From Bacteriovoracaceae bacterium (GTDB lineage: Bacteria; Bdellovibrionota; Bacteriovoracia; Bacteriovoracales; Bacteriovoracaceae): a stretch of DNA of 64,000 nucleotides. This document shows positions 1-64,000 of the stretch, one piece after another. The position numbers were made by a program, and so were the translations under genes. Where the stretch lies: assembly GCA_048270185.1 (NCBI GenBank), contig JBLWTJ010000001.1:768001-832000 (forward strand), in the 5' to 3' direction. Under the pieces are notes generated by a model. It was not told where the DNA came from, made no database searches, and was given only the letters and a program-made list of their open reading frames with translations. Position 1 is the first letter of the stretch; each line of letters opens with the position of its first letter.

Positions 1-938
1 CGCCCTTCATCGTTCTTTCTTGGATCATTCTTTCCGGGACCAATTTGTGGTGTGGCCACTGCAGCAAATCCACGTCCACCTAAGAGAGTCCCCGCGTGAC
101 ATGAATTACATTGACCAGTCTCAAAATAAACAACTGCTCCACGCTTGGCCTTTTGATTAAGAGCGAATCGATTTCCTCTTAAGTAGTCATCCCAAGCAGT
201 ATCATAGACTGCAAACTCATGAGTTTCAAAGTGAGCTATGGCCTGTCCAAAGTGACCAATATTAAGTTCATTCTTTTGAGTTCTTGGAAAAGCTTCTTTA
301 AATAGTTTTTGATACTTAGGCATTGCCATCAGTCTTTTCATGACAATTTCCCAAACTGCTTCTTCATTAACAGCATTGGCAATTTCGTTACTTCCCTTTA
401 CTCCTCTCATTTCTTCATGAGATGTAATTGGAAAAAGGGCCTGGGCCGCAAGAGCACTTCCTAGATTTTCAGTAATATCCCACCTTTCAGGGTAGTCACC
501 ATTTAAAGCTTCAACTGGCGTTGTGTAAACATCCCAATCCTTGCGGTAATGAACACGGCCATCCCAAAAGAGATGTTCCATATTCTTGTGACCTAGATTA
601 TAAAGAGGTTGAGAGTTACGAGGGATGACATGGCCCTTAGCAATCATTCTCTCCTTGCCTTCCCACTTTCCACCTTCACCAATTCCTACAGGAAGCCTGT
701 CTCCACTACCAAATTCTGGCATGTGACAGTCGGCACAAGTAATATTACGGTTTCCAGAAATTTCCTTTTCATTGAAAAGTTCTTTTCCAAGTCTAAAAAG
801 ACTTTCATTCTTACCAGTAGGCTTATTAACCGATTCCATCATAAAGCGCTGAGTGTATTTTTTTAATTTTTCATCGAGCTGATCAGCACGTACGATAAAC
901 GCACTGGCACATATTGTGAGGATAAGTAGATTCTTCAT
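1..938 (-). CDS. Di-haem cytochrome c peroxidase / MauG family protein (runs off the window's left edge)
   Basis: Not in the ORF track; read by hand from ATG at 938: MKNLLILTICASAFIVRA (signal peptide), CADCH, RNSQPLYN, LFWDGR, second haem motif CNSCH. No stop codon before position 1. Confidence 0.88.
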   Translation of the reverse strand, partial: MKNLLILTICASAFIVRADQLDEKLKKYTQRFMMESVNKPTGKNESLFRLGKELFNEKEISGNRNITCADCHMPEFGSGDRLPVGIGEGGKWEGKERMIAKGHVIPRNSQPLYNLGHKNMEHLFWDGRVHYRKDWDVYTTPVEALNGDYPERWDITENLGSALAAQALFPITSHEEMRGVKGSNEIANAVNEEAVWEIVMKRLMAMPKYQKLFKEAFPRTQKNELNIGHFGQAIAHFETHEFAVYDTAWDDYLRGNRFALNQKAKRGAVVYFETGQCNSCHAGTLLGGRGFAAVATPQIGPGKNDPRKNDEG

Positions 939-994
939 ATTGTGTGTGTTCCATAAATTGTGTTACGGAATACTAGGAAGAAAAGTTTGAGTCG

Positions 995-1735
995 TCAAAC
1001 TAAATTCTTATAAAGAACAAATATTGCCATCACAATGAGGAAATAACCAAAGGCCTTCTTTAACTTCTGCTGACTTATGTAAGCCACGAGTTTTGTACCA
1101 ATAATAATCCCCACACTTGCAAGAGCGATGAAAGTCGCTAAGAAGCCCCATGGAATAACTAATGTTCCGATATAGCCAGTAAATCCAGTAAGTGAGCTAA
1201 GTGATATAACAGCAAGTGAAGTTCCCACGGCCTGCTTCATTGGAAGTCTTGCGAGTATAACTAAGGCCGGAACAATGAGAAATCCTCCACCGACACCAAC
1301 AATACCTGAAATCATCCCAACCGCAAGTCCACTAAGTCCCAGGGCAATGATACTTGCGCTCTCCTCTTCATCGGCCTCTTCAGATTCCTTTCTTCCCTTG
1401 ATCATAATCACAGAAGAAGACAACATAATGATACCAAAGATAATGAGCTGAATATTAGCAGGGATAAAGGCTGCAACCTTGGCCCCTAAAAATGCACCAA
1501 GCATTGTGATCGGAGCAAAAACTCGAATCGTTTTAAAACTCACATTTCCATTTCTAAAGTGAGTAAAGACTCCAACTAAAGAAGTTGTTCCAACAATTGC
1601 TAAACTTAGAGCAATGGAAGTCTTAGGGTCCATCTTTAAGAGGTAAACTAAAACTGGAACTGTTAAGATAGAGCCTCCTCCACCGAGAAGGCCAAGACTT
1701 GCTCCAATTAGAATGGCAATAAGATAACCGATCAT
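995..1735 (-). CDS. Sulfite exporter TauE/SafE (TSUP) family membrane protein
   Basis: Duplicated GLLGGGGSILTVP / GIVGVGGGFLIVP motifs; about 8 hydrophobic segments. Confidence 0.9.
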   Translation of the reverse strand: MIGYLIAILIGASLGLLGGGGSILTVPVLVYLLKMDPKTSIALSLAIVGTTSLVGVFTHFRNGNVSFKTIRVFAPITMLGAFLGAKVAAFIPANIQLIIFGIIMLSSSVIMIKGRKESEEADEEESASIIALGLSGLAVGMISGIVGVGGGFLIVPALVILARLPMKQAVGTSLAVISLSSLTGFTGYIGTLVIPWGFLATFIALASVGIIIGTKLVAYISQQKLKKAFGYFLIVMAIFVLYKNLV

Positions 1736-2199
1736 AGTGATGCCTCAACTTTTTCATAAAGCGGAAAGACTTCTGGTGAAACTTTCTTAGAAAACTCCAA
1801 AACGCGCGCCTTAGGGTGACCACAAATATGATAGAGCATTAAAGTTAATACTGCTGTGACACGATTTCCTGAGCCACAGTAAACGAGAATATTTCCACCG
1901 GCTTCATCAATGATCTTTTTTAGTTTCATTAGATAATCGTGATCAACACTATCAAGCTGACAAGTTGGCATCGCATGATACTCGACACCTAGCTTTGAAA
2001 AAAGGGCCTCTTCATCAAAAGTATTCTCTGTTGGCTCTTTAAGATCAACTGCAACAGTGATTCCATTTTCATCGATAAAGTTTTGAGAAAGCTCTTCATT
2101 TATACGCGAGGCTATAAAGACATTATCAACCCTTGATAAGTGAGAGAACTCATCTGTTCCAAGTTTCTTATCAAAATTTGTTAAATCTAAACATTTCAT
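1732..2199 (-). CDS. DUF442/Blh-type sulfurtransferase domain protein (phosphatase-like fold)
   Basis: Active-site loop ILVYCGSGNR (C-X4-R), GVEYHAMP segment, location in a persulfide dioxygenase operon. Confidence 0.7.
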   Translation of the reverse strand: MKCLDLTNFDKKLGTDEFSHLSRVDNVFIASRINEELSQNFIDENGITVAVDLKEPTENTFDEEALFSKLGVEYHAMPTCQLDSVDHDYLMKLKKIIDEAGGNILVYCGSGNRVTAVLTLMLYHICGHPKARVLEFSKKVSPEVFPLYEKVEASL

Positions 2200-2201
2200 T
2201 A

Positions 2202-2618
2202 TTAGCTCCAGTGCTTACTAAGTGACTTAAAGATCACCATTCCCACAAGCATACTTCCAACAAAGACAAAGGCCTTTGGATCAAAAAGAGAAAGATTTAC
2301 AATCCCAGGACCAGGACAGATTCCAGCAATCCCCCAACCGATACCAAATAAACTTGATCCAATAATAAGCTTTTTATCGATCACACGATTTGTTGGAATA
2401 TCAAATTCTGTGTGACAAATTGGTTTTGGTCTCTTCTTAATAAATGCGAAAGACACAAGATTAAAGGCAACCGCCCCACCCATCACAAAAACAAGTGCAG
2501 GATCCCAGCTTCCAAAGATATCGAGAAAGCCAATTACTTTATCAGGATTCGTCATGCCGGAGATCACAAGACCAACAGCAAAGATAATTCCTACAACAAA
2601 ACCAACTAAACCCTTCAT
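2202..2618 (-). CDS. YeeE/YedE family sulfur-compound transporter subunit
   Basis: [30 protein letters not shown] and [11 protein letters not shown] motifs. Confidence 0.9.
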
Positions 2619-3025
2619 AGTAGACTCCTAATTAAAACAGTAATAACCCCAGCACCAATGAAGGTACAAGTTGCAATAATTGAACGAGGCGAAAGTCTTG
2701 GAATTCCGCAAACTCCATGGCCACTCGTACAACCACTACCAAGTAAAGTTCCAAACCCCACAAATAATCCAGCAAGAACTGCTTCAAGGTATGAGAATTT
2801 AAATTGGTAATTAAAATACTGAGGTGAATTCATTTGCATGAAAAAACCACCAGCGATTAATCCAATTATGAATGTATAACGCCAACTGTGTTCTGTGCTA
2901 AAAGCTCCTAAAACATTCTTTACGATGCCGCTAATTCCTGCAATCTTACCATTAAAAAGTAACATCAACGTTGCGGCCAAACCGATTGTCACACCACCTA
3001 AAAGTGGTAGTAGATATTGTTCCAT
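2615..3025 (-). CDS. YeeE/YedE family sulfur-compound transporter subunit
   Basis: GKIAGISGI and [12 protein letters not shown]...RLSPRS motifs. Confidence 0.9.
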
Positions 3026-3028
3026 TAA

Positions 3029-3901
3029 TTACTCCTTAATCCTTAAAGGTATTTTTAAATAAGAGACATTATTATCTTCGGCCTTTGGTAAAATACCGGC
3101 GTCAATATTCACCTGAATACTTGGCAGAAGAAGTTTCGGTGCAGCTAAAGTCGCATCTCGATCATTTCTAAACTTGATAAATTCTTCTCTTGAAGTATTG
3201 GCCTTAAGTTGAATATTTTGTGCCTTACTTTCTGCGACTGTTGTTTGAAACTTAAGCTCACGTCCATTTGGTTGATAGTCGTGGCCTACAAAAATCTTAG
3301 TGTCATCAGATAGTTTATAAATTTTTTCTACAACTGAGTCATAAAGATCACTTGAGCTTCCCTTTGGAAAGTCACAGCGACCTGTTCCTGAATCAGGCAT
3401 GAAAAGTAAGTCCCCTGTAAACACATTGTCACCAATTAGAAATGAAGTACAGGCCGGAGTGTGTCCCGGAGTATGGATAACTTTCACCTCAAGACTTCCC
3501 GCTTTAATGACTTGATTGTCTTCTAAGAGCTCATCAAATTGAATACCATTAGTGTTTAATTCTTTTAAGTTAAAGACTTCACTGAACACACTTTGAACTT
3601 CAGTGATCTTTGAGTTGATGGCAATCTTTGCTCCAGCTAGCTCATCTTTTAAAATTTGAGCACCTGTTAAGTGGTCTGCGTGAGCATGAGTTTCAAGAAT
3701 ATATGAAACCTTAAGCTCCTTACCTTTTACAAACTCTAAAACCTTCTTGGCCGAAGTATTTGTGATGGCACCACTAGCAGCATCAAAGTCTAGTACTGAG
3801 TCGATGATCACAGCGTCTTTAGTCTTATCATCATAAACAATATATGTTAGCGTATTAGTGACTTCGTCATAGAAGCTTTCAATATTTACGTTATTATTCA
3901 T
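3029..3901 (-). CDS. Persulfide dioxygenase (MBL-fold, ETHE1/Blh-like)
   Basis: ETHAHADH, TPGHT, FTGD, GTGRCDFP, VGHDY, PSIQVN motifs; GGAGG RBS upstream. Confidence 0.9.
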   Translation of the reverse strand: MNNNVNIESFYDEVTNTLTYIVYDDKTKDAVIIDSVLDFDAASGAITNTSAKKVLEFVKGKELKVSYILETHAHADHLTGAQILKDELAGAKIAINSKITEVQSVFSEVFNLKELNTNGIQFDELLEDNQVIKAGSLEVKVIHTPGHTPACTSFLIGDNVFTGDLLFMPDSGTGRCDFPKGSSSDLYDSVVEKIYKLSDDTKIFVGHDYQPNGRELKFQTTVAESKAQNIQLKANTSREEFIKFRNDRDATLAAPKLLLPSIQVNIDAGILPKAEDNNVSYLKIPLRIKE

Positions 3902-3928
3902 AATAAACCTCCAGTTATTTATGAATTA

Positions 3929-3971
3929 AGTATAAACAATGAAAGGCCTCTAAACTTTGATGGGGCCCATA
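3929..3971 (-). promoter_or_regulatory. Putative class II Crp/Fnr-activated promoter of the persulfide operon
   Basis: Minus strand: TATGG-N6-TCAAA (3971-3956, Crp/Fnr-like box) centred at -41.5 if the TATACT hexamer (3934-3929) is the -10 element. Confidence 0.55.
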
Positions 3972-3999
3972 CTTTTACTAAAAATTTAACAGGTAGAAA

Positions 4000-4614
4000 T
4001 TGATGTTTTATCAACAACTTAGGCCATATCTTTCGAACACTAGCGTCAAAAAGCTTAAATTAAAGCGTGGTCAAATTATCTACCATCAAGGCGATGACCC
4101 CAAGGAATTATTCCTCGTGGATAGTGGTGTTATTGGCCTCTTTCATATTTCAGAAAACGGAAAGGAAACCTTTCTGCGTGTCTTTAATAAAGACTGTATT
4201 TTTGGCCATCGTTCATTTTTTGCCGAAAGTCCATATCACGCAACTTCCATTGCCCTGACAGAATGCGAGATCAGCGTCATTTCAAAAGATGCCTGTGATG
4301 AAATCTGTGCAAAGGAGCCAGGCCTTTTAAAGATGCTCACAAAATCAATTGCCAAGAACCTTGCAGATGCCGAGCTAAGACTTGCCGGCCTGCTTGATAA
4401 GTCGGCCAATCAGAGGATTGTAGAGTCTCTTATTTTCTTCAAACTAAAGTATCCAGAAAAAGTTTGGACGCGAAAAGAGATCGCCGACTTTTGCGGCAGT
4501 ACTTACGAGACTGTCACAAGAGTTATGACTGAGCTAAATGAAAACGGCCTCATTAGAAAACAAGGCCGTGACTTTGATATTTTAAATATTGAAGCTTTAC
4601 TAAAGTACTATTAA
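4000..4614 (+). CDS. Crp/Fnr family transcriptional regulator
   Basis: cNMP-binding-like domain (IYHQGD...IFGHRSFF) and C-terminal HTH (TRKEIADFCGSTYETVTR). Start is TTG 4000 or ATG 4003. Confidence 0.9.
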   Translation: MMFYQQLRPYLSNTSVKKLKLKRGQIIYHQGDDPKELFLVDSGVIGLFHISENGKETFLRVFNKDCIFGHRSFFAESPYHATSIALTECEISVISKDACDEICAKEPGLLKMLTKSIAKNLADAELRLAGLLDKSANQRIVESLIFFKLKYPEKVWTRKEIADFCGSTYETVTRVMTELNENGLIRKQGRDFDILNIEALLKYY

Positions 4615-5771
4615 ATTGCTTCTTGTGGCCCAAAAAATTCAATATTAATTGAAGATTCTGCAACACCTAATTCTATTAGGTGTTTTTTCATGGCTTGCAT
4701 GAATGCTTTAGGCCCACAAATGTAGATTTCACTGTTATCTTTTAATAAATCAGAAAGAAACGATTTCTCGATACGTCCTCTGTACTCATTGGCCAAGAGG
4801 ATCTCATCACTATTTTCATAGAAATAATTAATTTCAATATTTTCATTATTCTCTGATAAATTATTAAGTTCATTTTTAAATGCCACTTCATTCTTAGATT
4901 TTGTAGCATAAACAAATTTAGCATTCGTTTCTGGATTGATGGCATTTAGCATACTTAATAATGGAGTGATTCCAATACCACCGGCCAAGAAAAGACAATT
5001 TTGAGACATGCCTTTATAAGTGAATACACCTGATGGTGCAGCAAGTTCAACTTCATCTCCAACGCTAATTTGGTCATGAAGAAAATTCGATACATGGCCA
5101 TTTGGTTTACCTAATGCGCGTTTAACGCTAATACGTAAGAAATTTGAATCGCCAAAATTTGAAAGGCTATAATTACGCATTGTCGTACTATTCTCAAGAG
5201 GGACTCTCACAGTTGTAAATTGACCTGCATTAAATTTTGGAATTATCGATCCATCTATAGGAACTAAATGAAAGGACTTAATCAATTCATTCTCGTCAAC
5301 GATATTAGTAACTTTAAATTTTTTAAATCCTTTATATGCTTGTTCTTCATAGATTTTCTTTTCTGCATCAATAAAGATATCAGCAAGGAAAAAATATGCA
5401 TCTTTCCAAGCATTAATAATTTCATCAGTAGCCGTATCACCAAGAACATCTTTAATAGCACCAAGTAAATTTACGCCTACTATAGGGTAATGCTCTGGCA
5501 TTACCTTTAAAGAAGCATGCTTATGTGTAATTAATTCAACGGCCTCACCAAGCGCACCGAGGTTATCAATATTCATAGCATAGGCGCAAATCGCTCCAGC
5601 AAGGGCCTCTTGTTGTGAACCTTTAGCCTGATTTGCAAGATTGAAGTATGGAAGAACTTCCGGATTATTTTCGAACATTTTCTTATAGAAATGCTTAGTT
5701 AAAACTACTCCATTCTCCTGTAAGACAGGTGCAGTGGACTTAATGATATTAATCGTATCTTGAGACAACAT
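4611..5771 (-). CDS. hmp: Flavohaemoglobin (NO dioxygenase)
   Basis: Globin domain (MLSQDTINIIKST, HFYKKMF, KHASL, PEHYPIVG) plus FAD/NAD reductase (RNYSLS, AGGIGITP, YICGP, EFFGP). ATG at 5771 follows AAGGAG. Confidence 0.95.
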   Translation of the reverse strand: MLSQDTINIIKSTAPVLQENGVVLTKHFYKKMFENNPEVLPYFNLANQAKGSQQEALAGAICAYAMNIDNLGALGEAVELITHKHASLKVMPEHYPIVGVNLLGAIKDVLGDTATDEIINAWKDAYFFLADIFIDAEKKIYEEQAYKGFKKFKVTNIVDENELIKSFHLVPIDGSIIPKFNAGQFTTVRVPLENSTTMRNYSLSNFGDSNFLRISVKRALGKPNGHVSNFLHDQISVGDEVELAAPSGVFTYKGMSQNCLFLAGGIGITPLLSMLNAINPETNAKFVYATKSKNEVAFKNELNNLSENNENIEINYFYENSDEILLANEYRGRIEKSFLSDLLKDNSEIYICGPKAFMQAMKKHLIELGVAESSINIEFFGPQEAI

Positions 5772-5789
5772 AGAGAACTCCTTAGTCAA

Positions 5790-5812
5790 AACATGTATTT
5801 AAAATACATATT
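5790..5812. promoter_or_regulatory. NsrR operator (11-1-11 inverted repeat)
   Basis: AACATGTATTT-A-AAATACATATT, close to the known NsrR consensus, between divergent hmp and nsrR. A weaker copy lies at 5843-5865. Confidence 0.85.
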
Positions 5813-5913
5813 TAAGTTTCTTTCAAATATTCGTCAACCTTAAATATGTATTTTATATATGTATTTATAGTTTTTTAAACAAATCCAGCCAGATATATGA
5901 TATTAATAATTTC

Positions 5914-6351
5914 ATGAAACTAACTTCATATACAGACTACTCCATTCGCGTTCTTATGTTTCTGGCCCTAAAGCAATCTGGTAATACTGATTTAATCACG
6001 TCGAATGATATTTCTGAAGTTTATGGTATTTCACGAAATCATCTATCTAAAATAATTCATCAACTTTCAAAACTTGGTTATATCGAAAGCTTCAAGGGAG
6101 CATCTGGTGGTATTCGGCTTATTGAAAAACCAAAGAATATCAATTTAGGAAAATTAATAAGAGAGATGGAGAATGATTTTCACATCGTTGAATGCTTTAA
6201 TAAGGACGCTAAAACGGCCTGCCGAATATCACCAAGCTGTAAACTTAAATCAATAATCAATGAATCACTCAATCAATTCCTAAACAATCTTTCACGCTAC
6301 AGTTTAGCAGACATAATTGAAAATCGAATAGAGCTGTTAAACGATTTATAA
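5914..6351 (+). CDS. nsrR: Rrf2 family NO-sensing repressor NsrR
   Basis: MKLTSYTDYSIRVLMFLA, ISRNHLSK, GASGG, three Fe-S Cys (VECF...TACRISPSC); divergent from hmp. Confidence 0.9.
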   Translation: MKLTSYTDYSIRVLMFLALKQSGNTDLITSNDISEVYGISRNHLSKIIHQLSKLGYIESFKGASGGIRLIEKPKNINLGKLIREMENDFHIVECFNKDAKTACRISPSCKLKSIINESLNQFLNNLSRYSLADIIENRIELLNDL

Positions 6352-6354
6352 AAG

Positions 6355-6573
6355 GTACGCGACACCTTTATACAATTCTAACTACTTAAAGTTTTAAAAT
6401 TGCACCACGAATCTAAAGAGTTGCCTTATTATTAGGCTTGGTTAAGATATTAAGTCGAAATAATTAGTGAAACTAATAAATTCAAAAAAGTTGAAACCTT
6501 TCGGATAAAATTATCATTTAAATAAGAAAATTAGCCAGCTAAAAGGCTGAAATTGCATAAAGGTGTCGCGTAC
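6355..6573. repeat. Inverted pair of REP-like repeats (REPIN/MITE-like)
   Basis: GTACGCGACACCTTTAT(A/G)CAATT at 6355-6377 and inverted at 6551-6573 (22/23 identical). Left copy forms the hairpin AAAGGT-ACGCGAC-ACCTTT. AT-rich non-coding spacer. Confidence 0.75.
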
Positions 6574-6590
6574 TTTATTGAAGATCACTA

Positions 6591-6729
6591 AGTTCACTTC
6601 GTGAACTGTCGCTGGTTGGGTTTAAGTTTATTAAGGGGATTTACTGGATTGCTTAGTTTCTTCACCTGACCTCCCATACTGGTCGGTCGGCGTTGTTCAG
6701 CGTCATTTTGCCATCGTGGCAAATGCCGC
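6591..6729. repeat. Cluster of GC-rich intergenic hairpins
   Basis: AGTTCAC-TTC-GTGAACT (6591-6607); CTGAC-CTCCCATACTGGTCG-GTCGG (6666-6690); GCGTCATTTTGCCA-TCG-TGGCAAATGCCGC (6700-6729). Confidence 0.5.
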
Positions 6730-6733
6730 TTCC

Positions 6734-6763
6734 AAAAAAAAAGCCGGTTCAGTGAACCGGCTT
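6734..6763 (-). terminator. Rho-independent terminator
   Basis: Minus strand AAGCCGGTTC-ACT-GAACCGGCTT running into a T9 tract. Confidence 0.85.
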
Positions 6764-6825
6764 CTTAAAGAGAGACATTTTTGACGGAGTGAAAAAATCC
6801 TTTCTTCTGCTCCAACACACACACG
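6734..6825 (-). ncRNA. Candidate sigma-54-dependent small RNA (~90 nt)
   Basis: Lies between a consensus -24/-12 promoter and a strong terminator, with no RBS-led ORF; GU-rich 5' end. Confidence 0.5.
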
Positions 6826-6835
6826 TTTATATATA

Positions 6836-6852
6836 AGCAAGGCCCGTGCCAA
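6836..6852 (-). promoter_or_regulatory. Sigma-54 (RpoN) promoter
   Basis: TTGGCACGGGCCTTGCT matches TGGCAC-N5-TTGCW exactly. Upstream palindrome TGTCA-N10-TGACA at 6915-6934 is a candidate enhancer site. Confidence 0.75.
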
Positions 6853-6949
6853 CTTTTGCACAGGTATGACGCATAGAAAAGGTACTGAAAATATATAATA
6901 ATGATAAATGTCGATGTCATATTAATGACTGACACATGAAGCCAATGTG

Positions 6950-7189
6950 TTACTTAATTGACTTTAGAAAGCGAGACAATTTCATCATGCCAATATCACA
7001 GGCTTCAGTTTCATCTTCGGCTCCAAACACTTGATCAACATGCTTAAAAATTTTCTTTGTTTCTTTATAAACAATTGAGACTTCTGCATTGAAACCTTTG
7101 TTAGTTCGGTTAACTTCTATCTGGCCAATGAGATTGTCATTATTTTGTAAAGTCACATAAAAATCTTTCGGATAATCATTTTGTTTCAT
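6950..7189 (-). CDS. Hypothetical protein
   Basis: 79-aa ORF with plausible composition; no recognised motif. Confidence 0.65.
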   Translation of the reverse strand: MKQNDYPKDFYVTLQNNDNLIGQIEVNRTNKGFNAEVSIVYKETKKIFKHVDQVFGAEDETEACDIGMMKLSRFLKSIK

Positions 7190-7223
7190 ATACTTGATTT
7201 ATCTAAATCAAAGGAGAAAGACA

Positions 7224-7766
7224 ATGAAATTTATTATCGCTGGTCTACTCTTCTCTAGTATGACTTTTGCTCAATGTTATGAAGTAAATAATGCCAATAC
7301 TAAAGTGAAGTGGACGGCCTTTAAGACAGCTAAGAAAGTTGGTGTTAAAGGAGAATTTAAAAAGTTTGATATCAAAACGACGAAGAAGCAAGGGACTATT
7401 GAAGAACTAGTTCGCGGTGCTCGTTTTACTATCGACGTGAACTCAGTTCATACAAAAGATACTTCACGTGATGCGAAGATCGAAAAATTCTTCTTCCAAG
7501 ATATGAAAGTATCTGGAGTTGTCTCTAAAGTTGATAAGAACTATCTCTATGTTGATATGACTCTTGCAGGTAAGACTGTAAAGGTTCCTATGAAGTATGA
7601 TATTGAAGATGGTGAACTAGAAGCTGAAGCTACAATTGATGTACTCGACTTCGCTCTAAGTAAAAATCTTTCGGCCATCAACAAGGCCTGTCTTGCTCTT
7701 CACGAAGGTAAGACTTGGAATGTTGTTGACGTCGAAATCGAATCTAAGTTCTCAAAGTGTAAATAA
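7224..7766 (+). CDS. YceI family periplasmic protein
   Basis: Signal peptide; VKWTAFKT...GVKGEF and SVHTKDTSRDAKI motifs; ATG 7224 follows AAGGAG. Confidence 0.85.
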   Translation: MKFIIAGLLFSSMTFAQCYEVNNANTKVKWTAFKTAKKVGVKGEFKKFDIKTTKKQGTIEELVRGARFTIDVNSVHTKDTSRDAKIEKFFFQDMKVSGVVSKVDKNYLYVDMTLAGKTVKVPMKYDIEDGELEAEATIDVLDFALSKNLSAINKACLALHEGKTWNVVDVEIESKFSKCK

Positions 7767-7779
7767 TTCACACACTAAC

Positions 7780-7813
7780 GGCCAAGATTGCTGAACATTC
7801 AGTAATTTTGGCC
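7780..7813. terminator. Stem-loop after the YceI gene
   Basis: GGCCAAGATTGCTGAA-CA-TTCAGTAATTTTGGCC long hairpin; U-tract weak. Confidence 0.45.
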
Positions 7814-7888
7814 AGTGTTCTTTGAATATTTTTTTATTTATGTCCATAATCAGGCTTCGCTTCACTGAAGTAAGCGTTAAACACTGGC

Positions 7889-8719
7889 CTGGAGGCATAT
7901 TTCAAAAAGATCTTAACCCTACTACTCTCCCTGTCGATTCACATAACCTATGCACAGGTAAATGAAATAGCCGTGCAGGAAGAAGAAAGTAGCATCATTG
8001 ACCTTTCAAATTTTAAATTACTTTACTTAAACTCTACTTATGGTGAAATGAATGCCAGTCAAAGAGATGGTATTTATATGGATCACTTAATGTACTTTCG
8101 TTACAACTTAACGAAAGATCAAAATATTCGTTGGGTTCCTGTCTATACTCAGATTTTTGGACAAGAAGGTGAAAAGAGTATTCAAGGTGATTACGCTTAC
8201 TCATCTTTTAGGTGGTATGTGAATAATATCCTGACGGAAAAAGATCATGGTGTGAGTCTTAATTTTCAAAATCGAAATTATATCTTTGATGGTGAAGATC
8301 GTGACAGTGGTTACGACAGTTATCACCGTGCGTACTTTCTATTCACAAAGAACACGACCAACTTCACTTTTGAGCTAAATACTTATGCGCAAATCTATAA
8401 TCGCAATGGACGTGATCCGAATACTAACACTTGGCGTACGATGCTTGGAACATTTGCATTCTACAACTTCAATGACAACTGGGGCCTAGGTCTTGGAAGT
8501 GAGTGGTATACCGATCACCGTGATGGAAAGAAAAGAATTGGTGATGATCGAATGGTACTTTATTTACCATACCTTCGATATGCTAAAGGCGATGGCTTTG
8601 TTGAACTCTATGCAACTTATACGGCCTGTAAATCAGGAGATGGAGATCATGCCATGATTATTGATGACTTCCATGAGAATGGAACGCTAACTCTTGATGT
8701 GGGTTACTATATCTTTTAA
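7889..8719 (+). CDS. Probable outer-membrane beta-barrel protein; start codon non-canonical or mutated
   Basis: Aromatic-rich alternating strands and C-terminal LDVGYYIF (terminal Phe). An in-frame signal peptide FKKILTLLLSLSIHITYA is encoded upstream of the track's GTG 7973; in-frame stop at 7871; start placed provisionally at CTG 7889. Confidence 0.6.
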   Translation: MEAYFKKILTLLLSLSIHITYAQVNEIAVQEEESSIIDLSNFKLLYLNSTYGEMNASQRDGIYMDHLMYFRYNLTKDQNIRWVPVYTQIFGQEGEKSIQGDYAYSSFRWYVNNILTEKDHGVSLNFQNRNYIFDGEDRDSGYDSYHRAYFLFTKNTTNFTFELNTYAQIYNRNGRDPNTNTWRTMLGTFAFYNFNDNWGLGLGSEWYTDHRDGKKRIGDDRMVLYLPYLRYAKGDGFVELYATYTACKSGDGDHAMIIDDFHENGTLTLDVGYYIF

Positions 8720-8988
8720 TTCTTAACACAATCTCAACTTTTCTATTGAAGAGGTCATTGTTAAATTTACTTTGACCTCTCCACTTCATTGCACGCAACA
8801 AAGTGATTAAGTTTAGAGAACACAACACACGGCGGGCCCCTGAACTCGCCGTGTTTCCATTAAACTTCAACTATTTAGCCTATTTCACCAAACTTACCAA
8901 ATAATATTTACATTAACACAATCCTAACTTTGCATATCGTATCGCCCTTGATACTTAGGCTGAATAATACATTTTTAGGGAGATTATT

Positions 8989-9459
8989 ATGAAGCTAATT
9001 CTAGCACTACTTATTTCTGTTGTTTCTTTTGCAAACACTTATGAACTTGAAAAAACAATTACTCCAGAATTCAATTCTGACTACCAAGTGATGAATACAA
9101 TTTCACTTAAGAATGTAACTCTCGTTGACGCTGATGTTTTCACAAGAACTGTTCTTTTTACAGCTGAGCTTAACGGTAAGTTGGAAAATTTCAAAGGAAC
9201 TCTTGTTGAGAGAATCAACACAACTGATGGTTCAGAGGAATTCGTAGTTAAGGGTAACCTACAAAGAGATCACTTCAGCGAAGGTTTCTGTGATTCATTT
9301 GAAACTTTCTCATATGACTTCGAAGCAACACTTACAATCGAAGTACCAACTCCAGTGAAATACTTTGCAGTTGATAAGCTACAATTAAACCACGAGTACT
9401 CATGGGATAATTGCCACAGCACAACTCAGTACAACACACTTAATTACTTCAAAAACTAA
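8989..9459 (+). CDS. Secreted hypothetical protein
   Basis: GGGAG RBS; signal peptide MKLILALLISVVSFA; one Cys pair. Confidence 0.75.
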   Translation: MKLILALLISVVSFANTYELEKTITPEFNSDYQVMNTISLKNVTLVDADVFTRTVLFTAELNGKLENFKGTLVERINTTDGSEEFVVKGNLQRDHFSEGFCDSFETFSYDFEATLTIEVPTPVKYFAVDKLQLNHEYSWDNCHSTTQYNTLNYFKN

Positions 9460-9492
9460 TTCAAATACCCACGGCAGACCTTGCGTCTGCCG

Positions 9493-9569
9493 GCGATGGG
9501 CGCAAGCCCTGGCCAAACGCGATGGGCGCAAGCCCTGACCAAACGCGATGGGCGAAGCCCTAGCCAATC
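9493..9569. repeat. Three tandem 25-26 bp hairpin repeats
   Basis: GCGATGGGCGCAAGCCCTGGCCAAAC / GCGATGGGCGCAAGCCCTGACCAAAC / GCGATGGGCGAAGCCCTAGCCAATC, preceded by hairpin CGGCAGAC-CTTGC-GTCTGCCG (9472-9492). Confidence 0.85.
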
Positions 9570-9589
9570 AAAAAATTTCGAAATGTATG

Positions 9590-9698
9590 CTGATTATTCA
9601 AAGTTTGCTGTGGATGCTGATGCAAGACGAGGGAAGGTGTAGTCTGCTACACCGACCGAAGTCAAGCGCAGCAGACGCAGTGAAATCTGAATAATCAG
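9590..9698. repeat. Palindromic MITE-like element with 11-bp terminal inverted repeats
   Basis: CTGATTATTCA (9590-9600) and TGAATAATCAG (9688-9698), with central hairpin GGTGTAG-TCTG-CTACACC. Right end overlaps the ffh stop codon. Confidence 0.6.
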
Positions 9699-11134
9699 AA
9701 GAAGCCACCGCCCCAAGGTCCGCCCTTCTTGCGTGGCTTTTTCTTCTTTCCGCCACCAAGACCAGGCATACCACCCATTCCCGGCATACCAGGCATCCCT
9801 GGCATCCCTGGCATTCCACCACCTTTCATCATTTTTGAAAGGCCACCCATCATCTGCTCCATCTGCTTAAATTTAGCGATGAAGTCACGAACTTGGGCTT
9901 CAGTATTTCCAGACCCACGAGCGATACGCTTGATGTGAGAGTCTTTCATAATTTTATAATCTTCTCTTTCTTTCTTAGTCATTGAATTGATGATAACGCG
10001 CATACGTGCCATCTCAGCTTCTGCAGGAGAAAGATCCCCTACTTGCTTGAGAAGTCCACCCATTCCAGGAATCATTTTCATAATTGATCCCATTGAACCA
10101 AGATTCTTCATCATATCCATTTGCTTCATGAAATCGTTAACTGAAAATTTTCCTTTCTCTAAGCGCTTCATCATGCCTTCCGCATCATCTTTATCGATAG
10201 CAGCTTCGGCCTTTTCAACAAGAGTTAGAACGTCACCCATATCAAGAATACGTCCAGCAAGACGATCTGGGTGAAAGAGCTCAAGGTCCTTCATCTTCTC
10301 ACCAATTGAGATGAATTTAATAGGAACACTTGTTACATGCTTAATTGATAGAGCGGCACCACCACGAGCATCCGAGTCCATCTTTGAAAGAACAACACCA
10401 GTCAGTCCCACTGTCTCATGGAAGCTCTTTGCGACATTAACAGCCTCTTGCCCAGTCATGGCGTCAGCTACCATTAGAACTTCAGGGTTAAGCCCCTCAA
10501 GACTTTGGCGTACTTCTTTGATCTGCCCCATTAGTTCTTCATCAACGTGAAGACGTCCGGCCGTATCGATAATAACAACGTCTTTTCCATGCTCTTTTGC
10601 ATAGGCCATGGCCTCTGCAGCAATATCTTTCGGATGCTTTCCTAAATCAGAATCAAACCAATCCATATTCATTGATTTTGCAAGAGTGATTAACTGATCC
10701 TTTGCGGCTGGCCTAAAGGTATCAGCAGGAACAAGTAGAACATTCTTCTTTTCTTTCTTTGTTAGATAAAGTGAAAGCTTTCCAGAGAAAGTCGTCTTAC
10801 CTTGACCGTTAAGACCGACAATAAGAATTGGAGTAACGCCACCTTCTACAAAGTTAAGCTCAGTATTCTTATCTCCCATTGTCTTTGCAAGTTCATCATG
10901 AACGATCTTAATGAATTGCTCTTCTGGGTTAACACCTTTGATGACTTTTTCACCAAGTGCTTCTTCTTTTACGTTATTGATAAAATTCTTAACAACTTTA
11001 AAATTAACATCTGCCTCTAGAAGTGCTGTCTTAACAAGTTTTAGAGTTTCTTCAATATTACTTTCAGTAATTTTTCCCTTACCAGAAATATTCTTAAACG
11101 CTTGTGAGAACTTATCACTTAAATTATCAAACAT
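9695..11134 (-). CDS. ffh: Signal recognition particle protein Ffh
   Basis: ALLEADV, GLNGQGKTT, DTFRPAA, DTAGR, DARGGAALS, FHPDRLAGRILDMGD; Met-rich M domain. Confidence 0.98.
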   Translation of the reverse strand: MFDNLSDKFSQAFKNISGKGKITESNIEETLKLVKTALLEADVNFKVVKNFINNVKEEALGEKVIKGVNPEEQFIKIVHDELAKTMGDKNTELNFVEGGVTPILIVGLNGQGKTTFSGKLSLYLTKKEKKNVLLVPADTFRPAAKDQLITLAKSMNMDWFDSDLGKHPKDIAAEAMAYAKEHGKDVVIIDTAGRLHVDEELMGQIKEVRQSLEGLNPEVLMVADAMTGQEAVNVAKSFHETVGLTGVVLSKMDSDARGGAALSIKHVTSVPIKFISIGEKMKDLELFHPDRLAGRILDMGDVLTLVEKAEAAIDKDDAEGMMKRLEKGKFSVNDFMKQMDMMKNLGSMGSIMKMIPGMGGLLKQVGDLSPAEAEMARMRVIINSMTKKEREDYKIMKDSHIKRIARGSGNTEAQVRDFIAKFKQMEQMMGGLSKMMKGGGMPGMPGMPGMPGMGGMPGLGGGKKKKPRKKGGPWGGGFF

Positions 11135-11151
11135 TGTTCTTCCCTTATTTT

Positions 11152-11823
11152 TTACTTTTGTATTTTATTTAAAATTATTTCTAAACATTCACTTGGGTGG
11201 CTTGCCCAGTAATCAGCGCTATGCTCACCAAAGCCTTCCTTTGTAATACCACTCTCCCAAAGGGCCCCGATGCTTTCAATACCAAAAGAGCGTGCCCCAC
11301 GAGTATCAGTAAAGCTATCTCCAATCATAATGATTTTATCTTTAGGAGTCCCCTCTAACATTTCTAAAAGCCCCTGCGGGTGTGGCTTTGGAGTTGTGTC
11401 ATCAAGACAACGAAGTTCCAGAAAGTGTTGAAGCACATTTTGATCATCTAATATCTTAAGCGTTGATCTGCGATCACGGGCAGTCCAAACATAAAGCTGA
11501 AACTCGTGATTTAATAGATCGAGAATGAGTTTCTTCATTCCATCAAAGAGACGATAATTATTACTTTGTCGGGCCGTTACTTCCTTCCAAGTATTCATAA
11601 GCTTCATACGCTGAAGTTCTGAGTTTACTGGATCAAGACCAAATTGATTGGCCGTATAGACAAGATCTGGCCCATACTTATCCCGTGCTTCTTCCACCGT
11701 GACTTCACGGTTTAAAATGATGCTCATCATCTCGGCAACAGCGTGGATGACGGCCTCTTTAGAAGAAACTAAAGTACCATCGCAATCAAAAACAATATAT
11801 CCTCTTGGATTTTCAAAAAACAT
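11152..11823 (-). CDS. HAD family hydrolase (phosphoglycolate phosphatase-like)
   Basis: FDCDGTL (motif I), KPHP, MIGDSFTD. Confidence 0.88.
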   Translation of the reverse strand: MFFENPRGYIVFDCDGTLVSSKEAVIHAVAEMMSIILNREVTVEEARDKYGPDLVYTANQFGLDPVNSELQRMKLMNTWKEVTARQSNNYRLFDGMKKLILDLLNHEFQLYVWTARDRRSTLKILDDQNVLQHFLELRCLDDTTPKPHPQGLLEMLEGTPKDKIIMIGDSFTDTRGARSFGIESIGALWESGITKEGFGEHSADYWASHPSECLEIILNKIQK

Positions 11824-11887
11824 TAGTAATTATTTCCAAATTATTGAAAAATGTTGACCTAATTTTAACTACTTGCTAAATAAGCGC

Positions 11888-12973
11888 ATGGCCAATAATC
11901 GCACTTTTTCACCATCTCTTCAAGCTAAGATTGACACTCTAATGGCACGTCGCCCAAAGGTCAAACTTGGTAATATTTCATTTGATTCACCACTTCTACT
12001 TGCTCCAATGAGTAGTATTTGTACGGCTCCATACCGTTTATTGATGGAAGAGCTAGGTGCCGGTGGAACAGTCAGTGAGCTCGTTTCATGCCACGGGATC
12101 AATTACAAGAATGAGAAGACTGTTAAGATGCTTGAAATTCACCCTCGTGAAAAGAATATTGGATTACAATTATTCGGAGAGGATGGGACGGCAATGGCCG
12201 AAGCAGCAAAAGTCGCCCAAGAAAGAGAGCCTAAATTCATTGATATCAATATGGGCTGCCCGGTTCGTAAAGTTGTGACAAAAGGTGGAGGATCGGCCCT
12301 CCTAAAAGATACTTCAAAACTTGGAAAGTTCTTTAATCAAATGAAGAATGCAATTGAGGTTCCTCTTACAATCAAGATTAGAACAGGATGGGATGAGAAT
12401 TCAATTAATGCCCAAGAAGTCATTCATATCGCCAAAGAAGAAGGTGTTGAGTTTGTTGCCATTCACGGCCGAACACGTACACAGGCATATAAAGGGCTTG
12501 CTAATTGGGATCTCTTAGAAAGTATCGCAGAAGTAAGTCCTCTACCAATTATAGGAAATGGTGATCTACACTCGGCCTTTATGACAAAGCAGCGACTGAT
12601 GGCCACTCGTTGCCAGGCCCTCATGCTTGGTCGCGGGCCTTTAAGAAATCCATTTATCTTCTTAGAAAGTTTTATGACTGATGAAGATGATTTTCAATTT
12701 ACTCCACTAGATCATCTTGAAGTGATCGAGCGCTTCCGCGAATATATGGAAGAATATACTGACCGAGATCGTACAGTTCTAATTACACTTAGAAAGAATA
12801 TTGTCTGGATGGCAGCAGGTTTCCCTAATGTGACTCACTTTAGAAATGTCATGTTCCAAACGCCAGATCTTGAAGAGACAATGAAGGTAACTCGTGAATA
12901 TTTCGATGCCATAAAAGATTGTCACAAGAAAATTGACCATACGCAGGCGTTTATGGCCGGCGGACACGGCTAA
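11888..12973 (+). CDS. dusB: tRNA-dihydrouridine synthase (DusB-like)
   Basis: LLLAPM, IDINMGCP, KIRTGWD, IHGRTR, IGNGD motifs. Confidence 0.9.
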   Translation: MANNRTFSPSLQAKIDTLMARRPKVKLGNISFDSPLLLAPMSSICTAPYRLLMEELGAGGTVSELVSCHGINYKNEKTVKMLEIHPREKNIGLQLFGEDGTAMAEAAKVAQEREPKFIDINMGCPVRKVVTKGGGSALLKDTSKLGKFFNQMKNAIEVPLTIKIRTGWDENSINAQEVIHIAKEEGVEFVAIHGRTRTQAYKGLANWDLLESIAEVSPLPIIGNGDLHSAFMTKQRLMATRCQALMLGRGPLRNPFIFLESFMTDEDDFQFTPLDHLEVIERFREYMEEYTDRDRTVLITLRKNIVWMAAGFPNVTHFRNVMFQTPDLEETMKVTREYFDAIKDCHKKIDHTQAFMAGGHG

Positions 12974-12996
12974 GTTCCCGATAAGCCGTAAATAAC

Positions 12997-13024
12997 TAAA
13001 GTTTTCTTAATTAATTGACGAAAA
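12997..13024 (+). promoter_or_regulatory. Putative sigma-28 (FliA) promoter
   Basis: TAAAGTTT-N12-GACGAAAA versus consensus TAAAGTTT-N11-GCCGATAA. Confidence 0.45.
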
Positions 13025-13068
13025 GCTCTACTAGGAGATGAGGTTTATTCATTAAACTCTATTTAGTA

Positions 13069-15294
13069 ATGAGCAAAAGATTTATTTGTCATATTTTTCA
13101 AATATTTATCGTGAGTACCTTCACGCTTCAATCGACATTTGCCAATACTTGCTCTCAATATGAAGCCGAAATCAGCAAAATTCACCAACAACAAGATGAA
13201 ATGCAATTAACCAGTAACGGAAAAAGCAAATCTTTCAGTGATCTAAAGAAGCAAAGAGATGCGGCGATGGCCAACCTTCTTGCTCTTCGCTCTCTACGAA
13301 AAGTTCGAGATGAATATACTCAATACAAAAAAGATTCAATGCAAGTTGATATAGCATCTCTTCTGGATGACAAATCAAAAGCTGCTATTGAAAAAATTGA
13401 AAATTACACACAAGCAATCGCTAAATACGGCGTACTACACCCTATTGTCGATAAGTTAGCACAGATTAAAACGGATGATATCGACACAGTTAAAGATAAG
13501 AATTTTGTTGTAAGAGTTATGATGTATTTAAAAGAAGGACACGGTCGAAGCCTCTATGGCTACATCAGAACTAAGTGTAACGGTTTAAGCGCATCAATTG
13601 AAGACATCGAAGATATTTGCCATAATTTTAAAAGCTTTACTAAGAATTTTAGTCAAGATGATAAGTACCAGGACTCCATTAAAGCAACGATTAATAACTA
13701 CGGTGAGCTTTTAGAACAAATGTATCTTGGCGACATCGATAAAGAAGAGTTTGAAGAGCGCTTGGGAGATCATATTGAGGCCCTTTACGATAACAGTGTT
13801 AAAATTGAGCTTCAAAAACAAGGCGACACATACACAATGGTAAGAAATGAATCAAAGCAATCATTTCCAATGCTAACGAGTAATACTGATAATTCTTCTG
13901 CTTTTAAAAATATTTTTGAAGATGACTTCCTAAGAATTAAAGATGAGACTCCATCACTTGAAAATTATGATGAAAGTGAATCAGCAGCACTTAACGAAGC
14001 CTCTCAAAAGTTAAAGTCAAATATTAATGAAGAAAATGAAGCTGCACTTAGTGCCTATAATGACATTAGAAAAAATCTATCAAAATTAAAAGATTGTCGC
14101 GGTAAAATCTCAACCTGCTCATTTAATAATGAAACGGCAAAAGACTTAGTATCAAGTATCAATAAGCTAAATGCTAGAATTGGATACGGGAGTGACAGTG
14201 ACAAGATTAGTACAATAACGATCACAAATGATGATAAAGATAAGATTAGAGAAAGAGTTCAAGAGTTACTGGCAAGTCCACTAGATGACATTAAAACTCT
14301 CAACTTAACATCTGGTAATAAGCTCGATTACAAAGATATTATTACTAAGTATCTAAATGAGTTTTGTAAGGAATCAACAGTTAAGTCAATAGCACTAGAT
14401 AGTGGTGAGATTAAAGATGATCCTTTATATCGATGTATTGAAAGTGAATTAAATGACGATGCACTTAATCAGAAAATTGCTGAAGCAGAGAATCAGTTAA
14501 AGAATCAAGAAAGTTTAATAGCAAAGTTATTTAACAACAAAGCAATGAAAGAACTTGAAGTCGTCAAGGCCATTGTCTTAAAAACTTACGATAACTACTG
14601 TAAAGGATATCAATTAAAAGAAATTAGCTGTCTACCACCAGTCAATGGGGAGGACAGTAATTTAAAGGCATTGGTCAAGGTTCAAGAAGGTGCAAAGGAT
14701 ATTCTACTAACAGAAGATTATTCTCGCTACTACTACGGCGGATCTGATACTGATGATGAAAGACAATCTCAAGCCTATCTCAATGCTTACTGTCCAGAGA
14801 CTAGAACAAAAGTTTGTGGCGGGAAAGTTGTTGAAGTCGAAGTTGAAGAAGGTCAAGAAGAAGCAAGCAAGGACAAATTCCCAAATGCTTGTAACCTACT
14901 CCATAATAGAATGTGTAACCAAAAGACTTCTAAACTATACGAGAAAGCCGTTAAACTAAAAAAGAAAGAGTATTATGACTGGGATCCAATATCTGAGAGA
15001 ATGGTCAAAAAAAGACATGCTAAGGACTTTTGGCCTGAAGTTGCAATGTATGCAGCACAAAACTCTTACCGCTTTATGGGCCCAATGATAGCGACACAGA
15101 GCTTAAGAGGGCAAATACCTGGCCAAATCTATGCAGGACAGGCAAACGAGCAACGTATGGCCTATCAAGAACAATACTATGATTGGTATATGGAAAACTT
15201 AGATCTTTCGAATTCAAATATGTTTAATACATATTATGGTAGTCCTTTTTACTCAGGATCTTCATATACAAATAACTTTGGATACGCCTTCTAA
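13069..15294 (+). CDS. Large secreted hypothetical protein (helical/coiled-coil, Cys pairs, Tyr-rich C-terminus)
   Basis: Signal peptide ending TFA; heptad-like stretches; no recognised family. Confidence 0.8.
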   Translation: MSKRFICHIFQIFIVSTFTLQSTFANTCSQYEAEISKIHQQQDEMQLTSNGKSKSFSDLKKQRDAAMANLLALRSLRKVRDEYTQYKKDSMQVDIASLLDDKSKAAIEKIENYTQAIAKYGVLHPIVDKLAQIKTDDIDTVKDKNFVVRVMMYLKEGHGRSLYGYIRTKCNGLSASIEDIEDICHNFKSFTKNFSQDDKYQDSIKATINNYGELLEQMYLGDIDKEEFEERLGDHIEALYDNSVKIELQKQGDTYTMVRNESKQSFPMLTSNTDNSSAFKNIFEDDFLRIKDETPSLENYDESESAALNEASQKLKSNINEENEAALSAYNDIRKNLSKLKDCRGKISTCSFNNETAKDLVSSINKLNARIGYGSDSDKISTITITNDDKDKIRERVQELLASPLDDIKTLNLTSGNKLDYKDIITKYLNEFCKESTVKSIALDSGEIKDDPLYRCIESELNDDALNQKIAEAENQLKNQESLIAKLFNNKAMKELEVVKAIVLKTYDNYCKGYQLKEISCLPPVNGEDSNLKALVKVQEGAKDILLTEDYSRYYYGGSDTDDERQSQAYLNAYCPETRTKVCGGKVVEVEVEEGQEEASKDKFPNACNLLHNRMCNQKTSKLYEKAVKLKKKEYYDWDPISERMVKKRHAKDFWPEVAMYAAQNSYRFMGPMIATQSLRGQIPGQIYAGQANEQRMAYQEQYYDWYMENLDLSNSNMFNTYYGSPFYSGSSYTNNFGYAF

Positions 15295-15422
15295 AAACCA
15301 CAAATTATTGCCGATCACAGTTTGGTCACTAAAGTACTTCCCCATGAAATTACTTTAAATTTCAATATGTTAACCCATATTAGGTATTTCTTACCTTTCT
15401 TTTAATATCAACAGGTTATTAT

Positions 15423-15449
15423 TAAGTTAAGGGCGAAATCTCACGATTA
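15423..15449 (+). promoter_or_regulatory. Weak sigma-28-like promoter
   Basis: TAAG-N15-CACGATTA upstream of the giant lipoprotein gene. Confidence 0.3.
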
Positions 15450-15475
15450 GGATATGGGTAGGACATTATAAACTA

Positions 15476-18400
15476 ATGAAATTTAAGACAACACTAATCA
15501 CATTCGCATCTTTAATTCTGCTTCTAACTTCATGTATGCAAGCAGCGAATAATCGTAAAAGCGCAAACTCAAATGAAGAGGAACAAGAGTCTTCAGGATT
15601 AATCCTGGATAACCCTACTGCCGCCTCTTGGTATGCAAAAGGTCAATATGTTGAAGGACCACTAACACTAAGTTCAAGTGATACAGAAAATATCTATCTT
15701 GTCGGTGGTGTCGTTAATAATTATCTAGTTGACCAACAAAAAACTAATCAACCATTTTGTCTAATTGCTTCAATAAATAATCTAACGGACCCTATTAACA
15801 AAAGGCCACAAGCAAGGTTCAAAGTTGTTCCAGTTAAGTCGAGCCAGACTCAAGAGACGAGCTTTAGAATAAATCTATCGAATGAAATTGATAACAAAGC
15901 TTTCTGTAGTGGAGATAATATTCAATCCTATGATGGAGCAGGAAATCTTCAAACTTATAGTGCAAATCAAGCGGCTTACAGCCTAAGTACAATTTGTCCA
16001 ACTTGTAACTCAAGTTTTACGACGACGAAATTAAGAATTCATCATTCATCAAATGGTGTAGCAACTAACAATATCATTCCATCAAGCTCAATTAGCTTAA
16101 ATAGCCTATCAATTACAATTAGTGCCACAAGCACTGTCACAGACCCTACTGGTAGCTGTACAAATACTTCTTGTCAGTCACAGGGATATGGTTGTTGCCT
16201 TAATGGTCAATGTGTAATTGACGGAGAAGTAAGACCAGAAACCGATCAGACTAGCTCAGAATATCAGACGGCTCTTGCTGAAATTTTGAATGATGAAAAT
16301 AGTTTTCAAAATTATCCAAATCTATTCTTCGTCTGCCCAATTCACGTTCAACCAGATGATGGCGACGATGATAATACAACTGATCCAATTGATGAAGCAA
16401 ACCAATCTTTACTTAAAGATATCGAAGACTACAAATGCCTACTCGGACAAACAGATCACTGTGATCCAGATGTCGATTCTGTACGTGTAAAAGTATGGCA
16501 GAAATGTGGATGTCAATTTGAGCCAACATATGTAGCAGGAGAATTACAACTTGATTCACGTTGTATTGATTATGGTTTAAAAGCAACAAAAGATGCTAAT
16601 GACAATATTACAAATATTACTTGTGATATTCCCGTAGCAGAAAATGAAGATCAACCTTTCCAGAACCTATCAGTATTAGTTTCAGGAAAGAGTGCCCCAC
16701 ATCGATTCTACTCTCTTTCAGGTACTCCATATGACGATCTATCAGAGATCCCAGAAGGTACTAATCAAGAAGGAGATACATTCTTCTACTTGGATGCAGC
16801 TAATAAAGCGGGCCCTGTTGAATCAACTTATAGTATGAATTCAATTATTGGCCAGATGACGCTAGATCTACAGCAGGCACAACCGGCCAAGGCCATTGAT
16901 ATTGAAGTTGATAATGTCTATATCATCTCAGTAACATCTGGTTATGCAACTCCATGCCCATATTGTCAGCAAGATGCTTGGCAGAAAGTATTTAGTTCTC
17001 ACCCTGAGTCTAACCGAGGTTATGGTCTTACTTGGCGTGGTTACACTACAGATCGTCAAGCAATTGGAAGTAATACAACGTATGGTAACTACGAAGATAC
17101 TATCTTTGGCCGTGCATGTTGGGTTCCTCCTACAATGATCCCTAATGCTCACAAGTCATATCCAAGTGCAGGTGTACAAAGAAGAAATCGTCTTGAGGCC
17201 CAAGCGGCAATGTATGTTAACGGTTATCAAAGAGATTGGTTTGGATTTAATCAAGGTGCTCTTATTGGGTCATTTGATGGAACATCATGGTTTGCCATAG
17301 GTGCTGGAAGAAGAGTGCGTTCAACTACACAAAAGCTATTCTTAGCAATCAACGCTCCTTTTGCCGATCTTTCACAAAATACAAATTACACGGTTTCAGT
17401 TATCGAAGACCTCGGTGGTCAAACAGCCGCTGACTTTGAGTGGGACTTTACAAAAACGGCATCTGATATTACCCAAAACTACGGTGCCAGTTGTCAGTAT
17501 ATGCACTCGTGTGAAACAGATAGCGATTGTGTCTCAAAATTAGGGTGGGAATATACTTGTGGCCAAGTTACAGATATGAGAACTAATTGGCCAAAGTATG
17601 ATATTGAAGCATTCGAGAAGAATAACTATACCAGAGAAGCAGTATCTCTTTCTTCAATTCTAGCAACAAATATTAGTGGTGGCCAAAATAAGCGTTGTGT
17701 TTACCGTGGTGCAGGTGCCCCTTGTAAGCTTAATCCTAACGATAATGTAAAAAAACAATCACAACAAAAGCTTCTAACTTGTGCGCCAAACTTTTATTGT
17801 GCGGCACTTGATTCAGGCAATTTTACAAAAGAGCTAATTCGCTCACCAAATGAACCATCAGGTATACTCTTTGGACAAGCAGCGAATGTTCTAGGTCGAC
17901 CGGCCCAATACATGGATCGTACTTCAAGCCTTCCTATATCTGTGCAAGAAGCTATTGCTACTAACCTATCAGCTTATGCTGCCACAGGAACTTACGGTGC
18001 AGGAGATGTTGGACTTTGTGTTCCTGGTCGTTCTGTAAATGCAACACAAGCAAGCAATACAGATGACGAACAATCTGGAATCGACGCCTTTGTTTCGCGA
18101 CATCAGACAAGAGATCCACTTGAGCGTACAGACTATATTTCTCAAATCGGTATTTGTGATGAAACGCTTTCAGGTATTAATCAAACAAGATCTTGTCCAG
18201 TTTTCGACGATGAAGGAAACTACTTCTATAGTGAGAACTCAGATATCAATATACCGTCAGTGCTACAAAATATGTGTAGTCGTGCCTCAGTTGATGACAG
18301 CACAAATCTATCTGTTTTTAAAACAATTGAGGCCCCAAGACTAAGTGAAGTTCTTCAACTTCATACAGAATCTCTTGCGGCCAATGCTTGTTTAAGAAGA

Positions 18401-20491
18401 GCAGGATCTATTTGTCACACGAATTTAGACTGTGGACCAAATAGACTACATGCTGATATCGCAAGAGGTCTCTCACCTGCAAGCTTTGGTGGAACGATGG
18501 CCGAGCAACAATTCTGGGAAGAGGAACTTGTTTGTGGACAATCTAAAGAAGAGCCACTTCTTAATACGATACTTGCAGCAGATTATTATAATTACGACAT
18601 GTCAAAGAACCTTTGTTGTCGCGAAATATCGAAAGACTTTACAATGTATACAGCAGTTGGTTCAAGCACGACTCTTCCGGGTTATAATGTTCAAAACGAA
18701 ACACTTGATGCTTCGATAAATAATGCTGAAGAAGCTGGGCGCTATTCACGCTATCTAGCTTCTAAAACTTTTAGCACTTCATCTGTTTCTATGTCAGTTG
18801 ATGAAAATGCCGTACCATCGGCAAACCAGGCCCTCGTAATTAACGAAACAGGCCGCTCAAATTGTTGTGGTGGTGGTTTCATCAGAAAGTTTGAAGACGG
18901 AACAAATAATTGGACAAGTGGAGGACGCCTAAGTATTTCTCCATCTAATCTTGCCTGTATGAATTATTCAATGAAGTCATGGCAAGAACCAATTACAGTA
19001 GATGGACGTTCAAATTGGCTAATGGAATACTCGTATATGAGTGCAATTGGCGGCTACCGAAACTATAGCTCTGGTGGACAACCATTTGTATGGCTTAAGG
19101 CCGGTGACCCAATTGGAAGTATTCAGGCCAATATTGATGAGGAGTCAATAGATCCACCACAAGTGATTAATACGACCAATCCAATTGGAGGACGTATCAG
19201 CCTCTACCCTGCTGATGAATCAGGGACACTATTTAATACAAAGATTGCATATGGTATCTATCAAGAGACAGGTACTAATGATACATATAATGCACCTTAC
19301 TCACCGGTTATTCTAAAACCAAATAGATTTAATAACCCAATTGCTCCGGCCCTTGGGCGAGACGACCTCGATCAAAGAACATTGGCCATCTATATACCAG
19401 AGTATATTGATACTGCTTCAATTCTTGCTAATGATGAAGTTGTTCTAAACTATATTACAGATGCTGATGCTACTGATTTCTCAGGTCTTGCCGACTTAAC
19501 AATTCAAACAGCAGACTTTGTCTACTCTGATTGTTCAGGATCTAGCCTATCTTCAATCAGTACAACACTAGGTTCAGCTAGTACAGAGCCTGTTTACTGT
19601 ATCCTAGAAGAAAATGGCTTTAAGTATATGCTCTTTAGTGTCATAAATTATACTTCTACAAATCCTACTTTTGAGCTTGGTTGGCCATCATTTACTTTTA
19701 ATATTAAAGATGATGCATTTGGAACGAAACCAGGTGGACAGAAGTATTACGAAAGAATCATGGAAAAGTATGAACTTCTAGGTGTCCCACAAGTAACTTA
19801 TGAAGCCATTCGCTGTAATGATCAAAAATATGATCCTGCACAAACTACAACTAATATTGGACGTCTTGTAGACGGAATCTATAATAGCGTAACAGACCCA
19901 TTCCAAACAGACTCAATTGGAGGCGGTGCCCTATCTATCGATTCAAAAGTTCATTATAAGACAGATGGGTCGACAATATCTCTACCACAGATCTTCTCTG
20001 CCGATGAATTTAAGTGTTGTTCAAAACTTGGAACAAATGTAACTGATCCAGGATCAATGTGTTGTTCAGGTTTTGGTGTCCTCAATGCTGATAATACTTA
20101 CGAGTGTCGTTTACCTAGTGGAACAGACCTCAATACTTACTTAAACCTATTTATCTCTTCAGAGGGAATTGTAACAGATAATGTAGACCTTTCACTAAAT
20201 CCGGAGACTGATTATGTTCAAGCAACAGGCTTCCCAGATATAGAAGAAGACGATGTCGTTACAAAAATTACTCAAATAGGTATTAGATTCTGTCAGCAGG
20301 GTACGGTAAGAAATGGTGCGGCTTTTGATAAGTACTACCCACAACCAGCAGCAGGTTATTTTACAGACGATGACCAGCTTACACAGTACAATTCGATAGT
20401 TGATTCAATGGACGACTTGACGGCCACTGATAGCAATTACACAAGCTTTATCTCAGGGTTCCGTTGGAATAGCCATATCTATTGTGACTAG
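15476..20491 (+). CDS. Giant Cys-rich lipoprotein (1671 aa), probable surface protein/adhesin
   Basis: Lipobox LLTS-C20; about 51 Cys by manual count including several CC pairs; Ser/Thr/Asn/Asp-rich; AGGA RBS. Confidence 0.85.
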   Translation: MKFKTTLITFASLILLLTSCMQAANNRKSANSNEEEQESSGLILDNPTAASWYAKGQYVEGPLTLSSSDTENIYLVGGVVNNYLVDQQKTNQPFCLIASINNLTDPINKRPQARFKVVPVKSSQTQETSFRINLSNEIDNKAFCSGDNIQSYDGAGNLQTYSANQAAYSLSTICPTCNSSFTTTKLRIHHSSNGVATNNIIPSSSISLNSLSITISATSTVTDPTGSCTNTSCQSQGYGCCLNGQCVIDGEVRPETDQTSSEYQTALAEILNDENSFQNYPNLFFVCPIHVQPDDGDDDNTTDPIDEANQSLLKDIEDYKCLLGQTDHCDPDVDSVRVKVWQKCGCQFEPTYVAGELQLDSRCIDYGLKATKDANDNITNITCDIPVAENEDQPFQNLSVLVSGKSAPHRFYSLSGTPYDDLSEIPEGTNQEGDTFFYLDAANKAGPVESTYSMNSIIGQMTLDLQQAQPAKAIDIEVDNVYIISVTSGYATPCPYCQQDAWQKVFSSHPESNRGYGLTWRGYTTDRQAIGSNTTYGNYEDTIFGRACWVPPTMIPNAHKSYPSAGVQRRNRLEAQAAMYVNGYQRDWFGFNQGALIGSFDGTSWFAIGAGRRVRSTTQKLFLAINAPFADLSQNTNYTVSVIEDLGGQTAADFEWDFTKTASDITQNYGASCQYMHSCETDSDCVSKLGWEYTCGQVTDMRTNWPKYDIEAFEKNNYTREAVSLSSILATNISGGQNKRCVYRGAGAPCKLNPNDNVKKQSQQKLLTCAPNFYCAALDSGNFTKELIRSPNEPSGILFGQAANVLGRPAQYMDRTSSLPISVQEAIATNLSAYAATGTYGAGDVGLCVPGRSVNATQASNTDDEQSGIDAFVSRHQTRDPLERTDYISQIGICDETLSGINQTRSCPVFDDEGNYFYSENSDINIPSVLQNMCSRASVDDSTNLSVFKTIEAPRLSEVLQLHTESLAANACLRRAGSICHTNLDCGPNRLHADIARGLSPASFGGTMAEQQFWEEELVCGQSKEEPLLNTILAADYYNYDMSKNLCCREISKDFTMYTAVGSSTTLPGYNVQNETLDASINNAEEAGRYSRYLASKTFSTSSVSMSVDENAVPSANQALVINETGRSNCCGGGFIRKFEDGTNNWTSGGRLSISPSNLACMNYSMKSWQEPITVDGRSNWLMEYSYMSAIGGYRNYSSGGQPFVWLKAGDPIGSIQANIDEESIDPPQVINTTNPIGGRISLYPADESGTLFNTKIAYGIYQETGTNDTYNAPYSPVILKPNRFNNPIAPALGRDDLDQRTLAIYIPEYIDTASILANDEVVLNYITDADATDFSGLADLTIQTADFVYSDCSGSSLSSISTTLGSASTEPVYCILEENGFKYMLFSVINYTSTNPTFELGWPSFTFNIKDDAFGTKPGGQKYYERIMEKYELLGVPQVTYEAIRCNDQKYDPAQTTTNIGRLVDGIYNSVTDPFQTDSIGGGALSIDSKVHYKTDGSTISLPQIFSADEFKCCSKLGTNVTDPGSMCCSGFGVLNADNTYECRLPSGTDLNTYLNLFISSEGIVTDNVDLSLNPETDYVQATGFPDIEEDDVVTKITQIGIRFCQQGTVRNGAAFDKYYPQPAAGYFTDDDQLTQYNSIVDSMDDLTATDSNYTSFISGFRWNSHIYCD

Positions 20492-20569
20492 TAATAAGAC
20501 ACTGTCTAATAACTGAACACCCTCTATCTTTTTTACAATGATTTTTTAAGTAGTTAGCACTTGCCTCTT

Positions 20570-20586
20570 TTGGCATCCCTCTTGCT
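20570..20586 (+). promoter_or_regulatory. Sigma-54 promoter
   Basis: TTGGCATCCCTCTTGCT (TGGCAT-N5-TTGCT), 43 nt before ATG 20630. Confidence 0.65.
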
Positions 20587-20629
20587 TTATATATTGCATA
20601 TAAGTTTTAAAGCACACACAGAGGGTATT

Positions 20630-21685
20630 ATGAAAAACCAAAATCTTTCTAAAATTCTAACTATCGCAATTTTCACAGGAATTGTTCCACTTTCATCTTA
20701 TGCAAATATCTGTAAGATCATTGAAGCTAAGTTTGAAAGAACTGAATATAAGAAGATCAGCGACTTTGATGATGACTTTAAAGAAAGGTATGAAAAATAC
20801 AAGAAACGTTGTGACTTAGATAAGTATGCTAAAGCTGAAAAAGAATACCAAAAGAAAGTGAAAGAACAAAAAGCTGATGCAAAAGAACGAGAAGATCTAA
20901 AGAAAGATCGTGAGACTTTTAAGCTAACAAAAGAAGAAATTAGAGACTACTACGACAACTCTCCTATTATCGCTTACCGTGGAGTTTTAAGATATAGCAC
21001 TTACAATGGAAAAAAGAATATTTATCTACAAAAAGCCTCTGATGCTAATGCTGTTTGTAAGAATCTTCTTGACGACAAAAATGCAATGGCAAAGAGTGCG
21101 ACAATCACATTTGCAGAAAAAGAGCACTTTACAGATACAAATACAGTAGAAATGTCAGACGTACTTGAGCAAAATTATGATGGAGACTCTTCACTTGGTT
21201 TTACAATTGAGAATAAAGGATTCTTCAGCTCATCTGAAGATGTCGTGGCAGGTACTGTTGTAAAGAAGTTTGAAACAGATAGAAAGAAGAGACTTGAGTT
21301 CTTAGCTGATCTACAGATTAGACAAGCTTCAGGAAGGCCATCAACTTTTATTGGAGATATTAGAGCACTTGAGTTTACTGATATTGAATGTGTTGTAAAT
21401 CCAGTAAATAAGAAAGATGATCTTGAAGATATTAAAACTAAATTAACTGTTAAAACAAAGGTTAATGAATTGATTGTTGACGGGGAAAAAGAAGAACAAA
21501 AAATTGCAATTAATTTTGATGACCAAGAACTAAGAAACTTTACAAAGCAAAAAGGTGTAAAAGACGACTCAAATGACAGAACAGTGAATGACACTAATCG
21601 TGGCGGAGCAAGCTCAAGTGACTACACGACTGACGATATTATCGATGACATCATGAACGGTGGCTCAAGATCATTTGGACAATAA
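20630..21685 (+). CDS. Secreted hypothetical protein
   Basis: ATG 20630 after GAGGG gives signal peptide MKNQNLSKILTIAIFTGIVPLSSYA. The track's upstream TTG start overlaps the promoter. Confidence 0.8.
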   Translation: MKNQNLSKILTIAIFTGIVPLSSYANICKIIEAKFERTEYKKISDFDDDFKERYEKYKKRCDLDKYAKAEKEYQKKVKEQKADAKEREDLKKDRETFKLTKEEIRDYYDNSPIIAYRGVLRYSTYNGKKNIYLQKASDANAVCKNLLDDKNAMAKSATITFAEKEHFTDTNTVEMSDVLEQNYDGDSSLGFTIENKGFFSSSEDVVAGTVVKKFETDRKKRLEFLADLQIRQASGRPSTFIGDIRALEFTDIECVVNPVNKKDDLEDIKTKLTVKTKVNELIVDGEKEEQKIAINFDDQELRNFTKQKGVKDDSNDRTVNDTNRGGASSSDYTTDDIIDDIMNGGSRSFGQ

Positions 21686-21707
21686 GAACGAATAAATATA
21701 GATATCG

Positions 21708-21734
21708 GGCCTGCTACTGCAGGCCTTTTTTTTT
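21708..21734 (+). terminator. Rho-independent terminator
   Basis: GGCCTGC-TACT-GCAGGCC followed by T9. Confidence 0.9.
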
Positions 21735-21767
21735 GACCCTAAAAACAAATCCAAGTAGAATTAATAT

Positions 21768-22520
21768 ATGAATAAATACTTGCTCGCCGTAGGGCTCACT
21801 CTCCTATTTAGCACTTCGATATATGCTCAAACTGATGACGCTGCTGAAGTCATTGAAGAAGTAAAATTTCAACCTCATATGATTGAGCATCTCAACAAAG
21901 GCTGTCCAGAGAACTCTAGTTGTACGAAAGAAGTCGGAGAAATATCGGAAAAGTTTAAAGCAGCATTTAAAACAAATAAAACATCTCAATTCGTCAAAAG
22001 CTACGGGGTTCCATTTAGCTTTTGGACAACAAGGCCAAAAGAGAAAAATACCATAATCTATCAATCACGCTGTAATAACCACAGACCTCAAAAGGATAAG
22101 TTTGGTAAAACTGTTATTGATCGTCCTAATATATATGAGGGAATTAGATTTATAAAGAATACGCAAGATTTATTAGCTGATAAAGATATTCTACCTAATG
22201 TAATGCTTAGAGATAAGAGTAATAAACTTGAAATAATCCCAAGGGCAGCTCTTCCTGCTTTTACAAGTGGAAATCAAAGTTTTTTCAGACAATCATATCG
22301 TGATAATGACTTTCAGCTTGTTATTTCAAATGGAAAGCTTGATCTAACTCAGAGAAAATTTCCTGATGTCGAAATTAAGAATGTTCAATGCTCCAAAGAG
22401 CTTATTGAAAAATTTAAAAGTTTAAGTAGTACACAATTATATCAAAGTGCTTACTGTAAGAGTATCTATGATACAAAGAGCAAGAAGTATCAACGCTTCA
22501 TCTTTGGCTGGAGCTGCTAA
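21768..22520 (+). CDS. Secreted hypothetical protein with Cys pairs
   Basis: Signal peptide ending IYA; GCPENSSC motif; C-terminal GWSC. Confidence 0.78.
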   Translation: MNKYLLAVGLTLLFSTSIYAQTDDAAEVIEEVKFQPHMIEHLNKGCPENSSCTKEVGEISEKFKAAFKTNKTSQFVKSYGVPFSFWTTRPKEKNTIIYQSRCNNHRPQKDKFGKTVIDRPNIYEGIRFIKNTQDLLADKDILPNVMLRDKSNKLEIIPRAALPAFTSGNQSFFRQSYRDNDFQLVISNGKLDLTQRKFPDVEIKNVQCSKELIEKFKSLSSTQLYQSAYCKSIYDTKSKKYQRFIFGWSC

Positions 22521-23441
22521 TTGAGATCAAATGAGTTAGAAATTTGTGTCTATAACCTCGAAAACCTTTTTATTAAAGAGGCCTTTTATCACCCACCAAA
22601 TATTAATTACTTCAAGTCTAAGATCAATCTTAATCTACTTAAGCGTGTCTTTGATGAAATCAATGCAGATATCTATGCACTAACGGAAATCGGAGAAATT
22701 GAAAGCCTTGAATACTTCAATGAAAATTACCTTGAAAGTCGATATGAAATCTATCACGCCAAGGGAAATAGTGACCGTGGTATCGAAAACGCATTCTTAG
22801 TAAGAAAAGGTTTAACGATTAAATGTGAGCACTATACTCATACTCAAAGAGAAATTGACTTTCAGCTGCATCACGAGGACGATCAAGCCTATTTTCTAAG
22901 TCGTGACTTTTCCCATCTTAGGCTCTTTAATCAGCAGGGAGTGCACGTCCTAAGTCTTCTCAATGTTCACTTAAAATCGCAACGTGATGATGATACAGGC
23001 CACGACTTCCGATCAGTTCGTCGACGTGGGGCCGAGCTAAATCTTCTTATGGATATCTATAAGGAAGAACTTGGGAAGTTTCCTGATACTCCAATTATTC
23101 TATGTGGTGACTTCAACGGCAATGCTACTCTTGAAAAGACCGACGATGAATTTAAAAGAATTTACGAAGAAACAAGTTTAAAAGACGTGCTCTACCTCAA
23201 GGGCCTACCAACAGAGTATCGCACGACATTTTATCAATTTGCAGGCCAAGCGGCCCATCCTTTACAGCTTGATTACTGCTTTATAGATGAGCGCTTTGCA
23301 TCTCAATTAATCGATGCGGCCGTCTATCGTTATAAGAACTCCACCGGTAAGGTGTTGGGAGCACCGCGCAAGCGCTCTGATATTTGGAATAATCCATCGG
23401 ATCACTACCCAGTCTATGCTCTCTTACGCATTAATAATTAG
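22521..23441 (+). CDS. Endonuclease/exonuclease/phosphatase (EEP) family protein
   Basis: YNLENLF, LTEI, VHLKS, CGDFN, LDY, SDHYP catalytic motifs. Confidence 0.88.
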   Translation: MRSNELEICVYNLENLFIKEAFYHPPNINYFKSKINLNLLKRVFDEINADIYALTEIGEIESLEYFNENYLESRYEIYHAKGNSDRGIENAFLVRKGLTIKCEHYTHTQREIDFQLHHEDDQAYFLSRDFSHLRLFNQQGVHVLSLLNVHLKSQRDDDTGHDFRSVRRRGAELNLLMDIYKEELGKFPDTPIILCGDFNGNATLEKTDDEFKRIYEETSLKDVLYLKGLPTEYRTTFYQFAGQAAHPLQLDYCFIDERFASQLIDAAVYRYKNSTGKVLGAPRKRSDIWNNPSDHYPVYALLRINN

Positions 23442-23504
23442 TAGCTTAGGGGTCTTTGCTGCGATGCAATTGCAAGTATGAATAAGATCATTTAAAAATT
23501 CTCC

Positions 23505-24788
23505 ATGCATCAAATTCAACGCCTGATAATTCTATCTTTATTTGTTCTTCCAACTCTAGCAAAGACAGTTGTTGCTATTAGTGACAACCAAATTGATACC
23601 AATCATATTGATTTGAGAGAGCACCTTTATACAAATATTTCTGAATATAAGAATGGAAGAGACAGTGATGGAAATGGAAAAATTGATGACCTTCATGGTT
23701 GGAGCTTTGTTCACGATGAAGCCTTTATCTTTGATGATTCTTTGTTAAATTCTTTTGATCCACGAGTATATGAATACTATGAAATCAGAAAGAAGAAGAC
23801 TCTAAAGACAGCAAGCGAAGAAGAGCTTAAGTGGTACAGCGATATTAGAAAAGACGATAAGTTCATGGATAGTCGCAGTGACTTTTCATCGTATACTCAC
23901 GGGTCACACGTAACTTGTATTGCCATGGAAACTCAGAAGATTCCAAGAGAAATGACTAGAAATGATCTTCAATTTCTTCCAATCAGATATTTGGGAGATG
24001 ATGCAAAAGGCCTCTTCAAAAAGACCGAATACAAGGCCAGTAATAAAAAATATCAAACAGGCAAAATTAATCATATCAGAAAATATATGCGCAACTATGA
24101 AAATTGGATGATCGAAAAGTTCAAAACAACAGTTGAGTACTCATCAAAAACGGCCAGAATTTATCATGCATCTTGGGGGCAAAGCTGGGAGCCTAGCTAT
24201 AATATGATCAACGAATTATTCCAAGAAGAGTTTAACTTAAAAGAAAAAGAAGTTGATGCAAAATTCAAAATTCAAATCGAAAATATGCGTAAACAATTTA
24301 TGCTAAATATTATCCGTAAAGGAAAACTAGTCATCCAACGATATCCGCAAATGCTCTTTGTTTTTTCAGCAGGAAATAAGAAAGATAATACAGATGAAGC
24401 ACTTCACTACCCATCTTCAATTGTTGCGGATAATGTAATCTCAGTTGGAGCTATTGATGAGCACGAAAAAGAAAAAGCCTACTTCTCTAATTTTGGAAAA
24501 GAAACAGTAACAATATTTGCTCCAGGTGTTGCTATAAATTCTTGCTCACCAGGAGATCGCTACATACCTATTAATGGAACATCTCAGGCGGCTCCTCATA
24601 TAACGAATACGGCCGCTATTATTTTCTCGATGGCCGACTATTACGCCAAGGCAATCACTCCAGCTCAGGTTAAAAGGATACTCATTAACTCAGGTACTAA
24701 ATTAGAAAGCTTAAAGGATTATTCTCAAAGTTCAGCTAAGCTTAATAAAACACGTGCAATTGAGCTAGCTCGCAAAATTCTACGCTAA
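23505..24788 (+). CDS. S8 (subtilisin-like) serine peptidase
   Basis: Asp (AISDNQID), His (HGSHV), oxyanion Asn (SAGN), Ser (GTSQAAP); DSDGNGKIDDLHGW Ca-binding loop. Confidence 0.88.
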   Translation: MHQIQRLIILSLFVLPTLAKTVVAISDNQIDTNHIDLREHLYTNISEYKNGRDSDGNGKIDDLHGWSFVHDEAFIFDDSLLNSFDPRVYEYYEIRKKKTLKTASEEELKWYSDIRKDDKFMDSRSDFSSYTHGSHVTCIAMETQKIPREMTRNDLQFLPIRYLGDDAKGLFKKTEYKASNKKYQTGKINHIRKYMRNYENWMIEKFKTTVEYSSKTARIYHASWGQSWEPSYNMINELFQEEFNLKEKEVDAKFKIQIENMRKQFMLNIIRKGKLVIQRYPQMLFVFSAGNKKDNTDEALHYPSSIVADNVISVGAIDEHEKEKAYFSNFGKETVTIFAPGVAINSCSPGDRYIPINGTSQAAPHITNTAAIIFSMADYYAKAITPAQVKRILINSGTKLESLKDYSQSSAKLNKTRAIELARKILR

Positions 24789-24795
24789 TTTTGGC

Positions 24796-24822
24796 TAAAA
24801 CTCTGTGTCTATCTGACGATAA
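24796..24822 (+). promoter_or_regulatory. Putative sigma-28 (FliA) promoter
   Basis: TAAA-N15-GACGATAA, one mismatch from consensus. Confidence 0.6.
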
Positions 24823-24844
24823 GAATAGATAAGAGGTATTAGCT

Positions 24845-25612
24845 ATGAAGAAATTAACAACACTATTTTTCCTTATTTCACTAACGAGCTGTTCAAGCTT
24901 TAACCCAAGTAAGGACCCTATTGAGCAAAAACTTTCAGAATTTGAAGATCGTTCAAATAGTGAAGTTAATCCGATACCTCCTTTTAAGATAAGACATTTT
25001 GACAAGAAAAGTCGAGGTCCTGCCAGTGCAAGTGAGGCTGAGGTAACAAGAGATATCTCCAAGCTCAATAATAAGAAAGTTTACTTTCTTTCTCTCTATG
25101 AGCAGTACTTAACTTTCTCATCTTTATACCCAAGTTTTAAAAAAGAGATTAAAACTTGCGCCTACTTCCATCAGGAAGTTGTTAGCTACAAAGACAAGGC
25201 CAAGAACTGGGAGTATGAATTAAGAGAAGAAATTAGTGATGATATCGATAATATCGTTTGGCACTTACCTTATGAAGGTAAACGTGCAACGAAAGAAACA
25301 CTTCCACTTGCTATGAAAGAACATATGGACCGTACTTATACTGAACTTTCTAACCTTTGCTATAACGGTTTCTCTGATAATTACTATGTCTTTGAAAATT
25401 ACATAACACTGGCAAAAGATAAGAAAGTTGCGGCAGGAACACAAGAAGGTGCAAATTCACTAATTAAGAACTCTATTGTTTTCAATAAAGTACTTATTGA
25501 TAATCTTTCAAAGAAAAAGAAAGTACCTGTTGGACGTGGAATAGCATCAAAAGTACAAGAAATTGAATACACGGATATTTCGTTTCGTCGACTACAAGCA
25601 CTTTGGTTTTAA
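24845..25612 (+). CDS. Hypothetical lipoprotein
   Basis: Lipobox LTSC; GAGG RBS; RGPAS/RGIAS motifs. Confidence 0.8.
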   Translation: MKKLTTLFFLISLTSCSSFNPSKDPIEQKLSEFEDRSNSEVNPIPPFKIRHFDKKSRGPASASEAEVTRDISKLNNKKVYFLSLYEQYLTFSSLYPSFKKEIKTCAYFHQEVVSYKDKAKNWEYELREEISDDIDNIVWHLPYEGKRATKETLPLAMKEHMDRTYTELSNLCYNGFSDNYYVFENYITLAKDKKVAAGTQEGANSLIKNSIVFNKVLIDNLSKKKKVPVGRGIASKVQEIEYTDISFRRLQALWF

Positions 25613-25691
25613 TTAGCATTAAGCTAAATTAATATTTCTTAAGTACTTCCTACTCTATCTTTTAAAAGGTTGTTGGACCTATGATTAATCT

Positions 25692-26270
25692 ATGAAGAGA
25701 TTAATTATACCAATGGCCATAATATTCTTTCTTACTTCTTGTACCCCACAACCCAAAGAGCAACGACTTGCTCAGCTCACTCGTAGTTTTTATGAAATTC
25801 CAGATTTTTTTAAAGTTGAAGTTATTGGAATTGATATTGCAAATGAGGTTCTCGACAAAGATTATAATTGTTTTGAATACGCACTTGATATTAATCTGCG
25901 AGCAAAAGAGGATCTCCTTACGCTTAGGCCAGAGAAGCCCTTTGGAAAGTATAGGATTAGGACAACTCGCGGAGAGGAATTTATTCCAATAACAAATACT
26001 AAAGTGAAACTAGAAGAAGAAATAAGGTATTATGAAGAGCAAATCGATCAAGTGGCACTAATAAAGCAGTGTATAAGAATGCGGGGTAAACGTTGTTTAA
26101 AGTATCGCCGAATCAAAGCATCTAGAAATCATAAAGAAAAGATTATTGGACGAAAGATTGCCACAACTAAAAAGTTCTTCCCGCATCCAATAAATAAACA
26201 TCAGAATACAATTATTGAGAAATTACCCATTATTGTTTGCCAAAACAAGCTTACGAAGAGATGGAATTAG
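25692..26270 (+). CDS. Hypothetical lipoprotein (basic)
   Basis: Lipobox LTSC; Lys/Arg-rich C-terminal half. Confidence 0.7.
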   Translation: MKRLIIPMAIIFFLTSCTPQPKEQRLAQLTRSFYEIPDFFKVEVIGIDIANEVLDKDYNCFEYALDINLRAKEDLLTLRPEKPFGKYRIRTTRGEEFIPITNTKVKLEEEIRYYEEQIDQVALIKQCIRMRGKRCLKYRRIKASRNHKEKIIGRKIATTKKFFPHPINKHQNTIIEKLPIIVCQNKLTKRWN

Positions 26271-27895
26271 ATTGTGTCAGTTAATAAGAGATAAACATCT
26301 CTCACATTTGCTCTAACGACTGAAATGGAAGTCATCATATCTGAAAAATAAATATGCTTTCTTCCATCTTCATGGTGGTGAACCTTAGCAAAGTCTTCTC
26401 TTTGCTGCATAAGGGATCTTTTAAGTTCTCGAGAGTATTTAACGACTTCATCAATATCTTCTTGAGCAGCTTTCTTACCATTATAAATGGCCAAGCTTTC
26501 GTCAAAGAGCTTACTCACTTCATCATAGAAAGATAAAAGATTATGAGTCTCGTCTGTTGAAAGCTCCCAATTCTCATAATACTTAGTGAGCATTGTTGTA
26601 AGCTTATCGAGGCTATCAGCAAGTTGTTCAAGGTCTGAAGCAATACGCATTAATTTTATGGCACTACGACTCTCCTCTTCTTCAACTCCGCTTGCGATGA
26701 CTTTTGATATAAAGTCATTTATTTCATCTTGAATATTATCAATAATTTTCTCATAATCTTTGATCTTAGCAAGTGATCGTGCACCTTTAGTCGGGCTTTC
26801 AACATATTCACGACACTTAAGAAACATTCTGGCCACAATATCCATTAACTTACCAACTTCAAGCTCCACTAAGACATAGGCCATGGAAGAAGAAATATGG
26901 CGTCGATTTCCTAAAAATTTTAGCTTAGGACGATCCTTAAAGTGACCATCTGGAAAAATTCCTTCAACCATCTCAGAGATAATACTATTGAAGAAATAAT
27001 AATTTAAAATTGATAAGATCGTAATAAATAGAAAGCCAATAAATATTAAGGCAAGAGGACCTAAATCTGTTTGGGTATTATGATTAATCACGACAACTAG
27101 TAGAAAGCCTACAATTGTTGCAACTAAGAAATTAACAAGAGGTGAAACAATCAGTCTAATCGCAAGCGGTCTTGCAACTTTTCTTGTTGTATTAAAATTA
27201 ATAAAGAATGAAGTTAGAGCTGAAGAAGTAACGATTGCAAAACAAGTACTTGTTGGAAAAACACGACTTATTAATAAAACGACAGCAATGGCCAAAGTCA
27301 TGGTTTGACTACGTAAAATAATACCAATGACAAAACCAGCAACAAGGCCAATGAATAGATTCATCACAAGAGAATAATCAGCAAGTGATAACACAATATC
27401 TTGGACTGTATTCCATGTTAATAGAACGATAAAGCTCTCATGCATTACTGAAACACCAAGAAATAAAAATGCTAGCCCAAAGAGTAACTTGGAAAGCTTG
27501 CGCCCAATTTGTTGAGGAATAAGTAAACCAATAATAAGAGCTATGGCCATAAGATAAAGGGCCGTCTCTTGTTTAGAAAAAATAAGTATCATGAAAATGG
27601 CCAAGGCACTTAGGCATGATCCAAATAACATTGGGATAACTCTTTCCTTCTTAATAAGGTTAGCATTAACTAATCCAATCGTTACCATATTTGCCATCGA
27701 AGGAGAAAAAGCTAAAAGCCCGAGACGAGCACCATTTAAGAAGTTAAAAAAGAAATTATCACCATCAAGGTCGGAAATAATGCGCTTTATTCCAGCAGAG
27801 CCTAAACTCTGAATTCCGGCAGAGATAACTCGTTGGCCGTAGTAGAAAATTGCAAGACCGGAGATAAAGAATAGAATATTTTGTATATAGTACAT
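26267..27895 (-). CDS. Na/Pi cotransporter family protein with C-terminal PhoU-like domains (divergent)
   Basis: N-terminal membrane region with the family layout (GLAIFYYG...GIQ, MVTIGLVNANLI) and helical C-terminus (ASDLEQLAD). Confidence 0.75.
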   Translation of the reverse strand: MYYIQNILFFISGLAIFYYGQRVISAGIQSLGSAGIKRIISDLDGDNFFFNFLNGARLGLLAFSPSMANMVTIGLVNANLIKKERVIPMLFGSCLSALAIFMILIFSKQETALYLMAIALIIGLLIPQQIGRKLSKLLFGLAFLFLGVSVMHESFIVLLTWNTVQDIVLSLADYSLVMNLFIGLVAGFVIGIILRSQTMTLAIAVVLLISRVFPTSTCFAIVTSSALTSFFINFNTTRKVARPLAIRLIVSPLVNFLVATIVGFLLVVVINHNTQTDLGPLALIFIGFLFITILSILNYYFFNSIISEMVEGIFPDGHFKDRPKLKFLGNRRHISSSMAYVLVELEVGKLMDIVARMFLKCREYVESPTKGARSLAKIKDYEKIIDNIQDEINDFISKVIASGVEEEESRSAIKLMRIASDLEQLADSLDKLTTMLTKYYENWELSTDETHNLLSFYDEVSKLFDESLAIYNGKKAAQEDIDEVVKYSRELKRSLMQQREDFAKVHHHEDGRKHIYFSDMMTSISVVRANVRDVYLLLTDTI

Positions 27896-27927
27896 AAATT
27901 AAAATTAGTGACTTGCCTCATATAAAA

Positions 27928-28254
27928 TTAAGAAGTCGCCTTGGCCAACCAAATAGGAATTATTATGTACAGTATTGTATCTCGAATTAAATAAAATAGG
28001 AAAAAATAAATAAAAGCTTTTGGGCCCTTATTCCACAGTCCTTCGATACCTAAGTATTGAATTTTCTTAGACATTGCCACCATAAACTTAGTCTTACCAT
28101 AGTGGGTAATAAAGAAAGTTATGGCCCCATCAACCTTGCGATCAAAGGCAAGAAATGGAACTTTAACACGATCGAAGACACGACCCATCCAAGCCTTAAA
28201 AGCGGATTGCTTCTTCTTATCTAGGTCATTTGCATTTTTACTTATAGCACTCAT
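27928..28254 (-). CDS. Small hypothetical membrane protein
   Basis: GAGG RBS; C-terminal hydrophobic FFLFYLIRDTILYIIIP. Confidence 0.7.
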   Translation of the reverse strand: MSAISKNANDLDKKKQSAFKAWMGRVFDRVKVPFLAFDRKVDGAITFFITHYGKTKFMVAMSKKIQYLGIEGLWNKGPKAFIYFFLFYLIRDTILYIIIPIWLAKATS

Positions 28255-28531
28255 GATACCTCAAATTAGCAGAGTTTTACGTCGGTGAAAAGGATTTTAG
28301 ACATCAATAGTAATCTTTAATGACTCCATAAACTTACTCTATTGGATACTATCTTAGATATGTAAGATAGTAATATTGTAAAGAAGATGTTGACTAATAT
28401 GTTTTGAAAAGACAAATTAGCAAAATATCAGACAACAATAATATGATCTACATTTCCGTGACACTTTACGGTTTCAATTTCGGTAACCTAGGGAAAATGG
28501 AAAGAGAACGACACAGCGCAAGGACGATTTT

Positions 28532-29428
28532 TTGTTAGAAAAAATACACCTTTTAAATATTCAAACTAAGAGTGAAGACATTCCAACTCACCTACTAAAT
28601 ATGCCAGGGGCATTTGTTTTAATTACATGCCAGCGCACAATTATTCTTACAACTTCAGAGTTTTCTGAATCAGATAGAGCACTAGGAAAATACTATTTTG
28701 GAAAGAGTGCATACCACTTTCTAATGGAAACAATCTGCGGTCTACAAAGTAAGCTAAAAGGTGAAAGTGAGATCGTTGCTCAATTTAAAGAAGCATTTTC
28801 AAACTACCTTAAAGAAGATATTCGCTCGTCATTAATTCTTAGAGTATTAGAAAAATTATTCAAAGATGCTAAAGAAGTACGTAAGGAACACCTTATAAAA
28901 ATTGGTCAACAATCTTATGCCGGTATTACAAGAAGAATCATCCAGTCAAAGTATGATTCTGGTGATGTTTTAATCCTTGGTTCAGGTCAATTAGCACGTG
29001 ACTCAATTAAGCACCTTATGAAGAAGTACAATATCTACATTAGTGCGAGAAACCCAGAAAAAGTACAAGAAATTATTAATGATTTCCCAAACGTCGACAT
29101 TAAAACTGTTTCTTGGAAAGATTATAAAGAATATTTCAAATTTGATACATACGTTAATACAATCGGTTGCTCAGGTAAAATTTTTGCTGAAGAATTCTTC
29201 ACTGGCCACTGCCCAAATAACTCAATCTTTGTTGATCTTGGCTCCCCTTCTGCAATTCAGACGGCCTACGATAAGAAACAAGGTGTTTACCGTTTAGGTG
29301 ATATCTTAAATCATGGCAGTATGCTTGAAGAAGAGAAAGTTGAAAAAATCGACCAAGCAAAGCTTGCCATTGAAAGCCTCGTTGAAAAGCGTGCCAAGCA
29401 CTTAGCAACAGTTCGCGCAAGCTACTAA
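28532..29428 (+). CDS. hemA: Glutamyl-tRNA reductase (short, divergent)
   Basis: Catalytic TCQR (usually TCNR), GLQSKLKGESEIVAQFK, NADPH-binding ILGSGQLA, VDLGSP; AAGGA RBS before TTG. Confidence 0.8.
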   Translation: MLEKIHLLNIQTKSEDIPTHLLNMPGAFVLITCQRTIILTTSEFSESDRALGKYYFGKSAYHFLMETICGLQSKLKGESEIVAQFKEAFSNYLKEDIRSSLILRVLEKLFKDAKEVRKEHLIKIGQQSYAGITRRIIQSKYDSGDVLILGSGQLARDSIKHLMKKYNIYISARNPEKVQEIINDFPNVDIKTVSWKDYKEYFKFDTYVNTIGCSGKIFAEEFFTGHCPNNSIFVDLGSPSAIQTAYDKKQGVYRLGDILNHGSMLEEEKVEKIDQAKLAIESLVEKRAKHLATVRASY

Positions 29429-29512
29429 GGCCAGTCTTAAACTTAAATTAACTCAACTAAAAAATTAATCAAGTCGAATTAGCTCCTACAAGAATAAATT
29501 GTAGGAGATATA

Positions 29513-31162
29513 ATGGAACTTAATGGTAGTACAACAGGTATTGGCCACCTTCCTTCAAGTACATTGAAGTGGATCAGACAGAATGCGCAAGTATTCAATA
29601 AAGAATTTATTTCTCTAAGAATGTTACTCGCACTAAGTTTTGTTATAAATATAACATCACTCGCACTTCCCATCGTTCTCATGCAGGTTTATGATCGTAT
29701 TATACCTAATCACAGCGTGGGTACCGCATTTGTTTTACTAGCAGGACTAGCTGTCTTTATTTTATTTGAAACAGGCCTTAAGTATTTACGCTACTATATT
29801 ATAACTTTTGCAGGTGCCAGATATGAAAATAGTCAATCAAATGAATTAATTCGAAAAACTGTTACGGACTCAGAATTCTACAATGCAGGAGTATTCCAGT
29901 ATTCGCTAAAAGAAATTCAAAAAAACAAGGCGTTCTTTGCAGGGCAAGGAATTATCACTTTAACAGAACTTCCTTTCTTGTTTCTCTATCTTGGGTTTCT
30001 TTTCTATCTAAACCCATTAATGGCATTGGTCCCTATCGTAACACTATCTTTGTATTTGATTGTTTCATTTTACTCATTAAAAAGAATGTCTCGCATTATT
30101 CAATTAAAACACGTCTCAGAAATAGAGCAAAGTAATCTTCTTTTTAAGGTACTTGATAATTTATCTATTATTAGAAAGTTTGGAAGAATCAATCTCTTTA
30201 ATCATCAATTTAAAAAAGGACAAGCAAATTTAGCAGATAAGAATTATCACTTAAGTCGTTATGAACACTTTCAAGCAAATCTAAGTCAGTTGGCATCACA
30301 AGTGACATCGGTGGTAATTTTGGCCATTGGCGCCTACTTAGTAACACATGGAATGATGGGAATCGGAGCACTGGCCGCATCTATTATTTTGGCCAATCGA
30401 TGTGTTGCCCCAACAGGTAAAATATTTCAGGCATTAAAAAAAGTTCATGAAGTAAAAGTCATGTCAGATATTATCATACATCCAAAAAGTGCAGTTGAAT
30501 TTGAAGGAAAAAGAAAGATAGATAAGATCTTTTCAATTATTGTACCAATCTATATCGAAGGAAGAAGATATGAAATTCCTTTTATGAAGGGCGACACTGT
30601 TTCACTTGAAAATCAGGATGAAGATACAAAAGAATTTCTCTACCCACCAAATTTAAAAGCTATTACAAATAAGATCTACGTCAATGACTTCAACCTTGTA
30701 GAAGTTGATGAATTAAGTATCTATAAGAAAATTGCAGTTATCAATGCAAGGCCTAGTATTTGGAATGGAACAGTAAGGGATAATGTATCGTCATTTGGCC
30801 TAGTTCAAGATGAAAAGCTACAGGAGTATGTTAATTTATTAGGCCTTGGAAGAATCATCAGAAAACTTCCAGATGGGATGGAAACCTATCTCACCTCAGA
30901 AAATAACGACAATATATCTCAAGAGGTTAAAACGTTAATTTATATCACACGTAAACTTGCACTCGATCCAGAAGTTATCATTCTAAATGAATTCGAAGCG
31001 GGAGTGGATAGAGAAAGCTATACAAAAATATTTGAATATATCGCAAGTATCAGAGAGAACAAGATCATCTTAATTAACACCAAAGATAAAAATTTACTAA
31101 AACTATGCAATAGAGACCTACTTAATAACCGAATTGGAGAAATTGATAACTATTTATCTTAG
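29513..31162 (+). CDS. T1SS-type ABC transporter: membrane domain plus degenerate NBD
   Basis: SFVINITSLALPIVLMQVYDRII typical of HlyB/LapB-like TMDs; no Walker A; signature ISQEV; Walker B VIILNE. Confidence 0.8.
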   Translation: MELNGSTTGIGHLPSSTLKWIRQNAQVFNKEFISLRMLLALSFVINITSLALPIVLMQVYDRIIPNHSVGTAFVLLAGLAVFILFETGLKYLRYYIITFAGARYENSQSNELIRKTVTDSEFYNAGVFQYSLKEIQKNKAFFAGQGIITLTELPFLFLYLGFLFYLNPLMALVPIVTLSLYLIVSFYSLKRMSRIIQLKHVSEIEQSNLLFKVLDNLSIIRKFGRINLFNHQFKKGQANLADKNYHLSRYEHFQANLSQLASQVTSVVILAIGAYLVTHGMMGIGALAASIILANRCVAPTGKIFQALKKVHEVKVMSDIIIHPKSAVEFEGKRKIDKIFSIIVPIYIEGRRYEIPFMKGDTVSLENQDEDTKEFLYPPNLKAITNKIYVNDFNLVEVDELSIYKKIAVINARPSIWNGTVRDNVSSFGLVQDEKLQEYVNLLGLGRIIRKLPDGMETYLTSENNDNISQEVKTLIYITRKLALDPEVIILNEFEAGVDRESYTKIFEYIASIRENKIILINTKDKNLLKLCNRDLLNNRIGEIDNYLS

Positions 31163-31170
31163 GAAGAGCT

Positions 31171-33294
31171 ATGGCCAATTTAAAAAGATTATTCCGTGAT
31201 TTAATGGAATTGAAATTTGAAAATGAGAATAAAGAAGAGATAAATGAAATTCTCTTGTCGTATGAAAGTATGAATGAGGTAGACCTTCTAAATGCCATGG
31301 TATCATTAGGAATCCAAGGAAATTCTTTAAAGATCAAATTAAATAATATTGAAACAGATACATTACCATGTCTAGTGGTCTCAGATATCAATCACGCCGA
31401 TTTTTGTAAGAAAGGCGAACATCTGATCTATCATTATGATCAAGAAAACAACGAGAAGTATCTACAAAATTCACAAGGGAAGAAAAGGCTTGTGAGCGAG
31501 GGTAAATTTCAAATCCAATATGCACTGCTACTTAAAGCTCTAACAAATATTGATTATGAAAATGAGAAAATATTTACAAATACAAGTGTTAATTTTTCGA
31601 CATGGACTAAAACAATTATAACAAGATTCAACAAAAGTCTTCGTCTCGTTTATTTACTTTCATTCATTAATGTCTTCACCACTTTAGCACTTCCTCTCTA
31701 TGTCATGTTCATCTACGATAAAATCGTCGGATCTAAAGATTTAATGACACTTATTCCAGCGACAACAGGAATATTACTTCTCTTGCTATTTGACTTCAGC
31801 TCACGAAATATAAGATCGAATATAATTTCATGGTGCGCCCAAAGATTGGACTACTTATTTGAGAATGCTATTTTACAAAAAATAGCAAATATGTCAGATC
31901 ATCAAAGAGAAGTAGAAAAACTAGACTTCCAAATTAATCGATTTGAAGGGATTAGAAATGCAGTTAGCTTCTTTTCTTCCCCTGCTGCGACTCTCCTACT
32001 CGATACAGTATTTAACGCTTTTTTAATCATTCCGATATTCTTTCTGTCTTGGCAGATGGCAACGCCACTTCTTTTACTCGTTCCAATATATGCTATTCTC
32101 TATCGACAGCATCTTGGCAAGTTAAGACTTAAGAAACAATATTTCACAGAACTGAACTCAGAAAAAAATAACTTAACCAATGAACTCAAAAGAAGATCAG
32201 AAGATATCTATCTGGAAAGTCTATTTCCAGTTTTTAACAAAAGACTTGCATCACTAACATCAAGATCTTGTTATAGTGGACATCAAAGTCAAATGCTTAT
32301 TCATAAGCTTGAATTAGTCGCTTACTTGATGACGATAGCTGTTGGAATCTCTTCAATTGCTACAGGCCTTGTCCTTGTATGGAATCAAACACTTCCAATG
32401 GGAAATTTCATGGCGATCATGCTAATCCTTTGGAAGATTTTATCTCCAGCACATCAATTATTAAATTCGAGACAAAGATTCGATACAATTAAGTATACAT
32501 TTCAAAATCTACATCGCTTTTTTAGAGCAAAGAATGAGTCGAGAACTTATCATACACATGAAGATCTTCATGCTGATAATTTTGATATCCAATTCAAAGG
32601 TGTTTGTTTTAGATATCCAGACTCTTTAGAGAATATATTTGTCGGTGTTGATATAAAAATCAAAAAAGGTGAAATCTATGGTGTTCATGCTGGAGCAGAA
32701 TCAGGTAAGAATGCCTTTATAAAACTATTAAACAAAACCTATCTCCCACAATCTGGAGCGATTCATATAGGCGGAGTTGATCATCGTCAATACGATACAC
32801 TTTTCTTAAGACATAAAATACTGACATTAAATCTTACTAACTCCTTACTTAACGATCTAAGTATTTATGAAAATATTAAATACATCAATCCATTAGCAAA
32901 ACGTAAAGATATTCTCTTCAAGCTTGGTTTATTTGGAATCGGCGAGATGCTTGAAAATGAAGGAATTGATATTGATACTCCTCTTAGTGGTTCGACAAAG
33001 CTACGTGTATCAAATGAACTTTATTCAGCAATTGTACTGGCCATTCCATTCTGTACAGAAGTTAAGTTAGTTCTAATTGAAGATATTCCTACAAGTCTAA
33101 TAAATGAACAGCTTAAGTTATTAACAAAGTTCTTAAATCTATCTAAAGGCAACTTTGGCGTTGTTTTCTGTAGTGAGCACAAAGAGATATTAAAAGAAGC
33201 AGATAATATCATTTATATGGCACCTGGCTCTCAAGTCTTCTCAGGAAGCAAAGATAAATTAATACCAGCTCTTGAAGAGAGAGCTTTAGTTTAA
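31171..33294 (+). CDS. T1SS-type ABC transporter with N-terminal C39-like region and degenerate NBD
   Basis: SFINVFTTLALPLYVMFIYDKIV TMD; IQFKGVCFRYP; Walker A AGAESGKN; signature VSNEL; Walker B LVLIED. Confidence 0.82.
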   Translation: MANLKRLFRDLMELKFENENKEEINEILLSYESMNEVDLLNAMVSLGIQGNSLKIKLNNIETDTLPCLVVSDINHADFCKKGEHLIYHYDQENNEKYLQNSQGKKRLVSEGKFQIQYALLLKALTNIDYENEKIFTNTSVNFSTWTKTIITRFNKSLRLVYLLSFINVFTTLALPLYVMFIYDKIVGSKDLMTLIPATTGILLLLLFDFSSRNIRSNIISWCAQRLDYLFENAILQKIANMSDHQREVEKLDFQINRFEGIRNAVSFFSSPAATLLLDTVFNAFLIIPIFFLSWQMATPLLLLVPIYAILYRQHLGKLRLKKQYFTELNSEKNNLTNELKRRSEDIYLESLFPVFNKRLASLTSRSCYSGHQSQMLIHKLELVAYLMTIAVGISSIATGLVLVWNQTLPMGNFMAIMLILWKILSPAHQLLNSRQRFDTIKYTFQNLHRFFRAKNESRTYHTHEDLHADNFDIQFKGVCFRYPDSLENIFVGVDIKIKKGEIYGVHAGAESGKNAFIKLLNKTYLPQSGAIHIGGVDHRQYDTLFLRHKILTLNLTNSLLNDLSIYENIKYINPLAKRKDILFKLGLFGIGEMLENEGIDIDTPLSGSTKLRVSNELYSAIVLAIPFCTEVKLVLIEDIPTSLINEQLKLLTKFLNLSKGNFGVVFCSEHKEILKEADNIIYMAPGSQVFSGSKDKLIPALEERALV

Positions 33295-33303
33295 GGAAGT
33301 GAT

Positions 33304-34674
33304 ATGAAAAAGAATCAAGATACAAAATCATTAAAAGATACATTAGATTATGTAAAGCAGAGTGACTATATATGTCAGGACTTATTACTTAAAGAGGCGC
33401 GCATTCCTCTCATCACAAAGTCAATTATCAAACTCTCTGTATTTACAATAGTAGGTTTTATAACCTGGTCGTCAATATCAACAGTGAATGAAGTCGTGAA
33501 GAGTAATGGAGAGATCACACCGATAAAGCATATTCAATCAATTCAACACGTCAAAGGAGGTGTTATTGAAGAGATCAATGTCATCGATGGCCAATTAGTT
33601 GCTTCAGGAGACATTCTCTATACTCTTTCAGGAGATAATGTAAAAAGCGAAAGAACGCGAGTTCTAGCAAAACTATACTCACTCTCACTGCAAAGAGAAA
33701 GACTACTTTCATTTATCGAAAAAAGAGAACCTTGCTTTGAAGAAATTGCACAACAACATAGTCAAAAATATGATTTACAAGGATCACCGCAAGTACAAAC
33801 AGATGATCTAAGAACAATGCAGGATTCACTAGAAAGTGAGAGGACTATTATTGAAGTACGTCTAAGAACAAAAATGGATGAAGCAGTTACCTATGAATCG
33901 ACTGTTAAAAACTCTCAGCGTAACTATGAGCTTGCAAAAGAAGCTTTAAAACTTCAAAAGAAACTTGTTAGAAATGATATTGCTCCAAAGGTTTCTCTTA
34001 CTCAAGTAGAGATGGAAAAGAATCGTTACGAGAATGAATATGTAACGGCAAGGACATTAAAAGCAAAGATTGATAATGAGATAATCGAATTACAAGAACG
34101 ACTTAAAAGCTTAAGTGCAAACAGCGCAGAAAGTGCATATGAGCGAATCTCACAAATTGATTTACTACTAGAAGAGAATGAAAAGATACTACAAGGAATC
34201 GAAAAGGTAGTTGAATCACTCAACATCAGAGCTCCTATTGCAGGAATTGTAAAAGGAGTAGAAATACAGACAATAGGTGGTGTTATTACTGCTGGTCAGA
34301 AAATCATGGAAATTGTACCTATTGATGGCCAAGTAAATGCCATTATAAAAATCATGCCACAAGACATAGGGCATGTTCAAATAGGTATGCCAGTCGACTT
34401 AAAAATTACTTCATATCAATACAATCGTTATGGAACGATCGTAGGTCAAATTGAATCAATCTCCCCTTCTACATTCTATTCAGATGGTGGTGCAAGCTAC
34501 TACCGTGCGATTGTACGACTATCTAAAAACCATGTCGGTGATGATGAAAAAAAGAACCTAGTATTACCAGGAATGACCGTTCAAGCAGATATTCTAACAT
34601 CACGAAAAAGTATCTTAGCCTATTTAATGAGACCTTTAACTGTTTCATTAGATTATGCATTAACAGAGAGGTAA
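33304..34674 (+). CDS. HlyD family type I secretion periplasmic adaptor
   Basis: N-terminal TM, IQHVKGGVIEEINV, coiled coil, IRAPIAGIV, DIGHVQIG, RYGTIVG, LPGMTVQADI, YLMRP. Confidence 0.93.
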   Translation: MKKNQDTKSLKDTLDYVKQSDYICQDLLLKEARIPLITKSIIKLSVFTIVGFITWSSISTVNEVVKSNGEITPIKHIQSIQHVKGGVIEEINVIDGQLVASGDILYTLSGDNVKSERTRVLAKLYSLSLQRERLLSFIEKREPCFEEIAQQHSQKYDLQGSPQVQTDDLRTMQDSLESERTIIEVRLRTKMDEAVTYESTVKNSQRNYELAKEALKLQKKLVRNDIAPKVSLTQVEMEKNRYENEYVTARTLKAKIDNEIIELQERLKSLSANSAESAYERISQIDLLLEENEKILQGIEKVVESLNIRAPIAGIVKGVEIQTIGGVITAGQKIMEIVPIDGQVNAIIKIMPQDIGHVQIGMPVDLKITSYQYNRYGTIVGQIESISPSTFYSDGGASYYRAIVRLSKNHVGDDEKKNLVLPGMTVQADILTSRKSILAYLMRPLTVSLDYALTER

Positions 34675-34676
34675 TT

Positions 34677-35666
34677 ATGTTTAAGAGATTACAACAAGCA
34701 GTAAATAATGAAACAACTGAAGTCATTGATAATGAAACACAAGCTACTGTACCTCAAGTAAAAAATGAGCAGCAGGCCAGAGTTCTTGTGGTCAGTGCTA
34801 ATAAAACAATTACAGATCGTCTTAGTCTGATACTTGGAGATACATATGAAGTAGAGCATCGAAAAAACTTGGCAATGGTATTTCAGCTTTTTGCAGATGT
34901 TAAAGCAAAGAATATTGATCTCATAATTTACTATGATAGCAATACTAAGAAAGACCTCTCAATCTTATCAATGATGAGAAAGTATCCTAGATTCTCTAAC
35001 GTTCCAATAATTGTTTTGGCCCAGGAAATAAATGAAAAGAGAAGAAATCATTACTTAGAGAATGACTTAAATGACTACATTGATATGCAGAGTTTCTCCC
35101 ATATTAAGCAACTAGTTAATTCAAAAATCAAGTTACAATCTAAAATAAACTCAATTATCAATTATTCACTAAATCACAATAGTGGACTCGATATTGTTTC
35201 AAATGCCCAAATTCAAATTAGGTCACTAGCAGATGTTGCGGGCTGTGCGAGAACTCTAAAACTATTCACTAATGCAACAATTACTCAAGAGCGTGCCTAT
35301 TTTGAGATCATTCTAAACTCACTAGAGCATGGACAACTTGGCATTGATAAAGAAAAGAGACAAAAAACAAAAGACGAAAACGATTACGAAAATTATTTAG
35401 ATATTTTATGTAATCGTAATAAAGAACCAATCATTGTTACCTACGAAAAACTTGAAGATAGTTATCGCATTACAGTCATTGATGGAGGGGATGGTTTTGA
35501 ATACAAGAAATATTTGAAAACGAATCTAAGTGATTCATTAAAGGATTCACAAAAAGGTATCGCAATCGCTAATAGTACAAAAGGTATTGAACTTAAGTAC
35601 AAAGACCAAGGAAATATTGTTGAAATCAATATTCCTCATCAGGAAAAATTCAAATTATGGCACTAA
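34677..35666 (+). CDS. Atypical receiver domain fused to an RsbW-like HATPase_c domain
   Basis: Receiver-like fold (RVLVVSA, DLIIYYD, VPIIVLA, NDYI) lacking the acidic pocket; EIILNSLEHG, IDGGDGF, KGIAI boxes. Confidence 0.65.
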   Translation: MFKRLQQAVNNETTEVIDNETQATVPQVKNEQQARVLVVSANKTITDRLSLILGDTYEVEHRKNLAMVFQLFADVKAKNIDLIIYYDSNTKKDLSILSMMRKYPRFSNVPIIVLAQEINEKRRNHYLENDLNDYIDMQSFSHIKQLVNSKIKLQSKINSIINYSLNHNSGLDIVSNAQIQIRSLADVAGCARTLKLFTNATITQERAYFEIILNSLEHGQLGIDKEKRQKTKDENDYENYLDILCNRNKEPIIVTYEKLEDSYRITVIDGGDGFEYKKYLKTNLSDSLKDSQKGIAIANSTKGIELKYKDQGNIVEINIPHQEKFKLWH

Positions 35667-35786
35667 AAGACTAGAAGAGAAATAATGCTAAACACCTACA
35701 AACCTTTGAGCATACTGTACCAAAGGCCAAGCAAGATCTTGACAGAGAATATCCAGAACTCGAGCTAAGAGGTGCCCTCTATAAAG

Positions 35787-35817
35787 AAAAAGGCCCTCGC
35801 ACAGAATGAGGAGGGCC
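35787..35817 (-). terminator. Rho-independent terminator of the subtilase gene
   Basis: Minus strand GGCCCTC...GAGGGCC followed by TTTTT. Confidence 0.75.
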
Positions 35818-35824
35818 AATAATA

Positions 35825-37150
35825 TTATAAATTATTAATAGCTGTGTAGAGATCAACGACTCCACCAGTAACGATATCCCCTTCCATCGATGACTTCTTT
35901 GTCACTGAATCCATGAGGATTTGCTTTAACTCAGCTGAAGTTAAAGATGGGTTATGTGAAAGGATTTCAGCAGCAACACCAGAAGTATTTGGCGAGGCCA
36001 TTGAAGTTCCAGACATATTTCCATAACGATTCCCCGGAGTCGTTGAATAAATCGATGATCCTGGAGCGGCCACGTCTACATTCTTAATTCCATAATTTGA
36101 AAAATAAGAAAACCTACCCGACTTTGTCGAAGAAGCGATTACAATCATCCCCTGTGTTTCAAAAGAAGCTGGGTACGTTAATCTCTTATCGATATCACGA
36201 GAGCTATTTCCTGCACTTGTAACAACAAGCACATTATAAGTTTCAGAGATATAATTAATCGTATCTTCGACTAATGAACCACCTTCATTATGTGATTTTC
36301 CAAATGAACAATTTATAATACGAGCTCCGTTCTTTGCAGCGTAGAGAAAACTTTCTGCCACATCAACATCTGTCTCATCGCCGTTATTAGGAACAGTTCT
36401 AATCCCCATAATTCTTACGTTTGAAGCAACACCGGCAATTCCAATTCCATTATTCTGCTTGGCCGCAATCGTTCCTGAGACGTGAGTTCCGTGAGAGTGT
36501 CCATCCATAATCTCAGCCGTTGCGTTTCCATCAGCATCACGAACGAGAGTATTAATTCCATGAACATCGTCAATATATCCATTTCCATCGTCATCAATTC
36601 CGTTGCCTGGAATTTCACCTTCGTTGACCCACATAACATCTTTTAGATCTTCGTGATTATAGTCAACTCCTGTATCGACAACGGCAACAATGATTGGTGC
36701 TGAGTTCTTAGCGAATCCAAATTCTTCATAAGTCTTTGTTACACTCATTCCATGACGATCACTATCTTTAAAGGCCCACAAGCTCGAAAGTTTTGGGTCA
36801 TTTAAAGTTCCCATTTTCGACTTTTCAAAAGTACGACGAACCTTTTCAACACCAGTTGGTGTTGGAAGTGCCTCTGACTTAGCATATGTATCAAAGTTGG
36901 CCGACTGTACCTGAGGAAGAGCTCTCACTTCATCAATTAACTTCAAGTCACCATTTGTTTGAAGAATATAATAGTCTCCAAAGAAATGACGTGCGCTTTT
37001 AACTCCGGAAATTTCCGGTAGTGATTTAGCTGAATGAAGTTTAACGATAAGACGATTTGGATTTACATTCTGCGACATTCCCTTGGCAGAGATGTTAAGA
37101 ATGAAACCGATAATAATTAGGACGGTTCCGATAAAGAGTGATCGATTCAT
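35825..37150 (-). CDS. Secreted S8 subtilisin-like peptidase with prodomain
   Basis: VAVVDTGVD, HGTHVSG, SAGN, GTSMASP. Reads on the MINUS strand (CAT at 37148-37150, stop as TTA at 35825-35827) although the ORF track prints '+'. Confidence 0.95.
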   Translation of the reverse strand: MNRSLFIGTVLIIIGFILNISAKGMSQNVNPNRLIVKLHSAKSLPEISGVKSARHFFGDYYILQTNGDLKLIDEVRALPQVQSANFDTYAKSEALPTPTGVEKVRRTFEKSKMGTLNDPKLSSLWAFKDSDRHGMSVTKTYEEFGFAKNSAPIIVAVVDTGVDYNHEDLKDVMWVNEGEIPGNGIDDDGNGYIDDVHGINTLVRDADGNATAEIMDGHSHGTHVSGTIAAKQNNGIGIAGVASNVRIMGIRTVPNNGDETDVDVAESFLYAAKNGARIINCSFGKSHNEGGSLVEDTINYISETYNVLVVTSAGNSSRDIDKRLTYPASFETQGMIVIASSTKSGRFSYFSNYGIKNVDVAAPGSSIYSTTPGNRYGNMSGTSMASPNTSGVAAEILSHNPSLTSAELKQILMDSVTKKSSMEGDIVTGGVVDLYTAINNL

Positions 37151-37292
37151 TTGCAATTCCTTTTGCTAATAAAATTTCAGTAAGTTAAGAGTATCGATAA
37201 AAATACAATATAGAAAATATCTTTTTCTTACTTTTACACTCGGACATCGGGGCAAATCCCCTTACTTAACTCGTCGCGCATACGCCGTTTTA

Positions 37293-37311
37293 ATGACAAA
37301 TCCATGACAAA
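37293..37311. promoter_or_regulatory. OmpR/PhoB-type direct repeat upstream of hemC
   Basis: ATGACAAA-TCC-ATGACAAA (11-bp period; reverse strand TGTCAT-N5-TGTCAT). Confidence 0.5.
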
Positions 37312-37366
37312 AAAGTAAGTTAAGTATTGTAATTTACATACTCACTTTTAAACACAAGGATATATT

Positions 37367-38896
37367 TTGAAGTACATCATTGGAACACGTGGATCCCTAC
37401 TTGCACTCACTCAATGCAATCAAGTGAAAGATCAACTTGAGCAATTAACTGGAGATGAGTTCGAGCTTAAAATCATTAAAACTCAAGGGGACCAAATTGT
37501 TGATAAACCTCTTTGGCAACTTGAAGGTAAAGATTTTTTCACAAAGGAACTCGATGCGGCCCTACTTCAAGGTGAAATTGATCTTGTGGTTCACTCATAT
37601 AAAGACCTTGGAAGTGATCGACCTGAAGGAATTAAACTAGCGGCCATTACAAAGAGAGATTACGCCCACGATATTCTCTTCATTAAGGAAGAGACTGTAA
37701 GCAAACTTATGTGTAAGGAGCTAACTGAATTTTTCGTTGGAACATCTTCTCCAAGACGTATTACAAATATTGAAAGCTCACTTGGTGAGTACCTTCCCTA
37801 CGGTGACCATGTAAAAGTCACAACAAAAATGCTACGTGGAAATGTTAACTCTCGCCTACAAAAACTTGTGGATGGTAACTACGATGCTATTGTACTGGCC
37901 ATGCCTGGTATTGAGAGACTAGCAATCACTGAAAGTTCTCGTCTTGAATTAGAGAAACTTTTAAAAGATATGACATATATGGTGCTACCACATAGTCAAT
38001 TTCCAGCGGCGGCTTCTCAAGGAGCACTTGGAATTGAATGTCTTGCCAACCGCGATGATAACGGTGCTCTTGAAGAAAAACTTAAGCGCATCCAGCACAA
38101 AGATACTGTTAGCGAAGTAAGCCGAGAACGCCAGGCATTTGCAAGTTACGGTGGAGGTTGCCACCTTGCTGTTGGTATCAATGTTTCTAAGGTCGGCCCT
38201 TACTATGTTCATACTCACAAAGGAAAGGTAGATGACAAGGTTATCTATGAGAGACACCTTGAAGGTAGTTTTCCTAACCCAGACTCAAAAGAGAAGGCCT
38301 TCATTGGTTTACCTCATGCTGATCACAGAGAAGATGAATATATTTACTGTGAACTAATAAAAAAAGAATCCGTCTCTAATGCAAGAGTTCCAAATAACGA
38401 TCTACTCGTTTCTGCACGATACGCTACAGATCTTTTTAAGAATCATGGTAAAGCTGTTTACACTGCTGGCCTTCAAACATGGAAGCTTCTGGCCCAAAAT
38501 GGTCAATGGGTACATGGAAGTAGTGATAGCCTTGGTGAAGCATATCTTGATAAGTTACGTGATTCTCTTGCAATTCAAGTAATGAATGGACCAAAAGAAG
38601 ATTTAACTATTCTTACACACAAAGATTCGTACTCAGACTACGGCCAAATCTTTGCAGCATACAATAGAACGACAAAAGAAATTTCGGAAACATTTAAAAA
38701 TGAACTACTACAGTGCGATGTTTTCTATTGGACAAGCTTTTCTCAGTACAAAGCATATATCGAAGCAATGCCTGAGATTAAATCAAAGTTCCACGCTTGT
38801 GGACTAGGTAAAACGTTTGAACAACTTTCAAAAGAAGATATTACTGTTCGACCATTTGCCAGCATGAATGAATTTAAAACTTGGTTAAAGAAGTAA
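37367..38896 (+). CDS. hemC: Hydroxymethylbilane synthase with C-terminal HemD-like extension
   Basis: IGTRGSLLALTQ, FFTKELD, VHSYKD, VGTSSPRR, LRGNV, cofactor Cys GGGCH; extra ~200 aa ending VFYWTSFSQ...ACGLGKT. Confidence 0.92.
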   Translation: MKYIIGTRGSLLALTQCNQVKDQLEQLTGDEFELKIIKTQGDQIVDKPLWQLEGKDFFTKELDAALLQGEIDLVVHSYKDLGSDRPEGIKLAAITKRDYAHDILFIKEETVSKLMCKELTEFFVGTSSPRRITNIESSLGEYLPYGDHVKVTTKMLRGNVNSRLQKLVDGNYDAIVLAMPGIERLAITESSRLELEKLLKDMTYMVLPHSQFPAAASQGALGIECLANRDDNGALEEKLKRIQHKDTVSEVSRERQAFASYGGGCHLAVGINVSKVGPYYVHTHKGKVDDKVIYERHLEGSFPNPDSKEKAFIGLPHADHREDEYIYCELIKKESVSNARVPNNDLLVSARYATDLFKNHGKAVYTAGLQTWKLLAQNGQWVHGSSDSLGEAYLDKLRDSLAIQVMNGPKEDLTILTHKDSYSDYGQIFAAYNRTTKEISETFKNELLQCDVFYWTSFSQYKAYIEAMPEIKSKFHACGLGKTFEQLSKEDITVRPFASMNEFKTWLKK

Positions 38897-38919
38897 AAAG
38901 AAAAATAAGAGGAAATTAT

Positions 38920-40191
38920 ATGAGTAACCTACAAACAGAAATTTTTGAAAAAAGTAAGAAGATGGTGCCTGGAGGTGTACACTCTCCAGTTCGCTCTTTC
39001 AAAGGAATGACTTCAACACCAAAATTCTTTAAAAGTGCAGAAGGTGCATACTTCACAGATATTGAAGGTAAAGACTATATCGACTTTTGCATGAGCTTTG
39101 GGCCTCTTGTTCTAGGTCATCAAAATCCTAGTGTAAAAGAGAAATTGACTGAAGCCTTAGGGCGCGGCTGGAGCTACGGAGCTTGTGAACCATATTCAGT
39201 TGATCTTGCAGAGTACTTACTATCTCGCCTACCACATGTTGATCAAATTAGATTTGTAAACTCTGGGACAGAAGCCGTAATGACGGCCCTTCGTCTTGCA
39301 AGGGGTGTAACAAAGAGAAATAAAATCATTAAATTCAATGGTTGCTACCATGGACACGTGGATGCCATGTTAATCAAGGCCGGTTCAGGACTTGCTGGAG
39401 CTGCAGAGTCATCTTCACTTGGTGTACCAAAAGGCGTTGCAGACGATACACTAATTCTTGAACTTGAAGACCTTGAAGGTGTTAAGAAGTGTTTTGAAGA
39501 TCACAAGGATCAAATTGCAGCAATCATTGTTGAACCACTTCCAGCAAATAATGGTCTATTAATTCAAGACCAAGAATTCCTACAAGGTCTAAGAGATATT
39601 ACAAAGGCCAACGATGCTCTTTTAATCTTTGATGAAGTTATCTCGGGCTTCCGTGTTGCTTTTGGTGGTATGGCCGAGTTAACAGGAATCACACCAGACA
39701 TCGTAACTTACGGAAAGGTTATTGGAGGAGGACTTCCTGTTGGCGCCCTTGCAGCAAAGAAAGAAATCATGGAACACCTAGCTCCTGTTGGTGGAGTTTA
39801 CCAAGCTGGAACTCTAAGTGCTAACCCTCTGGCCATGGTTGGTGGACTTGAAACACTTAAGCAAATGACAAAAGAAAATTATCAAGTTCTTGAAGAGAAT
39901 ACTTTAAGAATGGTCAATATCTTTAAAAAGTGGCTAGCTGAATATAACGACGGTCAATTTTCAAATTACAATATTATCCACCACTCTTCTCTATTTTGGA
40001 TTGTTCCAGGAGATAAGATTAAATCTGTTGGAAATATTCCAGGTAATATTGGAGAAGACTTTGTTCCTCTATTTGAACTTTTACTTGAGAAAGGTATTTA
40101 TCTTTCTCCAAATGCTTATGAAGTTGGATTTGGCTCTCTTGCCCATGACGAAGAAGTGACAAAAGACTTAGAAAAGAGGCTTTGGTCATAA
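38920..40191 (+). CDS. hemL: Glutamate-1-semialdehyde 2,1-aminomutase
   Basis: PGGVHSPVR, VNSGTEA, GCYHGH, IFDEVISGFR, GKVIGGGLP, YQAGTLS; ATG 38920 follows GAGGA. Confidence 0.97.
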   Translation: MSNLQTEIFEKSKKMVPGGVHSPVRSFKGMTSTPKFFKSAEGAYFTDIEGKDYIDFCMSFGPLVLGHQNPSVKEKLTEALGRGWSYGACEPYSVDLAEYLLSRLPHVDQIRFVNSGTEAVMTALRLARGVTKRNKIIKFNGCYHGHVDAMLIKAGSGLAGAAESSSLGVPKGVADDTLILELEDLEGVKKCFEDHKDQIAAIIVEPLPANNGLLIQDQEFLQGLRDITKANDALLIFDEVISGFRVAFGGMAELTGITPDIVTYGKVIGGGLPVGALAAKKEIMEHLAPVGGVYQAGTLSANPLAMVGGLETLKQMTKENYQVLEENTLRMVNIFKKWLAEYNDGQFSNYNIIHHSSLFWIVPGDKIKSVGNIPGNIGEDFVPLFELLLEKGIYLSPNAYEVGFGSLAHDEEVTKDLEKRLWS

Positions 40192-41097
40192 TTGGAACTT
40201 AAGAAATCATCTTCCCCATTCTTTATTATTTCGGCCCTAACGAGTGGCCTTATTGGTCTCTTTGGTCTTTGGTGGCTTTTTTTAATTTTTAAATTAAGCG
40301 ATCGACTCGCGAGCTTAAATATTACTGATGGCCCAAATATTGGCTCACTTATCAAGTGGGAAGGTACAGCGTTTCTTATTCTAATTCTCATTCTTGTTGG
40401 CTCTCATACTCTGCTCTACCTTAGAGATCAAAGAAAGAATCGCTCAATTGGAGCCTTCTTTGCAGGCCTAACTCATGAACTTAAAACACCACTAGCAAGC
40501 ATCAAGCTGCAAAGTGAAGTTATTAAGGACGAAGTTGAAAAAGTTGAAAATCCAAGACTTGAAAAGTTAACGAATCGACTAATAGAAGATACTCTAAGAC
40601 TTGAAATTCAAATGGATAAAATCCTACAACTCTCAAGAATTGAGCGTGATGGTAATTTAAACCCAACTGATGTTGATATTACTCATTTTATCCAGGGGAT
40701 TATCTCAGCAGGATATGCAACAAAACTTGATGTAAATTTATTAGGAAAGCCACAAACAAGTGTTCTCGCAGATGAGTTTGCACTGAGTATTATTTTTAAA
40801 AATCTTTTAGAAAATACAATATCTCATACAAGCTCTCGTGATGTAAGAATACAAATTACATCAGATCGAAATACTGCCACAATTTCCTACCATGACAATG
40901 GAAGTTTTAACGGGGATGTAAAGAAGCTTGGAAAATTGTTCTATAAACATGAGTCAACAAAAGGTTCAGGAATAGGTCTCTATCTCTCAAAGAAGCTCAT
41001 TGAAAAAATGAATGGAGCATTTGAAATAGACAATGGAAATGGCCTCACATTTACAATTAAGCTGCCTCTATCTGAACGAGGAGAATCCCGTGAGTAA
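40192..41097 (+). CDS. Sensor histidine kinase (2 TM, very short periplasmic loop)
   Basis: H-box THELKTPL, N-box KNLLEN, DNG, GSGIGL. Confidence 0.92.
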   Translation: MELKKSSSPFFIISALTSGLIGLFGLWWLFLIFKLSDRLASLNITDGPNIGSLIKWEGTAFLILILILVGSHTLLYLRDQRKNRSIGAFFAGLTHELKTPLASIKLQSEVIKDEVEKVENPRLEKLTNRLIEDTLRLEIQMDKILQLSRIERDGNLNPTDVDITHFIQGIISAGYATKLDVNLLGKPQTSVLADEFALSIIFKNLLENTISHTSSRDVRIQITSDRNTATISYHDNGSFNGDVKKLGKLFYKHESTKGSGIGLYLSKKLIEKMNGAFEIDNGNGLTFTIKLPLSERGESRE

Positions 41098-41788
41098 CTT
41101 TGGAAAGATCTTAGTTGTAGAAGATGACAATAACCTTGGAGATACACTCAGCGAATATCTAGCAGATGTTGGCCATGCTTGTAAACTTGCTAAATCTGTA
41201 AAGGATGCTCGCTACTATTTTGATGAGTTTAAGCCAAATATTATTCTGATGGATATTGGTCTTCCTGACGGTAATGGAATTGAGCTTGCAAAAGAATTTA
41301 GAAAAGCTCGTAAAGACTTTATCTTACTTTTTCTATCGGCTCTAAATGATCCTCAAACAAAGGTTGAAGGTTTTGAAGCAGGTGGAGAGGACTATATAAC
41401 AAAACCCTTTGCTCTCAAAGAACTTACAATTAGACTTGATCGACTTCTAAGTTTTAAAACAAACCTTGAATCCCTTGACGACGAGATCGCTATTGGCGAT
41501 TTAAAGATTTGGCCCAAACGATTTGAAGTTCAAGACGGTAATGGAAAAATTATTAATCTCACACAAAAAGAATGTGCAATTTTAGAAATACTACTTAAGA
41601 AAAAAAATCAGGCCATTGAGCGTGATTTAATCATCGATGAAGTCTGGGGGCAGGATAAGTTTCCTTCTCAAAGAACAGTCGATAACTATATTGTTAAACT
41701 TAGAAAATGGGCCGAGAGCGATGCTAAGAATTCCCTAGAAATTCAAAGTGTACGTGGAATCGGTTATAAATTGATCATCAAAGAGTGA
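41090..41788 (+). CDS. OmpR-family response regulator
   Basis: ILVVEDD, LMDIGLPDGNG, DYITKPF, RTVDNYIVKLR, VRGIGY; GTG 41090 follows GAGGAG. Confidence 0.95.
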   Translation: MSNFGKILVVEDDNNLGDTLSEYLADVGHACKLAKSVKDARYYFDEFKPNIILMDIGLPDGNGIELAKEFRKARKDFILLFLSALNDPQTKVEGFEAGGEDYITKPFALKELTIRLDRLLSFKTNLESLDDEIAIGDLKIWPKRFEVQDGNGKIINLTQKECAILEILLKKKNQAIERDLIIDEVWGQDKFPSQRTVDNYIVKLRKWAESDAKNSLEIQSVRGIGYKLIIKE

Positions 41789-41805
41789 TTAAAAGGAATT
41801 AAAAG

Positions 41806-42843
41806 ATGGGTTTATTTAACGATCGTAAAAGTGAAAACGGAAGAGAATTTGTACCTGTATGGTTTATGAGACAAGCAGGTCGCTACCACGACCATTACCA
41901 AGGAATGAAGAAAGAACATACATTTATGGAACTTTGTAAGAAGCCAGATCTTGCTTGTGAAGTGACAATGGGGCCAATTAATGACTTTGGTTTTGATGCT
42001 GCTATTCTTTTCTCTGATCTACTCTTCCCTCTTGAACAAATGGGAATGGGACTTGAGTACGCTCCAGGACCAAAACTTGAAATGAAACTAGAAACTGTTG
42101 CTGATATTAAAGGTCTTAAGTTCCTCGATAGTGCTGAGAATTTCTACAGGTTCCAAGGTGAAGCATGTACCCTTCTAAAAGATGCCCTACCAAGCAATAA
42201 AACACTTCTTGGATTTGTTGGTGCACCATTTACTCTCTACACTTATGCAGTTGAAGGATCACACGCAGGATCTTTATACAGTTCTAAAATTGGATTATAC
42301 GACGGACGTTGGGAAGCTTTCACAGAAATGCTACTTCCAGAGCTTCTTGGTGAAATGAGAGCTCAGGCCCTAGGTGGAGCTGACGCCATGTGTCTTTTTG
42401 ATACAGCAGCGGGTGAATTAAATCATGAGGACTATACTCGAATCGTTCTGCCAGTACTTAAGAAAGTTACCGCAGAATTCAAAAAGGAATTCCCAAATAA
42501 GAAAGTAATTTATTATTCAAAAATGACTCACCTTCGTACTCTTCAGGCCATCGAAGATGATAATATCGATGTCCTAGGAATCGATTGGAGACATGACCTT
42601 GGTCATGTTCTAAATACTCTTGGGAATGATTACTATATCCAAGGTAACTTAGAGCCAGCATATCTTGGCCTTCCATGGAATACCCTAGAGGCAAAGTGGA
42701 TGGAGCTTTACGAATCTGTTCAAGCATCAAATGCCCCTATGAACAAGTGGATCTGTGGACTGGGACACGGCTGTCTTCAGTGGATTGATCAAGAGAATGT
42801 TCGCAAGAGTGTTGAGCTTATCCAAACAAGATTTCAATATTAA
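41806..42843 (+). CDS. hemE: Uroporphyrinogen decarboxylase
   Basis: PVWFMRQAGRY, DAAILFSD, GFVGAPFTL, QGNLEP, GLGHG. Confidence 0.97.
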   Translation: MGLFNDRKSENGREFVPVWFMRQAGRYHDHYQGMKKEHTFMELCKKPDLACEVTMGPINDFGFDAAILFSDLLFPLEQMGMGLEYAPGPKLEMKLETVADIKGLKFLDSAENFYRFQGEACTLLKDALPSNKTLLGFVGAPFTLYTYAVEGSHAGSLYSSKIGLYDGRWEAFTEMLLPELLGEMRAQALGGADAMCLFDTAAGELNHEDYTRIVLPVLKKVTAEFKKEFPNKKVIYYSKMTHLRTLQAIEDDNIDVLGIDWRHDLGHVLNTLGNDYYIQGNLEPAYLGLPWNTLEAKWMELYESVQASNAPMNKWICGLGHGCLQWIDQENVRKSVELIQTRFQY

Positions 42844-42846
42844 TTA

Positions 42847-42867
42847 TTTGGGCGCTTAGCGCCCAAA
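42847..42867. terminator. Stem-loop closing the hem operon
   Basis: TTTGGGCGC-TTA-GCGCCCAAA immediately after the hemE stop; no clear U-tract. Confidence 0.55.
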
Positions 42868-43013
42868 CTCCTCTAATACCAACTAGTTCCAACATCTATG
42901 TAAGAATATAATAGAATCTATTTCTACATATTCTACTTCTCAAGTCCTAGAATAAATAAATTGTACAAGATAAAAGCAGACGAGAATAATCCCAAATACC
43001 AAGGAAGGGTAAA

Positions 43014-44219
43014 ATGAAAAATCCAAGAAACGTAATTAATAAGATGAGTTTATTAATTGCTTTATCACTTCTTAGTGTAAGTACACTTGCTGGTGATCAC
43101 AAGTTTATCGTAACAGGTAAAGACCTATTCACTTCAACACAGAGTCTTCACTCAAACCTCAACCTAAAAGTTTTAAAAGTTGACGGAGATGTTGTTGTTG
43201 CTGAAACAAAAGAAATGGCAGAGAGAGCTGAGATTTCTCACCTAGCACACGAAGAACACCAAAGATGTGGGGGTTACTTTGCTTTCCAAACAAAAGAAGA
43301 AGCTCTTCAATTTGTTGAAGAATCAAAGAAGAACTTAAACACAAGTTCATTCTTAACTGATTACACAATTAATCAAAAGGATCTAGTTAACTCTTCAATA
43401 GAGAAAGCTCAAGAAGGTTCAATTAGAAGTGTTATTGAGAAGCTATCAAGCTACAATAACCGTTACTATAAATCACAAACAGGTGTTGACTCTCAAAACT
43501 GGCTAAAAGATTACTGGACGTCATTAACTTCACACCGTAGCGATATCAGCGTTGAATTATTTAATCACTCAAGCTACCCACAGCCATCAGTTATTGCCAC
43601 AATCAAAGGTAAGTCAGATGATATTATCGTAGTTGGTGGACACGCAGACTCAATCGCAGGTTGGTGGGGACGCACAAATGCCCACGCACCAGGAGCCGAT
43701 GATAATGCTTCGGGAACTGCAACAGTTACTGAAATTCTTAAGGTTCTAGCTCAAAGCGGTTATCAACCAGAAAAAACAATTAAATTCATGGCCTACGCTG
43801 CTGAAGAAGTTGGGCTTCTTGGTTCAAAAGAAATTGCTCAAACTCATAAAAGAGCAGGAAAGAATGTTGTTGGTGTTCTTCAACTTGATATGACAAATTT
43901 CAACAACTCTAATGATGATATTACAATTATCACAGATCATACGAACGAAGCACAAAATAACTTCCTAGGAACTCTGATTGACACTTATCTTCCAGAATTA
44001 TCTTGGGGACGCGATACTTGTGGCTACGGTTGTTCTGATCACGCATCTTGGACATCACAAGGCTTCCCTGCTTCAATTCCATTTGAAACTCGCAAGCGTG
44101 AAATGAACGGAAGAATCCATACTGCTAACGACACACTTGAATACATGGGTGGGACAGCTGACCACGCACTTAAATTTGCAAAACTTGGTCTTGCTTTCGT
44201 TATCGAATTAGATCGTTAA
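43014..44219 (+). CDS. Secreted M28 leucyl aminopeptidase (Vibrio-type)
   Basis: RCGGY, GGHADS, PGADDNASG, AAEEVGL, QLDMTN, CGYGCSDHASW, IHT. Confidence 0.93.
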   Translation: MKNPRNVINKMSLLIALSLLSVSTLAGDHKFIVTGKDLFTSTQSLHSNLNLKVLKVDGDVVVAETKEMAERAEISHLAHEEHQRCGGYFAFQTKEEALQFVEESKKNLNTSSFLTDYTINQKDLVNSSIEKAQEGSIRSVIEKLSSYNNRYYKSQTGVDSQNWLKDYWTSLTSHRSDISVELFNHSSYPQPSVIATIKGKSDDIIVVGGHADSIAGWWGRTNAHAPGADDNASGTATVTEILKVLAQSGYQPEKTIKFMAYAAEEVGLLGSKEIAQTHKRAGKNVVGVLQLDMTNFNNSNDDITIITDHTNEAQNNFLGTLIDTYLPELSWGRDTCGYGCSDHASWTSQGFPASIPFETRKREMNGRIHTANDTLEYMGGTADHALKFAKLGLAFVIELDR

Positions 44220-44247
44220 TTCAATCAAAAACTCAATTAGACTTACT

Positions 44248-44276
44248 GGCCAGTTTTCATAACTGGCCTTTTTTTT
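44248..44276 (+). terminator. Rho-independent terminator
   Basis: GGCCAGTT-TTCAT-AACTGGCC followed by T8. Confidence 0.9.
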
Positions 44277-44359
44277 ACCAAAAGCAATTTATTTCATTTA
44301 CATCGCTTCAATTTGACATATATAATAGAAATACGTCAAATTCATTAGGGAGAAGTTCG

Positions 44360-45382
44360 GTGAAAGTTTTTAATCAGCGAGGGTTTACACTCGCTCAAGT
44401 CGTCGTAGCGGCAGGCTTACTAGGTGGCCTATCACTTGTCGTTATGAACCTGAGTAAACAACAATCAGATATTACCAAAAGAGCAAATGAGTCTCAGTCC
44501 ATTATGTTCTTTCAAGACACCGTCATGACAACATTGGCAAATACAACTCTTTGTACTGATGCCATTACAAACCCAGGAGTTGGTCAAATCAAAGACAAAA
44601 CAAGTAATGATTTAACGGGATTTGGTGAATTCTCAAAAAACTCTTATATTGATGGCCAAACAAAATCAGACTCTTCAAGTAAGATTCGTATTGTTGGCTT
44701 TAAAGTTATTAAAAATAGTGAATCCCAAACTCTTCTTGATGGAGAGAAGAATCCACTAAAACTTAGAGTACACCTCATGCGTGAATCAAGTCGCTATAAA
44801 ACACCTAAGCCAATTCAAAAGGATATCAACTTCTCAGCTATTGTCACAGGTGGAGTAGCAACAAGTTGCTCGACACTAGAGAGTAGCTCAATCGAAAGTG
44901 GAATTATCGAAGCAACAAAGAATATCTGTGATGGATTTGGTGGGACAATGGTCGATGGCCAATGTGATATGAGTGCTAGAATATCACAAATAAAAGAAGA
45001 GGCCATCATTGAAGCAATCAATCGCATTACAACAAATGAGACGATTAATGCAAGCGTTGCCAATTCAATGTGTAATGACTTTGGTGGTATTCTTGTTAAT
45101 GGAAAGTGCCAGCTGGCTGTAGCTGCTGCAGAAGAAACACCAGCAGAGGAAGAAGAGCTGCCAAGTTCTGTTACCGTTGCAGGCTCAAGTTGTCCTTCAG
45201 GCTACTCTACTGTATCTCGAACGTGGGTTCCAAGAACTTGTGGAGCAGCCCCATTTGCTTGTACTACAGCATCATTCAAAAGAGGAACAACTGCTCCAAC
45301 ATGCAGTTGGGGATCTCCAAGAGAAGGCAAGAAAACTTGCACAGCAACAACTGTTATCAACACAAATTGCAATAAGTCATAA
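44360..45382 (+). CDS. Type IV pilin-like protein with Cys-rich C-terminal domain
   Basis: Class III signal NQRG|FTLAQVVVAAGLLGGLSLVVM; internal repeat CDGFGG..VDGQC / CNDFGG..VNGKC. Confidence 0.8.
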   Translation: MKVFNQRGFTLAQVVVAAGLLGGLSLVVMNLSKQQSDITKRANESQSIMFFQDTVMTTLANTTLCTDAITNPGVGQIKDKTSNDLTGFGEFSKNSYIDGQTKSDSSSKIRIVGFKVIKNSESQTLLDGEKNPLKLRVHLMRESSRYKTPKPIQKDINFSAIVTGGVATSCSTLESSSIESGIIEATKNICDGFGGTMVDGQCDMSARISQIKEEAIIEAINRITTNETINASVANSMCNDFGGILVNGKCQLAVAAAEETPAEEEELPSSVTVAGSSCPSGYSTVSRTWVPRTCGAAPFACTTASFKRGTTAPTCSWGSPREGKKTCTATTVINTNCNKS

Positions 45383-45406
45383 AAAAAGGGAGCTTTAAGC
45401 TCCCTT
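45381..45406. terminator. Terminator between convergent pilin and xth genes
   Basis: A-tract, then GGGAGCT-TTA-AGCTCCC; T-tract on the minus strand. Confidence 0.85.
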
Positions 45407-45416
45407 CCTATTTCTT

Positions 45417-46193
45417 CTATTTGAATTCAATTGATAATGGACAGTGATCACTTCCCATCACATCTGGCTGATGCCAACAGTTTTTGACTCTAGAAACAAA
45501 GTCATCTGTCGACCAGAAGTAATCAATACGCCAGCCAACATTCCTTGCACGACAATCTCCTCGGTATGTCCACCATGTGTAGTGGCCATTTTCTTCAGGT
45601 GACGTGAACTCGCGGAAGAGATCAGTAAAGCCTTGGGCCTTAAACTCATCCATCCACTCACGCTCAAGAGGTAAGAATCCTGTCGTCTTTGTATTTGTCT
45701 TTGGATTTGCGAGATCGTTCTCAGTGTGGGCCGTATTATAGTCACCACAGATAACAACTTCTTTCTTTGTCTTCTTCTTTAGAGCTAAGGCCTTATCGGC
45801 AACGGCACGACAGAAGTCCATCTTATATGGAACACGTCCATGATCGCGCTGCCCATTTGGGAAGTAGCAATTAAAGAGAATATAATCATCAAATTCAGAA
45901 ATAATGGTACGTCCTTCACAATCGAACTCAGCAATACCAAGCCCTACGGTGTGCTTAACATTAATTCCTTTACGAACCCAAGTCGCCACACCTGAATAGC
46001 CTTTCTTTTCGGCCGGTGCAATTAACGCTTCATGGTTGTCTGGATTATTTAAGCGATCACTTAATTGTTCAGGTAATGCCTTTGTTTCTTGAAGGCAAAT
46101 TACATCTGAATCATCCTCTAAATACCAATCGTAAAAACCTTTCTTTTCGCAGGCCCTAAGACCTGCGACGTTCCAACTTGAAATCTTAGTCAA
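45417..46193 (-). CDS. xth: Exodeoxyribonuclease III / AP endonuclease
   Basis: SWNVAG, LQETK, KKGYSGV, YFPNG, GDYN, YTWW, GWRIDY, SDHCP. Confidence 0.95.
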   Translation of the reverse strand: MTKISSWNVAGLRACEKKGFYDWYLEDDSDVICLQETKALPEQLSDRLNNPDNHEALIAPAEKKGYSGVATWVRKGINVKHTVGLGIAEFDCEGRTIISEFDDYILFNCYFPNGQRDHGRVPYKMDFCRAVADKALALKKKTKKEVVICGDYNTAHTENDLANPKTNTKTTGFLPLEREWMDEFKAQGFTDLFREFTSPEENGHYTWWTYRGDCRARNVGWRIDYFWSTDDFVSRVKNCWHQPDVMGSDHCPLSIEFK

Positions 46194-46195
46194 AA

Positions 46196-46963
46196 CTAGG
46201 CTCCTAGAATTGAAATACCAGAGTCAACGTAGAGAACTTGTCCTGTTACACCATTGGCAAGCCTTGATCCTAAGAAGACAGCAGCTCCACCAACATCTTC
46301 AGGTGTCACATTACGACGAAGTGGTGATTTCTCTTCAACATCATTTAAGAAACCTTTAAGCCCTGGAACACCAGAAGCTGCAAGAGTTCTAATTGGACCT
46401 GCAGAGATACAGTTTACACGAATTCCTTCTGGCCCTAAGTCGTCTGCCAGGTATCTCATTGTTGACTCAAGAGAAGCCTTAGCAACACCCATTACATTGT
46501 ATCCATTTAGAACCTTTACTGATCCATGATATGTAAGAGCTAGAACTGAACAATCCTTTGCCATTAATGGCTTTAGCACGTTACACACACCTAGTAGAGA
46601 GTATGCTGAAATATCCTGTGCCATCTTAAATCCATCACGGCTTGTTTTATGGAAACGATCTTTAAGATCCGTTTTATCTGCAAATGCAAGAGAGTGAACA
46701 ATAACATCAACCTCCCCCCATTTTTCTTTTACAATGTCGGCCATCTTCGTCATGTGTTCTTCATTTTGAACGTCTAATTCAAATGTGAACTCTCCACCAA
46801 TTTGATCACTAAGTGGTTCAACTCTTTTTTGAAGTGCTTCATTTAAGTAAGAGAATGCAAGACGTGCACCTTGCTCTTTCATTTGTGTAGCGATTCCCCA
46901 TGCAATTGATTTATCATTTGCAAGGCCTAGGATTAGAACTTTCTTTCCTTCTAAAATTCCCAT
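46196..46963 (-). CDS. fabI: Enoyl-ACP reductase
   Basis: GLANDKSIAWGIA, VHSLAFA, YNVMGVAKASLE, ISAGPIRTLAASG. Confidence 0.97.
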   Translation of the reverse strand: MGILEGKKVLILGLANDKSIAWGIATQMKEQGARLAFSYLNEALQKRVEPLSDQIGGEFTFELDVQNEEHMTKMADIVKEKWGEVDVIVHSLAFADKTDLKDRFHKTSRDGFKMAQDISAYSLLGVCNVLKPLMAKDCSVLALTYHGSVKVLNGYNVMGVAKASLESTMRYLADDLGPEGIRVNCISAGPIRTLAASGVPGLKGFLNDVEEKSPLRRNVTPEDVGGAAVFLGSRLANGVTGQVLYVDSGISILGA

Positions 46964-46985
46964 TAATATCTCCTTTTAAAATTCT

Positions 46986-47663
46986 TTATTTATCAAATTT
47001 ATAACCCACAGATCGAATTGAAATAAAATGCTTCGGATCCTTTGGATTTTCTTCGAAGTATTTTCTAAGTCTCACTATGAAGTTGTCAATTGTACGTGTC
47101 ATTGAATCCTTTTTGTAGCCTAATAATTCAAGTAACTCGCCGCGCGTGACAACCTGACCCTCATTTTGAGTCAAAAGTGTCAAAATTCGCATTTCTTGCT
47201 CTGTTAAAGTATGTTCCTGACTACCAGCATAGGCCTTAAAATCATTAAAATAGATCTTATTATTTCCAAATTCATAAACCTCGACTTCTTTCCTTGTCCA
47301 GCTTGAACGTTTTAAAAGTCTCTTTACTCGCAGTATAAATTCATCGAGATTAAAAGGTTTTGAAAGATAATCATCAGTACCCAGATTAAAACAACGTACT
47401 TTTGATTTTGAACTATCCTTGGCAGATAAAACAAGAACTGGAGTTTTTTCATTAACAGCTCGAATTTCAACAAGTACGTCTTCTCCACTCATTCCTGGTA
47501 ACATGAGATCGAGAACAACTAAGTCATATGATCCTTCACGATATTTTTCGATACCAAGGTCACCACGGTCAGCGTGCTCGACTTCGTACCCTTCAAGCTC
47601 AAGGTTTAAGATAATTCCCTTGGCAATATTTTGCTCATCTTCAATAAGTAAAATACGACTCAT
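46986..47663 (-). CDS. OmpR-family response regulator
   Basis: ILLIEDE, VLDLMLPG, DYLSKPF, RTIDNFIVRLRK, IRSVGY. Confidence 0.95.
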   Translation of the reverse strand: MSRILLIEDEQNIAKGIILNLELEGYEVEHADRGDLGIEKYREGSYDLVVLDLMLPGMSGEDVLVEIRAVNEKTPVLVLSAKDSSKSKVRCFNLGTDDYLSKPFNLDEFILRVKRLLKRSSWTRKEVEVYEFGNNKIYFNDFKAYAGSQEHTLTEQEMRILTLLTQNEGQVVTRGELLELLGYKKDSMTRTIDNFIVRLRKYFEENPKDPKHFISIRSVGYKFDK

Positions 47664-47671
47664 TTTAGTTC

Positions 47672-48619
47672 CTATTTTTTAAAAGTAATTTTGATTGTAA
47701 GCCCTTGATCAATTCCTTCAGAGCTTGCACTAATACGCCCACCATGTAGACGCATAATTTGTGTGGCCATATAAAGTCCAACACCACTTCCCTTAGAAGA
47801 CTTACCTACTTGATAGAATTTTTTAAAAATATTCTTTATCTCGTTTGGAGAAATTCCATCGCCATTATCCACAAAGAATAACTCGAGGAAGCGCTTATTC
47901 TCTTTTAAGATGACTTCTAATTTTTTGTCTCTCTTACTATTGTATCGAATAGCATTTGTTAAAATATTCATTAAAAGAATATCAAAGAGCTTCTTATCAA
48001 ATTCAATTGTGACATCATCTTCTAAATGAATAAAAGATAGATCTAGTTCTGAAAAGATATGGCCATTTCTTTCAACAAAATCTTCAATCGTTGCACGAAT
48101 ACTAATAAGTCTTAGGTCTGGCTCAACTTTCTTCTCCTCTATTCGACCGAGTTGAAGAATCTGTTCAATATTATCCCCTAATCTTTCTGTATCGTGTTTC
48201 ATAATATCGAGGTATTCAATTTGCTTAGGTCTTGGAAATTCGTGGCGCTTTAATGTATCGATAAAAATCGACATCGAGGCCACAGGAGTTTTTAACTCAT
48301 GAGTGAAACCATTTATAAAGTTTTGCTGCATTCGATAAAGCTGTCTTAATTTTTGGTAATAATAGAAAACGATACTAAACCCAGCAATAATGAGTCCGAC
48401 TAGAATTGAAAGAACCAGGATCATAACCCACGTCTGAGTTTGCTGAAATTTAACAAGTGGAATACTTGATTTATTAACAAAATCAGAAAGCTTTTGATTC
48501 ACTTCCAAATAAGAATAAATATATAGGTATAGAGACGTCCCTAGTGCGATTAAGGATGCAATAAAGATAAAAACAGGATGCAGGAAAACTGGCCCACGAC
48601 GTATAAGTGACATTTGCAA
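47672..48619 (-). CDS. Sensor histidine kinase (2 TM, short loop)
   Basis: THELKTPV, NILTNAIRY, DNGDG, GSGVGL. Start could be ATG 48613. Confidence 0.92.
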   Translation of the reverse strand: MQMSLIRRGPVFLHPVFIFIASLIALGTSLYLYIYSYLEVNQKLSDFVNKSSIPLVKFQQTQTWVMILVLSILVGLIIAGFSIVFYYYQKLRQLYRMQQNFINGFTHELKTPVASMSIFIDTLKRHEFPRPKQIEYLDIMKHDTERLGDNIEQILQLGRIEEKKVEPDLRLISIRATIEDFVERNGHIFSELDLSFIHLEDDVTIEFDKKLFDILLMNILTNAIRYNSKRDKKLEVILKENKRFLELFFVDNGDGISPNEIKNIFKKFYQVGKSSKGSGVGLYMATQIMRLHGGRISASSEGIDQGLTIKITFKK

Positions 48620-48678
48620 ATTTTAGCAATTAAAGGCACTATTAGTTAAGGAAAAATTCATTTATTGAGGTTAAAACA

Positions 48679-49347
48679 ATGCAAGACTTAGCAAAATATA
48701 TCGATCATACTTTATTAAAACCAGAGGCAACTGCTGATCAAATCAAAAAGCTATGCCTAGAGGCCAATGAATATGGTTTTAAGTCGGTTTGTATTAATCC
48801 ATCAAATATTGCAGAAGCCAAACTCCACCTCGATCTAAGTAAGTCGCTCATTTGTACTGTTATCGGCTTCCCACTTGGGGCCATGACCACTGAAGCAAAG
48901 GTCTTTGAAGCTAAGGATGCTATCGAAAAAGGTGCAGGTGAAATTGATATGGTTTTAAATATCGGACGCTTAAAAGCAGGAGATCTTGACTATGTTCAAG
49001 AGGATATTGCCCAAGTTGTTAAGGCCTGTGGCCAGAAGTTAGTAAAAGTTATATTTGAAACATGCCTTCTCAATGAGAAAGAAATTCGTTTAGCGGCCAA
49101 AGCATCTATCAATGCAGGAGCAGCATTTATTAAGACCTCAACAGGCTTTAATTCATCAGGAGCAAACCCGGAAGTAGTTGCAATCATGTTGGAAGAGGCC
49201 AAAAATCACTGTGAAGTGAAGGCTTCAGGCGGTGTAAGAAGTGTTGAGGATGCAAGAAAATATATTGAAATGGGTGTGACAAGACTTGGTACAAGTTCAG
49301 GCGTGGCCATTGTAAATGGTGAAAATTCTACGGGGGGCGCTTACTAG
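48679..49347 (+). CDS. deoC: Deoxyribose-phosphate aldolase
   Basis: IDHTLLKP, TVIGFPLG, EIDMV, KVIFET, FIKTSTGF, KASGG, RLGTS. Confidence 0.97.
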   Translation: MQDLAKYIDHTLLKPEATADQIKKLCLEANEYGFKSVCINPSNIAEAKLHLDLSKSLICTVIGFPLGAMTTEAKVFEAKDAIEKGAGEIDMVLNIGRLKAGDLDYVQEDIAQVVKACGQKLVKVIFETCLLNEKEIRLAAKASINAGAAFIKTSTGFNSSGANPEVVAIMLEEAKNHCEVKASGGVRSVEDARKYIEMGVTRLGTSSGVAIVNGENSTGGAY

Positions 49348-49417
49348 CCTGTAAGTTTACAAGTATTTATGCTATTGTTATCTTCGTGCAAGAGAGAGTT
49401 TCCAACTAGGAGATTGT

Positions 49418-49708
49418 ATGAAGTTTATTTGCCTGTTCACTTTTCTATTTTCACTCTCGGCTTCGTTCGCACATGCCGCTCCTTGTGAACAACTTGATCA
49501 AAATATCGCCTACGACAACACTCGAAAATTCATTAAAATTAAAAAACAAATTCAAGAAGAAAAGAATAAAATTTCAGCAGATATCTCAAAACAAATCGAT
49601 ACACTAATTGAAAGTACAAGACGCTACTACTTCCGTTCAAAGTGTCAGAGTTTAAAAACTCAGCAAATGGGAATCCTATTACAATTAAACGACCTTAAGA
49701 GACTATAA
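49418..49708 (+). CDS. Small secreted hypothetical protein
   Basis: AGGAG RBS; signal peptide ending AHA; one Cys pair. Confidence 0.7.
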   Translation: MKFICLFTFLFSLSASFAHAAPCEQLDQNIAYDNTRKFIKIKKQIQEEKNKISADISKQIDTLIESTRRYYFRSKCQSLKTQQMGILLQLNDLKRL

Positions 49709-49787
49709 GCTAGTTTAAGTATTTCTTTACCGTTGCCTACCTATTTTTCCATCTTAGGAAATGCCAAGATAGCTTACAAGACAAGTT

Positions 49788-50069
49788 ATGGCATTACCAC
49801 GGAAGGTTGAAATGGAAAAATTAAGTATTTCAAAACACGCACAAAGAAGACTTCTTGAAAGGCATATTCACTTTAACGAATTCGATTATGCAAGACTTAG
49901 TGAAGCGGCCATGCGTCTAAAAGAAAAAGGTTCAAAGGAATCTCTTGTCATCACAGAGGATGCTGCTTTCATTCTCGATATAGCCCACTTCTGTTTAATC
50001 ACGGCAATGAGACGTGAAGAGATGGCCGATAATATCTTTACTAAAATAGATGCAACATTGGTCTTATAG
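49788..50069 (+). CDS. Flagellar operon protein (TIGR02530-like)
   Basis: SKHAQRRL, KGSKESLV, LITAM, NIFTKIDA motifs. Start may be ATG 49812 after GGAAGG. Confidence 0.75.
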   Translation: MALPRKVEMEKLSISKHAQRRLLERHIHFNEFDYARLSEAAMRLKEKGSKESLVITEDAAFILDIAHFCLITAMRREEMADNIFTKIDATLVL

Positions 50070-50071
50070 AT

Positions 50072-51106
50072 TTACAGATTATTCCAAAAATTTGCATCAA
50101 GGCCACCATGGGCAACAAGGTCATTTCCAGATCCAGGAACGGCACCATTAAAGATAAGCTTATTATTTACACTTTCAAAAACTGAAGTTGTAAGAATATT
50201 ACTTCCTTCCATATTCCCTACTTCCATAACTTGGACAACTTTACGTCCACCATCTTGAGTTTTTCCAAGCTGAATAATATAGTCAACGGCCGTCGAGATA
50301 TAGCGTCTAACAACATGGTATGGAATTTCGATTCCGGCCATGAGAAATAAGGCCTCAACTCTTTGTAAGCATTCAAGGCATGAATTTGAGTGGATCGAAG
50401 TCATGCTTCCATCATGTCCAGTATTCATGGCCTGAATCATATCAAAAACTTCTGCACCTCGAACCTCTCCTAGAATAATACGATCAGGGCGCATTCGAAG
50501 AGTATTCTTAACAAGGTCACTCATTTCAATTGCATCTTGACCGGAGCGACTTAGTCCCGATTCCAGACGAACTGTATTAAGATTATTAACAACGAGTTCA
50601 AGAGTATCCTCAATGGTAATAATTCGATCTTCTGGGGCCATCTCTTTTAAAAGCATATTCATAAAAGTTGTCTTTCCAGAACCTGTCCCACCAGAAATTA
50701 GAATATTCTTCTTAGCTTTAATCAGTGATCGAAAGAAAGGCACTAGGTTTTGATCAATTCCAAAGAATTGTGCATGTTTTTCTAATTGAAAATTATTCGA
50801 TAGATACTTTCTAATTGTGATCGATGTTCCACCTGAAGCGTAAGGCTCACCAATGATATTGATACGAGAACCATCAGGAAGTCTACCATCTAAGATTGGC
50901 TCATGAGTTGAAAATTCTTTCTTATTAAAGATTGCTACTTCATTAGCGAACTCTAAAATATCGCGTTTATTGATAGGAACGTTTAGACCGATAAACTCTC
51001 CACCTCTTTCAACAAAGACATTCTTTGCTCCATTAATGACGATTTCAGAAATTCCTTTCTTCGTCGATAAATCTTCTAGCATTTTCCATATACTATTTTC
51101 GGCCAT
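50072..51106 (-). CDS. CpaF/TadA/VirB11 family ATPase (orphan)
   Basis: DGRLPDGSRIN, SGGTGSGKTT, TIEDTLEL, LRMRPDRIILGEVRG, MNTGHDGS. Confidence 0.92.
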   Translation of the reverse strand: MAENSIWKMLEDLSTKKGISEIVINGAKNVFVERGGEFIGLNVPINKRDILEFANEVAIFNKKEFSTHEPILDGRLPDGSRINIIGEPYASGGTSITIRKYLSNNFQLEKHAQFFGIDQNLVPFFRSLIKAKKNILISGGTGSGKTTFMNMLLKEMAPEDRIITIEDTLELVVNNLNTVRLESGLSRSGQDAIEMSDLVKNTLRMRPDRIILGEVRGAEVFDMIQAMNTGHDGSMTSIHSNSCLECLQRVEALFLMAGIEIPYHVVRRYISTAVDYIIQLGKTQDGGRKVVQVMEVGNMEGSNILTTSVFESVNNKLIFNGAVPGSGNDLVAHGGLDANFWNNL

Positions 51107-51117
51107 GGGCTTCCTTC

Positions 51118-51795
51118 TTACACAGTCTTTGCATCAATGAGATCAAAGTCTCCGATACTCAAAGCGTAGTTAATTATATTCTTTTGTAATTGTCTCTTTT
51201 GCGGTGGCTCTAGCATTGACTCAATCATATCAAAACTCGATTTGGCCTTCATTAAACCAAAGAGTTTTTCTTCCCCAAGATAATTAAGAAAGTGCATAAG
51301 CATAAGAATTAGAATATCAATTCGAACATTTCGATTTTTAGAACCCGCTAAAAGTGCATCTATTCGATGATCAGGATAATAAGGGTGGTCTTCAATATTG
51401 GAAATATCAGATTCAACACATGAAACCTTAAGGTAGAAACCAAGTGAGATTAATCTTGAATAACCACTTACAGTTTTATCTCTAAATCGATTTTCAATTT
51501 TTTTAATATCTTCAACTTCATCGACTACGACAGCATGAGGATGATTACTATTATGCAAGAAATTAACATAGTAAGCTAAGAGTCGATCTCTAATTCCATG
51601 CCAACCATATTTTTTTACAAGTGAAGTTAAATCAGTTTCTTCCCCACCATTTAAAATACGATAAAGTATCCTCGCCATAGCAGGCGATTGAAAAATATAT
51701 TGTTGTAAATCAATTGATGTGTTGCTTGAACTTGAGACGTCACTAATAAGTAGCTGACAAAAACCCTCAGGAAGCTCTACGTAGTCTAATTCCAT
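51118..51795 (-). CDS. Hypothetical protein, possibly degenerate HDOD domain
   Basis: LPEGFCQLL...DLQQYIFQSPAMARILYRILN...LVKKYGWHGIRD resembles the HDOD N-terminal helix pattern. Confidence 0.5.
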   Translation of the reverse strand: MELDYVELPEGFCQLLISDVSSSSNTSIDLQQYIFQSPAMARILYRILNGGEETDLTSLVKKYGWHGIRDRLLAYYVNFLHNSNHPHAVVVDEVEDIKKIENRFRDKTVSGYSRLISLGFYLKVSCVESDISNIEDHPYYPDHRIDALLAGSKNRNVRIDILILMLMHFLNYLGEEKLFGLMKAKSSFDMIESMLEPPQKRQLQKNIINYALSIGDFDLIDAKTV

Positions 51796-51868
51796 AAATA
51801 TATTCTAAATGAGATTTAAACGAGATTCCAGCTTTATATTACCCTAGACCTACTGCTATAATAGAGTA

Positions 51869-52360
51869 ATGAAAACACCTATTCTTGAAGAGTTTAAACT
51901 CAAGTCTATTGATAAGGAAGAAATCCAAGCTGCGATTAAATCATTTCGTGTTGGTCATCAACCACTCTTCCTTGATGCATCCAAACTTGAAAGAGATCGA
52001 TTAATTAAGCTTTTAGGTCTTCTCTCTAATTGTCTTGAAGAGCAGAATCTTTCACCAAAATTCCCATACCCTTTTTATGTAATCTCTGAAATAGAAGATA
52101 TTTGGACCGGCTTTCCGGTTTTTAAAACACTAGAAGATCTACCAACTTATTATCAATTTGAAGCAACGAGACCGACAAATAAAGAACAAAAGGTTTTAGA
52201 TTTTATCGATATCTCTGCATCAAATATACGTAACGAAGATGTGCAATTATGTCTTGATGAATTTGGACGTACCATTTCTTCGCAACGAATTATTAAGGCC
52301 CTATCAAAAGAGGGTCATAAATTAGAGAAAATTCTCAAAATATTGGAAGCTGAAAAATGA
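51869..52360 (+). CDS. Hypothetical protein
   Basis: 163-aa ORF overlapping the next gene by ATGA. Confidence 0.72.
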   Translation: MKTPILEEFKLKSIDKEEIQAAIKSFRVGHQPLFLDASKLERDRLIKLLGLLSNCLEEQNLSPKFPYPFYVISEIEDIWTGFPVFKTLEDLPTYYQFEATRPTNKEQKVLDFIDISASNIRNEDVQLCLDEFGRTISSQRIIKALSKEGHKLEKILKILEAEK

Positions 52361-52698
52361 GCGATAACGACGACGATATCAAGAAGATTGATAAGCATAT
52401 TCGTAAGGTCTTAGGAGATGAGTTTGCTCCTGCGCAAACACGTCCCCTTCAACAAAATGATGGGCATAAGCTGACGAACTTCTTAGATATTGAAAAGAAC
52501 AGGATCAAGCAATTAAAGGACTTTTTCCAAACACGTATTCCCAATGTAATTGAACTCAATCAATTTGATGAACTTATGCAGGAATTAGTGGAATACAATG
52601 ACAGCTTACGCGCCCGAGTGTTAAAGAAAACCATGCAAAAAGACTCTAAAATGAGCAATAATCTTAAACAAATATTTAATAAGACATTCATCGAATAA
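52357..52698 (+). CDS. Hypothetical protein
   Basis: 113-aa ORF, translationally coupled to the previous gene. Confidence 0.68.
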   Translation: MSDNDDDIKKIDKHIRKVLGDEFAPAQTRPLQQNDGHKLTNFLDIEKNRIKQLKDFFQTRIPNVIELNQFDELMQELVEYNDSLRARVLKKTMQKDSKMSNNLKQIFNKTFIE

Positions 52699-52708
52699 GG
52701 AGTTGATA

Positions 52709-53212
52709 ATGAAGAAGTTTATGCTGTTAGCACTACTATGTGCAACGACAATGGCCATTAGACCAGAGACTGTTGAAATCTCAGGAGATAATGGTGGACG
52801 CCTTGATGGAAAGGCTTGGTCATCAAATGAGCTAAAGGGAAAAGTACACGTTCTCTTCTACGTTGATCCAGATGAAAAAGATCTTAACAATCACGCTTCA
52901 GAAGCTCTTGCGAATGAGAAATTTGACCGCAAGAAATACGGTTCAGTTGCTGTTATTAATATGGATGCAACTTGGCTTCCAAATTCAATCCTAGAAGGTG
53001 CTCTTGAAGATAAGCAAAAGAAGTACCCAGATACTCTTTACGTAAAAGACCTTGAAAAAGTTCTAGTTAAGAAGTGGGACGGAATTGTAAAAGATGATGA
53101 TTCAAATATCATCGTTTTTGATAAAGGTGGAAATATCATCTTTAAAATCAATGGAAAAGCATCTGAAAAACAAGTTCAAGAAATGATCGGTCTGATCAAA
53201 AAGAATATGTAG
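52709..53212 (+). CDS. YtfJ family (thioredoxin-like fold) periplasmic protein
   Basis: Signal peptide; WSSNELKGKVHVLFY, AVINMDATW, IIVFDKGG; ATG 52709 follows AAGGAG. Confidence 0.85.
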   Translation: MKKFMLLALLCATTMAIRPETVEISGDNGGRLDGKAWSSNELKGKVHVLFYVDPDEKDLNNHASEALANEKFDRKKYGSVAVINMDATWLPNSILEGALEDKQKKYPDTLYVKDLEKVLVKKWDGIVKDDDSNIIVFDKGGNIIFKINGKASEKQVQEMIGLIKKNM

Positions 53213-53248
53213 GGTGCCATGCTCCTTTGGTTTCGCACCTGCTAAATA
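53209..53248 (+). repeat. GTAG-type REP, left copy
   Basis: GTAG + GGTGC-CATGCTCCTTTGGTTTC-GCACC + TGCTAAATA; 53213-53248 is 35/36 identical to the inverted copy at 53953-53988. Confidence 0.85.
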
Positions 53249-53273
53249 AAAGGCTCCACAAGGAGCCTTTTTT
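53248..53273. terminator. Rho-independent terminator (possibly bidirectional)
   Basis: AAAAGGCTCC-ACAA-GGAGCCTTTTTT. Confidence 0.88.
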
Positions 53274-53350
53274 ATTTCAAAATTAAAATAATAACTTATT
53301 TATTAAATTTATCACTAATTACCGCCTGATTTAGTGCTAGTCGATACGAC

Positions 53351-53959
53351 ATGCCAAGAAAATCAATTATTAGAACAAATGAATTTCCCTATCATGTCTA
53401 TATCAGGACAAATAACAAAGAATGGTTTGATATACCAATGCCCAGAGTTTGGCATATCTGTCAAAAGTCGATTAAATACGCACTTAATAATATCCAAGTT
53501 GATATTCAAGCATTTGTCTTAATGTCTAATCACTATCACCTACTTATCTGGACACCTAATAGTGATATCGATAAGTTCATGTTCTACTTGAATTCACATT
53601 TAAGTAAGCTAATTAGAAAAGAAAATGGAAGAGTTAACCGAATATTTGGAGATCGTTATAAGTGGAGTTTAATACAAGATCAACAGTATTATCTAACTGT
53701 TTTAAGATATATTTACCAAAATCCTAATCGTAAGAACTTGACCGATAAATGTGAGGATTATGAATACTCTACACTCTACTACTATCTAAAAGGATTAAAC
53801 TTAGGCTACAAACTAAAAGACCCTATACACGGTGACATTAATAATTTTTTAGAATGGGTTAACCAAGAAGATAAGAAATTATCAAATAGCATGATTCGAG
53901 ATTCTTTAGGCCGTCCCATATTTAAAATAAAAGCAACTCGATCCTCAAGGCGTATTTAG
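53351..53959 (+). CDS. REP-associated tyrosine transposase (RAYT; IS200-like Y1 HUH)
   Basis: MPR...YHVYIRTNN, FVLMSNHYHLL (HUH), YIYQNP (catalytic Tyr), YEYST. Confidence 0.92.
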   Translation: MPRKSIIRTNEFPYHVYIRTNNKEWFDIPMPRVWHICQKSIKYALNNIQVDIQAFVLMSNHYHLLIWTPNSDIDKFMFYLNSHLSKLIRKENGRVNRIFGDRYKWSLIQDQQYYLTVLRYIYQNPNRKNLTDKCEDYEYSTLYYYLKGLNLGYKLKDPIHGDINNFLEWVNQEDKKLSNSMIRDSLGRPIFKIKATRSSRRI

Positions 53960-53991
53960 CACGTGCGAAACCAAAGGAGCATGGCACCTAC
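53953..53991 (-). repeat. GTAG-type REP, right copy
   Basis: Minus strand GTAG + GTGC-CATGCTCCTTTGGTTTC-GCAC + GTGCTAAATA. Confidence 0.85.
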
Positions 53992-55655
53992 TCTTTAATA
54001 ATTGTCACTTCATTCATTAAAACAGGATAGCTCTTACGAAGCTTCTTGCCGTTCTTTAGAACATAAGGCCATTCAATTGTCACTTCTTCGACTTTCTCAT
54101 TTCCAAGTCCGATGTGAACGAGGGAAGAGTTTTGAGGTTGAAATTGGCCAAATGAATAGTAGTGCTGTCTTGTGTAGGTCTTTCCACCCTTTGTATCCAC
54201 GATAACTTTGGCTCCAATAGCATCGCGGTTCGACTTCTTTCCTATAAGTTTAAGCTTAATGAAATTCTTTTGTGGAAGGCGATTTTCAAACAGGTAAACG
54301 CGAGGCTTAATTCTAAAGTCGCGAGTATTAACTTGAATCGTTAGAATATCCATACGGCCATCGCCATTATAATCAAAAGTTACAGTAGAGCTTGGGTTGA
54401 CGATATCAATTCCATATTCTTTTTCTCGTCCAACTAATTCGTGGTCATTTTCTTGAACGAAAGTGACAAGACGTGAATTAGGAGGGAATCCTGAGTTATC
54501 GATAATAAGATCGATTAGGCCGTCATTATTTAAATCAGTCCAAAGACCTCTCATATCACCTTGGTTCCAGTTTAAACTTCCACCATCATTAGTGTATTCA
54601 GTACGAAGAAATGAAATTTTTCGACGTCCTTCATTTGTTAATATACTAGAGCGATCACGTGATTCAGGGTCAATGGCCTTCGAAATCTCCCCCATCGCAA
54701 TATCGTAGTAGCCATCATTATTATAATCGCCACATATTGCAAAAGTTGAGTTACCTCCATTATGAAGACCACCACTTCTTATGGAGTCCATTGCATAGCC
54801 AGAACTTCTTCCAGCATCTTCATAAATAATATTCTTTCCTTGCTTACGCGAGAGCCAGAGTTTATTAGCGTATCCAGCGGAATTACTTGTTAGGATATCG
54901 GGAAATCCATCATTATTGATATCACAAATACTTGATGAGAATGTTGGTGAGATATAGATTTCTTGATCGGCCACTTCGTCGAGTTCAGTTGTTAGGGCGC
55001 CAGAAATATCATGAAGCTTCTTATCTTTATTTGTATAGAGTTCGTTAGCAACAGGGACTCCCCCTTTGCTCATATCAAACCAATTTGAAACAAAGACGTC
55101 GAGATTTCCATCATTATCATAGTCAAATAGGTTGGCACTTGTAATAGGAGCAATCGACTTGAATGAAAGCTCTCCAGCTTGTCTAAAAATGATACTGTCG
55201 TTACGAGACTTATGACCAAAAAATACTCTAATTGGTTTTTTAGTAAGTGCAGACTTTTGATTATGAAGCCCCACCATCACATCAGTGATGCCATCCTTGT
55301 TAAAATCTGAAAATTGCAGGAATGTAGCCTGAACATCTTCTTCAAAGTAAATATTCTTGGCCTTAACAAAACCACCTTCTCTTGTGGCCAAGTAGAATTC
55401 AACTGGCGAATAATTTCCCTTAAGAAAGGCCAAGTCCTCTAATCCATCTTGATTAAAGTCATAAACATAGACACGACTTGCAGAAATTCCTCCAAGTCCA
55501 ACTTTTTCAGTCACATCAACAAAATCTTGAGATGGCTTACTTGGCCCATAATTTATAGGAGGTGCTTTTTTAATTTCTTTTTGCTTTCTTAATTTTTTTA
55601 AGGAGCAACTTGCTAGGAGTGCAAGAGATAGAATGATAAGAGAAGATTTATTCAT
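53988..55655 (-). CDS. CRTAC1-like lipoprotein (FG-GAP/VCBS repeats plus ASPIC/UnbV domain)
   Basis: Lipobox LASC; repeated D(F/Y/I/L)(N/D)xDGxxD loops; C-terminal SNRDAIGAKV...HIGLG...IEWP. Confidence 0.9.
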   Translation of the reverse strand: MNKSSLIILSLALLASCSLKKLRKQKEIKKAPPINYGPSKPSQDFVDVTEKVGLGGISASRVYVYDFNQDGLEDLAFLKGNYSPVEFYLATREGGFVKAKNIYFEEDVQATFLQFSDFNKDGITDVMVGLHNQKSALTKKPIRVFFGHKSRNDSIIFRQAGELSFKSIAPITSANLFDYDNDGNLDVFVSNWFDMSKGGVPVANELYTNKDKKLHDISGALTTELDEVADQEIYISPTFSSSICDINNDGFPDILTSNSAGYANKLWLSRKQGKNIIYEDAGRSSGYAMDSIRSGGLHNGGNSTFAICGDYNNDGYYDIAMGEISKAIDPESRDRSSILTNEGRRKISFLRTEYTNDGGSLNWNQGDMRGLWTDLNNDGLIDLIIDNSGFPPNSRLVTFVQENDHELVGREKEYGIDIVNPSSTVTFDYNGDGRMDILTIQVNTRDFRIKPRVYLFENRLPQKNFIKLKLIGKKSNRDAIGAKVIVDTKGGKTYTRQHYYSFGQFQPQNSSLVHIGLGNEKVEEVTIEWPYVLKNGKKLRKSYPVLMNEVTIIKE

Positions 55656-55669
55656 ATAAATATTCTAAT

Positions 55670-55696
55670 AGGCCCTAGAAGAATTTACTAGGGCCT
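55670..55696 (-). terminator. Stem-loop after the acyl-CoA dehydrogenase gene
   Basis: AGGCCCTAG...CTAGGGCCT; weak U-tract. Confidence 0.55.
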
Positions 55697-55709
55697 AAGA
55701 GATTATTTT

Positions 55710-57476
55710 TTAGAATTCGATAATATCTAGTCCGTATCCATCAAATTCACATACTTGATCTGATGTTTCTTTAACAATTTTATCATCGTGAGAAGTCATG
55801 GCCTTAACATTTGTGACAACAATTGCTCTAGCATCTTTAAGAGCAACTTTTGCTAGGTTAAGAGCATAGTCTTTCTTCTTTTGATCAACTTTATCACTTT
55901 CTAAGATTGAAGTTGTACGAGAGATAACAGCAAGAATAACGTATAAATTAATTGCCATATCTGCGATACGCTTTTGTGGAAGCTCATTTCCGATAATATT
56001 CTTACCGTACTTCATCAGAGTGTTTTCAACTTGAATTGCAAATTGTCCAAGAAGAGTATTAAACTTTCCTGCTTCTTTTTCTAATTTAGGGTGCGCTTTT
56101 GTAATTAGACGTTGTCCAATCATCTTTGAAAAACGACCTTTAGCAAAGTTAGTTAAAACACCAACTGATTTAATTGGATCTTGAAGAGCTTTTGAAACAT
56201 CTGTAGCCTTCCCTAACTCCTTCATGCTCTCAGATGGGTTTCTGATACCAGATAGAGCAAGGAAGATACGAAGAATTTCGTTTGTTCCTTCGAAAATCAT
56301 GTTGATTCTTGAGTCTCTCATATATCTTTCATAAGGATACTCTTTCATATAACCGTTACCAGCTGCAATCTGCATCCCTTGGTCAACTACTTCCCAAAGT
56401 GATTCTGAACCATAAACCTTACAAACAGCAGTTTCAAGGTAGTAGTCTTTTAGGCCCTTGCACATATTACCAGTTGTCATATAAACGATTGATTCAGTTG
56501 CATAGATTCTTGCGGCCATGAGAGCTAGCTTATCTTGGATAAGACCAAACTCAGCAATTGGAGCACCAAATTGCTTACGTCCTTTTGCGTGTTCAGTTGC
56601 CATTTTTAGAATTGACTTCATCCCACCAACACAACCTGCACCTAGAGATAGACGTCCAGAGTTAAGAACGTTCATTGCAATCTTGAAACCTTTTCCAAGC
56701 TCACCGATGATATTCTCTTTTGGAACGATTACCTTGTCGAAGTAGACAGCACGTGTTTCTGAAGCACGAATCCCCATCTTTCTTTCTTTTTCTCCGAAAG
56801 AGACACCTTCCATATCTTTTTCAACGATGAAACAAGAGATCTTCTCTTTAACTTCACCATCAATTTCATGGTCTGTTTTAGCGAAAACACTATAGAATTC
56901 AGCTGTTCCAGCATTTGTAATCCAAAGTTTTTGACCAGTAAGAGTATATGTACCATCACCGTTATCAACTGCTTTTGTCTTAATTGAGTAAGCATCAGAA
57001 CCTGATCCTGGCTCAGTTAGACAAAATGAAGCAAGTTTTTCACCACTAGCAAGAGCTGGAAGCCACTTAGCTTTTTGTTCTTCTGTACCCTCATTTAATA
57101 GTGCACGGTAACCAATTGACTGGTGAGCACCAATCATTGTTGCAACTGCTCCATCAAATGAAGCAACTTCTGCAAAAACGCGGCTATAAAGAGTATAATC
57201 AAGACCTAGACCACCTAGCTCTTCCTTTACACCCATACCAAATAGTCCTAGCTCTGCAAGACCTTGCATAACTTCTGGTGGGATTTTTGATTCTTCATCC
57301 ATTTTTTCACAATCAAGAGTATCTTCACAGAATCTATTAACTGCATTGATCATTTCACGACCAAAATCTTGTTGCTCATCAGTAAAACCAGGGAATGGGA
57401 AAACATTCTCTTCTTTTACTTCACCAAAGAATAGTCCTCCAACAATTGAGTCCATCATTTGTTTTTCTTCACTCAT
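55710..57476 (-). CDS. Acyl-CoA dehydrogenase (long, VLCAD/ACAD9-like)
   Basis: [42 protein letters not shown]-terminal extension. Confidence 0.95.
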
Positions 57477-57645
57477 CTAAAAGTCCTTTTTAAATCCATA
57501 AGTTTGGATAAATAATAAATTGACTGAAATTCCCTGACATTTTAGCACGACTTTTGTCAAAATATCAAAGCAAACACTTATTAAGTTTAACCGACTCATA
57601 TGCTCGGCCATAAACAAAGAAAAATCTTACCGAATATTTCAAAGG

Positions 57646-57674
57646 TTGATGCTTTGGGTAAACAACCTTAAAAT
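57646..57674 (+). promoter_or_regulatory. Putative sigma-70 promoter of the gsp operon
   Basis: TTGATG-N17-TAAAAT. Confidence 0.35.
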
Positions 57675-57717
57675 ACTATAAGGTATTAAAATATAAAAAC
57701 TTTCAAGAAGAAACTTA

Positions 57718-59169
57718 ATGACGAAAAAGAAAGGATTCTTTTCAAAGATTAAATCTAAATTATCCAAAGATCAGGATGATGCTGATTTTGTTGACGCAGA
57801 AATCGAGTCGACAGATGAAGAATATGAGGATGAAGAGTACGAAGAAGAGGAAGAGTACGAAGACGAGTACGAAGACGTCGACTCCGTAAACGCAGACTCA
57901 CACACTCCACCGATCCCTGTTGTTGAAGACCCTACTCTCGAGGTCTATATTGATGAGCTGAGCTCAGAAGACAGTGACGAAGATAAAGGCTTTCTCAATA
58001 AGATTAAGAGTAAGTTAACAAAGAAATCCAACATTGACGACGAAGACTCTGAAGAAGATGACTTCGATGACGAACTCGAAGATGACGACTCAGACGAGCA
58101 AGAAGTTGATGAAAGTGAAAAATACAATGTCATGCAACGTATGCTCAATCGCATTAAAGACAAAGCACAAGATATCGATCTCTCTCGCGGGATTCCCAAA
58201 AAATCAAAAGGACAATCTTCTGGTGTCCAATACCTACTCCCTAATCTTCTAAGTTCTGAGTCACGTCCAAAGATTCATCAGTATTTCATTATCTTGCTTG
58301 CCTGTGTTTTCCTATACCAAATTGGAAAGGTTGCCGCCCTCTTTTTAAATAAGAAGGATAATGTCTCTAATATTCAAACTAATTTCAGCCGCCCTCGTAC
58401 TTTCGATTATAACGAACCGATAGCGAATATTAGAAATTACAATCCATTTAATATTCAAGAGGACGAAAATGATAAGCCTCAAGAAGTTAAGAAGCCAAAG
58501 AATGTTGTCAAAGTATGTAAAGAAGCAACAATTGAATCAAGGCTAGGACTTAAGCTTGAGAATACAATCGTTCTTCAAAATAGCATGAAGTCTGTTGCAA
58601 GTATAAAAAACCGTAACAAAGTTTTAAACATTAGAATCGGCTCTAAGATTGATAATATGGCAGAGATCGGAAATATCACACGTCAACGTGTGGTCTTTAA
58701 GAACTTAAGATCTGGTGAGTGTGAGTTCATTGCTAATGTTGATAATAAGTCGAAGCGCTTTGAGAGAAAGGCAAAGACAAAGGTTCACCCGCCAAGTGCA
58801 GCTAAAACACTAATGCCAGAGTTCAACAAAGATATTGCAGTTGAAGGTAATAACTTCAAAATTAAAAAGCAACTTAGAGATCAACTACTCTCTAATATCG
58901 GAGATGTACTTACACAGGCCAAGGCCATTACAATAAAAAACCCAGATGGAACACTATGCTTTAAGATGACAGAAGTTAAGGCCGGTTCAATCTACTCTTA
59001 CCTAAATGTACAAAATGATGATGTTATTTGTGAAATCAATGGGTCATCAATTAACAATATTAATCAGATAATGGGAATGTTCGGAAATATTAAATCAACA
59101 GACTATTATCAATTAGGTATTAAACGCGGTGGCGTTCAACAAAGTTACAATTACAATTTTGTCGACTAA
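57718..59169 (+). CDS. gspC: GspC-like T2SS inner-membrane protein with long acidic N-terminus and C-terminal PDZ domain
   Basis: Single TM, periplasmic HR-like region, PDZ (GSIYSYLNVQNDDVICEING); first gene before gspD. Confidence 0.75.
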   Translation: MTKKKGFFSKIKSKLSKDQDDADFVDAEIESTDEEYEDEEYEEEEEYEDEYEDVDSVNADSHTPPIPVVEDPTLEVYIDELSSEDSDEDKGFLNKIKSKLTKKSNIDDEDSEEDDFDDELEDDDSDEQEVDESEKYNVMQRMLNRIKDKAQDIDLSRGIPKKSKGQSSGVQYLLPNLLSSESRPKIHQYFIILLACVFLYQIGKVAALFLNKKDNVSNIQTNFSRPRTFDYNEPIANIRNYNPFNIQEDENDKPQEVKKPKNVVKVCKEATIESRLGLKLENTIVLQNSMKSVASIKNRNKVLNIRIGSKIDNMAEIGNITRQRVVFKNLRSGECEFIANVDNKSKRFERKAKTKVHPPSAAKTLMPEFNKDIAVEGNNFKIKKQLRDQLLSNIGDVLTQAKAITIKNPDGTLCFKMTEVKAGSIYSYLNVQNDDVICEINGSSINNINQIMGMFGNIKSTDYYQLGIKRGGVQQSYNYNFVD

Positions 59170-59184
59170 ATATAGGGATCATGG

Positions 59185-61539
59185 ATGAAAAAACTATTTT
59201 TAAACCTATCTGCTCTTTCTTTACTTTGTCTTTCAGTGCCAACGCATGCGCAGTTTAGGCAGTTTAAATCGAAGACTAAAGTAAATCGAGACTCTGCTCC
59301 ATCAGCTGCAAGTCTACTTGACAGTAGTGCTTCTTCTGGCAGCGATGCTTTTGGTCGACAAGAAACGTCTCCAAAGAAATCAGATGATGCTTTTGTTAAC
59401 TTAAATCCTGAAACAGCATTTGGGCCAGAGATCATTACAAGTTTTGACTTTGAAGACACTTCCCTACAAGACCTGACAAAGCACATGCAAAAACTTACTG
59501 GTCTTAACCTCATTATCGACAAAGATTTAAAAGGGAAAATCACAATTTCAGCGCCAAATGCCATTACTGTTGGTGATGCATGGAAAGCCTACCTTGCAGC
59601 TCTTAATATGAATGGACTAACAATGGTTAAGTCAGGTGCTTTCTATAAGATCGTTCAAGCAAGAGATATTCGTTACGTTCCGACAAAGATCTATACTGGA
59701 AACTATGTTCCAGAAACTGAAAACTACTTAATGAAAATTATCGCCCTTAAGAATATTGACTCAACAGAGGTTTCAAGATCATTTAGACCTTTCATGTCTC
59801 GCTATGGACGTATTATTGAAATCAAACAAACAAATACAATTATCATTCAGGATACTGGTTCCAATATCAACCGTCTTATGAGTTTAATTAAATTCATCGA
59901 TGTTCCTGGCCATGAAGAAACACTTCAAATTATCCCTGTAAAAAATACTTCTGCTTCAGAAATTGCAAAACTTCTTGATAAGATTCTAAAAGATGACTCT
60001 TCAAAGAAAACAGCTCGTCGCTCTAGTGATGGTGGAGGACAGAGTATTTCAAAGCTTACAGCAGAACCGAGAACAAACTCGATTATTGCCATGGCAAACT
60101 CAAGTGGAGCTAAGAGACTAAAAGAGCTAATTAATAAGCTTGATGTTGAACTAGTTGCTTCAAATAACGAACAAATCCACGTCTACTATCTCTACCACGG
60201 TGATGCTGAAGATATTTCAAAAACTCTATCAGAGCTAGTTAGTGGTTCTAAGTCGAGTTCAAGTTCAAGAACAGCAAGAACTTCACGTTTTTCTCGAGCA
60301 GCACAAAATGATGCCAACGAGTTATTTAACGCTGAAGTTAGGGTTACGGCCGATAAATCAAATAACGCTCTCGTTGTTACTGCCTCTCCTACAGACTGGC
60401 TTACACTTGAGAAAGTTATTAAGAAGCTAGACCAACCGAGAGACCAAGTCTTTATCGAAGGTCTTATTATGGAAACAAATATTTCGAAGTCACGTGACTT
60501 AGGTGTTTCAATCGTTGGTGCATATGGTTCAGGTGCTGCAAGTCGTGCTGGTTCAATTCAGGGGACTTCAGGTACAACTCTGACTAGTCTACTAACAGGT
60601 AACTGGACTTCACTTGGTGGTCTATTTGCCGGAATTGGTTCAGGTAAGAAAATTGAAACAACTGTTGGTGGACAGACTGTTGAAATTGACTCATTCAACG
60701 CACTTGTTTCAGCTTTTGCAAGTAATGGTGATACAAATATTCTTTCAACTCCTCAACTACTAGTTCAAGATAATACTGAAGGTGTCTTTGAAGTTGGTGA
60801 GAAGGTTCCAGTTCCAAAAGAAACTCAAGCGGCCAATGGTTCGACATCAACGTCACTTGAAACACAGAACGTAACATTGAAAATGAAGATCACTCCACAA
60901 ATTAATAAAGTGACTCGTTATATTAAACTTAAAATCGATCAAAACTTTGAAGACTTTTCAAGTCGTGCCCTACCATCAGGTGTACAAAATGTTGGAGTTG
61001 GAACAGTCGTAAGAAGTGCTGTGACAACAGTGACAGTTAGAGATCGTGACACAATTGCCATGGGTGGGATGATGAGAGACAAGACTGTTGACTCAGTTTC
61101 TAAAGTTCCTCTACTGGGTGACATTCCAGTTCTTGGTTGGCTATTTAAGAACACAAGTTCTCAGACAGAAAAATTAAACCTTCTCTACTTCCTAACTCCA
61201 AGCATTCTTGATAACTATCAAGACGATGTTGCTAAGTCTGTTAAAGAAGGTCTTAATCGTCGTGCAGCTCACCTAAAAGAGCACCATGGAGAAAAAGATC
61301 CATTTAAAGCAACAGCTAAAGGTCTATACAATAAAGCACAAAAACAGCAAGAAGGTCCTCTTTACGATAAGGATCGTGCTAAGTTCTATCAAGACCAAAA
61401 TAACGATAGTGTTATGAATGAGAGCAATGGCAAAAGCGATCAGGACGTTCCAAACTACAAGGAAATTGTTCAACAAGTACAAAATAAGAAAGCGGCTGCA
61501 AAAAAAGCTAGCAATCAAGACGTTATTATTAAAAAGTAA
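59185..61539 (+). CDS. gspD: Type II secretion secretin
   Basis: N0-N3 domains, NILSTPQLL, VGEKVP, KVPLLGDIPVLGWLFK. Confidence 0.96.
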   Translation: MKKLFLNLSALSLLCLSVPTHAQFRQFKSKTKVNRDSAPSAASLLDSSASSGSDAFGRQETSPKKSDDAFVNLNPETAFGPEIITSFDFEDTSLQDLTKHMQKLTGLNLIIDKDLKGKITISAPNAITVGDAWKAYLAALNMNGLTMVKSGAFYKIVQARDIRYVPTKIYTGNYVPETENYLMKIIALKNIDSTEVSRSFRPFMSRYGRIIEIKQTNTIIIQDTGSNINRLMSLIKFIDVPGHEETLQIIPVKNTSASEIAKLLDKILKDDSSKKTARRSSDGGGQSISKLTAEPRTNSIIAMANSSGAKRLKELINKLDVELVASNNEQIHVYYLYHGDAEDISKTLSELVSGSKSSSSSRTARTSRFSRAAQNDANELFNAEVRVTADKSNNALVVTASPTDWLTLEKVIKKLDQPRDQVFIEGLIMETNISKSRDLGVSIVGAYGSGAASRAGSIQGTSGTTLTSLLTGNWTSLGGLFAGIGSGKKIETTVGGQTVEIDSFNALVSAFASNGDTNILSTPQLLVQDNTEGVFEVGEKVPVPKETQAANGSTSTSLETQNVTLKMKITPQINKVTRYIKLKIDQNFEDFSSRALPSGVQNVGVGTVVRSAVTTVTVRDRDTIAMGGMMRDKTVDSVSKVPLLGDIPVLGWLFKNTSSQTEKLNLLYFLTPSILDNYQDDVAKSVKEGLNRRAAHLKEHHGEKDPFKATAKGLYNKAQKQQEGPLYDKDRAKFYQDQNNDSVMNESNGKSDQDVPNYKEIVQQVQNKKAAAKKASNQDVIIKK

Positions 61540-61559
61540 TTTAGAGGCTAAATATTTTT

Positions 61560-63299
61560 ATGAAGAACCAAATGCTCGAAACATTTGAACAAGGCAAAGA
61601 AAAGATTGGTGAGCTACTTTTAAAGCACACTTCTCTGACTCGCGAACAATTAGATGAAGCCTTAGATATTCAAGAAGAATCAGGAATGCTCATTGGGGAA
61701 ATTCTACTTAAGAAGAATTATATTCACCCTCACGACATTACGAAAGTTATTTGTCACCAAATTGAGATTCCTTATGAAACAGAAATTAATGTGGATGAGA
61801 TCGATCCGGAACTGATCTTAAACATCCCTATTAACTATGCAAAGAGCCAGGAACTTATTCCAGTACTTGAGACTCCTCGCTTTGTTTCTGTCATCATAAC
61901 TGATCCATTCAATTTTGATGCAATTAATGACCTTAGAGAAATCTTTAAGAAAGATATTCATATTTCTGTTGCCCAACCTCTTAAGGTTAATGATGCCATT
62001 AATCGTGTTTATGAGAAGGCCAATAAGAATATGGTTCAGTCCCTCGAAGATGAGTTTGATGAAACTCTCGATCTTGACGGGCCAATTGATATTCTCGATG
62101 CTGGCGCTGATGAGGCTCCAGTAATTCGCTTTGTAAACTCAATCATTTTTAGAGCAGTCAAAGAGCGTGCCACAGATATTCACATTGAACCATATGAGAA
62201 AGAATCGATCTATCGCTTCCGTATTAACCGAGTCATGACTGAAGTTTTAAGACAACCCCTAAAAACTCACTCAGCGGTTGCCTCTCGTATTAAAGTTATG
62301 GCCAAGCTTGATATTGCTGAAAAACGTCTTCCACAAGATGGACGTATTCCAATTAAAATGGCCGGTAAAGATATCGATATTCGTCTTTCAACTGTCCCTG
62401 TTCAAAACGGTGAACGTATCGTTATGAGGATACTTGAAAAAGACAATAATGTATTGCAACTCGACCACTTAGGTTTCCACGGAAAGGTATTAAAGAATCT
62501 CGATGCCCTATCGCAGAGAAAAGATGGAATTGTTTATGTATCAGGGCCAACAGGTCACGGTAAATCGACAACACTCTTTGCCATGCTTAGCCGTATCAAT
62601 ACTCCAGATCGTATGATTATTACAGTTGAGGACCCAGTGGAATATGAAGTACCAGGTATCTCACAAATTCAAGTTAACCATAAAATTGAATTAAGTTTTG
62701 CCAAGGCCCTAAGAGCAATCCTTCGTCAAAACCCTGATGTAATAATGGTTGGGGAAACAAGGGATTATGAAACGGCAGAAATGGCAATTCAAGCATCGAT
62801 TACTGGTCACTTTGTTCTATCGACAATTCACACCAACGATGCAGCTTCAGTACCTAACCGTCTAATTGATATGGGTGTTCAGCCATTTATGATCGCCTCC
62901 TCTCTATCGGGAGCATTGGCGCAGCGTCTTATTCGAACTCTATGTAAAGAGTGTAAGAAGCCAAAAGAAATCACTGAATTTGACTTAGAGGTTCTCGGAA
63001 TTAAGCAAGTTCCAGAAGGATGTACTGTCTACGAATCTGTTGGTTGTCCAAGTTGTGACAATAAAGGCTACTCGGGAATGACAGTTGTTTCTGAATTATT
63101 AATGATTAATGACGAGATTCGTTCACTTATCATTAACTCTGCCCCTTCAGGAAAATTAAAGAGAGTTGCTCAAAAAAATGGAATGAAGACATTAAGAGAT
63201 GATGCCATTGAGAAAGTTCTTATGGGTGTTACATCAATTGCTGAAATGAACCGCGCCATCAATATTGAAGGCCAGGAAGAAGAAACAACGAACGAGTAA
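61560..63299 (+). CDS. gspE: Type II secretion ATPase with N-terminal MshEN-like domain
   Basis: KIGELLL / LIGEILL, TDIHIEP, SGPTGHGKST, LRQNPDVIMVGE, zinc CKEC...CPSC. Confidence 0.96.
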   Translation: MKNQMLETFEQGKEKIGELLLKHTSLTREQLDEALDIQEESGMLIGEILLKKNYIHPHDITKVICHQIEIPYETEINVDEIDPELILNIPINYAKSQELIPVLETPRFVSVIITDPFNFDAINDLREIFKKDIHISVAQPLKVNDAINRVYEKANKNMVQSLEDEFDETLDLDGPIDILDAGADEAPVIRFVNSIIFRAVKERATDIHIEPYEKESIYRFRINRVMTEVLRQPLKTHSAVASRIKVMAKLDIAEKRLPQDGRIPIKMAGKDIDIRLSTVPVQNGERIVMRILEKDNNVLQLDHLGFHGKVLKNLDALSQRKDGIVYVSGPTGHGKSTTLFAMLSRINTPDRMIITVEDPVEYEVPGISQIQVNHKIELSFAKALRAILRQNPDVIMVGETRDYETAEMAIQASITGHFVLSTIHTNDAASVPNRLIDMGVQPFMIASSLSGALAQRLIRTLCKECKKPKEITEFDLEVLGIKQVPEGCTVYESVGCPSCDNKGYSGMTVVSELLMINDEIRSLIINSAPSGKLKRVAQKNGMKTLRDDAIEKVLMGVTSIAEMNRAINIEGQEEETTNE

Positions 63300-63314
63300 T
63301 AAAAAGAGTAAGAA

Positions 63315-64000
63315 ATGGCCATATTTGATTATAAAGGGATTGATCGCACCGGAACGGAGAAGAAAGGTAATATCACGGCCGAAAATGAGCAGGCCGCTAA
63401 ATCCAAAATTCGTGCCCAAGGTATTATGCTGACTTCAATTAAAGAGCATAAGTCTTCGAGTAAATCTTCTTTTGAATTAAATTTTGGAAGTACTGTCTCA
63501 ATCAATGATCTATCACTGATGACAAGACAGCTCTCAACTCTGGTTAAAGCAAAGATTCAAATTGTTGAGGCCTTTAATGCACTCATCGAACAATGTGAAA
63601 ACCCAAAACTTAAAGTTGTCCTTTCAGAAATTAGGCAAAAAGTTAATGAAGGTAGCTCACTTGCAGCAGCCTTTGCAGATTATCCAAAAATCTTTAATAA
63701 TATTTATGTCAATATGGTTGAGGCCGGAGAACAATCAGGAACACTTGATGTTGTCCTTATTCGTCTAGCTGAATTTTCTGAAGCGCAGGTAAAGCTTAAG
63801 AATAAAGTTAAAGGCGCAATGATGTACCCTATTATCATGCTCCTTGTTGGTGCGACTGTAATGGGTGTTATTCTCGTGCTTGTTATTCCTAAGATTACAA
63901 AAATCTTTGTTTCCATGAAAAAGGAATTACCACTGCCAACAAAGATTTCCATCTGGCTTTCAAGCTTTTTACAAAACTACTGGTGGGCAGTTATCATTGG
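63315..64000 (+). CDS. gspF: Type II secretion inner-membrane protein (runs off the window's right edge)
   Basis: Not in the ORF track; read by hand: MAIFDYKGIDRTG, TRQLSTLVKA, NMVEAGEQSGTLD, GAMMYP. Confidence 0.93.
   Translation, partial: MAIFDYKGIDRTGTEKKGNITAENEQAAKSKIRAQGIMLTSIKEHKSSSKSSFELNFGSTVSINDLSLMTRQLSTLVKAKIQIVEAFNALIEQCENPKLKVVLSEIRQKVNEGSSLAAAFADYPKIFNNIYVNMVEAGEQSGTLDVVLIRLAEFSEAQVKLKNKVKGAMMYPIIMLLVGATVMGVILVLVIPKITKIFVSMKKELPLPTKISIWLSSFLQNYWWAVII

Follow-up and report, generated by a model that had tools for sequence, protein, structure and literature searches.

A conserved small RNA gene of the Bacteriovoracaceae with a sigma-54 promoter and a GU-repeat 5' end complementary to CA-rich leaders

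A stretch of 64,000 nucleotides from a genome of the Bacteriovoracaceae (the window) almost certainly contains a real, independent and single-copy gene for a small RNA (sRNA), which is very probably sigma-54 dependent. All the computational tests favour an independent, enhancer-dependent sigma-54 sRNA gene. Computation establishes the gene with its promoter, activator sites, structure and taxonomic range, as well as a statistical link between the sRNA and runs of CA in the leaders of certain genes. Few non-coding elements of the Bacteriovoracaceae are as conserved as this sRNA, which forms an RNA family absent from Rfam and, judging by the accessible parts of the literature, from print. The findings as a whole are best explained, with modest confidence, by a stand-alone, trans-acting sigma-54 sRNA of about 92 nt that would act through GU/CA pairing on a regulon of deoxynucleotide (dNTP) synthesis and replication genes.

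Promoter and activator sites

On the minus strand, the elements of the locus follow each other in the order of a 79-aa open reading frame (ORF, 7189-6950), two putative activator sites, an AT-rich spacer, the sigma-54 promoter and the sRNA. The features are as follows.

6949..6962, minus strand: distal putative activator (bEBP) site GTCAATTAAGTAAC, one mismatch to GTCA-N6-TGAC
6916..6929, minus strand: proximal putative activator site GTCATTAATATGAC, exact GTCA-N6-TGAC
6835..6852, minus strand: sigma-54 promoter TTGGCACGGGCCTTGCTT, -24 GG at 6850-6849 and -12 GC at 6838-6837
6734..6825, minus strand: predicted sRNA of about 92 nt, starting at the predicted +1 (C6825) and including the whole U-tract
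6815..6824, minus strand: 5' (GU)5 run GUGUGUGUGU, proposed seed, unpaired in the consensus fold
6786..6813, minus strand: hairpin 1, GGAG...CUCC outer stem and A/U-rich inner stem
6770..6777, minus strand: single-stranded UGUCUCUC motif, possible second pairing site, unpaired (RNAalifold)
6734..6763, minus strand: Rho-independent terminator, stem of 10-13 bp, 3-nt loop, nine U

An earlier note on this DNA had read a candidate sRNA from a -24/-12 promoter, a palindrome about 100 bp upstream of the start, an AT-rich linker and a strong terminator about 90 nt downstream, and all four elements stand. The promoter at 6852-6835 has its -24 GG and -12 GC in the form TGGCAC-N5-TTGCW, the correct 4-nt-spaced consensus, and the predicted +1 lies twelve bases past the -12 C. 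The palindrome is TGTCA-N10-TGACA at 6934-6915; its core is the GTCA-N6-TGAC site at 6929-6916, its centre is about 98 nt upstream of the predicted +1, and the AT-rich linker is present between it and the promoter. The distal putative site (6962-6949) is a near-palindrome which overlaps the stop codon of the 79-aa ORF. The terminator, with its stem at 6763-6741 and a nine-U run at 6742-6734, closes the predicted RNA at about 92 nt.

Within the 3.35-Mb genome to which the window belongs, the strict -24/-12 pattern occurs 22 times and the tandem pair of activator sites (at most one mismatch in total, 29-35 bp apart) a single time, at the sRNA promoter. An exact GTCA-N6-TGAC is found upstream of two of 46 relaxed sigma-54 promoter matches, namely the sRNA promoter and one before a subtilase gene, and the putative activator sites appear to serve the sRNA gene almost exclusively. 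The arrangement is kept in relatives: among the matches listed, a strict promoter (TGGCA[CT]-N5-NTGC[AT]) lies directly upstream in 76 of 80 homologues, the remaining four being near-matches one base off, and one or more GTCA-N6-TGAC sites (at most one mismatch) are present at 69 of the 80 loci. The positions of these sites, again among the matches listed, peak at about -78 and -110/-120 from TGGCA. The sites of the homologues stand at fixed distances, and the two preferred positions are about 31-33 bp apart, roughly three helical turns, with a second site in many homologues.

The window's genome encodes rpoN and eight clear sigma-54 activators, and the dependence of the sRNA on sigma-54 in vivo is predicted from the promoter and its sites. 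A quick tree was made of 68 sigma-54 activators, taken from the higher-scoring matches in the window's genome and in four sRNA-positive and four sRNA-less genomes. In it no activator orthogroup was found to track the presence and absence of the sRNA; wherever a group contained a protein from the window's genome, sRNA-less genomes were represented as well. An activator gene adjoins the sRNA in none of 81 loci.

Range and novelty of the family

BLAST against 40 relatives delimits a conserved block at query positions 99-227, which corresponds to 6862-6734 of the window and thus to promoter to terminator exactly; the block is shared by members of the window's genus and of six more genera. A scan of one genome per GTDB species with a pattern of GU run, gap, AGGATT, gap and GTCTCTC returned at least 119 matches, and nearly all of the 80 matches listed are in records that bear the names Bacteriovoracaceae, Halobacteriovorax, Bacteriovorax, Peredibacter or Bdellovibrionota (MAGs) in their titles. 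A first covariance model (R1) found a single copy in 19 of 23 sampled family genomes and in the window's own genome, and no copy in 127 genomes from 24 other families of the phylum. A search of the four family genomes missed by R1 for a diverged homologue yielded none, the best match having 22.8 bits (E 0.27) and neither promoter nor GU run. With the later model R2 a single copy is found in 22 of 31 family genomes (30 genera), and a pattern of promoter plus GU had no match in five further sRNA-less genomes. Scores of the matches to the covariance models range from 57 to 100 bits, with one copy per genome. Promoter, seed and terminator are kept in relatives.

The earlier note had also taken the regulator to be undescribed, which agrees with the databases searched. 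Rfam gave no match for the whole window at the gathering score; a search of the local region with a relaxed limit (E up to 10) gave 19 weak matches, the best of which reaches 25.7 bits against a cut-off of 50 and aligns the terminator only. In the accessible parts of the literature, no paper was found that deals with regulatory RNAs in the Bacteriovoracaceae (Halobacteriovorax, Bacteriovorax, Peredibacter).

Structure and covariation

A 93-nt stretch folds with a minimum free energy (MFE) of -28.4 kcal/mol, compared with -19.65 +/- 3.12 for 200 shuffles (z -2.8), one of which was as good. A simple terminator scan reported four other sites in 5800-8000 and not the sRNA hairpin, although this hairpin is visible in the MFE fold. 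Model R1, built on an RNAalifold structure, captured only five pairs because MAFFT misaligned the stems, and was replaced by R2, which was given a structure by hand. Covariation was assessed in an alignment of 100 matches (90 distinct) to R2. In this alignment, which was fitted to the hand-given structure and hence is biased towards it, 94.3% of cells are paired as compared with 78.5% in column shuffles, compensatory changes occur in 17 of 19 pairs, and changes on both sides of a pair amount to 259 cells where 64 are expected; the observed covariation values were reached by none of 500 shuffles. When the 3' partners were slid as a control, pairing dropped to 42-67%. Both hairpins covary: helices 1 and 2 are 93-95% paired with compensatory changes in 12 of 14 pairs, and helix 3, the terminator, is 96% paired with compensatory changes in five of five. 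The fold that RNAalifold itself derives from the R2 alignment again contains both hairpins, and neither the GU run nor GUCUCUC is paired in it.

The apical loop of hairpin 1 is a near-invariant A-GGA-UU, with the GGA at 6800-6798 and in 100 of 100 aligned homologues; an AGGAAU variant occurs in two homologues found by R2. The UGUCUCUC motif is invariant in the homologues found by BLAST and has a GUCUCUU variant in two found by the model. The earlier note had allowed that the seed might not be conserved; the (GU)5 run proves invariant in the BLAST-found homologues and is 6-16 nt long across all homologues. Its distance from the -12 C is 10-13 nt in 89 distinct loci and 14-15 nt in the remaining two of the 91; the former range places the beginning of the run at -1 to +3. 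As homologues found only by the model, and hence chosen without the pattern, share these motifs, the near-invariance is no artefact of the pattern.

CA runs at translation start sites

The earlier note had proposed that the GU run pairs with CA-rich leaders at two sites of the window.

941..950, minus strand: candidate target site AACACACACA, 2 nt upstream of the start codon (ATG) of a gene for a di-haem cytochrome c peroxidase; the gene is truncated by the window start
20611..20620, plus strand: candidate target site AGCACACACA, beside the RBS of the gene for a 351-aa secreted protein (20630-21685), which has its own sigma-54 promoter, TGGCAT-N5-TTGCT

The complementarity is real at both, with a predicted duplex of -14.2 kcal/mol at 950-941 (four of 200 shuffles as low) and of -14.1 kcal/mol at 20611-20620 (one of 200). 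As conserved targets they fare less well, since the CA run of the peroxidase leader recurs in one other genus and the 351-aa protein is present in two of 31 family genomes. The latter is genus-restricted and was rejected as a conserved target, as were the HNH protein (three of 31 genomes, genus-restricted) and gyrB, which has a CA leader in three of the 21 sRNA-positive genomes whose leader was read.

The broader idea, that a GU seed may act on CA leaders, gains comparative support from two sides, enrichment of CA runs at start sites and co-occurrence with the sRNA. In the window's genome, start-site context was defined as a position just upstream of a Shine-Dalgarno sequence and start codon with an open frame of at least 80 codons. 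When the 70 8-mers composed of four A and four C were ranked by how often they lie in this context, ACACACAC came first (9 of 34 occurrences) and CACACACA second (7 of 47), as the earlier note's proposal of CACACA near ribosome-binding sites would have it; ranks 3 and 4 are near-variants of the CA words, and the pooled figure for the A4C4 8-mers is 73 of 6315. GU runs on the sense strand are in start-site context in 0 of 34 and 1 of 47 cases. The genes with CA leaders include two behind sigma-54 promoters, encoding the HNH nuclease and the 351-aa protein, together with endonuclease I, di-haem peroxidase, gcvP, a parB-like gene, scpB, bamA, dnaE, gyrB and nrdB.

Co-occurrence of CA leaders and the sRNA

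Across genomes, CA leaders were counted with the pattern ACACACAC-N0-28-RGGR-N5-12-ATG. In the phylum sample, where sums were made by hand and nested matches counted, 20 sRNA-positive genomes hold 83 CA-leader matches, compared with eight for a reversed-pattern control; there is one match in four sRNA-less family genomes, and there are 113 in 127 genomes of other families. In the family sample, at least one match is found in 17 of 22 sRNA-positive genomes as opposed to one of nine in which the sRNA was not found, a set which includes incomplete genomes, two of them at 66-75%. The corresponding hand sums are 62 and seven matches, with six and three for the reversed-pattern controls, and all seven matches of the sRNA-less set come from a single genome (G181) in which no sRNA was found.

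Clustering of the genes behind 67 distinct CA-leader loci of 18 sRNA-positive genomes, together with 15 genes of the window's genome, identified recurrent groups whose identities were confirmed by Pfam. The largest are a dksA-like gene (eight genomes of four genera), thyA (seven of five) and dnaE (five of three), followed by HNH (four of three), recA (three of two) and nrdB (three of two); peroxidase, ParB, GcvP and endonuclease I form pairs. For thyA, a CA run of at least 6 nt within 90 nt upstream is present in 13 of 20 sRNA-positive genomes, and absent in the other seven, compared with none of nine sRNA-less genomes (Fisher p 0.0012); as a background, runs of this length are found in 3.0% of the leaders of the window's genome (73 of 2420). 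For nrdB, the run is present in 12 of 17 sRNA-positive genomes (13 if one with an ambiguous start is included) and in none of five sRNA-less ones (p 0.0096). Genes of deoxynucleotide synthesis and replication are the best-supported of the candidate conserved targets.

In a GyrB tree, which is a quick and poorly resolved single-gene tree of related and hence not independent genomes, the sRNA-less genomes are scattered; well-supported branches force at least three changes (six on the tree as drawn), so that the association of sRNA and CA leaders is not a single event. The link as such is correlative. Among the predicted duplexes, that of nrdB with the 5' seed has -19.6 kcal/mol (none of 200 shuffles as low), that of HNH -17.1 (one of 200) and that of thyA -13.8 (four of 200), or -16.2 with the 3' motif (none of 200).

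A possible second pairing site

The single-stranded motif UGUCUCUC has its complement in GAGAGACA, a sequence overlapping GGAGACA-type Shine-Dalgarno sequences. Read by eye, such sequences occur in thyA leaders of six of 20 sRNA-positive genomes as opposed to none of nine sRNA-less genomes, and they recur in the leaders of nrdB and HNH, where duplex energies are good. Genome-wide, GGAGACA is not enriched at start sites, with 19 of 175 occurrences in comparison with 40 of 367 and 57 of 614 for other GGAGNNN words, and GAGACA occurs in four of 67 CA leaders against a background of 1.5%. The idea of a second site is therefore weak, and a two-site clamp is kept as a hypothesis, given that GGAGACA lacks general enrichment and occurs in just four of the 67 leaders. 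Moreover, the CA run lies 5' of the Shine-Dalgarno sequence and the sites have the same order on the sRNA, so simultaneous pairing would need a looped, non-coaxial geometry.

Alternative explanations

It is scarcely credible that there is no separate RNA gene here and that the region instead just ends the transcript of the 79-aa ORF, as its 3' UTR and terminator, or encodes a tiny peptide. The case for a 3' UTR comes from RNA libraries, in which about 9% of sampled words were present in two runs and only four contigs matched the locus, all of them of low depth and from relatives. These cover 6692-6860 and 6952-7015, and one joins the upstream ORF and the RNA region. Since contigs also span the promoter (6736-6860) and one bridges from the ORF, they may represent DNA carry-over or read-through, and they carry no start, strand or level information; transcription of the sRNA itself is a prediction from the sequence. 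Against a 3' UTR, only 23 of 81 loci have a small ORF like that at 7189-6950 in front of the RNA, whereas elsewhere there is a divergent pal-type gene, and promoter, GU run and terminator are kept whatever the neighbour. The trio of pal, DUF4398-like and ybgF-like genes (named by eye) diverges upstream in 41-43 of the 81 loci, and an arginase-family gene converges on the terminator in 65. The caveats of the earlier note, that the terminator could simply serve the 6950-7189 gene or that the region could be only the 3' UTR of that gene, can accordingly be set aside, since the ORF is present in 23 loci and promoter and terminator are always there. The tiny peptide could start from an ATG at 6778, which opens nine codons in the window; it was rejected because homologues have TTG, ACG or no counterpart in place of this ATG and do not keep the frame downstream. 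The gene thus has its own promoter and Rho-independent terminator, is non-coding, conserves its structure and stands between flanking genes that vary.

Two further explanations accept the sRNA and differ on how it works. Leader CA runs may be an independent, lineage-specific translational enhancer that co-occurs with the sRNA by shared ancestry, with the true targets of the sRNA being others, reached for instance through the CU-rich UGUCUCUC as an anti-Shine-Dalgarno sequence. CA repeats by themselves can enhance translation, and this improbable account draws on the diversity of the housekeeping genes that the runs precede (gyrB, bamA, gcvP, scpB), on the evolutionary lability of the run before a given gene, on the CA leaders of G181 and on the good duplexes of the 3' motif with Shine-Dalgarno regions. 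It fits poorly with the observation that only strictly alternating CA 8-mers, of 70 composition-matched words, concentrate at start sites, with the absence of CA leaders in eight of nine sRNA-less family genomes, which scatter on the tree, and with the perfectly complementary GU run being the most conserved part of the RNA. Slightly more improbable still is that the RNA acts mainly through CsrA, by titrating it or by using it as a chaperone, with the GU run being secondary; the loop GGA of hairpin 1, perhaps together with the GGAG at the stem base, would then bind CsrA. A GGA in a hairpin loop is the known preferred presentation for CsrA, and the A-GGA-UU is near-invariant in the loop of a covarying hairpin. 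CsrA is also encoded in the genome, where neither Hfq nor ProQ was detected; Hfq was likewise detected in none of the 31 family genomes, in a search in which control genomes gave matches. However, the RNA has only one loop GGA and one base-paired GGA, whereas known CsrA sponges carry many GGA motifs. Moreover, csrA adjoins fliW in the window's genome, a gene order that goes with antagonism of CsrA by a protein, and a separate, GGA-rich, sigma-54-driven RNA of about 380 nt (G000:C2:557933) makes a better sponge candidate. Action through CsrA would also leave the invariant GU run and its link with CA leaders unexplained.

Proposed mechanism

In the favoured reading, that of a trans-acting sRNA, sigma-54 polymerase would transcribe the gene once an enhancer-binding protein occupies the sites about 100 and 130 bp upstream. 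The 5' GU run would then pair with (CA)n runs located from a few to about 30 nt upstream of the Shine-Dalgarno sequence of the target, and in some targets UGUCUCUC might also pair with a Shine-Dalgarno sequence of the GGAGACA type, so that initiation of translation would be blocked without Hfq. That the sRNA acts by GU/CA pairing is considered probable, by a limited measure, with both the pairing and the direction of regulation predicted from complementarity. The core regulon would consist of thyA, nrdB, dnaE and recA, with functions in deoxynucleotide synthesis and DNA replication and repair, along with the dksA-like gene, and lineage-specific targets would include the HNH nuclease and secreted proteins. 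The assignment of the regulon to dNTP and replication genes is tentative and falls slightly on the doubtful side of an even balance.

A more elaborate version, which is unlikely as a whole, sees the sRNA as an attack-phase brake on dNTP synthesis and replication. In this version thyA, nrdB, dnaE, recA and the dksA-like gene would be kept off in the non-replicating attack phase of obligate predators by a two-point clamp, in which the 5' GU run would hold the leader's CA run and UGUCUCUC a GGAGACA Shine-Dalgarno sequence. CsrA, recruited through the invariant GGA loop, might serve as a matchmaker in this lineage without Hfq, and CA runs would be lost alongside the RNA in lineages that lose it.

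If thyA, nrdB and dnaE are targets, the trans-acting sRNA would offer a direct handle on how DNA synthesis is coupled to prey entry in predators, a long-standing question, and would provide a clean model of how an sRNA acts independently of Hfq. The invariant signature of promoter plus seed also makes a specific marker for these predators in metagenomes.

Relation to known regulatory RNAs

Sigma-54-dependent sRNAs are known from other bacteria and include GlmY, Pxr of Myxococcus and CrcZ. NrsZ and an RpoN-dependent flagellar sRNA of Campylobacter have been described as further examples in the accessible parts of the reports (PMC4253122, PMC11187230). The present RNA resembles all of these, as far as those parts show, in that an enhancer-binding protein and sigma-54 would drive a non-coding RNA, and differs in that none of them matches here in Rfam. 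To our knowledge none is known from the Bdellovibrionota, and we know of no dinucleotide-repeat seed in any of them. With one loop GGA and one paired GGA, the sRNA lacks the many motifs of this kind (at least five, mostly in loops) by which CsrB/Rsm-type RNAs sequester CsrA.

The parallels with GcvB and Qrr drawn in the earlier note hold as analogies and do not extend to homology, there being no Rfam match and no Hfq. Like enterobacterial GcvB, the sRNA has a GU-rich single-stranded seed, proposed to act against CA-rich elements upstream of the Shine-Dalgarno sequence in many mRNAs. Unlike GcvB (RF00022), to which it gives no match and is not homologous, it has a pure dinucleotide-repeat seed at the very 5' end, a sigma-54 instead of a GcvA-dependent promoter, no Hfq in its lineage and a candidate regulon in dNTP synthesis and replication rather than amino-acid transport. 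From the Qrr RNAs it is set apart by the lack of a match to RF00378 at E up to 10, the GTCA-N6-TGAC site, the single copy per genome, a family without Hfq, another seed and another phylum. Like Qrr1-5 of Vibrio, which are driven by sigma-54 plus LuxO, it would be a small trans-acting RNA of about 100 nt with a consensus -24/-12 promoter and upstream activator sites, which in both cases appear to be nearly exclusive to the sRNA gene; here the tandem pair is unique in the genome. The on-switch of this sRNA, sigma-54 and a dedicated pair of activator sites, is unusually clear.

RNA chaperones, CsrA and other sigma-54-driven RNA candidates

Hfq was found in none of the 31 family genomes sampled, and ProQ was looked for in the window's own genome and not found. 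The same genome carries csrA and fliW side by side, together with two further loci at which a sigma-54 promoter may drive a non-coding RNA.

Contig C4, 260182-260903: adjacent csrA and fliW
Contig C2, minus strand, from 557933 to ~557560: locus L264, GGA-rich RNA with a consensus sigma-54 promoter
Contig C1, 148559, plus strand: locus L263, sigma-54 promoter nearly identical to that of the sRNA

The transcript predicted at L264 is ~380 nt long, GGA-rich and devoid of an ORF, and ends in a strong terminator; because it combines these features with sigma-54 control, it is a candidate CsrA sponge of the CsrB/Rsm type. An Rfam search with this RNA gave no match. A genome of the same genus holds a counterpart with 80% identity over 382 nt, and BLAST of four other genera did not find one. 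The L263 promoter matches that of the sRNA at 96% over 26 nt, and a similar promoter occurs at locus L024. No obvious ORF lies downstream of the L263 promoter, which may therefore belong to another sigma-54-dependent ncRNA; its Rfam search likewise returned no match.

A dispersed repeat of ~75 nt that can form a hairpin begins directly after the sRNA terminator in the window, and the terminator of another sigma-54-driven RNA, on contig C2, is also trailed by it. Copies are found in other genera as well, and the repeat may be a REP-like element or a MITE.

Window ~6660-6733, minus strand: repeat following the sRNA terminator
Contig C2, 557522-557567: repeat copy
Contig C3, 335176-335213: repeat copy
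Contig C2, 461548-461586: repeat copy

A second gene with the activator site

Within the window's genome, the exact GTCA-N6-TGAC site stands upstream of a sigma-54 promoter at only one locus besides the sRNA.

Contig C1, 292689-292804: locus L262, sigma-54 promoter with the exact GTCA-N6-TGAC at -99

The gene behind this promoter encodes a secreted subtilase (Peptidase_S8), which may be a second regulon member of the activator that controls the sRNA.

Genes around the sRNA

The sRNA gene is preceded by a short ORF that belongs to no Pfam family and whose stop codon is overlapped by the distal activator site.

Window 6950-7189, minus strand: 79-aa ORF

In 23 of the 81 loci examined, a homologue of this ORF immediately precedes the sRNA and is encoded on its strand. 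Just downstream of the sRNA locus, window 4000-6351 encodes a Fnr/Crp-like regulator, an hmp-like flavohaemoprotein and an Rrf2/NsrR-like regulator, names assigned by eye from the translations. At a greater distance, in at least eight genera, a DksA-like gene (loci L413-L429), often with a CA run in its leader, shares a contig with the sRNA gene and is separated from it by 7-20 kb. The window's genome departs from this arrangement, its DksA-like gene being located at position 87917 of contig C1.

Exceptional genomes and records

One family genome of genus g120 (G181; 5.6 Mb, 95% complete, 4% contamination) has seven matches to the CA-run/SD/ATG pattern, and the sRNA was detected there neither with covariance model R2 nor with the promoter-plus-GU pattern; this genome is an exception to the co-occurrence of sRNA and CA leaders. 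Among the pattern-scan matches listed, a locus from a record titled Sulfitobacter sp. MAG (L104) carries an sRNA and flanks identical to those of the Halobacteriovorax-type loci L086 and L021, and its bin is probably mislabelled or contaminated.
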